Source of the DNA: Eledone cirrhosa
Taxonomy: Eukaryota
Assembly: GCA_964016885.1 (NCBI GenBank)
Contig: OZ024744.1
Location: forward strand, 22,630,001 to 22,694,000
Direction of reading: 5' to 3'
DNA length: 64,000 nucleotides
This document shows, in pieces, positions 1-64,000 of the stretch. The position numbers and the translations under genes are program-made. The notes beneath the pieces are model-generated. The model had not been told where the DNA came from. It did not search any database and worked only from the letters and a program-made list of their open reading frames with translations. Numbering within the stretch: the stretch's first letter is position 1; every line of letters starts with the position of its first letter.

Positions 1-1530
1 CAGTAAGGTGCCGACCGCCTCGATTGCGGAGGCCGTCGACACCATTACTGTCACATCATCGGCGTAGGCTGACACTGCTTTCCGCAATCCCGGTTCCAAA
101 GGGATGCCCTGCAACAACTCCAACTTCCGCAGTAGTGGCTCGAGAGTCAACACATACAGAAGGGAGGAGAGAGGGCACCCTTGTCGGATGGACCGCGCGA
201 TTTTGAACGGCTCCGAGAGGTAGCCGTTCACCTTGACCCTAGAGCAGATGCGGCTGCTGTTCATAGCAGTGATCCAGCCCCTGAAAACGGGCCCGAAGCC
301 TGCCGCCGCTAGCACCGCATCCAGGTAACCATGGTCGACCCTATCGAACGCCTTAGATTGATCCAAGTTGATCAGAGCCCCACCAAAGCCGGGTTCGTTC
401 CCAACCCTCTCTATGATGTATCGCATGAGGTGGAGGTTGTCATGGATGGACCTGGACGGGATAGCGCATGTCTGCGCATCTCCCACCAGGTTGCCCACGA
501 CAAGCGCCAACCTCTTTGCTAGCACCTTGGCCAAAATCTGTAACTCTGTATTTAGCAGAGTTATGGGCCTGAAGTTACTTATTTCGTCCCCCTTGTTCTC
601 GTCCTTCCTCACTAGCGTGACTACGCCCTTGGTCACAGTACAGGGAATTCTCCCGTTCTGTTGCCAGTTGCAGTAGACCGCCTCGAGGAGATCGGGGAAC
701 AAGTCCGGCATAGCTAGATATAATTCGTAAGGAAGTCCATCGAGACCCGGGGATTTGCTTTTGCCGCATTGGCCCAGCACGTCCTCTATCTCAGCGGCCG
801 AAATCGGCTCCTCGCAAGACTTCGCCTCCCTGTCCGAGAGGCGCGGCAGGCCGTCGAGGTATGGACCGAAGTCCACGTTTCCAACCGGCTCCCCGCCCCT
901 CCCGAACAGTCGGGCAAAGTGCCTTTGAAAGGCCTCACACATCTGCTTAGGCTCAAGAATCGCCCGTCCATCCAGGTCTCGCAAAGACCGGATGGTGGAT
1001 TTAGTTCCACTGTTGGCCTCTGTCACGCGGGCCCAGCTAACAGCTTTGGCCCCCTCGTTCCCTAGAGCACGTATTTTACTTCGGACAACGCAGCCTTCGT
1101 GCTTCGCGTCGAAAAACTGGCTCAAAGCCGTTCTCGACGCTAGCACTCTGGCCACGTCGCCGCTTCTAATTGCCTCTTCTACTCTATCTATTAGCTCCCT
1201 TTCCTTCCTATTCCTATCCGCAGCTAGCACCTTACTAAATTCAATCGAGACTACTCTAATCTCTCTCTTTAGAGATACCCACCACCTGCTGTTGACGATC
1301 GCTCCAGTCAACCGTTCCTTAACTAACGTACTAATCCGATTCCTGTAGGCTCTACTTGCCGGCAAGGACAAGTTGAGCTTCCAGTAACCGGGGCCCTGTC
1401 TATGCGTTCTATCAAGGTTGACCATGCAGGTCACCAACTTGTGGTCTGAATAGCCAACCATGAGCATTTCTGGACAACTTAAAAAGTCCCTGTCCTTATT
1501 TCTAACTAAAAATTTATCTAGGTACGATCT
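1..1530 (-). mobile_element. L1/Tx1-clade non-LTR retrotransposon ORF2 fragment (end of APE endonuclease plus reverse transcriptase), disrupted and 5'-truncated; continues past window start
   Basis: Manual minus-strand translation gives the endonuclease C-terminus RSYLDKFLV...GYSDHKLV...GPGYWKLN (~1530-1375). RT motifs follow in order: KSPGLDGLPYE (~760-725), NFRPITLLNTELQILAKVLAKRL, LINLDQSKAFDRVDH (~375-330), SIRQGCPLSSLLYVLTLEP (~195-140) and VSAYADDVT (~75-50). No long ORF is present in the track, so the frame is broken. Confidence 0.93.
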
Positions 1531-1534
1531 AATA

Positions 1535-1822
1535 GTTGGTATGACAGGCCTTGACTATTGGAGTTGACTAGAAAAGCTCAAACTTTATTCACTCCAACGT
1601 CACCATAGCGCTACATTATCTGCATCATGTGGAAAATATTCCATCAGCTTTGCCCAAATGTTGTTGGCATCACCTTTAATGTACACCCAAGGCTTGGGCC
1701 CCGTGCTTATCCGCCCACAACAAAATTCGCATCTCATAACAACAATACGGCACAATTAGTACCCTCAATTGGCCCTGCTCTCTTTAACATTACACCAAAA
1801 CACATTAAAATAGAAGCAGACC
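1535..1822 (+). mobile_element. CR1/L2-group LINE ORF2 C-terminal fragment, degenerate
   Basis: Plus-strand translation GMTGLDYWS*LEKLKLYSLQR..ERYIICIMWKI...SIGPALFNITPKHIK matches the 'L.Y..RL..L.L.SL..RR.R ... G..LFN.LP' pattern of CR1-group C-termini. It has one stop and one frameshift, and is cut by the (ACT)n repeat. Confidence 0.7.
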
Positions 1823-1823
1823 T

Positions 1824-2038
1824 TACTACTACTACTACTACTACCACAACAACTACTACTATTACCACAACTACTACTACTATTACCACAACTACTACTA
1901 TTGCTACCACTACTACTAACACTACTACTACCACGACTACGACTACTACCACCGCTACCACCACTACTACTACTACTTCTATCACAACTACTACTAGTGC
2001 TACCACTACTACTACTAGCGCCACCACCATCACCACCA
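1824..2038. repeat. Imperfect (ACT)n/(ACC)n trinucleotide microsatellite
   Basis: Directly visible; produces the poly-T, poly-V and poly-S spurious ORFs. Confidence 0.97.
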
Positions 2039-2789
2039 AAACCTTGCAGTCCAAATAGAGGGTTCATGGGTGTTTTAATGATAGTGGCCCCAGGCGTTAA
2101 TCCAAGAGCTGAACCATTAACTCACCTTATCCACTGATGTAACAAATATTCTATGTAGATACGATCTGGGTGACTCGGTGAGATTTGTTTACGTCCACTA
2201 TAACACATTTGCTATACCAGTTTATACCTGTCAGGTAGTTACATCACTTTCACTGCTTTTCACCTCCTGTGCCATTCAGTTGCAACACTTACCCAGGGAG
2301 ACCGTCCTTTACACAAACTCCAAACCTTTCCTAAACAAATCTATCCCTCCGATGATTTGATCTAGTAAGCACCAGTGATACCGGAGATTTCCGGGACGCA
2401 CGCTCGAGCGCTTCTCCTTAATGCCTAAAAGTTCTAGGAACTATTTGCTAGCCAGTGTGTTTTATACATTTAGAATGTGGTCTCTAAAAGATGATGTCAC
2501 AGACCCGGTAAATTATGTAGCTAATTCGAATGAGTTTGCAACAAAATATTGAACACAAATCTGAAATACAACAATATTACAAATTCACTAATTTATACAG
2601 GATACATAAATTATTACTTAAGCAATTAAGTTGTACAAGTTAAATATTCTCTCCTGATATATAACCCTGAAAGGATAAAGGATAAAGATCCCATAACTCC
2701 TTGTGGAGTCCTAGAGGCACTGTGTCAAACGGCGTGTCTAAGGCACTTTTAAATCTGGTGGAGCCTAATCCTTTCCAGGTTTGAACACA

Positions 2790-2877
2790 ACCGATTTTTT
2801 TTTCTATAGAGGAAGAATCGACCCCAGCAGTAGACTGGTACGTTTTTTATCGACATCGAAAAGATGAAAGGCAAAGT
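2790..2877 (-). mobile_element. SINE fragment with Nin/Deu-like central domain
   Basis: Reverse complement reads ACTTTGCCTTTCATCTTTTCGATGTCGATAAAAAACGTACCAGT, homologous to the copies at 4040-4425. Confidence 0.7.
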
Positions 2878-3274
2878 ATATGGTTGCTGTTGTTATTCTA
2901 TTCATGTGCTCTGTTCAACTTTGGTTTTCTTAATTCTATCTCAGTTGCTTCCCTGGTTTGTCTACCTGTTGAGTCATTTCTTTATTTAGATATTAGTTTA
3001 ATTTCTATTTGTAACCGGTTTAGAAAGTTTAATTTGGTTTAATGAGGGTAATTAGCAGTACGGTACCTGTAAGTTATTAGAAATAATTTGATTTGTTTAA
3101 CTGATCTTATTTATGAGAAAAATAATAGTTATGTTCTTGACATAAGAAAACATTACAGCAATACAATGGAAGGAAACATAATAATATCACTGATGATGTT
3201 ACAGGTGTGGGACGAAGAACTCTGAAAATCTATATTTATATCTATATTTTTAACTGTCTGCCAATCCAACGCCC

Positions 3275-3325
3275 CGGGCTAGTACTTTACTTTATCCACC
3301 CCAAAAGGATAAAACGCAAAATTAA
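3275..3325 (-). mobile_element. Very degenerate fragment of the same SINE domain
   Basis: CTAGTACTTTACTTTATCCACCCCAAAAGGATAAAACGCAAA resembles the reverse complement of TTTGCCTTTCATCCTTxCGGGGTCGATAAAATAAAGTACCAG. Confidence 0.45.
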
Positions 3326-3436
3326 AACATCCATAATAATATATACTAAACAAAGAGTACCTTACAATACTCTACATACGACCAAATTCGAGAACCTCAG
3401 ACAAATATGAAGTACGTCTGCCTATTTATAATTGCC

Positions 3437-3740
3437 TTCTTCTTCTTCTTTGCCCACTTATTTCTGAGAGAGTCATGGGGGAAGAGTCCTCAAACACTCC
3501 CTCCAGTAGGTCCTGTCAGAAGCAATCGTTTCCAACTGATCCGACTGGTTCCCTAAGTGAGACCAGTCAAGCTCATGGATGTTATCCAACCATCTTGTTC
3601 GGGGTCTATCCTTGGGTCTCCTGCAGGCTGGTTTTGCTCGTAAAATCTGTCCATCGATTCCTTCCTGAGACATTCTAACCACATGCCCATAGTATCGGAG
3701 CTGTGATTTCTCAATTCGGGGAAGTAGCGGCTCTACCTGG
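3437..3740 (-). mobile_element. RTE-clade LINE 3' end fragment with (GAA)n tail
   Basis: ORF 3473..3784 contains QLRYYGHVVRM...RRPKDRPRTRWLDNI, the RTE C-terminal R[WY]xGHxxR / GRPxxxW motif. (CTT)n at 3437-3449 marks the 3' tail. Confidence 0.85.
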
Positions 3741-4039
3741 GGTGACTCTCTGATCTCCATTTTTGTTCCTAGAATTAATTTCATTTTATTGTCTGTTATA
3801 CATAAACATATTATGTCAACTATATTTTACAGAAGTTATACAATGGTGGAAACATCACGATCAAAACTGCAAAGTCATTTTCGCGGACAATGGCCAGTGA
3901 CATTGGCGACTATGGTGGAGCTCTTAAATGTAAAAAGTAAAGAACTGGAACAAATACCGTACAAGAATTTCCTTCCATACTCTAAAGATTCTGCTAATTG
4001 TCTGATTTATTGTATTTTGCCATGACTTTACATTTACGT

Positions 4040-4260
4040 GGCGGTGGGTTGGCAGTAATCAGGAGGGCGCCCGACAACAGGCTTTGTGACATAGAGTTAT
4101 GGCCTTTTATCTTCTGACTTCAAATTCCGCCGAGGTTAACTTTGTCATTAATCCTTACAGGGTCGATAAAATAAAGTACCAGTAATGTACTGCGGTTGAT
4201 TTAATCTACTTAACCCTCCGCCCAAATTATTGGTCATGTTCCTAAATCAGAAACCATTAT
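4040..4260 (+). mobile_element. tRNA-derived SINE with Nin/Deu-like domain, near full length
   Basis: Head GGCGGTGGGTTGGCAG, B-box-like TTCAAATTCCGCC, then GAGGTTAACTTTGTCATTAATCCTTACAGGGTCGATAAAATAAAGTACCAGT. Confidence 0.75.
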
Positions 4261-4273
4261 ATATAAGCCTCCT

Positions 4274-4425
4274 CAGTTCAAATCCCGCCGAGGTTAACTT
4301 TGCCTTTCATCCTTACGGGGTCGATAAAATAAAGTACCAGTAATACACTGGAGTTGATTTAATTGCTCCCAACCCCACCTCAAAGAACAAATCGTTAACC
4401 TTGTGCCTAAATAAAAAACATTATT
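4274..4425 (+). mobile_element. Second, 5'-truncated tandem copy of the same SINE
   Basis: GTTCAAATCCCGCCGAGGTTAACTTTGCCTTTCATCCTTACGGGGTCGATAAAATAAAGTACCAGTAA aligns with 4118-4185. Confidence 0.78.
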
Positions 4426-4649
4426 TTCCCATTTACCGGAGTTTTTCATTGGCTTAATAGACCAAACATATATGTTTGTTATATCTTAATCCCTGTACAA
4501 TATTAGATAAACTTTATATCAAAGAATCCACGTGGTTATTTACAGCAAACTAAGAAAGAAAAAAAGTTGTATTTACAAGAACCAAGTGATTATCATTGTT
4601 TCTAAGTGGGATAAGTTTTATGTGCGTTCTTTTAATGGTCTACTCCGTG

Positions 4650-4820
4650 TGAATGCAGAGTTGAACGGATAAGATGTTCGCTTTGCAATCATGAGGACCC
4701 GGTTTCGATCCCATTGAATGACATAATACTTATATATCTTTAGGTCGACGTAGCTTCAGGTTGACACAAGCATTTTCACTGAAATTGAGTAGACGGAAAC
4801 ATTGCTGAAGCCTGTCGGAT
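4650..4820 (+). mobile_element. tRNA-derived SINE of a second family, degenerate
   Basis: tRNA-like head with B-box CCCGGTTTCGATCCC (~4698-4712), followed by GTAGACGGAAAC...GAAGCCTGTCG, which I recall from octopus SINE 3' regions (not verified by search). Confidence 0.55.
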
Positions 4821-5439
4821 GGGCTGAGTCTGTAATTCAAAAATTCAGCATTGTTACATACTGTTTCAGGTTCATTCAGCTTCGTTATAGCATTTAAGAT
4901 ACACGTGTCTGATGATGGATATTTAACCAATTACGTGATAATTCGAGGGTTGAATGTTCAATTGACTACAAAACTAGATGATCATTGTCGAAACTGACGG
5001 AGGATCCTTCACGCACGTGCGTAAGTTTGTGTGTTTGAGTGTAGGCACTTTGTATTTTTAACTGGCTACATTTTAAGTTGGTATGTATTCATAATATTTT
5101 AATGGCTATTTCATTCATTTAAAATGGATTCATTCCAACTCACCACAAATTAAAATAAATAATAATAAAGATAAAAATAAAAATAAAGACAAAAAAAAAT
5201 ATCGTCAATTATTTTTTTATCACCCGTTTGAAAATGTTCTTCTAGTAGAAATGTTTAGCGAATACCGAAGACCGAAGCTCCTACGACCGACCTTAACAAC
5301 AAACCTTATGTCAATGTATCAATCTTACCATTCCTCAAGCACAAACACCCCGCCGATATTTTCTCTTTTATCCCTTCCCCTATTAAAACATTACCCATCC
5401 TTCTTTCTTCCTTTTCTATCAGGGAGCGTGTGTATGTGT

Positions 5440-5545
5440 GTGTGGAGAGAGGGAGAGAGAGCAGCAGCAGCAGCAGCAGCAGCAGCACAGCAATAAACAT
5501 TAATCACGGGATATTCCTTTTCTAGCAGAGAGAGAGAGAGAGCAA
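5440..5545. repeat. (GA)n and (CAG)n microsatellites within a short local duplication
   Basis: (CAG)n at ~5461-5490 and (GA)n at ~5527-5541. CAATAAACATTAATCACGGGATATT occurs at both 5491 and 5551. Confidence 0.9.
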
Positions 5546-6412
5546 CATATCAATAAACATTAATCACGGGATATTGTTTGACACGGACAACAAGCTAGGC
5601 AATTTACTGCAATAATCTGCAACTGAAATTGTCAACAGCACAAGCTGTTAACACCGGCTCGCTGTCAGCACCGCAGTCAACTCAACAAACAGTCACCACC
5701 AGAACAACCACATACGAGGCGGGGGGAGGGGACATTGCGAATAGATTACTTCTACAAACAATCAAAGCAAACATAAATAAATAATTAAATAAGTAAATAA
5801 AATAATTATATAAATAAATAAATAAAATATATCATAAAATAAAATAAAATAAAATAAAAGTTTAAGACCGCAATTTGTTAATACCAGAAACAATCGAGTG
5901 TATAAATACCGAACTCTACTAATAATTGGTTTGAAATGTAACTTATTGTAGAAGTTTTACGATAAACATGTAATTTTTAGCATCGTTGTGAAAATAAACC
6001 AAATTCTTACACCACAGAATTTTAGTTGATCTCTCTACAAGGGCAGAAGATGGAGAATCGTCATGACAAGTTTCTAGATTTATTATATCTCCATCAGAGA
6101 AATATATACATATGAACTATCCACTGGGATATTAGTAGTTTTTAGCTAGCTATTTATAATGAATAAAACTATCAATCGTCTAAACGGTGCATTCTCTGAT
6201 AACATGGTTTACTTAATTCAGTACGATGCCTTACACAGTTTGTTTTTTTTTGTTTTTTTTTAGTTTTTGATGGAATATAAGTTACACCTTAGAAATATAT
6301 ATTTAATCTTGAAAATATATAATTTATATATAGTAAAGTAGTAACATGATTACATGAAGGCTTTTTTATATCTCCGTGGGCATAAAAACTGAAATCAATC
6401 TGAGTAGTTTAT

Positions 6413-6500
6413 AGTCTAGTCCGGAGGTTCTCAAACTTTTGGGGCCACCCGCCCCTGCAGCCACGTAATACCCTCAGCGCCCCCACCCCTATTTCTAGAG
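6413..6500 (+). mobile_element. hAT-Charlie-like non-autonomous DNA transposon end, remnant
   Basis: GTCTAGTC (NTCTAGNN-type target) followed by CGGAGGTTCTCAAACTTTTGGGGCC, resembling the CAGxGGTTCTCAAACT TIR class. No matching opposite TIR is seen. Confidence 0.45.
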
Positions 6501-6853
6501 AGACCTACCGACATGCAAATTGTAAATAATATATAAAAAGGAAAATCGTTAATTTATATATAATAAATAATATAATATATACTATGTATAAATATTATAT
6601 TTATTATATTATTTTATTATATCTATATATAACATGTATCATTTGATATTTGTTATTATATTATATCATCTCTATCGCCCTCTTAGGCCGCAGCGCCGCC
6701 TGATACTTCTCAATATATATATATTTATTAAAATAACAGATTACAGTTTAAGCAAAGAATCGCTGCTTTCATCCTTAACGGGATTTTCTGAAACAATGGA
6801 TATATATCATAAATCATGTCCTTAGAATTATTAGATAAAATATATACCATTTC

Positions 6854-7565
6854 CATCGTGAACGGTTGCCACATATATATCTGTGACTTTATGTATATGT
6901 AAATCTTTATATTTAATAATCTCCCGTTGGGTTGAGATGCAATTGGGCGATATTGTGCTGCGCTTTCTAGCAACCAGCCTACTCGCCGTAAGCAACTAAT
7001 CACATTCTTTCTAACTTGACCACTGCCACGTCACGATTCTTAGCCATTTTTAAAATCTATTTCTGGCGCGATCGTTTTGGAAAAGTAACTGTCCTATTGA
7101 GTTTGTCTCCTGATGAGTTCGATATTCGAGATTTATCCTTAATAGGATATCTCAAAATACGAACGAAACCATGGTAGAGATGTAATTACGGTATGTACAC
7201 GTTTCTTCTAACTTTAAATTTATACCTAATTGTATATGGTTGACGGTATATTTAGTCAATTTCTACATGCTGTTGAAATGTTGGGTAAATACTCTATTGT
7301 GGTTAACCGCGAAGAGGCCACTTTCGGTTATTTATAAAATATTTCTTCATAGGAGCCTTTATTCTTATAGCCTGGTCTAATTGATTTTTTATATGCTTAA
7401 TTATGCTAATTGGGAGAGGAAATTATATATATGTTATCTAATAATTCTAAGGACATGATTTATGATATATTGCTCTGATTATTTAATTTATTAATTCTTC
7501 ATTGAGCCACATCGTGAACGGTTGCCACATATATATCTGTGACTTTATGTATATGTAAATCTTTA

Positions 7566-7571
<6 letters not shown>
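6854..7571 (+). mobile_element. Hammerhead-bearing non-coding unit A (retrozyme or Penelope pLTR-like), 656-bp period with 62-bp terminal direct repeats
   Basis: Identical CATCGTGAACGGTTGCCACAT...AAATCTTTATATTTA at 6854-6915 and 7510-7571, with a hammerhead motif at 7104-7182 and no meaningful ORF. Confidence 0.65.
7104..7182 (+). ncRNA. Type I hammerhead ribozyme with minimal helix III and long helix II
   Basis: TGTCTC-CTGATGA-GTTCG...CGAAC-GAAA-CCATGG-TA-GAGATG. Helix I pairs TGTCTC with GAGATG (two G-U). The core CUGAUGA and GAAA are intact. Helix II is the 48-nt hairpin at 7117-7164. Helix III is the palindrome ACCATGGT. The GUA cleavage triplet ends at 7176. Confidence 0.85.

Positions 7572-7650
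<79 letters not shown>
7571..7650. repeat. Perfect (TA)n microsatellite of about 40 units
   Basis: Directly visible. Confidence 0.98.
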
Positions 7651-7655
<5 letters not shown>

Positions 7656-7664
7656 TATTTATAG

Positions 7665-8158
7665 GTACATACATATATGTGTACAGACGTACAGTAGTAT
7701 GTATATATATGCATACATGCACACATATATATATGTACGTATGGGTTTACCGAACATTTATTTCCATGATCGGTTTGTTTGTAAACAAACAACCCGAATT
7801 ACGCCGTACAGTGCTCGGCAACCATCGGCGCCCTTTTGTTCAATACTGACACAGGAACGATGTACTAGTTTCATGCTTATTAGCTATCATCAGCATCGTA
7901 TACCTTTCTGTCAGATGATTGAAAGTATATACTTTCCTTATGCATATTAACGACTGAGCAGCCTAATTTTCATATCGAGTGAGTAAGTCGGCCGGGCGCA
8001 CAGAAAACGATAAATGGAAAAGAATGAAACGAAATTTCATTTCTCACTCTTGGTACGGCTGATACCTAAATATAAGTACGTATACGTACATACATATATG
8101 TGTACAGACGTACAGTAGTATGTATATATATATATATATACATACATGTACACATATA
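7665..8158 (-). mobile_element. Hammerhead-bearing non-coding unit B (retrozyme-like), 421-bp period with terminal direct repeats
   Basis: GTACATACATATATGTGTACAGACGTACAGTAGTATGTATATATAT begins at both 7665 and 8086. A minus-strand hammerhead motif lies at 7857-7899. Confidence 0.6.
7857..7899 (-). ncRNA. Minimal type I hammerhead ribozyme
   Basis: Minus strand reads ACGATG-CTGATGA-TAGCTAATAAGCAT-GAAA-CTAG-TA-CATCGT. It has a perfect 6-bp helix I, an intact core, palindromic ACTAGT helix III and a GUA triplet. Helix II is short (GCT/AGC) with a non-canonical closing pair. Confidence 0.78.
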
Positions 8159-8508
8159 CACATATACACGAGACGTCCTACACGAGTGAAAGTATAAGGA
8201 AAAAAGATGAAGTCGAAAATGCAACTGGAGTCTTTTTAAGAATATTTATTTGGTTCCTTCTCCGCTATGTACTGGGCAAGCTCGTCAACATTATAAGATG
8301 TCTCACGCAGCAAATCCGAAGACAGAGTGTTTGCGTCTTCCCGGTTTGTTGAAGGTAGGCCATACACCGCCAACGCACTACCGCCCATATCGAGAACAGT
8401 ATCTTCGATTTCAAGTAGCGCCCTGTTGTAAATGAGGTCACTGTATCCGACCTCCATCGATGGGTTTAGCAACAGAGCGTGATGCAGGAAATCTTCAGAC
8501 ATGTAATC

Positions 8509-9880
8509 TTAGTAGCTAAGCCATAAAGAGGCCTGATCACCCAAGTCGCACCATAGGAGTAGAATAACGAAAAGCGATCTTAGTCTTTTAGGAGATTTCA
8601 ACAAAACGCTCTCTGCCATAGTGGCGCCCCATTGTAAATCATCCTCCAAAAGGCCACACCTAAAGCAGGCTTCCCCGAAAGTATCACATAATTCACCGTC
8701 AACAGTTCTTATGTCTCGAAAGCTTTGTGGGCCAAAAACCTCATGGAGGAGAAGGTGTAGGTGAAAACACTCATGCTGGTTGGGAGGTACAGTGTACACT
8801 CTTCCTAGACAACTGTCAAACTTGACACCAGGATGTCCTTCAACATCCTGACCTGACTTCCTACGCACCAAAGTGTTGTTTGACCACACGTTGTAGGACG
8901 GGACCTGAAGATATGAAAGTGTTTTTGCAAATGTGTCAAGTTTGCAAAGCGTAAAAAAACCAGTCAAAGTTGTTTCTTTTGGATTGGCCGCCAAATGAAC
9001 AGCAGTCTGTTCAGTAAAGTAAGCCCGCTGGCCGTTTTCCAAATGAACAGCTAGTTGTATGATGGCGGGGTGCCTTTGGTGAAGTGGAAACCCGAATATC
9101 CGCGAAAAAGCTTCACCACTGCTGATATATCGACCTGCCAAGTGCTCCGAGACCTCGTCCCTGCTATTGTGGTTTTGAAGGCCGAACATGGCAGCGTCAG
9201 AACCCTTGTTAACATATTTACATATGTACTTTATTGACTTCACTAAATGACAGAAGTCCACATTTATATGAGCGTTGACAGTTTTCATCAGAAATGGACA
9301 GTACGGGGCCACCCACCTATTATCAACTTGATGACCCCGTAACGTCATAGTGAATCCACCGTTCTCAGGCCGCCTTCGTCTGTACAGTGGGTATCCGTCG
9401 CCACCGGTCTGGGTCTCTTCAACAAACCTATTTGGGTATCGTTTAGTGCACACATGGTCCTTGTGGCATGAGGAGACCTCTTGAAAACCAGGACCGCATG
9501 GACCGTGCACCATGTGTGCCTTCACAATGTCGTACAGCTGTCGGTCAACAACGGGGTCCGGTATTTCCGCTGCGATGACGTCATCTAGAACTGTAGGGTC
9601 TATCTTGGTGACCAACCAAACCAAAATGTGCGCGTGTGGAAACCCTCTCTTCTGCCACTCAACAGTATACATGTGGCACCTAACAGGCCCGAAAACCTTC
9701 CCTTTTTTATTAGATCAATTAGCTTAGCCACCTTCTGCCTGAAAACCATGGCAATAATATCATGCCGATGGCAATACTGCTGCCCTGGAATAAGTTCCCG
9801 CGAAACATCAACCCACTTGGGGTTACACGTAAACGTGATGAATCGGGGCGCCCATAATGCCGAACGAACGTCATAGCGTC
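8509..9880 (-). pseudogene. Helitron Rep (HUH endonuclease) domain fragment
   Basis: Motif 1 FITFTCNPKW (~9843-9814), motif 2 VEWQKRGFPHAHIL, MVHGPCG, CTKRYP, GYPLYRRR, DNRWVAPY, AHINV, motif 3 KYICKYVNKGSD, LAVHLENGQ and GRVYTV. Confidence 0.95.
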
Positions 9881-9898
9881 CTGTGTTCGCTCGTGCAT

Positions 9899-10541
9899 TT
9901 ACCGCCCCCCACCCCCCGTATAGGTTGAGGGGAGAATGAACATTTTGACGATGTTCCGGGGGTCAGTGTCATTCCTGATGTCTTCACGCAAATGGATGTA
10001 GGAGTCTGAGCGCAGCTGCTTCTGATTCAATTTTATGAAGCACAGTCTCTCCGACTCCATCTTTGCAGCCATGTCAACTGCAAACTGGTGAAACAGTTCC
10101 CGTGACCTGTGCAGGGGGCTAAAATCATTAGGCCTCGTCATGAAGCGATATGAGTACAAAGCCATACATGAAACAGTTTTAGATGTCGCAGCAGTGGACT
10201 CGTTTGGTTTGCGTTGAAGATTGCCGAAATGGTACCCGTCTTCTCCGTATGCAAAAAGAAGGGGATACTGCAGGGCGTCGTATGAACGATGCGTCTCATT
10301 AATACGTCGAAGACCACTGTCACGGCTTAGAAGAACTATGTCTCGCTTATTGTGCTGTTCATCATGGATAACTACGGCCACTTCATTGCAGGAAGGAACG
10401 TTATAACGGCGTGCGTGCTCCCCAGAAGGTCTTTTGTCAGCATCGATGACAATGGTGAAGTTTAGTGAAGGGTTTGTTTCCAATGCGTATTTGAAACTGC
10501 GAATATAACTGTTGTGCTCATGAAGCATGTTTTGAAGACCG
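9899..10541 (-). pseudogene. Helitron RepHel N-terminal conserved region fragment
   Basis: HARRYNVPSCNEVA, YDALQYPLLFAYGEDGY, LFHQFAVD, ESERLCFIKLNQKQLR and ILPSTYTGG. The frame is lost at a G-run near 9905-9917. Confidence 0.92.
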
Positions 10542-10882
10542 AGCAGCAGTAGCAGCAGCATTTCTAGCTAGGCGAGTCGACCTTTGTTCCGGGCCCTCTG
10601 AAGCCCCGGAAGCAGCAGTAGAAGCGTTTCTTCTTTGGAATGACGTATCGCCCGCTCTGAATCGCACATCGCAGCACGTCTCGAGGCGTCGTATGAAGCC
10701 ATCTTGGCTAGGCGTGCGGTGCGTTGTTGAAAACTTTCAGCAGCTCTGAATTCCGCTGAACGTAAGGCGCTCTGTGAAAGTCTTAAAGCAGTTTCCTCGG
10801 GGGACTCGTTTGCTCTAGTCGCTCTCTGCGCCGCCGCTGACGCGGTATGGCGACCGAAGCGACTTCTCTGTTTAGGTGGCAT
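10542..10882 (-). pseudogene. Helitron extreme N-terminus with four 23-aa STPR-like repeats
   Basis: MPPKQRSR..., then RANESPEETALRLSQSALRSAEF / RAAESFQQRTARLAKMASYDASR / RAAMCDSERAIRHSK(frameshift)RNASTAAS / GASEGPEQRSTRLARNAAATAA. A 69-bp DNA period is visible (AGCAGCAGTAG at 10542 and 10611). Confidence 0.7.
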
Positions 10883-11449
10883 TTTATGTGAAAAAGAAAG
10901 GGTGAAAGTTACTTCTACAGCAAAATTGCCTTTGAAAGTATAAGGCTGAAAACTGTCGGCGTTCCGCAGGGGGAAAAAATGGGAGAACGAACGGTAAATA
11001 AATAACTCACAGTTTGTTGAAAGCGCGCTTCTGTCAGCAATTTGAAGTTGTTTGGCCAAAAATCCCTATTTGTTTTTTTTTCACTCAATAAACATGTAAA
11101 TATGTTATACACAAAATGTAATTGTGTGTGAGTTGGATGATAGATGTTTTAAAAAAAGAGTTTAAGCGTATATAAGAGAAGGTTGCAGCATGTATTTTTT
11201 TTTTTCGATTTTTAAGGGGAGTAGAGAGAGGTATTCAGATTGTATTAGAGGGTAAAAGCGTCATGTATTTAGTTTTATCGATTATTTCCGTAATTGTGGG
11301 TGATTTTAAAATAAATAAATAGTCGTTGACCTAAGTTAGACCATTTACAACATTCCTACAGACTTTGAGTCGAATTGGTTTGAAATTGTGCAAATGTAAA
11401 TAATTTTTTTTTTAATGTTAACTTTAAGGTAACACATTTTCCATTTGTG

Positions 11450-11820
11450 TATGTTTATATATATATACATACAGAAGTAAGTGTTGGTGTGAGTGTGGGT
11501 GTGTGTGCGTGTATGTATGTATTATGTGTGTCCCTCCCCCTCTCTCTCTATGTGTCGCAAATTTCGTGACCTCGTAGAAATTATGTTATGCTAATTTGAA
11601 CATGTTGTGTCATGATGAATGTCCATGCATATATAGTCATACACACACTTACACAAGCACAAACACAACACAAACAGGCGACACACACATATATACATAC
11701 ACACACGCACTCTCACACAGATACATGCACACATATACCCCCACACGCACACATACACACACATATACAAGCACGCGTACACATACACAGTCTATAATCA
11801 TATAAATAGATTTACACACA
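11450..11820. repeat. Degenerate (TG)n / (CA)n low-complexity tracts
   Basis: TG-rich at 11450-11530 and CA-rich at 11640-11790; these generate the spurious H/T and V/C ORFs. Confidence 0.9.
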
Positions 11821-11995
11821 TTGAAAGGTAATGACGGATGCAGTGGAAAGAAAAGGGATAAAACACAGTCATAATAGCCAGCGTGTGTTTGTCGTTTACG
11901 GCTTGGTGGAACCCATCCCTTTCCAGATCAAAACACAGCCATATTTATATATTTGTTTTTTTTATGATGTTTAACAGAAACCCGTTCCCATAAAC

Positions 11996-12640
11996 TTATT
12001 CTTCTTCTTAGGGTCGTAGGGGCAGAGTCCTCAAACACACGTTCCGTCGGGTCATGTTTAGAAGCAACCGTCTCTAATTTATCCAACTGGATCCCCAAGT
12101 GAGACCAGCTGAGCTAATGGATTTTATCCAACCACCTTGCTCCAGGTCTATCCTTGGGTATCCTACCTGTTTCGCCCGTAAAATCTGTCCAGCGATTCTT
12201 CCCTGAGAGATTCTAACCACATTGCCATAGTATAAGAGCTGTGATCTCTCAATTCGGAGAAGGAGCGGCTGTATTACTGCGCCAGCTTTTTCAATTCTGG
12301 TACTTAATTCAGCCTCCTGCCTTCCATCACTCGTGAAGACGGCCCCGAGATACTTGAACATCTCCACCTGCTTCAGTGGAACTCCATTTACATGTAGCGT
12401 GCACTACACAGGCTTCCTTGAGAGGACGAGTGTCTCAGTTTTCTTAACACTGATTTTCATCCCAGCCGTGCGAGTACAAGTCGAATATCATCTTCTGTCG
12501 AGTTAAGTAACACCATGTCGACTGCAAATTCCAGCCGACTGATTTAACACCCGCTAGTCATGATACCACTTCCAACCCAGCTGTGCATATCAATCCTGTT
12601 CATGAAAATAATGAAAAGGAGAGTTGACAGTATGCAATAT
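11996..12640 (-). mobile_element. RTE-clade LINE fragment (RT C-terminal half to 3' end), same family as 3437-3740
   Basis: Minus-strand CILSTLLFIIFMNRID, degenerate catalytic FAVDMVLL, GMKISVKKTETLVL, LKQVEMFKYLGAVF and QLLYYGNVVRI. A (CTT)n tail lies at ~12000, and the nucleotide sequence aligns with 3478-3735. Confidence 0.88.
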
Positions 12641-12864
12641 TAACTGTGATGAAAAAAACTAAACAATCTAGCCGCCATAGTACTCACTGAATAACGTTAC
12701 GTGGCGGAGATTTGACTACTGTGTCGTGATCGGCATCTAGCCGTATACAGGCTGCCTTCATTGACACCTAGAAAATCTTGTGGAGGTGAACGGCGATTAT
12801 TCGATCTGAGCTTGACTGTTGCTGCTTCTCTGCACTTCTAACTATTGTACATAACAACACTTTG

Positions 12865-13160
12865 TTTCTAATGGAGGTTACACTACCTTTCTGAGAAAGA
12901 CTAAATATTCCTTGTCAGGCATATCCTACTCTTAATATCCCAAAAGTAATTGCACGACTGATTGAACGACGTAGGTTTGCTGGTCATTGCTTCCGAACCA
13001 AATTTGAGATGGTATCAGACCACTTGTTCTGGAAGATCTCCTTTATCCGAAAGCTCAGATAACAGGATACCATAGCAACAGACACTGGAATTGACAAGGA
13101 AGAACTACAAACGTTCTTGAGGAAACTGAGACTGCTGGCGTGATGTTGTTTGCTGTCTCA
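12865..13160 (+). mobile_element. RTE-like LINE 3' fragment of a different family
   Basis: Plus-strand GGYTTFLRK..., IERRRFAGHCFRTKFEMVSDHLFW (from ~12961) and DTGIDKEELQTF...CWRDVV, across frameshifts. Confidence 0.7.
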
Positions 13161-13337
13161 CCTAAGAGACACAGGAATTCTCATGGAAGTCCTATAGACC
13201 TTGATAGGAACTGAGACTCTTAGCGACAAGTTGTGATTGCTGACTCGTCTAGGGTGATAGAATAGATGCCAGAAAGTTCAAATAGCAGAATACAATAGTA
13301 AGAGACACCGGAATTGACAGGGAAGATCTATAGCCAT

Positions 13338-14570
13338 TGTGTGGTGTGGTGTAGTGTGGAGTAGTGTATGGTGTGGTGTGGAGTGGTGTATGGTGTGTGC
13401 TGTGTAGTGTGGAGTAGTGTATGGTGTGGTGTGGAGTGGTGTATGGTGTGTGCTGTGTAGTGTGGTGTGGTCTGCTGTAGTGTAGTGTGTGGTGTGTGGT
13501 ATATGATGTGGTGTGGTGTGTGGTGTATGGTGTGGTGTGTGGTGTAGTGTGGTGTGTTGTGTGGTGTGGTGTAGTGTGGTGTGATGTGTGGTGTAGTGTG
13601 GTGTGGTGTGTGGTGTGTGGTATGGTGTGGTGTAGTGTTGTGTGTGATGTGGTGTGTTGTGTGGGTGTGGTGTAGTGTGGTGTGGTGTGTGTTGTGTCGT
13701 CGTGTGGTGTGGGGTGGTGTGGGTGGTGTGGGGTGTGTAGTATGGTGTGTTGTGTGGTGTGGTGTGGTGTGTGGTGTGTGGTGTGGTGTAGTGTAGTGTG
13801 GTATGTGATGTGGTGTGGTGTGTGGTGTTGTGTATGGTGTGGTGTGTGATGTGATGTGTGGTGTGTGGTGTGGTGTGGCGTGGTGTGTGGAGTGGTGTGG
13901 TGTGTGGAGTGTGGTGTGGTGTGTGGTGTGTTGTGTGATGTGTGGTGTGGGGTGTGTTGTGTGGAATTGGGTGTAGTGTGGTGGGGTTGGTGTGGTTTGG
14001 TGTAATGTAGTGTAGTGTGGTGTAGTGTGGTGTAATGGGGTGTAGTGTGGTGTGATGTAGTGTGGTGTGGTGTAGTGTAGTATAGTGTGTTGTGGTGTGG
14101 CGTAGTGTAGTGTAGCGTAGTGTAGTGTGGTGTAGTGGGGTGTGGTGTAGTGTAGTGTAGTATAGTGTGATGTGGTGTCGTGTGCGTGGTGTTAGGTGTG
14201 GTGTCGTGTGCGTGGTGTTAGGTGTGGTGTAGTGTGATGTGGGGTGGGGTGTGATGTGATGAGGTGTGGTGTGGTGTGTTGCAGTGTGGTGTAGTCTGGT
14301 GTAGTCTGGTGTAGTGTGGTGTAGTGTGGTGTAGTGTGGTGTGGGGTGTGGTGTGGTGTGGTGTAGTGTATTGCGGCGTGGTGTGGTGTGGTGTAGTGTG
14401 GTGTAGTGTGGTATAGTGTGGTGTGGTGTGGTGTAGTGTGGTGTAGTGTGGTGTAGTGTAGTGTAGTGTGATTTGGTTTGGTGCAGTGTTGTGTGTTGTA
14501 GTGTAGTGTGGTGTGGTGTAGTATAGTGAGGAATGGTGTGGTGTGTATGTTGTGTATGTATGTTTGTGTG
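13338..14570. repeat. G/T-rich degenerate pentamer repeat (GTGTG/GTAGT)n of about 1.2 kb
   Basis: Directly visible; accounts for the 440-aa His/Thr ORF 13278..14600. Confidence 0.97.
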
Positions 14571-17500
14571 TATATCCAGCGAAATGAACCTGCTAGCCAT
14601 ACTCTAAATTCCGGCAGTCTAAAAGAGACTGCCCACCTTCGACAAGCCTAACAGAGACTGTCCACTTTCAACAAACCTAACGGAGACTGCCCACTTTCGA
14701 CGTACTTAACAGAGACTGCCCAGCTTCGTCAAGCCAATCAGAGACTGCCCTCTTTCGACAAACCTAACAGAAACTCCCCACCTTCAACAAGCCTAACAGA
14801 GACTTCCAACTTTCGACAGAACTAAAAGAGACTGCCCACTTTCGACATACCTAACAGAGACTGCCCACCTTTGACAAACGTAACAGAGACTGGCCACCGT
14901 CGACAAACTCAACAGAGACTGCCCACAGTCGACAGGCCTAACAGAGACTGACCACTTTCGACAAATCTTACAGAGACAGCCCACCTATGGCAAACTAAAC
15001 AGGGACTAACTACCTTCGACAAGGCTAGCAATGATTGCCCACCTTCGAAAGCCTAACAGAGACTGCCCACATTTGACAAACGTAACAGATAAAGCCACCT
15101 TCGACAAACTTAAAACAGACTGCCCAACGTCGACGAGCCTAACAGAAACTGCCCCCCCCCCCCCTCTTCTACAAGGCTAATACTGACTGCCCACCTCGAC
15201 AGGGCTAACAGAGGCTCCCAACCTACGAGAAGCCTAACAGAGTCTGCCCACCTTCGAAAAACCTAACAGAGACAGCCCACTTTCGACAAGCCGAACAGAG
15301 ACTGCCCACCTTAGACAAACCTAACAGATACTGCCCACTTTCGACAAGCCTAACAGAGATTTCCCGCCGTTGACAATTCTAAGAGAGACTGCCCATCTTC
15401 GACAAACCTAACAGATACTGCTCACCTTCGACAAGCCTAACAGAGACTTCCCACCTTCGATGAGTCTAACAGAGACTGCCCATTTTCACAAACTTAACAG
15501 AGACTGCCGACCTACGACAAACCTAACAGAGACTGCCCACCTTCGACAAGCCTAACAGAGATTGCCCGCCTGCGATAAGACTAACAGAGACTGTCCAGCT
15601 TCGACAAGCCTAGCAGAGACTGCACACCTTGGACAGGCCTAACAGAGACTGCCCACTTTCGACAAACATAACAGAGACTGCCCACCGTCGACAAACCTAA
15701 CAGAGACTGCCCAACTTCGACAAGTCTAACAGTGACTGCCCACCTTCGACAAACCTAACAGAAACTGCCAACTTTCGACAAACCTGACGGAGACTGTCCA
15801 CCTTCGACAAGCCTAACAGAGAGCCCGCCTTCGACAAGTCTAACAGAGACTACCCACCTTCGACAAGCCTAACAGGGACTGACCACCTTCGACAAACCTA
15901 ACAGAGACTGCCCAACTTTGACAACTCTAACAGAGACTGCCAACCTTCGACAGACCTTACAGAGACTGCCTATCTTCAATAAACCTAACAGAGACTGACC
16001 AACTTAGAAAGGTTTAACGGAGACTGCCCACCTTCGACAAACCTGACAGAGACTGCCCAACTTCGACAAACCTGACGAAGACTGCCAACCTTCGACAAGC
16101 CTGACAGAGACAGCCCACCTACAACAAGTCTAACAGAGACTGTCTATCTCTACACACCTAACAGAGACTGCCCATCTTCGACAAGCATAACAGAGACTAC
16201 CCAGCTTCGAAAAACCTAACAGAGACTGCCCATTTTCGAACAACCTAAATGAGAGTGCCGACTTTTGACAAACCTATCAGAGACTGCCCACCTTCAACAA
16301 ACCTAACAGATACTGCCAACATTCGACAAACCTAAGTGAGACTGCCCACCTTCGACAAGCCTAACAGAGACTGCCCGAGTTAGACAAGTCTAACAGCGAC
16401 AGCCCACCTTCGACAAACCTAACAGGGACTCCACACTTTCGACCAACCTAACTGAGAGTGCCCATATTTGACAAACCTAACAGAGACTGCCCAACTTCAA
16501 AAAGCCTAGGAGAGATTGCCCACCTTCGATAAGCCTAATAAAGACTGCCCACTTTCGACAAACCTGACGGAGACTGTCCACCTTCGACAAGTCTAACAGC
16601 GACTGCGCACCTTCGACAAGCCTAACAGAGACTGCCCACGTTTGACAAACCTAACAGTGACTGCCCACCGTCGTGAAACCTGACGGAGAATGCCCAACTC
16701 CGACAAGGCTATCAGAGACTCCCCAACTTCGACAAGTCTAACATGACTGTCCACCTTCGACAAGCCTAACAGAGACTACCCACCTTCGACAAACCTAACA
16801 GAGACTGCCAACCTTCAAGAAACCTAACAGCGGCTGCCCACATTCGAAAAACCTAAAAGCGACTGCCCACCTTCGACAATTCTAATAGAGACTGCCCACC
16901 TTCGACAGAGCTAACAGAGACTGCCCACCTTCGACAAGCCTAACAGATACTGCCAACCTTCAACAAATCTAAGAGAGACTGCCCACCCGCGACTAACATA
17001 ACAGAGACTGCCCATGTTCGGCAAAAATAACAGAGTATCCCCATCTTCAACAAACCTAACAAAGACTGCCCATTTTCGACAAACCTAACAGAGACTTCCC
17101 ATCTTCGACAAGCCTAATAGAGACTCGCCGCCTTCGACAAGTCTAACAGAGACTGCCTACTTGCGACAAACCTAACAGAGACTGCCCACCTTCGACAAAT
17201 CTAACAGAGACTGCCCACTTTCGACAAAACTAACAGAGACTGCCAAACTTCGACAAACCTAACAGAGACTTCTCATCATCGACAAACCTAACAGAAACTG
17301 CCGACCTTCGATAAGCCTAACTGAGACTGCCCACCTTCGACAAGCATATCAGAGTCTGCTCAACTTCGACAAGTCTAACAGAGGCTGCCCAACTTCGACA
17401 AGCCTAACAGAGACTGCCCACCTTCAACAAACCTAACTGAGACTGACCAGCTTAGAAAAGTCTAACGAAGACTGACAACTTTCGACCAACCTAAGTGAGA

Positions 17501-19909
17501 ATGCCCACTTTTAACAAACCTAACAGAGATTGCCTGCCTTCGACAAGCCTGACACATACTGCCCATCTTCGACAAAGATAAGAGAGACTGCCCACCTTCA
17601 ACAACCTAACAGAGACTGCCGACCATCGACAAGCATAACAGGGACTGCCCGCATCCGAAAAACCTAACAGAGACTGCCAACTTTCCACTAAACTAAAAGA
17701 AACTGCCGATCTTCGACAAAACTAACAGAGACAGCCCAGCTTCGACAAGCTTAGTTGAGACTGCCCACCTTCGACAAGTCTCACAGTGTCTGCACACATC
17801 TACACACATAACAGAGACAGCCCACCTTCAACAAACCTAAGAGAGACTACCAATCTTCGACAAACCTAACAGAGACTGCCAACCATCAACAAAACAAACA
17901 AAGACTGCCCAACTTCAACAAACCTAACAGAGACTGCCCGACATCGACAAGCCTAACAGAGACTACCCGCCTTCGACAAGTCTAATAGATACTGCCAACA
18001 TTCGAATAACCTAACAGAGACTACCTACTTTCGACAAACCTAACAGAGACTCCCCACCTTCGCCGAATTTATCAAAGACTGCCCACGTTCGACAAACCTA
18101 ACAGATACTGCCCATCTTTAAAAAGCCTAACAAAGACTGCCCACCTTCGACAAACCTAACCGTGATTGCCCACCTTCGACAAGCCTAACAGAGAATACCC
18201 AACTTCGACAAGTCTAACAGAGACTGCCCACCTTCTACAAGCCTAACAGAGACTGCCCACCTTCAACAAACCTAACAGAGACTGCACAGCTTCGACAAGC
18301 CTAAGTGAGACTGCCCAACTTCGACAAGACTAACAGACACTTCCCAACTTCGACATGCCTAACAGAGACTGCCCACCTTCGACAAACTTAACATAGACTG
18401 CCCACCTTAGAAAAGTCTAACGAACACTGCCCACTTTAGACCAATCTAACTGGGAGTGCCAAATTTTAACAAACCTAACAGAGACTGCCTGCATTCGACA
18501 AACCTAACAGATACTGCTCACCTTCGACAAACACATAAGAGAGACTGCCCATCTTCAACAACCCTAACAGAGACTGCCCACCTTCGACAAGCATAACAGA
18601 GACTGCCAACATTCGACTAAATTAAAAGAAACCGCCGATCTTCGACAAGTCTAACAGAGACTGCCCCCCTTCGACAAGTCTAACAGAGACTGCCAATCTT
18701 CGACAAACCTAACAGAGACAGCCCATCTTCGACAAACCTAACAGAAACTGCCCACATTCGATAAGCCTAACAGAGACTGCCCAACTTCGACAAGTCTAAA
18801 AGAGACGGCCCAACTTCGATAAGCCTAACAGAGGCGGCCCAACTTCGACAAGTCTAACAAAGACTTCCCACCTTCTACAAGCCTAACAGAGATTACCCAC
18901 CTTCAACAAAACTAACAGAGACTGGCAAACTTCGACAAACCTAACAGAAACTGCCCAACTTCGACAAACCTAACAGAGACTGCCCGCTTTCGACAAAACT
19001 AACAGAAACTTCTCAACTTAGACAAGTCTAACAGAGATTGCCCACCTTCGACAAAACCTAACAGAGACTGCCCTCCTCCGACAACCCTGTCAGGAACTGC
19101 CCATATACGATATGTCTAACAGAGACTGACAACCTTCGACAAACCTAACAGAGACTGTCCACTTGACAAACATGACAGAGACTGCACACCTTCGACAAAT
19201 CTAACAAGAGTGCCCACATTCGACAAGCCTAACTGAGACTGCCCACCTTCGACAAGTCTCACAATGTCTGCCCACATCTACACACCTAACAGGGACTGCA
19301 CACCTTCAACAAACCTAAGAGATACTGCCAATTTTCGACAAACCAAACAGAGACTGCCCACCTTGGACAAACCTAACAGAGACTGCGCGCTTTCGACAAG
19401 TCTAACAGAGTCTGCCAACATTCGAATAACCTAACAGAGACTGCCTACTTTCGACAAACCTAACAGAGACTGCCCACCTTCTACCAATTTATCAAAGACT
19501 GCCCACGTACGACAAGCCTAACAGAGACTGCGCATCTTCAACAAACCTAACGAAGACTACTCACATTCGACAAAATTAACTGAGACTGCCCACATTAGAT
19601 AAGCCTAACAGAGACTGCCTAACTTCGACAAATCTAACAGTGACGGCCCAACTTGGCCATGCCTAACAGAGCCTGCCCAACTTCAACAAGTCTAAGAGGG
19701 ATTGCCCACTTCCGACAAGTCTAACTAAGACTTCCCACTTTCGACATTAGATAAGCCTAACAAAGAAAAACCAACTTCGACAAACCTAACAGAGACTCCC
19801 AAACTTAGACAAACATAACAGAGACTGCCCATCTTCAACAAACCTAACAAGGCTTCCCAGCTTCGACAAAACAAACAGAAACTGCCCACCTTCAACAAGG
19901 CTAACAGAG

Positions 19910-22125
19910 ACTGCCCACCTTCGACAAGTCTAACAGAGACTGCCCGCCTGCGACAAGTCTAACAGAGACTGCCCACCTTCGAGAAGCCTAACAGAGAATG
20001 CCCATCTTCGACAAACCTAACAGAGACGGCCCACCTTCGGCATGTCTAACAGAGACTGCCCACCTTCGACAAGTCTGACAGAGACTGCCCACATTCGACA
20101 AATCTATCAGAGACTGCCCACCTTCGACAAATCTACCAGAGACAGCCCACCTTCGACAAGCCTAACAGAGACTGCCCGCCTTCGACAAGTCTAACAGAGA
20201 CTGTCCACCTTCGACAAGTCTAACAGAGACTTCCCACCTTCACAGGCCTAACAGAGACTGCCCACCTTCGACAAACCTAACAGAGACTGTCCACCTTCAA
20301 AAAAAATAACTGAAACTGCCCACCTTCGACAAGGCTTACAGAGACTGCCCACCTTCGACAGACCTAGCAGAGACGGCCCACCTTCGATAATCCTATCAGA
20401 CATTGCCCAACTTCGACAAGTCTAACAGAGATGGGCCACCTTCGACAAACATAATAGAGACTGCCCATATTCGACAATCCTAACATAGACTGCCAAACTT
20501 CGACAAGTCTAACAGAGACTGCCCACCTTCATCAAACCTAACAGAGACTGTCCACCTTCGACAAACCTAAAAGAGACTGACACTTTTGACAATCTTAACA
20601 AAGACTGTCCACCTTCGGCACACCTAACAGACACTGCCCAACTTCGACAAGCCTAACAGAGATTACCAACCTTCGACAATTCTAAGAGAGACTGCCCACA
20701 TTCGAAAAAAATAATTAAGCCTGCCCACGTTCGACAACCCAAACAGAGACTGCCCGCCTGCGACTAGTCTAACAGAGACTGCCCACCTTCGACAAGTTTA
20801 ACAGAGAATGCCCATCTTCGACAAACCTAACAGAGACTGGCCACCTTCGACAAGTCTAACAGAGCCGGCCCACATTCGGCATGTCTAACAGAGACTGCCC
20901 ACCTTCGAAAAGTCTGACAGAGAATGCCCACCTTCGACAAACCTACCAGAGACAGCCCATCTTCGACAAGCCTAACAGAGAATGCCCACTTTTTCACAAG
21001 TCTAACAGAGACTGCCCACCTTCGACAAGTCTAACAGAGACTGCCCGCCTGCGACAAGTCTAACAGAGACTGCCCACCTTCGAGAAGCCTAACAGAGAAT
21101 GCCCATCTTCGACAAACCTAACAGAGACGGCCCACCTTCGGCATGTCTAACAGAGACTGCCCACCTTCGACAAGTCTGACAGAGACTGCCCACATTCGAC
21201 AAATCTATCAGAGACTGCCCACCTTCGACAAATCTACCAGAGACAGCCCACCTTCGACAAGCCTAACAGAGACTGCCCGCCTTCGACAAGTCTAACAGAG
21301 ACTGTCCACCTTCGACAAGTCTAACAGAGACTTCCCACCTTCACAGGCCTAACAGAGACTGCCCACCTTCGACAAACCTAACAGAGACTGTCCACCTTCA
21401 AAAAAAATAACTGAAACTGCCCACCTTCGACAAGGCTTACAGAGACTGCCCACCTTCGACAGACCTAGCAGAGACGGCCCACCTTCGATAATCCTATCAG
21501 ACATTGCCCAACTTCGACAAGTCTAACAGAGATGGGCCACCTTCGACAAACATAATAGAGACTGCCCATATTCGACAATCCTAACATAGACTGCCAAACT
21601 TCGACAAGTCTAACAGAGACTGCCCACCTTCATCAAACCTAACAGAGACTGTCCACCTTCGACAAACCTAAAAGAGACTGACACTTTTGACAATCTTAAC
21701 AAAGACTGTCCACCTTCGGCACACCTAACAGACACTGCCCTACTTCGACAAGCCTAACAGAGATTACCAACCTTCGACAATTCTAAGAGAGACTGCCCAC
21801 ATTCGAAAAAAATAATTAAGCCTGCCCACGTTCGACAACCCAAACAGAGACTGCCCGCCTGCGACTAGTCTAAAAGAGACTGCCCACCTTCGACAAGTTT
21901 AACAGAGAATGCCCATCTTCGACAAACCTAACAGAGACTGGCCACCTTCGACAAGTCTAACAGAGCCGGCCCACATTCGGCATGTCTAACAGAGACTGCC
22001 CACCTTCGAAAAGTCTGACAGAGAATGCCCACCTTCGACAAACCTACCAGAGACAGCCCATCTTCGACAAGCCTAACAGAGAATGCCCACTTTTTCACAA
22101 GTCTAACAGAGACTGCCCACCTTCG
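19910..22125. repeat. Tandem duplication of a 1,101-bp (38-monomer) satellite block
   Basis: Near-identical ORF translations at 20881 and 21982 (offset 1101). The private variant TTCAAAAAAAATAACTGAAACT is shared at ~20296 and ~21397. Confidence 0.92.
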
Positions 22126-25100
22126 ATAAGTCTAACTGAGACTGCCCACCTTCGACACACCTAACAGAGATTGCCAACCTTAGACAATTCTAACAAGGAC
22201 TGCCCACATTCGACAAAGCTAACTAAGCCTGCCCAACTTCGACAAGCCTAACAGAGACTGCTCAGCTTAGACAATCCTAGCAGAGACTGCCCAAATTCGA
22301 CAAGTCTAACAAAGGTTGCCCACCTTCGACAAATTTAACAGAGACTGTCCAACTCCGACAAACCTAATAGAGACTGTCCAACTCCGACAACATTAACAGC
22401 GAGTGCCCACCTTCGACAAGCCTAACATAGACTGCCAACCTATGACAAGCCTAACAGAGACTTTTCAGCTTCAACAAACCTAACAGAGACTGCCCACCTT
22501 CGACAAGCCTAACAGAGACTGCCGACCTTCGACAAGTCGAACAGAGACTGCCAACCTTCGACAAACCTAACGGAGACTGCCCAATTTCAACAAGTCTAAC
22601 AGAGACTGCCCAAATTCGACAAGCATAACAGAGACTGACAAACTTCGACAAGTCTAACAGAGACTGCCCACCTTCAACAAACCTAACAGAGACTGCCCAG
22701 CTAAGAAAAGTCTAACGAAGACTGCCCACTTTCGACCAACCTAACTGAGAGTGCCCACTTTTAACAGACCTAACAGATACTGCCTGCCTTCGACAATCTT
22801 AACAGATACTGCTCATCTTCGAAAAACCTAAGAGAATCTGCCCGCATCCGACAAACCTAACAGTGACTGCCCACTTTCGACAAACCTAACAGAGACTGCC
22901 AACTTTCGACTGAACTAAAAGAAACTGCCGATCTTCGACAAGTCTAACAGAGACTGCCCGTCTTCGACAAACCTAACAGAGACTTGCCACCCGCGACTAA
23001 CCTAAGAGAGACTGCCCACCTTCGACAAACCTAACAGAGACTGCCCAATTTCGAGAAGCCAAACAGAGACTGCCCGCCTTCGATAAGTCTAACAGAGACT
23101 GCCAACCATCGACAAACTTAACAGAGACATGCCACCCGCGACTAACCTAACAGAGACTGCCTACTTTCGACAAACCTAACAGAGACTGCCCATCTTCGAC
23201 CAACCTAACAGAGACTTGCCACCCGCGACTAACCTAACAGAGACTACCTACTTTCGACAAATCTAACAGCGACTGCCAATCTTCGACAAACCTAACAGAG
23301 ACAGCCCATCTTCGACAAACCTAACAGAAACTGCCCACCTTCGATAAGCCTAACAGAGACTGCCCAACTTCGACAAGTCTAAAGAGATGCCCAAATTCGA
23401 CAAGTCTAACAGATACTGCCCAGCTTCAACAAACCTAACAGAGACTGTCTACCTTCGACAACACTAACAGAGACTGCCAACCTACGACAAGCCTAACAGA
23501 GACTGCCCAACTTCGACAAGTATAACTGCGACTGCCTACTTTCGACAAACCTAACAGAGACTGCCCATCTTCGACAAACCTAACAGAAACTGCCCACCTT
23601 CGATAAGCCTATCAGACACTTCCCAACTTCGCTAAGTCTAAAGAGACGGCCCAACTTCGACAAGCATAAAAGACACTGCCCAACTTCAACATATCTAACA
23701 GTGACTGCCCACCTTCGGCAAATGTATCAAAAACTTCCCACCTTCGGCAACCCTAACAGAGATTACCCACCTTCGACAAAACTAACAGAGACTGCCAAAC
23801 TTCGACAAACCTAACAGAGACTGACCAACTTCTACAAACCTAACAGAGACTGCCCACTTTCGACAAAACTAACAGAATCTGCCCAACATCGAGAAGTCTA
23901 ACAGAAATTCCCCACCTTCGGAAAACCTAATAGAGACTGCCCACCTTCGACAAGTCTAACAGAGACAGCCAACCTTCGACAAACCTAACAGAGACAGCCC
24001 AACTTCGGCAAGACCTAACAGAGACTTCCCTCCTCCGACAAACCTAACATGAACTGCCCACCTTCGATATGTCTAACAGAGACTGACCACCTTCGAAAAA
24101 CATGACAGAGACTGCCCATTTTCGACAAACATGACAGAGACATCCCACCTCCGACAAATCTAACATAGACTGCCCATCTTCGACACAACCTAACAGAGAC
24201 TGCCCAACTTCGACAAGACTAACAGAGACTGTCGACCTTCGTCAAACCCAACAGGAACTGCCCACCTTCGCCAAGTCTAACAGAGACTGCCCACCTTCGA
24301 CAAGCCTAACAAAGACTGCGCACTTCGACAAACCTAACAGAGACTGCCAACCTTCGATAAGTCTAACAGAGACTGCCAACCTTAGACAAGCCAAACAGAG
24401 ACTGCCCATCTTCAACAAACCTAACAGAGACTGCCCACCTTCGACATGTCTAACAGAGACTGCCAACCTTCGATAAGTCTAACAGAGACTGCCCGCCTGC
24501 GACAAGTCTGACAGAGACTGCCCATATTCGACAAACCTACCAGAGACAGCCCACCTTCGAGAAGCCTAACAGAGACTGCCCCTCTTCGATAAGTCTAACT
24601 TAGACTGCCCACCTTCGACAAGTCTAACAGGGACTTCCCACCTTCAACAGGCCTAACAGAGACAACCCACCTTCGAAAAACCTAACTGAGACTGCCTACT
24701 TTTGCACAAGCCTAACAGAGACCGCCCATCTTCGATAAGCCTAACAGACACTGCCCAACTTCGACAAGTCGAACAGAGACTATCAATATTAGACAAGCCT
24801 AACAGAGACTGCCCACCTTCGACAACACTAACAGAGAGTGCACACCTGCAACAAGCCTAACAGAGACTGCCAAACTACGACAAGCCTAACAGTGACTGCC
24901 CAATTTCGACAAACCTAACAGAGACTGCCTACCTTCCACAAGTCTAGACGAGAGTGCCCAACTTCGACAAGCCTAATAGGGACGGTCCACTTTCGAAAGG
25001 TCCAACAGAGACTGCCAACCTTCAACAAGTCTAACAGAGACTGCCCATGTTCGTCAAACCTACTAGAGACTGCCCACCTACGAAAAGCCCAGCAGAGCCT

Positions 25101-28100
25101 GCCCTCCTTCGACAAGTCTAAAGAGACTGCCCACATTCGACAGGCCTAACAGAGACTGCCCACCTTCGACAGGTCTAACTAAAACTGCCCACCTTCGGCA
25201 AGTCTAACAGATACTGTTCAACATCAACAGGCCTAACAGAGGCTGCCCACCTTCGACAAACCTAACAGAGACTAGCCTCCTTCGACAAGCCTAACAGAGA
25301 GTGCCCACATTCGACAAACCAAACAGAGTCTGCCCACTTTCAATAAGCCTAACAGAGACTGCCCCTTTTCGAAAATCCTAACTGAGACTGCCCACATTCG
25401 ATAAGCCTAACAGAGAGTGCCCAACTTCGACAAGTCTAACAGAGACTGCCTACCTTCGACAAGTATAACAGAGACTGCCCACCTTCGATAAGCTTAACAG
25501 AGACTGTCCAACTTCGACAAACCTAACAGAGACTGGCTAGCTTCGACAAGTCTAACAGAGAATACCCACCTTCAACAAACCTAACAGAGACTGCGCAACT
25601 TCGACCATCTAACAGAGTCTGCCAACCTTCGATAAGCCTAACAGAGACTGCCCACCTTCGACAAACCTAACAGAGACGGCCCATCTTCGACAAGTTTAAC
25701 AGAGACTGCCTAACTTCGACAAACCTAACAGAGACTGCCCAACTGCAACAAACCTAACATAGACTACCGACCTTCGACAAACATAACAGAGTCAGCCCAC
25801 CTGTGAGAAACCTAACAGAGACAGCCCAACTTCGGCAAAACCTAACAGAAACTGCCCTCCTCCGACAAACCTAACAGGAACTGCCCGCTTTCGACATGTC
25901 AAACAGAGACTGACCACCTTCGAGAAAACTAACAGAGACTGCCCACTTTCGACAAACATGACAGAGACTGCCCACCTTCGACAAATCTAACATAGACTGC
26001 CCAACTTCGACAAACCTAAAAGAGACTGCCCAAATTCGACAAGTCTAACAGATACTACCGACCTTCGTCAAACCCAACAGGAACTGCCCACTTTCGACAA
26101 GTCTAACAGAGTCTGCCCACCCTAGAATAAACGAGAGAGAGAGACTGCCCACCTTCGACAAACCTAAGAGAGACGGCTCATTTTCGACAAGTCTAACAGA
26201 GACCGGCAACCTTCGACAAGCCTCAGAGAGACTGCCCATCTTCGACAAACCTAACAGAGACTGCCCAGATTCGACAAGTCTAACATAGACTGCCAACCTT
26301 CGATAAGCCTAACAGAGAATGCCCACCTTCGACAAATTTAACAGAGACTGTTCACCTTCGACAAACCTAACAGAGACTGCCAACCTTCGACAAACCTAAC
26401 AGAGACTGCCCACTTTCGACAAGTCTAACAGAGACTGCTCGCCTGCGACAAGTCTAACAGAGACTGCCCACCTTCGACAAGCCTAACAGAGAATGCCCAT
26501 CTTCGACAAACCTAACAGAGACTGGTTACCTTCGACAAACCTAACAGAATCTGCCCTCCTTCAATAAGCCTAACAGAGACTGCCCATCTTCGACAAAGCT
26601 AACTGAGAGAGCCCATTTTCGATAAGCCTAACAGAGACTGCCCAACTTCGACAAGTCTAACAGAGAATGCCTACCTTCGAAAAGTATAACAGAGACTGCC
26701 CACCTTCCATAAACCTAACAGAGACTGTCCAACTTCGAGAAACCTAACAGAGACTGCCTACCTTCGACAAGTGTAACAGAGAATGCCCACCTTCAACAAA
26801 CCTAACAGAGATTGCCCAACTTCGACAAGTCTAACAGAAACTGCCAACCTTCGAAAAGCCTAACAGAGACTGCCCACATTCGACAAACCGAACAGAGACT
26901 GCCCACCTTTGACAACCTAACAGACACTGCCAACCTTCGACAAATCTAACATAGACTTCACATATTCAACAATCCTAACAGAGACACCAACCTTAGAAAA
27001 GCCTAGCAGAGACTACGCACGTTTCACTAACCTAAAAAAGACTGCCCACCTTCGACAAAACTAACAGAGACTGCCCTCTTTCGACAAACCTAGCAGAGAC
27101 GGCCCACCTTCGAAAAGTTTAAGAGAGACTGCCTGACTTCGACAAACCTAACAGAGACTGCCCAACTTCAACAAACCTAACATAGACTACCGACCTTCGA
27201 CAAACATAACAAAGACTGCCCACCTTCGATAAACCTAACAGAGACTGCCAAACGTCGACACACCTAACAGAGACAGCCCTCCTCCGACAAACCTAACAGG
27301 AACTGCCCACTTTCGACATGTCTAAAAGAGACTGACCACCTTCAAGAAACCTAACAGAGACTGCCCATCTTCGACAAATTTAACATAGACTGCCAAACTT
27401 CGACAAACCTAAAAGAGACTGCCCAACTTTGACAAGTATAACAGAGACTAGCGACCTTCGTCAAACCCAAAAGGAACTGCCCACCTTCAACAAGTCTAAC
27501 AGAGACTCCCCACCATTGAAAAAACGTGAGAGAGATTGCCCACCTTCGACAAGCCTCACAGAGACTGCCCACCTTCAACAAACCTAACGGAGACTGCCCA
27601 GCTTAGAAAAGTCTAACGAACACTGCCCAATTTCGACCAAACTAGCTGAGAGGGCCCAATTTTAACAGACCTAACAGAGACTGCCTGCCTTCGACATACC
27701 TAACAGATACTGCTCACCTTCGACAAACATAAGAGAGACTGCCCACCATCAAGAAACCTAACAGAGACTGCCCACCTTCGACAAGCATAACAGAGACTGC
27801 GTACTTTCGAAAAACCTAAGAGAAACTGCCCGCATCCAACTAACCTACCAGAGACTGCCAACTTTCGAGTAAACTAAAAGAAACTGCCGATCTTCGACAA
27901 GTCTAACAGAGACTGCCCATCTTCGACAAACCTAACAGAGACTTGCCACCCGCGACTAACCTAACAGAGCCGGCACACATTCGGCATGTCTAACAGAGAC
28001 TTCCCACCTTCGACAAGTCTGACATAGACTGCCCACACTCGACAAATCTATCAGAGACTGCCCACCTTCGACAAACCTAACAGAGACTACCGACCTTCGA

Positions 28101-28999
28101 CAAACTTAACAGAGAATCCCCACCTTCAACAAACCTAACCGAGACTGCTCACCTTCGTCAAACCTAACATAAACTGCCAATATATGACAAGTCTAACAGA
28201 TACTGCCCCACTTCGATAAGCCTACCAGAGACTACTCAATTTCGACAAGTCTAACAGAGACTATCAACCATAGACAAGCCTAACGGAGACTGCTAACCTT
28301 TGACAAACCTAACAGAGACTACCCACCTTCGACAAGCCTAACAGTGACAGCACACCTTCGACAAGTATAACAAAAACTTCCCACCTTCAACAAGCCTAAC
28401 AGAGACTGCCCTCCTTCGACAAGTCTAACAGGGACTACCCACCTTAGACAAGCCTAGCAGAGACAGCGCACCATCGACTAACCTAACAGAGACTGCCCAC
28501 CTTTGACAAAACTAACAGAGACTGCCCACTTTCGACAAACCTAACAGAGACTGCCCACATTCGACAAGCCTAACAGAGACTGCCCACCTTCTACAAACCT
28601 AACAGAGACTGCCCACCTTCGACAAGTCTTACATAGACTGCCCACATTCGACAAGCTTAACAGAGACTGCCCAGCTTCGCCAAATCTAACAGAGACTGCC
28701 CTACTTCGACAAACTTAACAGAGAGACCCCATCTTCGACAAACGTAACACAGACTGCCCACTTTCGACAAACTTAAAAGAGACTGCCCACCTTCGACCGG
28801 CCTAACAGAGAGTTGCCACCTTCGACAGTCTAACAGAGAATGCCCACTTTAGACAAGCCTAACAGTGACTGCCCACTTTCGACAAACCTAACAGAGACTG
28901 CCCATCTTCGTCAAAACTAACAGAGCCTACCGACTTCGACAAACCTAACAGAGACTACCCACCTTCGACAAGTCTAACAGAGACTGCCCACCTTCAACA

Positions 29000-31900
29000 A
29001 ACCTAACAGAGACTGCCCACCTTCGACAAACCTAACAGTGACTGCCCACCTTCGACCGGCCTAACAGAGACTTGCCACCTTCGACAGTCTAACAGAGTAT
29101 GCCACCTTCGACAGCCTAACAAGCCTAACAAAAACTGCCCCCCTTTGACAAACCTAACAGAGACTGCCAACCTTCTACAAACCTAACATTGACTGCCCAC
29201 TTTCGACAAACATTACAAACAGTGCCCACCTTCGACAATTCTAACTGAGACACCCCACGTTCTATTAACCTAACAGAGATTGCCTACTTTCGACAAGACT
29301 AACCGAGACTGCCTTCCTTCGACAAACCTAACAGAGACTGCCCAGCTTCGACAAACCTAACAGAGACTGCCCACATTCGACAAGCCTAACAGAGACTGCC
29401 CACTTTCGACAAACTTAACAGAGACTGCCCGCCTTCGACAAGCCTAACAGAGATGTCCCACGTTCCATAACTCTAACAGAGACCTCCCACTTTCGATAAA
29501 CCTAACAGAGACTGCCCACCTTCGACAAATCTAGCAGATACTACCCACCTTCGACAAACCTAACAGAGACAGCCCATCTTCGATAAGCCTAGCAGAGACT
29601 GCCCACCTTCGACAAGCCTAACAGACACAGCCCACCTTCAACAATTCTAACAGAGATGGCCCACGTTAGTCAATACTAACAGAGACTGCCTGCCTTCGAC
29701 TAGTCTAAGAGAGACGGCCCACCATCGAAAAGCATAACAGAGACTGCTCATCTTCGACAAACCTAACAGAGATGCCCACCTTAGACAAACCTAATAGAGA
29801 CAGCCCACCTTCGACAAGACTAACTGAGACTCCCCACATTCGACAAGTCTAACAGAGACTGCCCACCTTCGATAAGCTTTCCAGAGACTACTCAACTTCG
29901 ACAAGCCTAATAGAAACTATCAACCTTATAAAAGCCTAACAGAGACAGCCCATCTTTGACAAACCTGACAGAGACAGCGCACCTTCGACTAACCTAACAG
30001 AGAATGCCCACCTTCGACAAGGCTAACAGAGACTGCCCACATTCGACAAACCTAACATAGACTATCGACCTTCGACAAACTTAACAGAGCGTCCCCATCT
30101 TCGACACACGTAACAGAGACTACCGACCTTCGACAAACCTAACAGAGACTACCCACCTTCAACAAGTCTAACAGAGACTGCCCACCTTTAACAAACTTAA
30201 CAGAGACTGCCCACCTTCGACCGGCCTAACAGAGACTTGCCACCTTCGACAAGCCTAACAGAGACTCCCCACTTTCGACAAACCTAACAGAGACTGCCCA
30301 CCTTCGTCAAGCCTAACAGAGATGGGCCACGTTCGATACGTCTAACAGAGACCTCCCACGTTGAACAAGCCTAACATATACTACCCACCTTAGAGTGGTC
30401 GATTAACCTAACAGAGAATTCCCACCTTTCAAAAAACTAACAGAGACTGCCCACGTTTTAAAAAACTATCAGAGATTGCCCACTTTCCACAAACCTAACA
30501 GAGACAGCCCACCTTTGATAAACCTAACATAGACTATCGACCTTCGACAAACTTAACAGAGACTGCCCTACTTCGACAAACTTAACAGAGACTCCCCACC
30601 TTCGACAAACCTAACAGAGACTGCCCACCTTCGACAAACCTAACATAGACTATCGACCTTCGACAAACTTAACAGAGACTGCCCTACTTCGACAAACTTA
30701 ACAGAGACTCCCCACCTTCGACAAACCTAACAGAGACTGCCCACCTTCGACAAACCTAACATAGACTATCGACCTTCGACAAACTTAACAGAGACTGCCC
30801 TACGTCGACAAACTTAACAGAGACTCCCCACCTTCGACAAACCTAACAGAGACTGCCCACCTTCGACAAACCTAACAGAGACTACCGACCTTCGACAAGC
30901 CTAACAGGGACTACCCACCTTCAACAAGTCTAACTGAGACTGCCCTACTTCGACAAACCTAACAGAGACTGCCCACATTCGACAAACTTAACAGAGAATC
31001 CCCACCTTCAACAAACCTAACAGAGACTGCCCACCTTCGACAAACCTAACAGTGACTGCCCATTTGTTACAAGCCTAACAGAGACTGCGAACATTTGACA
31101 AGGCTTACAAATACTGCCCACCTTCGATAAGCCTAACAGTAACTGCCTAACTTCGACAAGTCTAACAGAGACTGTCAATCTTAAAAAGCCTAACAGAAAC
31201 TTCCCCCCTTTGACAAACCTAACAGACACTGCCCACCTTCGACAAACTTAACAGCGACTGCCCACATTCGACAAGCCTAACAGAGACTGCCCACCTTCGA
31301 CAAACCTAACAGAGACTGCCCACCTTCGACAAGCGTAACAGAGAGTACCCACCTTGGATCAGCCTAACAGAGACTGGCCACCTTCGACAAGTCTATCAGA
31401 GAATTCCCACTTTCGCCAAGCCTAACAAAGACTTCCCAATTTCGACAAACCTAACAGAGACTGCCCACCTTCGACAAGTCTAAGAGAGACAGCCCACCTT
31501 CGAAAAGCCTAACAGACACTGCCCACCTTCGACGAACCTAACAGAGATGCCGACCTTCGACAAGTCTAACAGAGACTGCCCACATTCGCTCAAATCTAAC
31601 ACAGACTGCACACCTTCGACAAGACTAACAGAAACTGCACACCTTCGATAAGCCTAACAGAGACTGCCTGCAGTCGACAAACCTAACAGAGAATGCCCAC
31701 CTTCGACAAGTCTTAAATAGACTGCCCACATTCGACAAGCCTAACAGAGACTGCCCAGCTTCGCCAAACCTAACAGAGACTGCCCACCTTCGACAAGCCT
31801 AACAAAGACTGCTCATCTTCGACAAACCTAACAGAGACTGCCCACTTCGACAACTGTAACAGAGACTGCCCACTTTCGAAAAGTCTACCAGAGACTGCCC

Positions 31901-34900
31901 ACATTCGACAAATCTCCCAGAGATTGCCCAACTTCGACAAACCTAACGAAGACAGCCCACCTTCGACAAGCCTAACAGAGTCTTCCCACATTCGACAACT
32001 CTATCTGAGACTGCCCACCTTCGACAAGTCTAACAGAGACTGCCCATATATGACAAACCTAACAGACACTGCCGACCTTCGACAAGTCTAACAGAGACTG
32101 CCCACCTTCGCTCAAATATAACACAGTCAGCCCACCTGCGACAAGCCTAACAGGGACTGCCAACAGGGACTACCCACCTTCAAAAAATCTAACAGAGACT
32201 GCCCACCTTCGACAAACCTAACAGAGACTACCGACCTTCCACAAACTTAACAGAGAATCCCCACCTTCGACAAACCTAACAGTGAGTGCCAATTTTCAAC
32301 AAGCCTAAGTGAGACTGCCAACATTTGACAATGCTAACAAGATTGCCCACCTTCGATAAGCCTAACAGTGATTGCCCAACTTCAACAAGTCTAACGGAGA
32401 CTGTCAATCTTAAAGAAGCCTAACAGAGACTGCCCATCTTTGACAAACATAACAGAGACGGCCCAACAGCGACAAACCTAACAGACTTCCCACCTTCGAC
32501 AAGACTAACAGAGACTGCCCTTCTTCCACAAGTCTAACATAGACTACCCACCTTAGACTAGCATAGCAGAGACTGCGCACCGTCGACTAACCTAACAGAG
32601 ACTGCCAACGTTCCACAAACCAAACAGAGACAGCCCACCTTCGACAAGCCTAACAGACACGGCCCACATTCGACAAGTCTAATAGAGACTGCCCACCTTC
32701 GACAAACATAACAGAGACTGCCCACATACGACAAACCTAACAGAGACTGCCCACCTTCGATAAGCCTAACAGTGACTGCCCAGATTCGACAAACTTAACA
32801 GAGACTGCCGACCTTCGACAAGTCTAACACTGACCGCCCACTTTCGCTCAAATCTAAAAGAGACTGCCCACCTTCGACAAGCCTAACAGAGACTGCCAAC
32901 ATTTGACAAGTCTAACTGAGACTGCCCACCTTCGATAAACCTAACAGTGACTGCCCATCATCGACAAATCTAACAGAGACTATCAATCTTAGACAGGCCT
33001 AACAGAGACTTCCCATCTTTGACAAACCTGACAGAGACTGCCGACATTCGACAAGCCTAATAGAGACTGCCCAGCTTCGACAAACCTAACAGAGACTTCC
33101 CAGCTTCGTCAAACCTAAGAGAGACTGCCCACCTTCGACAAGCCTATCAGTGACTATCAATCTTAGAGAAGCCTAACAGAGACTGCCCACCATTGACAAA
33201 CCTAACATAGACTGCCCACCTTCGACAAACCTAACAGAGACTGCCCACCTTTGACAAGCCTAAACGGGACTGCCCACATTCGACAAGTCTAACTGAGACT
33301 GCCCACCTTCAACAAGTCTAACAGAGACTGCCCACATACGACAAACCTAACAGATACTACCCACATTCGACAAGCCTAACAGCGACTGCCCACGTTCGGC
33401 AGACTTAACAGAGATTGCCCACCTTCGACAACTCTAACAGAGACTGCCCACCTTCGCTCAAATCTAACACTGACTGCACACCTTCGACAAGCCTAACAGA
33501 AAATGCCCACCTTCGACAAGTCTTACAGAGACTGCCCACATTCGACAAGCCTAATAGAGACTTCCCAGATTCGTCAAAGCTAACAGAGACTGCCCACCTT
33601 CGACAACTTTTACAGAGACTGCGCAGTTTCGACAAGTCTAACAGAGACTGCCCTATTTCGATAAGCCTAACAGAGACTGCCCACTTTCGACAAATCTACC
33701 AGCGATTGCCCAACTTCAACAAACCTAACATAGACAGCCCACCTTCGACAAGTCTAACAGAGACTACCCACATTTGAAAAGTCTAACAGAGTCTGCCCAA
33801 CTTCGACAAGTCTAACATAGACTACCTACCTTAGACTAGCCTAGAAGAGACTGCGCACCTTCGACTAACCTAACAGAGAATGCCCACCTTCGACAAGCCT
33901 AACAGAGACTCCCCACCTTCGATGAGCCTAACAGAGACTGCCGACCTTCGACAAGTCCAACAGAGACTGCCCACCTTCGGTAAAATCTAACACAGACTGC
34001 ACACATTCGACAAGCCGAACAGAGACTGCCCACCTTCGACAACTCTTACGGAGACTGCCCACTTTCGACAAACCTAACAGCGACAGCTCACCTTCGACAA
34101 GCCTACCAGAGACTGCCCTCATTCGACAAGTGTAAATTAGACTGCCCACCTTCGACAAGTCTAACAAAGACTGCCCATATATGACAAACCTAACAGAGAC
34201 TGCCCAACTTCGTCAAGCCTAACAGTGGCGTCCCACCTTCGACAAACTTACCTGAGACTGCCGACGTTCGAAAAGTCTAACAGAGACTGCCAACAATTGA
34301 CAAGTCTAACAGAGACTGCTTAGCTTCGATAAGCCTACCAGAGACTACTCAACTTCGACAAGTCTAACAGAGACTATCAACCTTAGGCAAGCCTAACAGA
34401 GACTACTCAACTTCGACAAGTCTAACGGAGACTATCTACCTTAGGCAAGCCTAACAGAGACTGCCCACCTTCGACATACCTAACAGAGACTACCGACCTT
34501 CGACAAATCTAACAGGGACTACCCTCCTTCAACATGTCTAACAGAGACTGCCCTACTTAAAAAAACCTAACAGAGACTGCCCACCTTCGACAAACCTAAC
34601 AGAGACTGCCCATATATGACAAACCTAACAGAGACTGCCCAACTTTGCTGAAATCTAACACATCTGCCCACCTTCTACAAGCCTAACAGAGACTGCCGAC
34701 CTTCGACAAGTCTAACAGAGACTGCCCACCTTCGATAAGCCTACCAGAGACTACTCAACTTCGACAGGTCTAACAGAGACTATCAATCTTAGGCAAGTAT
34801 AACAGAGACTGCCCACCTTCGACAAACCTAACACAGACTACCGACCTTCGACAAATCTAACAGGGAATACCCACCTTCAACAAGCCTAACAGAGACTGCC

Positions 34901-37900
34901 GTGCTTCGACAATCCTAACAGAGACTGCCCACCTTCAACAAACCTAACAAAGACTACCGACCTTCGACAAACGTAACAGAGAATCCCCCACCTTCGACAA
35001 ACTTAACAAAGACTGCCCACCTTCGACAAACCTAACAGTGACTGTTCATTTTCGACAAGCCTAACAGAGACTGCCAACATTTGAAAAGGCTAACAAAGAC
35101 TGCCCACCTTCGATAAAGTTAACAGTGACTGCCCAACTACGACAACTCTAACAGAGACTGTCAATCTTAAACAAGCCTAACAGAGACTGCCTACCTTTGA
35201 CAAACCTAACAGAGACTGCCCACCTTCGACAAACCTAAGAGAGACTGCCCACATTCGACAAGCGTAACGGAGACTGCACATCTTCGACAAACCTAACAGA
35301 GACTGCCAACCTTTGACAAGTCTAACAGAGACTGCCCTGCTTCGTCAAAACTAAGAGAGACTGCCCATCTTCGACAAGCCTAACAGTGACTATCAATCTT
35401 AACAAACCTATCAGAGACTGCCCACCTTTGGCAAACCTAAGAGAGTCTGCCCACCTTCGACAAACCTAACAGAGACAGCCCACCTTCCACAAGCCTAACA
35501 GAGACTGCCCACCTTCGACAGGACTAAAAGAGACTGGCCACATATGACAAATCTAACAGAGATTGCGCACCTTCGCTGAAATCTAACACAGACTGCCCAC
35601 CTTCTACAAGCCTAACAGAGACTGCCGAACTTCTACAAGTCTAACAGAGACTGCCCACCTTCGATAAGCCTACCAGAGACTACTAAACATGGACAGGTCT
35701 AACAGAGACTATCAACCTTAGTCAAGTCTAACAGAGACTGCCCACCTTCGTCAAACCTAACAGAGACTACCGACCTTCGACAAATCTAACAGGGAATACC
35801 CACCTTCAACAAGCCTAACAGAGACTGCCCTACTTCGACAAACCTATCAGAGACTGCCCACCTTCGACAAACCTAACAAAGACTACCGACCTTCGACAAA
35901 CTTGACAGAATCCCCACCTTCGACAAACTAACATAGAGTGCCCACCTTCGACAAACATTAACAGTGACTAACTTCGACAAGCCTAACAGAGACTACCCCA
36001 CATCGACAAGTCTAACAGAGTCTGCCCAACTTCGACAAGTCTAACATAGACTACCCACCTTAGACTTGCCTAGCTGAGACTGCGCACCTTCGACTAACCT
36101 AACAGAGACTGCCCAACTTCGACAAAACTAACAGAGACTGCCCCCCTTCGACAAACCTAACAGAGATTGCCCACCTTCGACAAGTCTAACAGAGACTGCC
36201 CACCTTCGACAAACATAACATAGACTACCGACCTTCGACAAACCTAACATTGACTGCCCACTTTCGACAAACCTAACAGAAACTGCCAACCTTCGACAAT
36301 TCTAACAGAGACACCACACTTTCATCAAACATAACAGAGACTCCCTACGTTCAACAAGTCTAACAGAGACTACACAACTTCGACAAGTCTAACAGAGGCT
36401 GGCCACATTCGACAAGGCTAACAGAGACTGCCCATTTTCGACAAACCTAACAGAGACTGCCCACCTATGACAAACCTAATAGAGACTGCCCATCTTCGAC
36501 AAACCTAACAGAGAGTTGCCACCTTCGACCAGCCAAACAGAGATTGCCAAACTTCGACAAGTCTAACAGAGACTACCCAGCTTCGTCAAACCTAAAAGAG
36601 ACAGCCCACCTTCGACAAGACTAGCAGTGTCTATAAATCTTAGACAAACCTAACAGAGTGCCCACCTTTGACAAACCTAACAGAGACTGCCCACCTTCAA
36701 CAAACCTAACAGAGACTGCCCACCTTCGACAAGCCTAACAGAGACTGCTCACCTTCGATAAGCCTAACAGTGACTGCCCAACATCGACAAGTCTAACAGA
36801 GACTGCCCACCTTCGACAATTCTAACATTGACCTCCCACCTTCAACAAGCCTAACAGAGTCTGCCCTCCTTCGACAAGTCTAACATAGACTACCCACCTT
36901 AGACTAGCCTAGCAGAGACTGCGCAACTTCGACTAACCTAACCGAGACTGCCCAGCTTCGTCAAACCTAAGAGAGACTGCCCATCTTCGACAAGCCTAAC
37001 AGTGACTATCAACCTTACCAAGCCTATCAGAGAATGCCCACCTTCGACAAACCTAACAGAGAGCGCCCACTTCGAGGAGCCTAAAACAGACTGCCCACAT
37101 TTGACAAGTCTAACTGAGACTGCCCATCTTCAACCAGTCTAACAGAGACTGCCCACATACGACAAACCTAACAGATACTGCCCACCTTCAACAGACTTAA
37201 CAGAGACTGCTGACTTTCGACAAGTTTAACATAGACTGCCCAGGTTCGCTCAAATCTAACACAGACTGCACATCTTCGACAAGCCTGACAGAGACTGCAC
37301 ACCTTCGACAAGACTAACAGAGACTGCCCAGCTTCGCCAAACCTAACAGAGACTGCCCACCTTCGACAAGCCTAACAAAGACTGCTCACCTTCGACAAAC
37401 CTAACGGAGACTGCCCACCTTCGACAACTGTAACAGAGACTGCCCACTTTCGAAAAGTCTAACAGAGACTGCCAACCTTCGACAAGCCTAACAGAGACTG
37501 CCCACCATTGACAAACATAACAGAGACTGCCCACCTTCGACAAACTTAACAGAGACTGCCCACCTTTGACAAGCCTAACCGAGACTGCCCACCTTCAACA
37601 AGTCTAACAGAGACTGCCCACATACGACAAACCTAACAGACACTGCCTACATTCGACAAGCCTAACAGTGACTGCCCACATTCGACTGACTTAACAGAGA
37701 TTGCCCACCTTCTACAAGTCTAACAGAGACTGCCCACTTTCGCTCAAATCTAACACTGACCGCACACCCTCGACAAGCCTAACAGAGAATGCCCACCTTC
37801 GACAAGTCTTACATAGACTGCACAGCTGCGACAAGCCTAACAGAGACTGCCCACCTTCGGCAAGCCTAACAAAGACTGCTCACCTTCGACAAACCTATCG

Positions 37901-40900
37901 GAGACTGCCCACATTCGACAACTCTTACAGAGACTACCCGCTTTCGACAAGTCTAACAGAGAATCCCCACCTTCGACAAGCCTAACAGAGACTGCCCACC
38001 TTCGACAAAGTTAACAGAGACTGCCCACTTCGACAAATCTACCAGAGATTGCCCAACTTCGACAAGCCTAACAGAGACAGCCCACCTTCGACAAGCCTAA
38101 CAGAGACTGCCCACATTCGACCCAGTCTAAATTAGACTACCCACCTTCGACAAGTCTAACAGAGACTGCCCATATATGACAAACCTAACAGAGACTGCCC
38201 AACTTCGACAAGTCTAACAGTGGATGCCCACCTTCGACAAGATTAACAGAGACTGCCGACCTTCGACAAGTCTAACAGAGACTGCCAACCTTCGCTCAAA
38301 TCTAACACAGACTGCCGACCTTCGACAAGCCTAACAGAGACTACCGACATTCGACAAATCTAACAGGGACTACCCACCTTCAAAAAGTCTAACAGAGTTT
38401 GCCTACCTTCGAAAAGTCTAACATAGGCCTCACACCTTCTACAAGCCTAACAGAGACGGCCCACCTTCGACAAGACTTATAGACACTGCCCACTTTCGAC
38501 AAGTGTAACAGAGACTGCCAACCTTCGCTCACATCTAACAGAGGCTGCACACCTTCGACACGCCTAACAGAGACTCCCCACATTCGACAAACCTAACAGA
38601 GAATGCCCACACTTGACAAGTCTTACAGAGACTGCCCACATTCGACAAGCCTAACAGAGATTGCCCACATTCGACAATTGTAACAAAGACTGCTCACTAT
38701 CGACAAACCTAACGGAGACTGCCCACCTTCGATAACTGTAACAGAGACTGCCCACTTTCGACAAGTCTAACAGAGACTGCCCACCTTCGACAAACCTAAC
38801 ACAGACAGCCCACCTTCCACAAGCCTAACAGAGACTGCCCACTGACAAGTATAAATGAGACTGCCCACCTTTGAGAGGTCTAACAGAGACTGCCCACATA
38901 TGACAAACCTAACAGTGACTGCCCACTTTCGCTGAAATCTAACACACACTGCCCACCTTCTACAAGCCTAACAGAGACTGCCGGCCTTCGACAAGTCTAA
39001 CAGAGACTGCCCACCTTCGATAAGCCTACCAGAGACTACTCAACTTCGACAGGTCTAACAGAGACTATCAACCTTAGGCAAGTCTAACAGAGACTGCCCA
39101 CCTTCGACAAACCTAACAGAGACTACCGACCTTCGACAAATTTTAACAGGGAATACCCACCTTCAAGAAGCCTAACAGAGACTGCCCTGCTTCGACAAAC
39201 CTAACAGAGACTGCCCACCTTCGATAAGCCTACCAGAGACTACTCAACTTCGACAGGTCTAACAGAGACTATCAACCTTAGGCAAGTCTAACAGAGACTG
39301 CCCATCTTCGACAAACCTAACAGAGACTGCCCACCTATGACAAACCTAATAGAGACTGCCCACCTTCGACAAGCCTAACAGAGAGTTGCCACCTTCGACC
39401 AGCCAAACAGAGATTGCCAAACTTCGACAAGTCTAACAGAGACTACCCAGCTTCGTCAAACCTAAAAGAGACTGCCCACCTTCGACAAGCCTAACAGTGT
39501 CTATAAATCTTAGACAAACCTAACAGAGTGCCCACCTTTGACAAACCTAGAAGGGACTGTCCCCCTTCGAAAAACCTAACAGAGACTGCCCTCCTTCGAC
39601 AAGCCTAACAGAGACTGCCCACCTTCGATAAGCCTAACAGTGACTGCCCAACTTCGACAAACTTAACAGAGACTGCCGAACTTCGACAAGTCCAACAGAG
39701 ACTGCCCACCTTCGCTCAAATCTAACACAGACTGCACACCTTTGACAAGCCTAACAGAGACTGCCCACCTTTGACAAACCTAACAGAGACAGCTCAACAG
39801 TGAATTATAACTGGGAATACCCACCTTCAAGAAGCCTAACAGAGACTGCCCTACTTCGACAAACCTGACAGAGACTGCCCACCTTCGACAAACCTAACAA
39901 AGACTACCGACCTTCGACAAACTAACAGAGACTGCCCACCTTCGACAAACCTAACAGTGACTGCCCATTTTCGACAAGCTTAACAGAGACTGCCAACATT
40001 TGACAAGGCTAACAAAGACTGCCACCTTCGATAAACCTAACAGTGACTGCCCAACTTCGACAACTCTAACAGAGACTGTCAATCTTAATCAAGCCTAACA
40101 GAGACACTCTACCTTTGACAGACCTAACAGAGACTGCCCACCTTTTTCAAACCTAACAGAGACTACCGACTTTCGACGAACCTAACAGAGACTGCCCACA
40201 TTCGACAAACCTAACATTGACTGCCCACTTTCGACAAACCTAACGGAGACTGCCCACCTTCGACAATTCTAACAGAGACACCCCACCTTCGACAAACTTA
40301 ACAGAGAATGCCTATTTTCGACAAGTCTAACAGAGACTGCCCACTTTCGAAAAACCTAACAAAGACTGCCCATCTTCGCTCAAATCTAACACAGACTGCC
40401 CACCTTCTACAAACCTAACAGAGACTGCCGACCTTCGACAAGTCTAACAGAGACTGCCCACCTTAGATAAGCCTACCAGAGACTACTCAACTTCGACAAG
40501 TCTAACATAGACTTTCAACCTTAGGCAAACTCTAACAGTTACTGCCCACCTTTGACAAACCTAACAGTGACTACCGACTTTCGACAAATCTAACAGCGAA
40601 TACCCACCTTCAACAAGCCTAACAGAGACTGCCCTACTTCGACAAGTCTAACAGAGACCGTCCACCTTCGACAAACCCAACAGATACTGCCCACATACGA
40701 CAAACCTAACAGAGACTACCGACCTTCGACAAACTTAACAGAGACTTCTCACCTTCGACAACTCTTACAGAGACTGCCCACCTTCGACAAACCTAACAGA
40801 GACAGCCCACTTTCAACAAGCCTAACAGAGACTGCCCACATTTGACGAGTCTAAATGAGACTGCCCACCTTCGACAGGTCTAACAGAGACTGCTCACATA

Positions 40901-43900
40901 TGACAAACCTAATAGAGACTGCCCACCTTCGCTGAAATCTAACACAGACTGCCCACCTACCTTCTACAAGCCTAACAGAGACTGCCGACCTTCGACAAGT
41001 CTAACAGAGACTGCCCACCTTCGATAAGCCTACCAGAGACTACTCAACTTCGACAGGTCTAACAGAGACTATCAACCTTAGGCAAGTCTAACAGAGACTG
41101 CCCACCTTCGACAAGCCTAACAGAGATTGCCCATCTTCGAAAAGTCTAACTTAGGCCTCACACCTTCTACAAGCCTAACAGAGACGGCCCACCTTCCACA
41201 AGACTTATAGACACTGCCCACCTTCGACAAGTGTAACAGAGACTGCCAACCTTCGCTCACATCTAACAGAGGCTGCACACCTTCGACACGCCTAACAGAG
41301 ACTCCCCACATTCGACAAACCTAACAGAGAATGCCCACACTTGACAAGTCTTACAGAGACTGCCCACATTCGACAAGCCTAACAGTGATTGCCCACCTTC
41401 GACAATTGTAACAAAGACTGCTCACCATCGACAAACCTAACGGAGACTGCCCACCTTCGACAACTGTAACAGAGACTGCCCACTTTCGACAAGTCTAACA
41501 GAGACTTCCCACCTTCGAATAAACCTAACAGAGACAGCCCACCTTCCACAAGCCTAACAGAGTCTGCCCACTGACAAGTATAAATGAGACTGCCCACCTT
41601 CGACAGGTCTAACAGAGACTGCCCACATATGACAAACCTAACAGAGACTGCCCACCTTCGCTGAAATCTAACACAGACTGCCCACCTTCTACAAGCCTAA
41701 CAGAGACTGCCCACTGACAAGTATAAATGAGACTGCCCACCTTCGACAGGTCTAACAGAGACTGCCCACATATGACAAACCTAACAGAGACTGCCCACCT
41801 TCGCTGAAATCTAACACAGACTGCCCACCTTCTACAAGCCTAACAGAGACTGCCGACCTTCGACAAGTCTAACAGAGACTGCCCACCTTCGATAAGCCTA
41901 CCAGAGACTACTCAACTTCGACAGGTCTAACAGAGACTATCAATCTTAGGCAAGTCTAACAGAGACTGCCCACCTTCGACAAACCTAACAGAGACTACCG
42001 ACCTTCGACAAATTTTAACAGGGAATACCCACCTTCAAGAAGCCTAACAGAGACTGCCCTGCTTCGATAAACCTAACAGAGACTGCCCACCTTCGATAAG
42101 CCTACCAGAGACTACTCAACTTCGACAGGTCTAACAGAGACTATCAACCTTAGGCAAGTCTAACAGAGACTGCCCATCTTCGACAAACCTAACAGAGACT
42201 GCCCACCTATGACAAACCTAACAGAGACTGCCCACCTTCGACAAACCTAACAGTGACTGCCCACCTTCGACCGGCCTAACAGAGACTTGCCACCTTCGAC
42301 AGTCTAACAGAGTATGCCACCTTCGACAGCCTAACAAGCCTAACAAAAACTGCCCCCCTTTGACAAACCTAACAGAGACTGCCAACCTTCTACAAACCTA
42401 ACATTGACTGCCCACTTTCGACAAACCTTACAAACACTGCCCACCTTCGACAATTCTAACTGAGACACCCCACGTTCTATTAACCTAACAGAGATTGCCT
42501 ACTTTCGACAAGACTAACCGAGACTGCCTTCCTTCGACAAACCTAACAGAGACTGCCCAGCTTCGACAAACCTAACAGAGACTGCCCACATTCGACAAGC
42601 CTAACAGAGACTGCCCACTTTCGACAAACTTAACAGAGACTGCCCGCCTTCGACAAGCCTAACAGAGATGTCCCACGTTCCATAACTCTAACAGAGACCT
42701 CCCACTTTCGATAAACCTAACAGAGACTGCCCACCTTCGACAAATCTAGCAGATACTACCCACCTTCGACAAACCTAACAGAGACAGCCCATCTTCGACA
42801 AGCCTAGCAGAGACTGCCCACCTTCGACAAGCCTAACAGACACAGCCCACCTTCAACAATTCTAACAGAGATGGCCCACGTTAGTCAATACTAACAGAGA
42901 CTGCCTGCCTTCGACTAGTCTAAGAGAGACGGCCCACCATCGAAAAGCATAACAGAGACTGCTCATCTTCGACAAACCTAACAGAGATGCCCACCTTAGA
43001 CAAACCTAATAGAGACAGCCCACCTTCGACAAGACTAACTGAGACTCCCCACATTCGACAAGTCTAACAGAGACTGCCCACCTTCGATAAGCTTTCCAGA
43101 GACTACTCAACTTCGACAAGCCTAATAGAAACTATCAACCTTATAAAAGCCTAACAGAGACAGCCCATCTTTGACAAACCTGACAGAGACAGCGCACCTT
43201 CGACTAACCTAACAGAGAATGCCCACCTTCGACAAGGCTAACAGTGACTGCCCACATTCGACAAACCTAACATAGACTATCGACCTTCGACAAACTTAAC
43301 AGAGCGTCCCCATCTTCGACACACGTAACAGAGACTGCCCACCTTCGACAAACCTAACAGAGACTGCCCATCTTCGACAAAACTAACAGAGACTACCGAC
43401 CTTCGACAAACCTAACAGAGACTACCCACCTTCAACAAGTCTAACAGAGACTGCCCACCTTTAACAAACTTAACAGAGACTGCCCACCTTCGACCGGCCT
43501 AACAGAGACTTGCCACCTTCGACAAGCCTAACAGAGACTCCCCACTTTCGACAAACCTAACAGAGACTGCCCACCTTCGTCAAGCCTAACAGAGATGGGC
43601 CACGTTCGATACGTCTAACAGAGACCTCCCAAGTTGAACAAGCCTAACATATACTACCCACCTTAGAGTGGTCGATTAACCTAACAGAGAATTCCCACCT
43701 TTCAAAAAACTAACAGAGACTGCCCACGTTTTAAAAAACTATCAGAGATAGCCCACTTTCCACAAACCTAACAGAGACAGCCCACCTTCGATAAACCTAA
43801 CATAGACTATCGACCTTCGACAAACTTAACAGAGACTGCCCTACTTCGACAAACTTAACAGAGACTCCCCACCTTCGACAAACCTAACAGAGACTGCCCA

Positions 43901-46900
43901 CCTTCGACAAACCTAACATAGACTATCGACCTTCGACAAACTTAACAGAGACTGCCCTACTTCGACAAACTTAACAGAGACTCCCCACCTTCGACAAACC
44001 TAACAGAGACTGCCCACCTTCGACAAACCTAACATAGACTATCGACCTTCGACAAACTTAACAGAGACTGCCCTACGTCGACAAACTTAACAGAGACTCC
44101 CCACCTTCGACAAACCTAACAGAGACTGCCCACCTTCGACAAACCTAACAGAGACTACCGACCTTCGACAAGCCTAACAGGGACTACCCACCTTCAACAA
44201 GTCTAACTGAGACTGCCCTACTTCGACAAACCTAACAGAGACTGCCCACATTCGACAAACTTAACAGAGAATCCCCACCTTCAACAAACCTAACAGAGAC
44301 TGCCCACCTTCGACAAACCTAACAGTGACTGCCCATTTGTTACAAGCCTAACAGAGACTGCGAACATTTGACAAGGCTTACAAATACTGCCCACCTTCGA
44401 TAAGCCTAACAGTAACTGCCTAACTTCGACAAGTCTAACAGAGACTGTCAATCTTAAAAAGCCTAACAGAAACTTCCCCCCTTTGACAAACCTAACAGAC
44501 ACTGCCCACCTTCGACAAACTTAACAGCGACTGCCCACATTCGACAAGCCTAACAGAGACTGCCCACCTTCGACAAACCTAACAGAGACTGCCCACCTTC
44601 GACAAGCGTAACAGAGAGTACCCACCTTGGATCAGCCTAACAGAGACTGGCCACCTTCGACAAGTCTATCAGAGAATTCCCACTTTCGCCAAGCCTAACA
44701 AAGACTTCCCAATTTCGACAAACCTAACAGAGACTGCCCACCTTCGACAAGTCTAAGAGAGACAGCCCACCTTCGAAAAGCCTAACAGACACTGCCCACC
44801 TTCGACGAACCTAACAGAGATGCCGACCTTCGACAAGTCTAACAGAGACTGCCCACATTCGCTCAAATCTAACACAGACTGCACACCTTCGACAAGACTA
44901 ACAGAAACTGCACACCTTCGATAAGCCTAACAGAGACTGCCTGCAGTCGACAAACCTAACAGAGAATGCCCACCTTCGACAAGTCTTAAATAGACTGCCC
45001 ACATTCGACAAGCCTAACAGAGACTGCCCAGCTTCGCCAAACCTAACAGAGACTGCCCACCTTCGACAAGCCTAACAAAGACTGCTCATCTTCGACAAAC
45101 CTAACAGAGACTGCCCACTTCGACAACTGTAACAGAGACTGCCCACTTTCGAAAAGTCTACCAGAAACTGCCCACATTCGACAAATCTCCCAGAGATTGC
45201 CCAACTTCGACAAACCTAACGAAGACAGCCCACCTTCGACAAGCCTAACAGAGTCTTCCCACATTCGACAACTCTATCTGAGACTGCCCACCTTCGACAA
45301 GTCTAACAGAGACTGCCCATATATGACAAACCTAACAGACACTGCCAACCTTCGACAAGTCTAACAGAGACTGCCCACCTTCGCTCAAATATAACACAGT
45401 CAGCCCACCTGCGACAAGCCTAACAGGGACTGCCAACAGGGACTACCCACCTTCAAAAAATCTAACAGAGACTGCCCACCTTCGACAAACCTAACAGAGA
45501 CTACCGACCTTCCACAAACTTAACAGAGAATCCCCACCTTCGACAAACCTAACAGTGAGTGCCAATTTTCAACAAGCCTAAGTGAGACTGCCAACATTTG
45601 ACAATGCTAACAAGATTGCCCACCTTCGATAAGCCTAACAGTGATTGCCCAACTTCAACAAGTCTAACGGAGACTGTCAATCTTAAAGAAGCCTAACAGA
45701 GACTGCCCATCTTTGACAAACATAACAGAGACGGCCCAACAGCGACAAACCTAACAGACTTCCCACCTTCGACAAGACTAACAGAGACTGCCCTTCTTCC
45801 ACAAGTCTAACATAGACTACCCACCTTAGACTAGCATAGCAGAGACTGCGCACCGTCGACTAACCTAACAGAGACTGCCCACGTTCTACAAACCAAACAG
45901 AGACAGCCCACCTTCGACAAGCCTAACAGACACGGCCCACATTCGACAAGTCTAATAGAGACTGCCCACCTTCGACAAACATAACAGAGACTGCCCACAT
46001 ACGACAAACCTAACAGAGACTGCCCACCTTCGATAAGCCTAACAGTGACTGCCCAGATTCGACAAACTTAACAGAGACTGCCGACCTTCGACAAGTCTAA
46101 CACTGACCGCCCACTTTCGCTCAAATCTAAAAGAGACTGCCCACCTTCGACAAGCCTAACAGAGACTGCCAACATTTGACAAGTCTAACTGAGACTGCCC
46201 ACCTTCGATAAACCTAACAGTGACTGCCCATCATCGACAAATCTAACAGAGACTATCAATCTTAGACAGGCCTAACAGAGACTTCCCATCTTTGACAAAC
46301 CTGACAGAGACTGCCGACATTCGACAAGCCTAATAGAGACTGCCCAGCTTCGACAAACCTAACAGAGACTTCCCAGCTTCGTCAAACCTAAGAGAGACTG
46401 CCCACCTTCGACAAGCCTATCAGTGACTATCAATCTTAGAGAAGCCTAACAGCGACTGCCCACCATTGACAAAAATTACATAGACTGCCCACCTTCGACA
46501 AACCTAACAGAGACTGCCCACCTTTGACAAGCCTAAACGAGACTGCCCACATTCGACAAGTCTAACTGAGACTGCCCACCTTCAACAAGTCTAACAGAGA
46601 CTGCCCACATACGACAAACCTAACAGATACTACCCACATTCGACAAGCCTAACAGCGACTGCCCACATTCGGCAGACTTAACAGAGATTGCCCACCTTCA
46701 ACAACTCTAACAGAGACTGCCCACCTTCGCTCAAATCTAACACTGACTGCACACCTTCGACAAGCCTAACAGAAAATGCCCACCTTCGACAAGTCTTACA
46801 GAGACTGCCCACATTCGACAAGCCTAATAGAGACTTCCCAGATTCGTCAAAGCTAACAGAGACTGCCCACCTTCGACAACTCTTACAGAGACTGCGCAGT

Positions 46901-49900
46901 TTCGACAAGTCTAACAGAGACTGCCCTATTTCGACAAGACTAACAGAGACTGCCCACTTTCGACAAATCTACCAGCGATTGCCCAACTTCAACAAACCTA
47001 ACATAGACAGCCCACCTTCGACAAGTCTAACAGAGACTACCCACATTTGACAAGTCTAACAGAGTCTGCCCAACTTCGACAAGTCAAACATAGACTACCT
47101 ACCTTAGACTAGCCTAGAAGAGACTGCGCACCTTCGACTAACCTAACAGAGAATGCCCACCTTCGACAAAACTAACAGAGACTGCCCCCCTTCTACAAAC
47201 CTAACAGAGACTGTCCACCTTCGACAAGTCTAACAGAGACTGCCCACCTTCGACAGACCTAACAGAGACTGCCCACCTTCGACAAACCTAACAGAGACTG
47301 CCCACCTTCGACAAACTTAACAGAGACTGCCTACGTTCGACAAGGCTAACAGAGACTGCCCATCTTCGACAAAATTACAGAGACTGCCCACCTTCGACAA
47401 ACCTAATAGAGACTGCCCACCTTCGACAAGCCTAACAGAGAGTTGCCACCTTCGACCAGCCAAACAGAGATTGACTACTCAGCTTCGTCAAACCTAAAAG
47501 AGACTGCCCACCTTCGACAAGACTAACAGTGTCTATAAATCTTAGACAAACCTAACAGAGTGCCCACCTGGACAGACTTGACAGAGACTGCCCACCTTCG
47601 ACAAGCCTAACAGAGACTCCCCACCTTCGACGAGCCTAACAGAGACTGCCGACCTTCGACAAGTCCAACAGAGACTGCCCACCTTCGGTAAAATCTAACA
47701 CAGACTGCACACATTCGACAAGCCGAACAGAGACTGCCCACCTTCGACAACTCTTACGGAGACTGCCCACTTTCGACAAACCTAACAGCGACAGCTCACC
47801 TTCGACAAGCCTACCAGAGACTGCCCTCATTCGACAAGTGTAAATTAGACTGCCCACCTTCGACAAGTCTAACAAAGACTGCCCATATATGACAAACCTA
47901 ACAGAGACTGCCCAACTTCGTCAAGCCTAACAGTGGCGTCCCACCTTCGACAAACTTACCTGAGACTGCCGACGTTCGAAAAGTCTAACAGAGACTGCCA
48001 ACATTTGACAAGTCTAACAGAGACTGCTTAGCTTCGATAAGCCTACCAGAGACTACTCAACTTCCACAAGTCTAACAGAGACTATCAACCTTAGGCAAGC
48101 CTAACAGAGACTACTCAACTTCGACAAGTCTAACGGAGACTATCTACCTTAGGCAAGCCTAACAGAGACTGCCCACCTTCGACATACCTAACAGAGATTA
48201 CCGACCTTCGACAAATCTAACAGGGACTACCCTCCTTCAACATGTCTAACAGAGACTGCCCTACTTAAAAAAACCTAACAGAGACTGCCCACCTTCGACA
48301 AACCTAACAGAGACTGCCCATATATGACAAACCTAACAGAGACTGCCCAACTTTGCTGAAATCTAACACATCTGCCCACCTTCTACAAGCCTAACAGAGA
48401 CTGCCGACCTTCGACAAGTCTAACAGAGACTGCCCACCTTCGATAAGCCTACCAGAGACTACTCAACTTCGACAGGTCTAACAGAGACTATCAATCTTAG
48501 GCAAGTATAACAGAGACAGCCCACCTTCGACAAACCTAACACAGACTACCGACCTTCGACAAATCTAACAGGGAATACCCACCTTCAACAAGCCTAACAG
48601 AGACTGCCCTGCTTCGACAATCCTAACAGAGACTGCCCACCTTCAACAAACCTAACAAAGACTACCGACCTTCGGCAAACGTAACAGAGAATCCCCCACC
48701 TTCGACAAACTTAACAAAGACTGCCCACCTTCGACAAACCTAACAGTGACTGTTCATTTTCGACAAGCCTAACAGAGACTGCCAACATTTGAAAAGGCTA
48801 ACAAAGACTGCCCAGCTTCGATAAAGTTAACAGTGACTGCCCAACTTCGACAACTCTAACAGAGACTGTCAATCTTAAACAAGCCTAACAGAGACTGCCT
48901 ACCTTTGACAAACCTAACAGAGACTGCCCACCTTCGACAAACCTAAGAGAGACTGCCCACATTCGACAAGCGTAACGCAGACTGCACATCTTCGACAAAC
49001 CTAACAGAGACTGCCAACCTTTGACAAGTCTAACAGAGACTGCCCTGCTTCGTCAAAACTAAGAGAGACTGCCCATCTTCGACAAGCCTAACAGTGACTA
49101 TCAATCTTAACAAACCTATCAGAGACTGCCCACCTTTGGCAAACCTAAGAGAGTCTGCCCACCTTCGACAAACCTAACAGAGACAGCCCACCTTCCACAA
49201 GCCTAACAGAGACTGCCCACCTTCGACAGGACTAAAAGAGACTGGCCACATATGACAAATCTAACAGAGATTGCGCACCTTCGCTGAAATCTAACACAGA
49301 CTGCCCACCTTCTACAAGCCTAACAGATACTGCCGAACTTCTACAAGTCTAACAGAGACTGCCCACCTTCGATAAGCCTACCAGAGACTACTAAACATGG
49401 ACAGGTCTAACAGAGACTATCAACCTTAGTCAAGTCTAACAGAGACTGCCCACCTTCGTCAAACCTAACAGAGACTACCGACCTTCGACAAATCTAACAG
49501 GGAATACCCACCTTCAACAAGCCTAACAGAGACTGCCCTACTTCGACAAACCTATCAGAGACTGCCCACCTTCGACAAACCTAACAAAGACTACCGACCT
49601 TCGACAAACTTGACAGAATCCCCACCTTCGACAAACTAACATAGAGTGCCCACCTTCGACAAAACTAACAGTGACTAACTTCGACAAGCCTAACAGAGAC
49701 TACCCCACATCGACAAGTCTAACAGAGTCTGCCCAACTTCGACAAGTCTAACATAGACTACCCACCTTAGACTTGCCTAGCTGAGACTGCGCACCTTCGA
49801 CTAACCTAACAGAGACTGCCCAACTTCGACAAAACTAACAGAGACTGCCCCCCTTCGACAAACCTAACAGAGATTGCCCACCTTCGACAAGTCTAACAGA

Positions 49901-52900
49901 GACTGCCCACCTTCGACAAACATAACATAGACTACCGACCTTCGACAAACCTAACATTGACTGCCCACTTTCGACAAACCTAACAGAAACTGCCAACCTT
50001 CGACAATTCTAACAGAGACACCACACTTTCATCAAACATAACAGAGACTCCCTACGTTCAACAAGTCTAACAGAGACTACACAACTTCGACAAGTCTAAC
50101 AGAGGCTGGCCACATTCGACAAGGCTAACAGAGACTGCCCATCTTCGACAAACCTAACAGAGACTGCCCACCTATGACAAACCTAATAGAGACTGCCCAT
50201 CTTCGACAAACCTAACAGAGAGTTGCCACCTTCGACCAGCCAAACAGAGATTGCCAAACTTCGACAAGTCTAACAGAGACTACCCAGCTTCGTCAAACCT
50301 AAAAGAGACAGCCCACCTTCGACAAGACTAGCAGTGTCTATAAATCTTAGACAAACCTAACAGAGTGCCCACCTTTGACAAACCTAACAGAGACTGCCCA
50401 CCTTCAACAAACCTAACAGAGACTGCCCACCTTCGACAAGCCTAACAGAGACTGCCCACCTTCGATAAGCCTAACAGTGACTGCCCAACATCGACAAGTC
50501 TAACAGAGACTGCCCACCTTCGACAATTCTAACATTGACCTCCCACCTTCAACAAGCCTAACAGAGTCTGCCCTCCTTCGACAAGTCTAACATAGACTAC
50601 CCACCTTAGACTAGCCTAGCAGAGACTGCGCAACTTCGACTAACCTAACCGAGACTGCCCAGCTTCGTCAAACCTAAGAGAGACTGCCCATCTTCGACAA
50701 GCCTAACAGTGACTATCAACCTTACCAAGCCTATCAGAGAATGCCCACCTTCGACAAACCTAACAGAGAGCGCCCACTTCGAGGAGCCTAAAACAGACTG
50801 CCCACATTTGACAAGTCTAACTGAGACTGCCCATCTTCAACCAGTCTAACAGAGACTGCCCACATACGACAAACCTAACAGATACTGCCCACCTTCAACA
50901 GACTTAACAGAGACTGCTGACTTTCGACAAGTTTAACATAGACTGCCCAGGTTCGCTCAAATCTAACACAGACTGCACATCTTCGACAAGCCTGACAGAG
51001 ACTGCACACCTTCGACAAGACTAACAGAGACTGCCCAGCTTCGCCAAACCTAACAGAGACTGCCCACCTTCGACAAGCCTAACAAAGACTGCTCACCTTC
51101 GACAAACCTAACGGAGACTGCCCACCTTCGACAACTGTAACAGAGACTGCCCACTTTCGAAAAGTCTAACAGAGACTGCCCACCTTCGACAAGCCTAACA
51201 GAGACTGCCCACCATTGACAAACATAACAGAGACTGCCCACCTTCGACAAACTTAACAGAGACTGCCCACCTTTGACAAGCCTAACCGAGACTGCCCACC
51301 TTCAACAAGTCTAACAGAGACTGCCCACATACGACAAACCTAACAGACACTGCCTACATTCGACAAGCCTAACAGTGACTGCCCACATTCGACTGACTTA
51401 ACAGAGATTGCCCACCTTCTACAAGTCTAACAGAGACTGCCCACTTTCGCTCAAATCTAACACTGACCGCACACCCTCGACAAGCCTAACAGAGAATGCC
51501 CACCTTCGACAAGTCTTACATAGACTGCACAGCTGCGACAAGCCTAACAGAGACTGCCCACCTTCGGCAAGCCTAACAAAGACTGCTCACCTTCGACAAA
51601 CATATCGGAGACTGCCCACATTCGACAACTCTTACAGAGACTGCCCGCTTTCGACAAGTCTAACAGAGAATCCCCACCTTCGACAAGCCTAACAGAGACT
51701 GCCCACCTTCGACAAAGTTAACAGAGACTGCCCACTTCGACAAATCTACCAGAGATTGCCCAACTTCGACAAGCCTAACAGAGACAGCCCACCTTCGACA
51801 AGCCTAACAGAGACTGCCCACATTCGACCCAGTCTAAATTAGACTACCCACCTTCGACAAGTCTAACAGAGACTGCCCATATATGACAAACCTAACAGAG
51901 ACTGCCCAACTTCGACAAGTCTAACAGTGGATGCCCACCTTCGACAAGATTAACAGAGACTGCCGACCTTCGACAAGTCTAACAGAGACTGCCAACCTTC
52001 GCTCAAATCTAACACAGACTGCCGACCTTCGACAAGCCTAACAGAGACTACCGACATTCGACAAATCTAACAGGGACTACCCACCTTCAAAAAGTCTAAC
52101 AGAGTTTGCCCACCTTCGACAAACCTAACAGAGACTAGCGACCTTCGACAAACTTAACAGAGAATCCATACCTTCGACAAACCTAACAGAGACTGCCCAC
52201 CCACGACAAACCTAACAGTGACTGCCCATTTAAGACAAGCCTACCAGAGACTGCCAACATTTGACAAAGCTAACAAAGACTGCCCAACTTCGATAAGCCT
52301 AACATTGACTGCCCACCTTCGACAAGTCTGACAGAGACTGTCAACCTTAAACAAGCCTAACAGAGACTCACCCACCTTTCACAAACCTTACATAGACTGC
52401 CCACCTTCGACAGACCTAACAGAAACCTCTGACCTTCAACAAGCCTAACAGAGAATGCCCTCATTCGACAAGTCTTATATATACTACCCACCTTAGACTT
52501 TCCTAGCAGAGACTCCGCACCTTCGACTAGCCTAACAGAGACTGCCCACATTCGACAAACCTAACAGAGACTGCCCACCTTCTACAAAGCTAACAGAGAC
52601 TGCCCATCTTTGACAAGGCTAGCAGAGACTGCCCACCTTCGATAAGCCTAACAGTGACGGCCCAACATCGACAAGTCTAACAGAGACTATCAATCTTAGA
52701 AGAGCCTAACAAAGACTGCCCACCTTTCACAAACCTAACAGAGACTGCCCAACTCCGACAAACCTAACAGAGACTGCCCACCTTTGACAAGCCTAACAGA
52801 GAGTGCCCACCTTCGACAAGTCTAACAGTGACCTCCCACCTTCAACAAGCCAAATAGAGACTGCCTTCCTACGACAAGTCTAACATAGACTACTCACCTT

Positions 52901-55900
52901 AGACTAGCCTAGCAGAGACTACGCAACTTCAACTAACCTAACAGAGACTGCCCACCTTCGAGAAAACTAACAGAGACTGCCCACCTTCTACAAACCTAAC
53001 AGAGACTGCCCACCTTCGACAAACCTAACAGAGACTGCCTACCTTGACAAGCCTAACAGAGACTGCCCACCTTCGACAGACCTAACATTGACTGCCCACC
53101 TTCGACAATTCTAACAGAGACACCCCACCTTCGACAAACTTACCAGAGACTGCCTACTTTCGACAAGTCTAATCGAGACTGCCCACCTACGACAAACCTA
53201 ACAGGGACTGCCCACCTTCGACAAGTCTCATAGAGGCTGCCCACATTCGACAAGCCTAACCGTAACTGCTCAACTTCAACAAACTTAACAGAGACTGCCG
53301 ACCTTCGACAACTGTAACAGAGACAGCCCACTTTCGACAAGTCTAACAGAGACTGCCCACATTTGACAAGTCTAAATGAGACGGCCCACCTTCGACAAGT
53401 CTAACAGAGACTGCTCACATATGACAAACCTAACAGAGACTGCCCACCTTCGCTGAAATCTAACACAGACTGCCCACCTTCTACAAGCCTAACAGAGACT
53501 GCCGACCTTCGACAAGTCTAACAGAGTCTGCCCACCTTCGATAAGCCTACCAGAGACTACTCAACTTCGACAGGTCTAACAGAGACTATCAACCTTAGGC
53601 AAGTCTAACAGAGACTGCCCACCTTCGACAAGCCTAACAGAGATTGCCCACCTTCGACGAGCCTGACAGAGACTGCCGACCTTCAACAAGTCTAACAGAG
53701 ACTGCCCACCTTCGGTAAAATCTAACACAGACTGCACACATTCGACAAGCCGAACAGAGACTGCCCAGCTTCGACAACTCTTACAGAGACTGCCCACCTT
53801 CGACAAACCTAACAGAGACAGCCCACTTTCAACAAGCCTAACAGAGACTGCCCACATTTGACAAGTCTAAATGAGACTGCCCACCTTCGACAGGTCTAAC
53901 AGAGACTGCTCACATATGACAAATCTAACAGAGACTGCCCACCTTCGCTGAAATCTAACACAGACTGCCCACCTTCTACAAGCCGAACAGAGACTGCCCT
54001 ACTTCGACAAGTCTAACAGAGACTGCCCACCTTCGATAAGCCTACCAGAGACTACTCAACTTCGACCGGTCTAACAAAGACTATCAACCTTAGGCAAGTC
54101 TAACAGAGACTTCCCACCTTCGACAAGCCTAACAGAGGTTGCCTACCTTCGAAAAGTCTAACATAGGCCTCACACCTTCTACAAGCCTAACAGAGACGGC
54201 CCACCTTCGACAAGACTTATAGACACTGCCCACCTTCGACAAGTGTAACAGAGACTGCCAACCTTCGCTCACATCTAACAGAGGCTGCACACCTTCGACA
54301 CGCCTAACAGAGACTCCCCACATTCGACAAACCTAACAGAGAATGCCCACACTTGACAAGTCTTACAGAGACTGCCCACATTCGACAAGCCTAACAGAGA
54401 TTGCCCACCTTCGACAATTGTAACAAAGACTGCTCACTATCGACAAACCTAACGGAGACTGCCCACCTTCGATAACTGTAACAGAGACTGCCCACTTTCG
54501 ACAAGTCTAACAGAGACTGCCCACCTTCGACAAACCTAACACAGACAGCCCACCTTCCACAAGCCTAACAGAGACTGCCCACTGACAAGTATAAATGAGA
54601 CTGCCCACCTTTGAGATGTCTAACAGAGACTGCCCACATATGACAAACCTAACAGTGACTGCCCACTTTCGCTGAAATCTAACACACACTGCCCACCTTC
54701 TACAAGCCTAACAGAGACTGCCGACCTTCGACAAGTCTAACAGAGACTGCCCACCTTCGATAAGCCTACCAGAGACTACTCAACTTCGACAGGTCTAACA
54801 GAGACTATCAACCTTAGGCAAGTCTAACAGAGACTGCCCACCTTCGACAAACCTAACAGAGACTACCGACCTTCGACAAATTTTAACAGGGAATACCCAC
54901 CTTCAAGAAGCCTAACAGAGACTGCCCTGCTTCGACAAACCTAACAGAGACTGCCCACCTTCGATAAGCCTACCAGAGACTACTCAACTTCGACAGGTCT
55001 AACAGAGACTATCAACCTTAGGCAAGTCTAACAGAGACTGCCCATCTTCGACAAACCTAACAGAGACTGCCCACCTATGACAAACCTAATAGAGACTGCC
55101 CACCTTCGACAAGCCTAACAGAGAGTTGCCACCTTCGACCAGCCAAACAGAGATTGCCAAACTTCGACAAGTCTAACAGAGACTACCCAGCTTCGTCAAA
55201 CCTAAAAGAGACTGCCCACCTTCGACAAGCCTAACAGTGTCTATAAATCTTAGACAAACCTAACAGAGTGCCCACCTTTGACAAACCTAGAAGGGACTGT
55301 CCCCCTTCGAAAAACCTAACAGAGACTGCCCTCCTTCGACAAGCCTAACAGAGACTGCCCACCTTCGATAAGCCTAACAGTGCTGCCCAACTTCGACAAA
55401 CTTAACAGAGACTGCCGAACTTCGACAAGTCCAACAGAGACTGCCCACCTTCGCTCAAATCTAACACAGACTGCACACCTTTGACAAGCCTAACAGAGAC
55501 TGCCCACCTTTGACAAACCTGACAGAGACTGCCCACCTTCGACAAACCTAACAAAGACTACCGACCTTCGACAAACTAACAGAGACTGCCCACCTTCGAC
55601 AAACCTAACAGTGACTGCCCATTTTCGACAAGCTTAACAGAGACTGCCAACATTTGACAAGGCTAACAAAGACTGCCACCTTCGATAAACCTAACAGTGA
55701 CTGCCCAACTTCGACAACTCTAACAGAGACTGTCAATCTTAATCAAGCCTAACAGAGACACTCTACCTTTGACAGACCTAACAGAGACTGCCCACCTTTT
55801 TCAAACCTAACAGAGACTACCGACTTTCGACGAACCTAACAGAGACTGCCCACATTCGACAAACCAAACATTGACTGCCCACTTTCGACAAACCTAACGG

Positions 55901-57700
55901 AGACTGCCCACCTTCGACAATTCTAACAGAGACACCCCACCTTCGACAAACTTAACAGAGAATGCCTATTTTCGACAAGTCTAACAGAGACTGCCCACTT
56001 TCGAAAAACCTAACAAAGACTGCCCATCTTCGCTCAAATCTAACACAGACTGCCCACCTTCTACAAACCTAACAGAGACTGCCGACCTTCGACAAGTCTA
56101 ACAGAGACTGCCCACCTTAGATAAGCCTACCAGAGACTACTCAACTTCGACAAGTCTAACATAGACTTTCAACCTTAGGCAAACTCTAACAGTTACTGCC
56201 CACCTTTGACAAACCTAACAGTGACTACCGACTTTCGACAAATCTAACAGCGAATACCCACCTTCAACAAGCCTAACAGAGACTTCCCTACTTCGACAAG
56301 TCTAACAGAGACTGTCCACCTTCGACAAACCCAACAGATACTGCCCACATACGACAAACCTAACAGAGACTACCGACCTTCGACAAACTTAACAGAGACT
56401 TCTCACCTTCGACAACTCTTACAGAGACTGCCCACCTTCGACAAACCTAACAGAGACAGCCCACTTTCAACAAGCCTAACAGAGACTGCCCACATTTGAC
56501 GAGTCTAAATGAGACTGCCCACCTTCGACAGGTCTAACAGAGACTGCTCACATATGACAAACCTAATAGAGACTGCCCACCTTCGCTGAAATCTAACACA
56601 GACTGCCCACCTTCTACAAGCCTAACAGAGACTGCCGACCTTCGACAAGTCTAACAGAGACTGCCCACCTTCGATAAGCCTACCAGAGACTACTCAACTT
56701 CGACAGGTCTAACAGAGACTATCAACCTTAGGCAAGTCTAACAGAGACTGCCCACCTTCGACAAGCCTAACAGAGATTGCCCATCTTCGAAAAGTCTAAC
56801 TTAGGCCTCACACCTTCTACAAGCCTAACAGAGAAGGCCCACCTTCCACAAGACTTATAGACACTGCCCACCTTCGACAAGTGTAACAGAGACTGCCAAC
56901 CTTCGCTCACATCTAACAGAGGCTGCACACCTTCGACACGCCTAACAGAGACTCCCCACATTCGACAAACCTAACAGAGAAAGCCCACACTTGACAAGTC
57001 TTACAGAGACTGCCCACATTCGACAAGCCTAACAGTGATTGCCCACCTTCGACAATTGTAACAAAGACTGCTCACCATCGACAAACCTAACGGAGACTGC
57101 CCACCTTCGACAACTGTAACAGAGACTGCCCACTTTCGACAAGTCTAACAGAGACTTCCCACCTTCGAATAAACCTAACAGAGACAGCCCACCTTCCACA
57201 AGCCTAACAGAGTCTGCCCACTGACAAGTATAAATGAGACTGCCCACCTTCGACAGGTCTAACAGAGACTGCCCACATATGACAAACCTAACAGAGACTG
57301 CCCACCTTCGCTGAAATCTAACACAGACTGCCCACCTTCTACAAGCCTAACAGAGACTGCCGACCTTCGACAAGTCTAACAGAGACTGCCCACCTTCGAT
57401 AAGCCTACCAGAGACTACTCAACTTCGACAGGTCTAACAGAGACTATCAACCTTAGGCAAGTCTAACAGAGACTGCCCACCTTCAACAAACCTAACAGAG
57501 ACTACCGACCTTCGACAAATTTTAACAGGGAATACCCACCTTCTACAAGCCGAACAGAGACTGCCCTACTTCGACAAACCTAACAGAGAATGCCCACCTT
57601 CGATAAGCCTACCAGAGACTACTCAACTTCGACAGGTCTAACAGAGACTATCAACCTTAGGCAAGTCTAACAGAGACTGCCCATCTTCGACAAACCTAAC
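29000..57700. repeat. Large tandem duplication within the satellite (about 29.0-42.2 kb versus 42.2-57.7 kb)
   Basis: Paired ORFs at offsets 13273 (31017/44290, 31770/45043, 33405/46678), 13707-13708 (33928/47636, 37343/51050, 37701/51408), 15740 (38389/54129, 38767/54507) and 15650 (41117/56767). The marker TTAGAGTGGTCGATTAACC occurs at ~30390 and ~43663. Confidence 0.93.
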
Positions 57701-60700
57701 AGAGACTGCCCACCTATGACAAACCTAATAGAGACTGCCCACCTTCGACAAGCCTAACAGAGAGTTGCCACCTTCGACCAGCCAAACAGAGATTGCCAAA
57801 CTTCGACAAGTCTAACAGAGACTACCCAGCTTCGTCAAACCTAAAAGAGACTGCCCACCTTCGACAACTCTAACAGTGTCTATAAATGTTAGACAAACCT
57901 AACAGAGTGCCCACCTTTGACAAACCTAGAAGAGACTGCCCCCTTCGACAAACCTAACGGAGACTGCCCTCCTTCGACAAGCCTAACAGAGACTGCCCAC
58001 CTTCGATAAGCCTAACAGTGACTGCCCAACTTCGACAAACCTAACGGAGACTGCCCTCCTTCGACAAGCCTAACAGAGACTGCCCACCTTTGACAAGCCT
58101 AACAGAGACTGCCCACCTTCGACAAACATAACAGAGACAGCTCAACAGTGAATTTTAACAGGGAATACCCACCTTCAAGAAGCCTAACAGAGACTGCCCT
58201 ACTTCGATAAACCTAACAAAGACTACCGACCTTCGACAAACTAACAGAGACTGCCCACCTTCGACAAACCTAACAGTGACTGCCCATTTTCGAAAAGCTT
58301 AACAGAGACTGCCAACATTTGACAAGGCTAACAAAGACAGCCACCTTCGATAAACCTAACAGTGACTGCCCAACTTCGACAACTCTAACAGAGACTGTCA
58401 ATCTTAATGAAGCCTAACAGAGACACCTACCTTTGACAGACCTAACAGAGACTGCCCACCTACGACAAACCTAACAGAGACAGCCCACCTTCCACAAGCC
58501 TAACAGAGACTGCCCACTGACAAGTATAAATGAGACTGCCCACCTTTGAGAGGTCTAACAGAGACTGCCCACATATGACAAACCTAACAGTGACTGCCCA
58601 CTTTCGCTGAAATCTAACACACACTGCCCACCTTCTACAAGCCTAACAGAGACTGCCGACCTTCGACAAGTCTAACAGAGACTGCCCACCTTCGATAAGC
58701 CTACCAGAGACTACTCAACTTCGACAGGTCTAACAGAGACTATCAACCTTAGGCAAGTCTAACAGAGACTGCCCACCTTCGACAAACCTAACAGAGACTA
58801 CCGACCTTCGACAAATTTTAACAGGGAATACCCACCTTCAAGAAGCCTAACAGAGACTGCCCTGCTTCGACAAACCTAACAGAGACTGCCCACCTTCGAT
58901 AAGCCTACCAGAGACTACTCAACTTCGACAGGTCTAACAGAGACTATCAACCTTAGGCAAGTCTAACAGAGACTGCCCATCTTCGACAAACCTAACAGAG
59001 ACTGCCCACCTATGACAAACCTAATAGAGACTGCCCACCTTCGACAAGCCTAACAGAGAGTTGCCACCTTCGACCAGCCAAACAGAGATTGCCAAACTTC
59101 GACAAGTCTAACAGAGACTACCCAGCTTCGTCAAACCTAAAAGAGACTGCCCACCTTCGACAAGCCTAACAGTGTCTATAAATCTTAGACAAACCTAACA
59201 GAGTGCCCACCTTTGACAAACCTAGAAGGGACTGTCCCCCTTCGAAAAACCTAACAGAGACTGCCCTCCTTCGACAAGCCTAACAGAGACTGCCCACCTT
59301 CGATAAGCCTAACAGTGACTGCCCAACTTCGACAAACTTAACAGAGACTGCCGAACTTCGACAAGTCCAACAGATACTGCCCACGTTCGCTCAAATCTAA
59401 CACAGACTGCACACCTTTGACAAGCCTAACAGAGACTGCCCAGCTTTGACAAACCTAACAGAGACAGCTCAACAGTGAATTATAACTGGGAATACCCACC
59501 TTCAAGAAGCCTAACAGAGACTGCCCTACTTCGACAAACCTGACAGAGACTGCCCACCTTCGACAAACCTAACAAAGACTACCGACCTTCGACAAGCTAA
59601 CAGAGACTGCCCACCTTCGACAAACCTAACAGTGACTGCCCATTTTCGACAAGCTTAACAGAGACTGCCAACATTTGACAAGGCTAACAAAGACTGCCAC
59701 CTTCGATAAACCTAACAGTGACTGCCCAACTTCGACAACTCTAACAGAGACTGTCAATCTTAATCAAGCCTAACAGAGACACTCTACCTTTGACAGACCT
59801 AACAGAGACTGCCCACCTTTTTCAAACCTAACAGAGACTACCGACTTTCGACGAACCTAACAGAGACTGCCCACATTCGACAAACCTAACATTGACTGCC
59901 CACTTTCGACAAACCTAACGGAGACTGCCCACCTTCGACAATTCTAACAGAGACACCCCACCTTCGACAAACTTAACAGAGAATGCCTATTTTCGAAAAG
60001 TCTAACAGAGACTGCCCACTTTCGAAAAACCTAACAAAGACTGCCCATCTTCGCTCAAATCTAACACAGACTGCCCACCTTCTACAAACCTAACAGAGAC
60101 TGCCGACCTTCGACAAGTCTAACAGAGACTGCCCACCTTAGATAAGCCTACCAGAGACTACTCAACTTCGACAAGTCTAACATAGACTTTCAACCTTAGG
60201 CAAACTCTAACAGTTACTGCCCACCTTTGACAAACCTAACAGTGACTACCGACTTTCGACAAATCTAACAGCGAATACCCACCTTCAACACGCCTATAAG
60301 AGATTGCCCTACTTCGACAAGTCTAACAGAGACTGTCCACCTTCGACAAACCCAACAGATACTGCCCACATACGACAAACCTAACAGAGACTACCGACCT
60401 TCGACAAACTTAACAGAGACTTCTCACCTTCGACAACTCTTACAGAGACTGCCCACCTTCGACAAACCTAACAGAGACAGCCCACTTTCAACAAGCCTAA
60501 CAGAGACTGCCCACATTTGACGAGTCTAAATGAGACTGCCCACCTTCGACAGGTCTAACAGAGACTGCTCACATATGACAAACCTAATAGAGACTGCCTA
60601 CCTTCGCTGAAATCTAACACAGACTGCCCACCTTCTACAAGCCTAACAGAGACTGCCGACCTTCGACAAGTCTAACAGAGACTGCCCACCTTCGATAAGC

Positions 60701-62480
60701 CTACCAGAGACTACTCAACTTCGACAGGTCTAACAGAGACTATCAACCTTAGGCAAGTCTAACAGAGACTGCCCACCTTCGACAAGCCTAACAGAGATTG
60801 CCCATCTTCGAAAAGTCTAACTTAGGCCTCACACCTTCTACAAGCCTAACAGAGACGGCCCACCTTCCACAAGACTTATAGACACTGCCCACCTTCGACA
60901 GGTGTAACAGAGACAGCCAACCTTCGCTCACATCTAACAGAGGCTGCACACCTTCGACACGCCTAACAGAGACTCCCCACATTCGACAAACCTAACAGAG
61001 AATGCCCACACTTGACAAGTCTTACAGAGACTGCCCACATTAGACAAGCCTAACAGTGATTGCCCACCATCGACAATTGTAACAAAGACTGCTCACCATC
61101 GACAAACCTAACGGAGACTGCCCACCTTCGACAACTGTAACAGAGACTGCCCACTTTCGACAAGTCTAACAGAGACTGCCCACCTTCGAATAAACCTAAC
61201 AGAGACAGCCCACCTTCCACAAGCCTAACAGAGTCTGCCCACTGACAAGTATAAATGAGACTGCCCACCTTCGACAGGTCTAACAGAGACTGCCCACATA
61301 TGACAAACCTAACAGAGACTGCCCACCTTCGCTGAAATCTAACACAGACTGCCACCTTCTACAAGCCTAACAGAGACTGCCGACCTTCGACAAGTCTAAC
61401 AGAGACTGCCCACCTTCGATAAGCCTACTAGAGACTACTCAACTTCGACAGGTCTAACAGAGACTATCAACCTTAGGCAAGTCTAACAGAGACTGCCCAC
61501 CTTCAACAAACCTAACAGAGACTACCGACCTTCGACAAATTTTAACAGGGAATACCCACCTTCTACAAGCCGAACAGAGACTGCCCTACTTCGACAAACC
61601 TAACAGAGACTGCCCACCTTCGATAAGCCTACCAGAGACTACTCAACTTCGACAGGTCTAACAGAGACTATCAACCTTAGGCAAGTCTAACAGAGACTGC
61701 CCATCTTCGACAAACCTAACAGAGACTGCCCACCTATGACAAACCTAATAGAGACTGCCCACCTTCGACAAGCCTAACAGAGAGTTGCCACCTTCGACCA
61801 GCCAAACAGAGATTGCCAAACTTCGACAAGTCTAACAGAGACTACCCAGCTTCGTCAAACCTAAAAGAGACTGCCCACCTTCGACAAGCCTAACAGTGTC
61901 TATAAATCTTAGACAAACCTAACAGAGTGCCCACCTTTGACAAACCTAGAAGAGACTGCCCCCTTCGACAAACCTAACGGAGACTGCCCTCCTTCGACAA
62001 GCCTAACAGAGACTGCCCACCTTCGATAAGCCTAACAGTGACTGCCCAACTTCGACAAACCTAACGGAGACTGCCCTCCTTCGACAAGCCTAACAGAGAC
62101 TGCCCACCTTTGACAAGCCTAACAGAGACTGCCCACCTTCGACAAACCTAACAGAGACAGCTCAACAGTGAATTTTAACAGGGAATACCCACCTTCAAGA
62201 AGCCTAACAGAGACTGCCCTACTTCGATAAACCTAACAAAGACTACCGACCTTCGACAAACTAACAGAGACTGCCCACCTTCGACAAACCTAACAGTGAC
62301 TGCCCATTTTCGAAAAGCTTAACAGAGACTGCCAACATTTGACAAGGCTAACAAAGACAGCCACCTTCGATAAACCTAACAGTGACTGCCCAACTTCGAC
62401 AACTCTAACAGAGACTGTCAATCTTAATGAAGCCTAACAGAGACATCTACCTTTGACAGACCTAACAGAGACTGCCCACC
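54530..62480. repeat. About 4-kb tandem duplication within the satellite
   Basis: Marker ACTGACAAGTATAAATGAGACTGCCCACCTTTGAG at 54581 and 58516 (offset 3935). Paired ORFs 56767/60788 and 57029/61050 have offset 4021. Confidence 0.9.
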
Positions 62481-64000
62481 TTTTTCAAACCTAACACAGA
62501 CTACCGACTTTCGACAAACCTAACAGAGACTGCCCACATTCGACAAACCTAACATTGACTGCCCATTTTCGACAAACCTAACGGAGACTGCCCACCTTCG
62601 ACAATTCTAACAGAGACACCCCACCTTCGACAAACTTAACAGAGAATGCCTATTTTCGACGAGTCTAACAGAGACTGCCCACTTTCGACAAACCTAACAA
62701 AGACTGCCCATCTTCGCTCAAATCTAACACAGACTGCCCACCTTCTACAAGCCTAACAGAGACTGCCGACCTTCGACAAGTCTAACAGTGACTGCCCACC
62801 TTCGATAAGCCTACCAGAGACTACTCAACTTCGACAAGTCTAACATAGACTATCAACCTTAGGCAAACTCTAACAGTTACTGCCCACCTTTGACAAACCT
62901 AACAGAGACTACCGACTTTCGACAAACCTAACAGCGAATACCCACCTTCAACAAGCCTTACAGAGACAGCCCTACTTCGACAAACCTAACTTAGACTGTC
63001 CACCTTCGACAAACCTTACAGAGACTGCCCACATTCAACAAACCTAACAGTGACTGCCCACTTTCAACAAGACTAACAGAGACTGCCAACATTTGACAAG
63101 GATAACAAAGATTGCCCACCTTCGACAAACCTAACAGTGACTGCCCATTTTCGACAAGCCTAACAGAGACTGCCAACATTTGACAAGGCTATGAAAAACT
63201 GCCCACTTTCGATAAGCCTAACAGTGTCTGCCCACCTTCGACAAGTCTAACAGAAACCTCCCACTTTCACAAGCGTAACAGAGAATGCCCTCCTTCGACA
63301 AGTCTAACATAGACTACCCCCCTTAGACTAGCCTAGCAGAGACTGCGCACCTTCGACTAACCTAACAGAGACTGCCCACCTTCTAAAAAGTAACAGAGAC
63401 TGCCCACCTTCTACAAACCTAACAGAGACTGTTCACATTCGACAAGTCTAACTGAGACTGCCCACCTTCAACCAGTCTAACAGAGACTGCCCACATACGT
63501 CAAACCTAACAGAGACTGCCCACCTTCGACAAACCTAACGGTGACTGCCCACCTTCGACAAACTTAACAGAGACTGCCAACCTTCGACAAGTCTAACAGA
63601 GACTGCCCACCCTCGCTCAAATCTAACGCAGACTGCACACCTTCGACAAGCCTAACACAGACTGCACACATTCGACAAGCCTAACAGAGACTCCCCACAT
63701 TCGACAAACCTATCAGAGAATGCCCACCTTTGACAAGTCTTACAGAGACTGTCCAGCTTCGTCAAACCTCAGAGGCTGCCCACTTTCGACAAGCCTAACA
63801 ATGACTGCTCACCTTCGACAAACCTAACGGAGACTGCCCACCTTCGACAACTCTAACACAGACTGCCCAATTTCGACAAGTCTAACAGAGACTGCCCACC
63901 TTCGACAAGCCTAACAGAGACTGCCCACCTTCGACAAATCTACCAGAGATTGCCCAACTTCGACAAATCTACCAGAGATTGCCAACTTCGACAAACCTAA

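Follow-up and report, generated by a model that had tools for sequence, protein, structure and literature searches.

We identified a type I hammerhead motif with an unaltered core on the plus strand of a 64,000-nt stretch of octopus DNA (hereafter referred to as the window), where it lies at 7104-7182 within a non-coding repeat unit of 656 nt (Table 1); the motif is read from the sequence and its cleavage is a prediction. Its anatomy groups it with the palindromic Penelope-type hammerheads, elements already known from many animals, and the unit is probably a non-autonomous Penelope-like derivative of the non-LTR retrozyme type; cleavage by its ribozyme would be weak and would require either dimer formation or the help of protein. 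By analogy, the unit may work like a non-LTR retrozyme. Neither a new chemistry nor a new kind of element is implied by these results, in which the one measurable oddity is the length of helix II.

Table 1. Features of the hammerhead-bearing repeat unit and its insertion site (positions in the window)
Feature	Positions	Strand	Basis
Non-coding 656-nt repeat unit bearing the hammerhead	6854..7509	+	Repeat analysis, contigs, Pfam
62-nt direct repeat, 5' copy	6854..6915	+	100% identical to 7510-7571
62-nt direct repeat, 3' copy; opens a second unit and enters the TA tract	7510..7571	+	
(TA)n microsatellite, likely insertion target	7572..7651	.	Sequence, TRF
Inverted 53-nt copy of 7418-7470 (50/53 identical)	6802..6854	-	Repeat comparison
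Hammerhead helix I, 5' strand	7104..7109	+	Sequence, folds
Core CUGAUGA (C3-A9), unaltered	7110..7116	+	Sequence, scan
Helix II, 48-nt hairpin, 19 pairs in four stems, G10.1-C11.1 closure	7117..7164	+	Fold, z -4.24
Core GAAA (G12-A15.1)	7165..7168	+	Sequence
Palindromic helix III, 8-nt ACCATGGT	7168..7175	+	Own reverse complement
GUA triplet; predicted cut 3' of A7176	7174..7176	+	Hammerhead numbering
Helix I, 3' strand	7177..7182	+	Sequence, contigs

The core elements CUGANGA, GAAA and UH and helices I-III in type I order are all present in the motif. A sequence-only reading of this DNA had called the core intact (CTGATGA at 7110-7116, GAAA at 7165-7168, GTA at 7174-7176), helix II a 48-nt hairpin of stems around a TAAT loop, and helix III self-complementary; the letters bear out the first and third of these claims (7168-7175 is its own reverse complement), and the minimum-energy fold of helix II is identical to the one described. 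That reading had thus described the motif correctly and had overlooked the 656-nt repeat unit around it, while its label "hammerhead A" implied a second hammerhead, of which a type I descriptor run over the 64 kb on both strands found none. Helix I comprises 6 bp (four Watson-Crick and two G-U pairs between 7104-7109 and 7177-7182), and folds predict a bulged extension of its 5' strand to about 7096. Besides the GUA, the only UH site in the unit that pairs more than one helix III bp together with helix I is 6932 (6 + 3 pairs), about 180 nt upstream of the GUA site. Both ATGs in the motif (7113 and 7171) reach stops within nine codons. The palindrome region (7168-7174) includes ACCATGG, a strong start-codon context in animals, in a frame that ends after four codons. 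According to the available part of PMC1636495, GUA is a natural triplet that is cleaved more slowly than GUC. A rearranged, non-circularly permuted topology (Eckert et al. 2023; rearranged types in the available part of PMC10085705), recognized by a cleavage block within the helix II spacer or ahead of the GAAA block, was excluded, the site at 7126 giving five helix I pairs and one helix III pair.

We further examined the repeat unit and its insertion setting. At this locus it is present in 1.09 copies with one hammerhead, and the window copy therefore has no partner in cis; it is a solo monomer that probably stays silent in the absence of a partner in trans. Four frames of 61-100 aa lie within the unit or next to it, and none matched any Pfam family, no reverse transcriptase or GIY-YIG reading frame was found in or beside it, and its self-pairing is not strong (z -1.36). 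The inverted 53-nt copy adjoins the 5' end of the unit, with which it has one base in common, and terminates in a short AT run. At the other end lies the (TA)n tract of about 80 nt, where the TRF call (7546-7651) takes in the AT-rich end of the unit. The unit shows a partial tandem, an adjacent inverted piece, a microsatellite target and no clear target duplication, the pattern of Penelope-mobilised sequence; partial tandems, adjacent inverted 5'-truncated copies and microsatellite targets are given for Penelope-like insertions in the available part of PMC8557442. No tRNA genes were found in 1-15000.

Upstream of the unit lies a separate, short and far more abundant repeat (6712-6794), with a summed depth of up to 2.5 million in the public sequencing run X1; it also occurs in runs X4, X6 and X7. 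Its flanks vary on both sides and are TA-rich on the left, and it possibly represents the terminus of a different Penelope-type element beside which the unit inserted. Homology between 7471-7571 and 6712-6801 was rejected for lack of significance, with 217 and 516 of 1000 shuffles scoring equally well. The adjoining 6633-6711 is a further repeated stretch, found in X1 alone among these four runs. The window is repeat-rich elsewhere too: 8236-11065 (minus strand) holds the scattered pieces of a disrupted Helitron Rep/helicase gene (Pfam Helitron_like_N, STPRs), with best matches of its frame to Octopus sinensis (83%) and then O. bimaculoides (62%), which very probably makes the host an octopus. 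By eye, we take 1-1450, 3473-3826 and 11928-12620 (all minus strand) and 4040-4420 (plus strand) to be decayed non-LTR retrotransposon pieces and SINE-like repeats; Pfam gave no match for the two of these pieces searched. The remainder (14619-64000) is a 49-kb satellite with a 29-nt unit in about 1700 copies (75% matches), which shows hints of a longer period and identical 140-nt blocks at 32090 and 45363.

Relatives of the stretch were searched for in public sequencing runs, and parts of it were found in 8 of the 11 runs listed, from four studies. Contigs on 6600-7575 numbered 9240 in X1, 92 in X4, 3 in X6 and 11 in X7, counts that include many from the separate repeat at 6712-6794. Every bin of the unit was covered in X1 and X4, and summed depth over the hammerhead in X1 ran from 3,600 to 40,000 (5-38 for single listed contigs), sums that are not copy numbers. 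At least two organisms nevertheless carry the unit as a many-copy family. Viral contigs held no relatives of the unit, and the metagenome scan (blastn) gave 10 loci, none like it. One contig (X4 record 9) runs from 7390-7507 into 6873-7003 via a diverged 62-nt segment, which is a head-to-tail junction, and is too short to contain two hammerheads; two further junction rows (7527 to 6898 and 7527 to 6888) are ambiguous, since the 62-nt repeat may fit two places. The junction within 7428-7573 is contiguous in X7 record 25 (four differences, no gaps). An apparent opposite-strand joint (6847/7423) was set aside, being explained by the window's own inverted repeat.

These joints bear on an alternative in which no independent 656-nt unit exists: the stretch would be the pseudo-LTR end left by 5' truncation of an autonomous Penelope-like element, and the 62-nt repeat would have arisen by local duplication. 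Such an origin would fit the single hammerhead in the window, a tandem junction that is clear on one contig only, and the available part of PMC4209133, where most Penelope-type hammerheads are solo motifs in truncated copies. However, X4 record 9 passes the unit end and continues into 6916-7003 with a 656-nt period that cannot fit a reverse transcriptase, the 7428-7573 junction is uninterrupted in X7 record 25, and no coding remnant was detected (Pfam, four frames). We regard a truncated autonomous element as an unlikely source of the stretch.

The contigs also carry variants in the motif, as drawn from the 40 of 152 variant rows listed, among which none falls at a core position. The change 7182 G>A accounts for 90% of summed depth in X1, also occurs in X4 and X7, and converts a U-G pair of helix I to U-A, while 7162 A>G (77%) keeps the pair with 7119. 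In a 13-read loose-end consensus from X1 (agreement 0.67), position 7119 is C, so that the pair would become C-G, and the helix II tip differs while being of similar length. By 7125 T>C (99%) a pair is lost unless 7157 changes too. That the 7182 and 7162 variants keep their pairs is suggestive, and is not a covariation test.

Helix II stands out both for its stability and for its length. Its minimum-energy fold (-15.2 kcal/mol, z -4.24, equalled by none of 200 shuffles) consists of four stems and the TAAT loop, with 7117/7164 as the G10.1-C11.1 closing pair and a bulged A7122 after five pairs, and helix II is the most stable part of the motif in most folding contexts. Its 48 nt compare with at most 23 nt in 56 motifs counted by eye in the available part of PMC4209133, where the example descriptor admits a helix II of at most 24 nt (seven pairs and a 10-nt loop), a limit that would make longer arms hard to detect in the comparison set. 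The earlier claim of an unusually long helix II therefore stands in that the arm exceeds the published Penelope-type motifs, with the reservation that this set was gathered under a 24-nt limit. No arm of 48 nt was found in a literature search for long helix II. The entire motif is covered by X4 record 12 (24 differences, seven gaps), and all or nearly all of helix II by X4 record 11 and X1 record 5, so that the arm is bridged or nearly bridged in contigs from two organisms; none of the listed joints deletes helix II alone. These results suggest that the long helix II is a family trait and not an insertion in one copy. The middle stem of helix II (7128-7132 and 7149-7153) has the same letters as helix I (GAGAT with ATCTC or GTCTC), which may reflect the way the arm grew. 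Strand exchange between helix I and this look-alike stem was rejected, with a probability of at most 0.11 in seven contexts. In the microbial metagenome loci we observed hammerhead-like core words around a 30-41 nt hairpin at L005:3001-3042 (minus strand), L008:3001-3042, L003:1240-1283 and L009:3001-3053 (all plus strand). None of the Rfam hammerhead models matches these metagenome loci, and the layout is a weak type I in 2 of the 10 (L005 and L008, helix II of 30 nt) and a weak type III in one. The four loci are possibly unlisted hammerheads; given the weak layouts and absent Rfam matches, the metagenome loci were set aside as a precedent.

In another reading, cutting by the family hammerhead would now be dispensable, with the fold and its long helix II kept as a binding or folding element for a partner reverse transcriptase. 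Support comes from the prominence of helix II across folding contexts and from published assays: in the available part of PMC11167929, core mutants of the anole Poseidon show normal insertion in vitro and the cleavage site lacks RNA read ends, and eight of nine frog retrozyme dimers stayed uncut (bioRxiv 10.64898/2026.07.22.740005, available part). On the other side, the core, the G10.1-C11.1 pair, the GUA and the palindrome are all intact in the window copy, and the listed 40 of 152 variant rows leave the core untouched. We think it improbable that the motif persists for binding or folding alone.

The palindrome of helix III permits pairing in two ways. In the monomer, helix III has two pairs and a CAUG loop (predicted probability 0.0), and between two copies it has eight pairs. 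Co-folding two copies of 7090-7200 gave a predicted double hammerhead with pair probabilities of 0.92-1.0, in which the copies joined through a helix III of 8 bp, each formed its helix II, and helix I was formed between strands. With longer flanks (7060-7230) the hammerhead fold dropped to about 0.01 (helix I) in the monomer and 0.03 (helix III) in the dimer. The energy gain of the dimer (-10 to -12 kcal/mol) was discarded as evidence, since 20 control slices gained as much (-4.0 to -14.6 kcal/mol), and the co-fold geometry alone is therefore informative. The small palindromic helix III is thus predicted to be able to form a double hammerhead in short contexts only, and the proposal in the sequence-only reading that the palindrome enables dimers holds for 7090-7200, with the fold mostly lost once flanks are extended. 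The degree of surprise attached to the motif there is not supported, the palindrome itself being already the published consensus of Penelope-type motifs (PMC4209133, available part). The label "minimal" does not suit the motif either, which departs from the strict minimal Penelope-type form by a 6-nt helix III insert (CCAUGG) and by the missing extra base after A9.

It is also conceivable that the long helix II yields an active monomer, through stacking or through a new contact between A7122 and a bulge-extended helix I. In chrysoviruses, type I hammerheads whose helix II has 6 bp and which contain a bulged A cut fast without loop-loop contacts (PMC13725137), and folding models would allow the bulged extension of helix I. 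However, the chrysovirus motifs have a longer helix III, whereas that of the window monomer is reduced to two pairs around a palindromic tetraloop with a predicted probability of 0.0, and such a helix III form required dimers in axolotl (PMC7229834, available part), which makes an active monomer very improbable.

Detection of the motif depended on the search model. The type I descriptor gave one match in the 64 kb on both strands and none in 300 dinucleotide shuffles of 1-14600, the non-satellite part; because the descriptor was composed with the motif already known, this shuffle control is generous. With one mismatch allowed in CUGANGA, the same site alone was found in 1-14600. Rfam gave no match to 7104-7182 at the gathering threshold, and none of its hammerhead families matched at E values up to 10, a failure that the long helix II probably explains. 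The possibility that hammerhead words came together by chance in AT-rich repeat DNA, which the absent Rfam match and the post hoc tuning of the descriptor might favour, can practically be dismissed in view of the 300 negative shuffles, the hairpin z of -4.24, the correctly placed perfect palindrome and a retroelement setting where such motifs are expected.

For a non-autonomous Penelope-like derivative, the reading we prefer, the following cycle can be proposed. Tandem copies would give a transcript longer than one unit, and neighbouring hammerheads would pair via the palindrome into an 8-bp helix III with helix I strands swapped; the paired hammerheads would then cut slowly after the GUA, in dimers or aided by protein, which could free unit-length RNA. 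An autonomous Penelope-like element would supply the reverse transcriptase and GIY-YIG nuclease and nick (TA)n, and the reverse transcriptase would prime at an internal site of the RNA, its copy extending somewhat beyond one unit. In the dimer mode loop II would have no tertiary contact, leaving helix II free to lengthen: an arm of 19 pairs puts the apical loop beyond the canonical reach of loop I-loop II, so that it may have been able to grow, and its length would be a family trait requiring no new mechanism. As for the autonomous partner, the octopus Naiad consensus was unlike the unit by eye, and exact 11-13-mers were negative. A bolder version would make the unit the first known member of an abundant octopus retrozyme family, invisible to standard searches because its helix II has twice the length they allow, whose long arm is a conserved docking site through which the partner reverse transcriptase switches cleavage on and whose 656-nt RNA circles arise in cephalopod tissue and are possibly mobilised by Naiad; Naiads are reported to be without hammerheads (PMC8557442, available part), and we hold this version to be quite doubtful.

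Together, these findings would add octopus to the animals with hammerhead-bearing Penelope-type repeats. A literature search, with Repbase, Dfam and several supplements outside its scope, listed no report of a hammerhead in an octopus, and neither "ribozyme" nor "hammerhead" occurs in a 2026 annotation of octopus repeats (PMC13282606). Rfam and the published descriptors, as given in the available parts of their sources (helix II of at most 24 nt; spacer of 7-17 nt), are blind to this many-copy motif, and counts of such ribozymes are therefore low. The motif also offers a natural construct for probing the role of helix II in dimer-dependent or protein-assisted hammerheads.

We then compared the unit with known systems, each as described in the available part of its source. 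Naiad (Craig et al. 2021, PMC8557442) occurs in octopus, has (TA)n targets and forms tandem and inverted insertions, and the window unit is like it in its octopus host, (TA)n target and tandem plus inverted layout. An origin from the published octopus Naiad was rejected, as the 3' parts are unlike the unit by eye; eight of nine exact words of the unit were absent from the Naiad/Chlamys/Hydra consensus file, and the ninth matched a nematode element. The spacer in Craig et al. 2021 is 7-17 nt, and eight Naiad families have core halves 35-50 nt apart; the nematode long-spacer cases examined seem to be rearranged hammerheads, whereas the window motif is an ordinary type I. By eye, the 3' ends of nematode Naiad-2_Nbra, Naiad-3_Nbra and the preceding record (File S1 of PMC8557442) appear to be complete non-circularly permuted hammerheads, with a CUGAnGA block, a GUC cleavage block, a GAAA block and complementary strands for helices I, II and III. 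That paper reports no canonical hammerhead in them; if computed and confirmed, these hammerheads would qualify the claim that Naiads lack them, and retrotransposons would join the known carriers of the rearranged types of PMC10085705. The octopus Naiad 3' UTR (same file, by eye) shows blocks in the order GUA, GAAA, CUGAUGA, together with a helix I of 6 bp, helix III ACCAU/AUGGU pairs as in the window palindrome and no clear helix II.

The green anole element Poseidon (Frangieh et al. 2024, PMC11167929) nicks AT-rich DNA and primes internally in vitro; its hammerhead cleaves only with protein, and insertion in vitro is independent of cleavage. Likewise, the window unit has its hammerhead upstream of an internal 3' end and an AT-rich target. 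Poseidon is autonomous, however, and its reading frame begins within its hammerhead, whereas the 3' end of the window unit lies 395 nt past the cut site and the motif ATGs close within nine codons.

In metazoan non-LTR retrozymes, non-coding units that carry type I hammerheads are arranged in tandem (Cervera and de la Pena 2020, PMC7229834), and a dimer cleavage model is stated in the review PMC6765202. Li, Clavereau and Pollet 2026 (bioRxiv 10.64898/2026.07.22.740005) describe units of 51-972 bp, many solo monomers and kinship with pseudo-LTRs; one of nine retrozyme dimers tested there cleaved. The window unit resembles these elements in being non-coding, AT-rich, many-copy and equipped with one type I hammerhead; a head-to-tail form exists, 656 nt falls within 51-972 bp, and solo monomers are common among them. 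In contrast, 656 nt exceeds the circles of 170-400 nt demonstrated experimentally, the hammerhead is Penelope-type instead of canonical, and the unit is weakly self-paired, present in 1.09 units and known from DNA alone.

The closest anatomical match is with the hammerheads of Penelope pseudo-LTRs, which combine a small palindromic helix III with a longer helix II and show low activity, confined to dimers (Cervera and de la Pena 2014, PMC4209133). The window motif differs from these in standing without an attached reading frame. Like those of Aedes, Drosophila willistoni, Marsupenaeus and Saccoglossus (2), it is a type I with an intact core and G10.1-C11.1, with a short helix I, a palindromic helix III, a longer-than-canonical helix II and no standard loop I-loop II contact, and Saccoglossus (2) also shares with it the absence of an extra base after A9 and a GUA cleavage site.

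Follow-up and report, generated by a model that had tools for sequence, protein, structure and literature searches.

Two short non-coding units, each with one type I hammerhead motif and a partial direct repeat, were found to converge on a single (TA)n tract in the 64-kb stretch of Eledone cirrhosa DNA analysed here (64,000 nt; hereafter the window). On balance, units A and B probably represent two unrelated elements of a non-autonomous, retrozyme-like kind, each present as a single copy slightly longer than one monomer and inserted by the enzymes of Penelope-like elements (PLEs). Insertion by PLE enzymes is in itself highly probable when this reading and one in which the units are truncated PLEs are taken together. 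The coordinates of the units and of the neighbouring elements are given in Table 1.

Table 1. Features annotated at the locus and in its surroundings.
Feature	Position	Strand	Remarks
LINE reverse-transcriptase frame	1-1554	-	Open, 518 aa, runs off the window; RVT_1; 62% identical to an Argonauta hians protein (best named match)
Inverted 53-nt copy of unit A 7418-7470	6802..6854	-	Adjoins the 5' end of the forward copy; 50/53 identical
Unit A upstream repeat, pseudo-LTR-like	6854..6915	+	Last 62 nt of the preceding monomer; identity 62/62
Unit A monomer	6916..7571	+	656 nt (period 656), 34% GC, non-coding (Pfam), 3' end at (TA)n
Type I hammerhead A	7104..7182	+	Predicted cut between 7176 and 7177 (GUA)
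(TA)n tract	7570..7651	.	82 nt by sequence; meeting point of both 3' ends; likely target
Unit B monomer	7652..8066	-	Period 421, 38% GC, non-coding, 3' end at (TA)n; last ~90 nt repeated upstream
Type I hammerhead B	7857..7899	-	Predicted cut between 7863 and 7862 (GUA)
Unit B upstream repeat	8067..8167	-	TA/CA-rich, 46-nt exact core; 83/93 overall
Decayed Helitron	8240-11065	-	Carries STPR repeats plus a Rep domain; best named match is an Octopus sinensis protein (83% identity)

Anatomy of the two units

The RNA sense of each unit was taken from the sense of its hammerhead. By this sense, units A (forward strand) and B (reverse strand) lie tail to tail and both 3' ends point into the (TA)n tract, bearing out the convergence that had been proposed in the original prediction. 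The periods and hammerhead strands proposed there were likewise recovered, and each unit carried a complete type I core: in unit A, positions 6854-6915 and 7510-7571 were identical (62/62 nt, period 656), and in unit B (period 421) the longest exact direct repeat was 46 nt, starting at 7665, with 83/93 identical positions plus an 8-nt (TA) length difference over the whole repeat (7646-7738 vs. 8067-8167). Both hammerheads were of type I (not type III) and lay outside the direct repeats. Both 3' ends were situated in the microsatellite, and a target duplication was not discernible. A tail of 30-40 nt of the PLE type was absent from A, and B had a 14-nt divergent 3' end.

The start of unit A had previously been placed at 6854. 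It had to be moved to approximately 6802, because positions 6802-6854 proved to be an inverted copy of 7418-7470 that had been overlooked (50/53 identical; 0/300 shuffles reached this score in a self-comparison). The left junction of the inverted piece showed ATATAT microhomology with the flank, the left flank of A being (AT)4. On the periodic template, the piece lay upstream of the forward start of A, at -92 to -40, and the end closer to that start adjoined the left flank. This layout is what would be predicted by twin priming, in which a single RNA is primed from either end of the target break, as described for L1 (PMC2246262); under this model, the template would have measured at least 810 nt, or 1.23 monomers at a period of 656. 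In a shuffle-controlled comparison, no significant match to a 5' inverted piece was found for unit B.

These junctions also bear on whether the units could be strays of hammerhead satellite arrays that were moved as DNA, by extrachromosomal circles, break repair or Helitron capture, with no reverse transcription. The locus lies beside a 49-kb satellite, B adjoins a truncated Helitron whose homology ends at ~8240-8254, and a permuted, terminally repeated monomer might equally derive from a DNA circle. RNA-templated insertion, however, predicts both the orientation of the two 3' ends towards (TA)n and the position of the inversion at the 5' end of A with twin-priming geometry, and B had no significant similarity to its right flank. 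Movement as DNA was consequently considered improbable.

Neither unit appeared to code for protein, as had been anticipated: across 12/12 reading frames of A and B, no Pfam match was better than E 0.17. Reverse transcriptase (RT) and GIY-YIG open reading frames (ORFs) were absent from these 12 frames, the units were not filed as autonomous PLEs, and no ORF remnant was detected upstream of either hammerhead (Pfam, six frames per unit). The two units were also unrelated in sequence, in line with the earlier observation, since 43/300 and 93/300 shuffles scored as well as the comparisons between them. Within the 64-kb window, no further copy of either unit was found. The predicted self-pairing of the circular monomer was pronounced for B (z -4.5; 0/80 shuffles as good), decreasing to z -1.7 without the TA-rich end (4/60), and was unremarkable for A (z -1.1; 5/40 shuffles as good).

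Hammerhead motifs

When both strands of the entire window were scanned for the hammerhead core with its stems, two motifs were returned, one per unit and on opposite strands. Both sequences contained the elements tested for a type I core, namely CUGANGA, GAAA, NUH and three helices, open at stem I. Stem I of hammerhead A (7104-7109/7177-7182) consisted of 6 bp including 2 G-U pairs and was followed by CUGAUGA (7110-7116), then by a 48-nt stem II region that begins with a G-C pair, by GAA and by a palindrome (ACCAUGGU) as stem III. In the predicted circular monomer of A, the pair probability was ~0.9 for stem II and ~0.15 for stem I, which was thus mostly unformed. Stem I of hammerhead B (7899-7894/7862-7857) consisted of 6 Watson-Crick pairs, with CUGAUGA at 7893-7887, a core of the form CUGAUGA-U...U-GAAA, a 3-bp stem II preceded at its base by U-U and an A-A mismatch, and the palindrome ACUAGU as stem III. 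Stem I of B was extended by three more helices over ~7837-7923 (z -2.5; 1/200 shuffles folds as well) and had pair probabilities of 0.53-0.91 in the predicted circular monomer.

The G10.1-C11.1 pair and an intact stem II were present in A, whereas B carried U-U plus the A-A mismatch. The CUGANGA-U...U-GAA core of B was counted by eye in 14/25 Hydra-clade families in File S2 of Craig et al. (2021; PMC8557442), so that U-U corresponds to a known variant. The A-A mismatch could be explained by one substitution; because it lies in stem II, this copy of B may be dead. The stem III palindromes can pair between two copies, with predicted energies of -11.2 and -4.8 kcal/mol, and a dimer form has been proposed for PLE hammerheads (Cervera and de la Peña, 2014; PMC4209133).

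Across the window, no Rfam match reached the gathering score. The Rfam hammerhead models, which had been suggested as a check, could be aligned to both units at scores far below their curated cut-offs: Hammerhead_1 scored 14.1 bits against A (cut-off 34), and Hammerhead_HH9 scored 18.4 bits against B (cut-off 52). Together with the low complexity of the repeat of B and a descriptor (stem I of 6 bp, stem II of 3 bp, palindromic stem III) written after the motifs had been seen, these scores leave some room for the hammerheads being chance matches and the repeats being local duplications or tiny LTR elements (TRIM-like). The shuffle counts flatter a post hoc descriptor; with this in mind, it was matched once in 2/20,000 and twice in 0/20,000 dinucleotide shuffles of 6854-8158, and in 0/2,000 shuffles of 1-14618. 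Both motifs, moreover, fit published PLE hammerhead layouts, and inspection of the repeats revealed no signals of LTR retrozymes or TRIMs (TG...CA ends, primer-binding site, polypurine tract or target-site duplication). We therefore regard chance matches as very improbable.

Probable insertion by Penelope-like element enzymes

Among the traits that Craig et al. (2021; PMC8557442) list for PLE insertions are truncation at the 5' end, partially tandem copies, an inverted copy adjoining the 5' end and a bias towards microsatellites. Partial tandems (pseudo-LTRs, pLTRs) were present here as the 62-nt and ~93-nt direct repeats of the 3' ends, and an inverted truncated copy was present at the 5' end of A (6802-6854) and absent from B. 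With all four traits represented at the locus, insertion by PLE enzymes was well supported, and the 5' inverted piece of A strengthened the link to Penelope-type elements. In File S1 of the same study, (TA)n is given as the target for 26/27 Hydra-clade families, including Hydra-1_Obim of Octopus bimaculoides, and for 5/5 cephalopod Naiads; how PLEs form tandem and inverted ends is described there as an open question. According to Goubert et al. (2022; PMC8969392), a pLTR arises when a truncated tandem copy joins a full-length copy. Following that account, 656 and 421 nt would be full element lengths and the elements would be non-autonomous.

Several known PLE groups resemble the units in part. 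Hydra-clade elements such as Hydra-1_Obim share the (TA)n target, the location of the hammerhead close to the 3' end and the palindromic form of stem III; the U-U core variant of B also occurs in this clade, and a 5' inverted copy like that of A was reported for Penelope-13_HM. The units differ from Hydra-1_Obim in lacking an RT/GIY-YIG ORF and in sequence, as judged by eye. The distance from cut site to 3' end is <100 nt in Hydra-1_Obim compared to 211 nt in B and 395 nt in A, and stem III is mostly 9 nt in the Hydra clade compared to 6 nt (B) and 8 nt (A) here. The cephalopod Naiads (Naiad_Obim, Naiad_Ovul) share the (TA)n target and the partial tandem and inverted structures and are a possible source of the enzymes; they are without canonical hammerheads, and their 3' ends are unlike those of A or B by eye. 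The flag 'HHR_half_core' on Naiad_Ovul initially pointed to unit A and was rejected on comparison of the 3' ends by eye. Derivatives of Chlamys PLEs such as MRC1 are likewise non-coding, with pLTRs and head-to-tail insertions, but come from green algae and mostly lack hammerheads, as described in PMC8557442. In the consensus file of Craig et al. and among octopus Naiad and Hydra 3' ends, no sequence tie of A or B to a named autonomous PLE partner was found.

At a single locus, an identical picture would be produced if A and B were what is left of two autonomous PLE families after 5' truncation (the 3' end, comprising the 3' UTR and its hammerhead), with the repeats arising from template jumps from one truncated copy to another, the lengths of 656 and 421 nt being accidental and no small RNA element being involved. 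Truncation at the 5' end affects most PLE insertions, which also form partial tandems and inversions (PMC8557442). In the Hydra clade, the hammerhead is placed within the 3' UTR close to the 3' end, and the core of B is of that type. Cervera and de la Peña (2014; PMC4209133) considered truncated PLEs the source of most single minimal hammerheads and also reported hammerhead pairs that were separated by 100-700 bp and lay on opposite strands. Upstream of each hammerhead, the stretch of 170-190 nt could derive from the 3' UTR of a PLE that codes for protein. This explanation nevertheless requires that two independent insertions each truncated just short of the ORF and gained a tandem piece, and no trace of an ORF was found in either unit (Pfam, 12 frames). 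Four hammerhead 15-mers of A and B gave 0 matches in the supplements of PMC8557442 and PMC13282606; in the consensus file of Craig et al. (PMC8557442), a match could have been concealed by line wrapping. By eye, Hydra-1_Obim, Naiad_Obim and Naiad_Ovul had 3' ends unlike A or B. Truncation of autonomous PLEs was thus judged a possible but less probable origin of the units.

Probable retrozyme-like origin

Retrozymes are described as producing multimeric transcripts that self-cleave and form circles, which are then reverse transcribed by PLEs into more-than-unit copies (Cervera and de la Peña, 2020; PMC7229834). A similar sequence of multimers, self-cleavage, circles and PLE reverse transcription was given by Li et al. 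(2026; 10.64898/2026.07.22.740005) for retrozymes of 51-972 bp, many of them monomers, that are related to pLTRs; in that study, 1/9 predicted Xenopus retrozymes cleaved in vitro. Like metazoan non-LTR retrozymes, A and B are short, non-coding and below 50% GC, with a type I hammerhead, a short palindromic stem III and no LTR signals. Their lengths fall inside the range of Li et al., who recognise monomers as a form. The units differ from retrozymes in their single hammerhead per copy, with no tandem array seen at the locus. The 656 nt of A exceed the 170-400 nt reported for expressed retrozyme circles, stem II of hammerhead A is far longer than the canonical 4 bp, and A is not strongly self-paired.

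If the units are retrozyme-like copies, a master locus elsewhere would be transcribed as head-to-tail multimers. The hammerheads, each with a palindromic stem III too weak alone, would cut as dimers, and the resulting monomers may be circularised. A (TA)n-targeting PLE endonuclease/RT (e.g., a Hydra-clade or Naiad protein) would then nick the TA tract and prime on the TA-rich 3' portion of the RNA, and reverse transcription passing beyond one monomer would leave the direct repeat. In A, the second target strand would prime at ATATAT, 40 nt upstream of the stop of the first cDNA, giving rise to the inverted piece. B was probably the earlier insertion, since its repeat is more diverged, and A would subsequently have landed in the TA tract at the 3' end of B. 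A tendency of PLEs to insert beside earlier copies has been noted in a review (PMC6765202).

The original prediction had proposed retro-copies of candidate new retrozyme-like families. The anatomy fits more-than-monomer copies inserted in TA; the existence of new retrozyme families was not established by copies with one hammerhead each. The 'active retrozyme' rule of Li et al. requires two consecutive hammerhead units, and with one per unit this locus falls outside it. Retrozyme membership is thus unproven for A and B, which resemble retrozyme monomers and were not filed as members. More tentatively, they could be the first cephalopod retrozyme families, expressed as RNA circles of ~656 and 421 nt and dependent for their movement on PLEs that target (TA)n. 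In that doubtful case, the hammerhead of A, with its 48-nt stem II, would escape published descriptors, and the inverted piece would record two-ended priming on multimeric or circular RNA.

Published work already covers the class, the types of hammerhead and the preference for TA; the families A and B are probably undescribed. No description of a retrozyme from an octopus or other cephalopod was found in the searched literature, to which most subscription papers did not belong. According to the supplement of PMC13282606, PLEs cover 6.83% of the O. vulgaris genome and fall into 190 families; with so many curated families, A and B may already be catalogued as 'Penelope' or 'unknown'.

The retrozyme-like origin, if true, would extend hammerhead retrozymes to cephalopods and add cases tying retrozymes to PLE enzymes, a link that has so far been argued from co-occurrence and from sequence similarity in Xenopus (PMC7229834; 10.64898/2026.07.22.740005). 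Short non-coding copies such as A allow PLE junctions to be read cleanly, and many copies of A, if they exist, would constitute a natural data set for the PLE insertion mechanism. The known classes of mobile element and ribozyme are unchanged by A and B.

Database searches and genomic surroundings

Searches with the hammerhead motifs of A and B returned two metagenome contigs for the A motif and, among viral contigs, two matches for A and none for B. All matches to A were rejected as chance 20-mers, the similarity being confined to 21-22 nt at the pattern. In the TA/CA-rich ends, matches to Rfam microRNA models were low-complexity and far below threshold, and no tRNA was found in 1-15000. Of the 11 sequencing runs listed, 8 contained part of the stretch and none contained half of it; in three runs from one sample, 42-46% of 134 words were present, and no RNA run was among those listed as containing it.

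The best named protein matches of the LINE and the Helitron, in Argonauta hians and Octopus sinensis, indicate a probable octopod host. The Helitron remnant (8240-11065) is broken by stops and frameshifts and ends before the helicase, ~75-85 nt from unit B. The intervening ~70 nt (8168-8240) resemble neither element. A 13-nt exact match in the same orientation lies near both ends of the remnant (8187-8199 and 10933-10945; 3/300 shuffles as good). Its first 10 nt recur in unit B at 7920-7929; this match, picked post hoc, may be due to chance or to a subterminal motif.

A 29-bp satellite with ~1,700 copies occupies 14619-64000 and is directly preceded by a degenerate (GTGTG)n array of 1.2 kb (13339-14545). 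Long exact internal duplications occur in the satellite at offsets of 13,273, 13,707, ~15,650-15,740, ~4,000 and 1,101 nt, reflecting either recent higher-order structure or an assembly effect. Two copies of an apparent LINE 3' end (3469-3735 and 12010-12273) were 81% identical. A short dispersed repeat, possibly a SINE, was present as a tandem pair (4111-4205/4269-4363; 87%), with inverted partial copies at 2834-2877 and 3279-3325.
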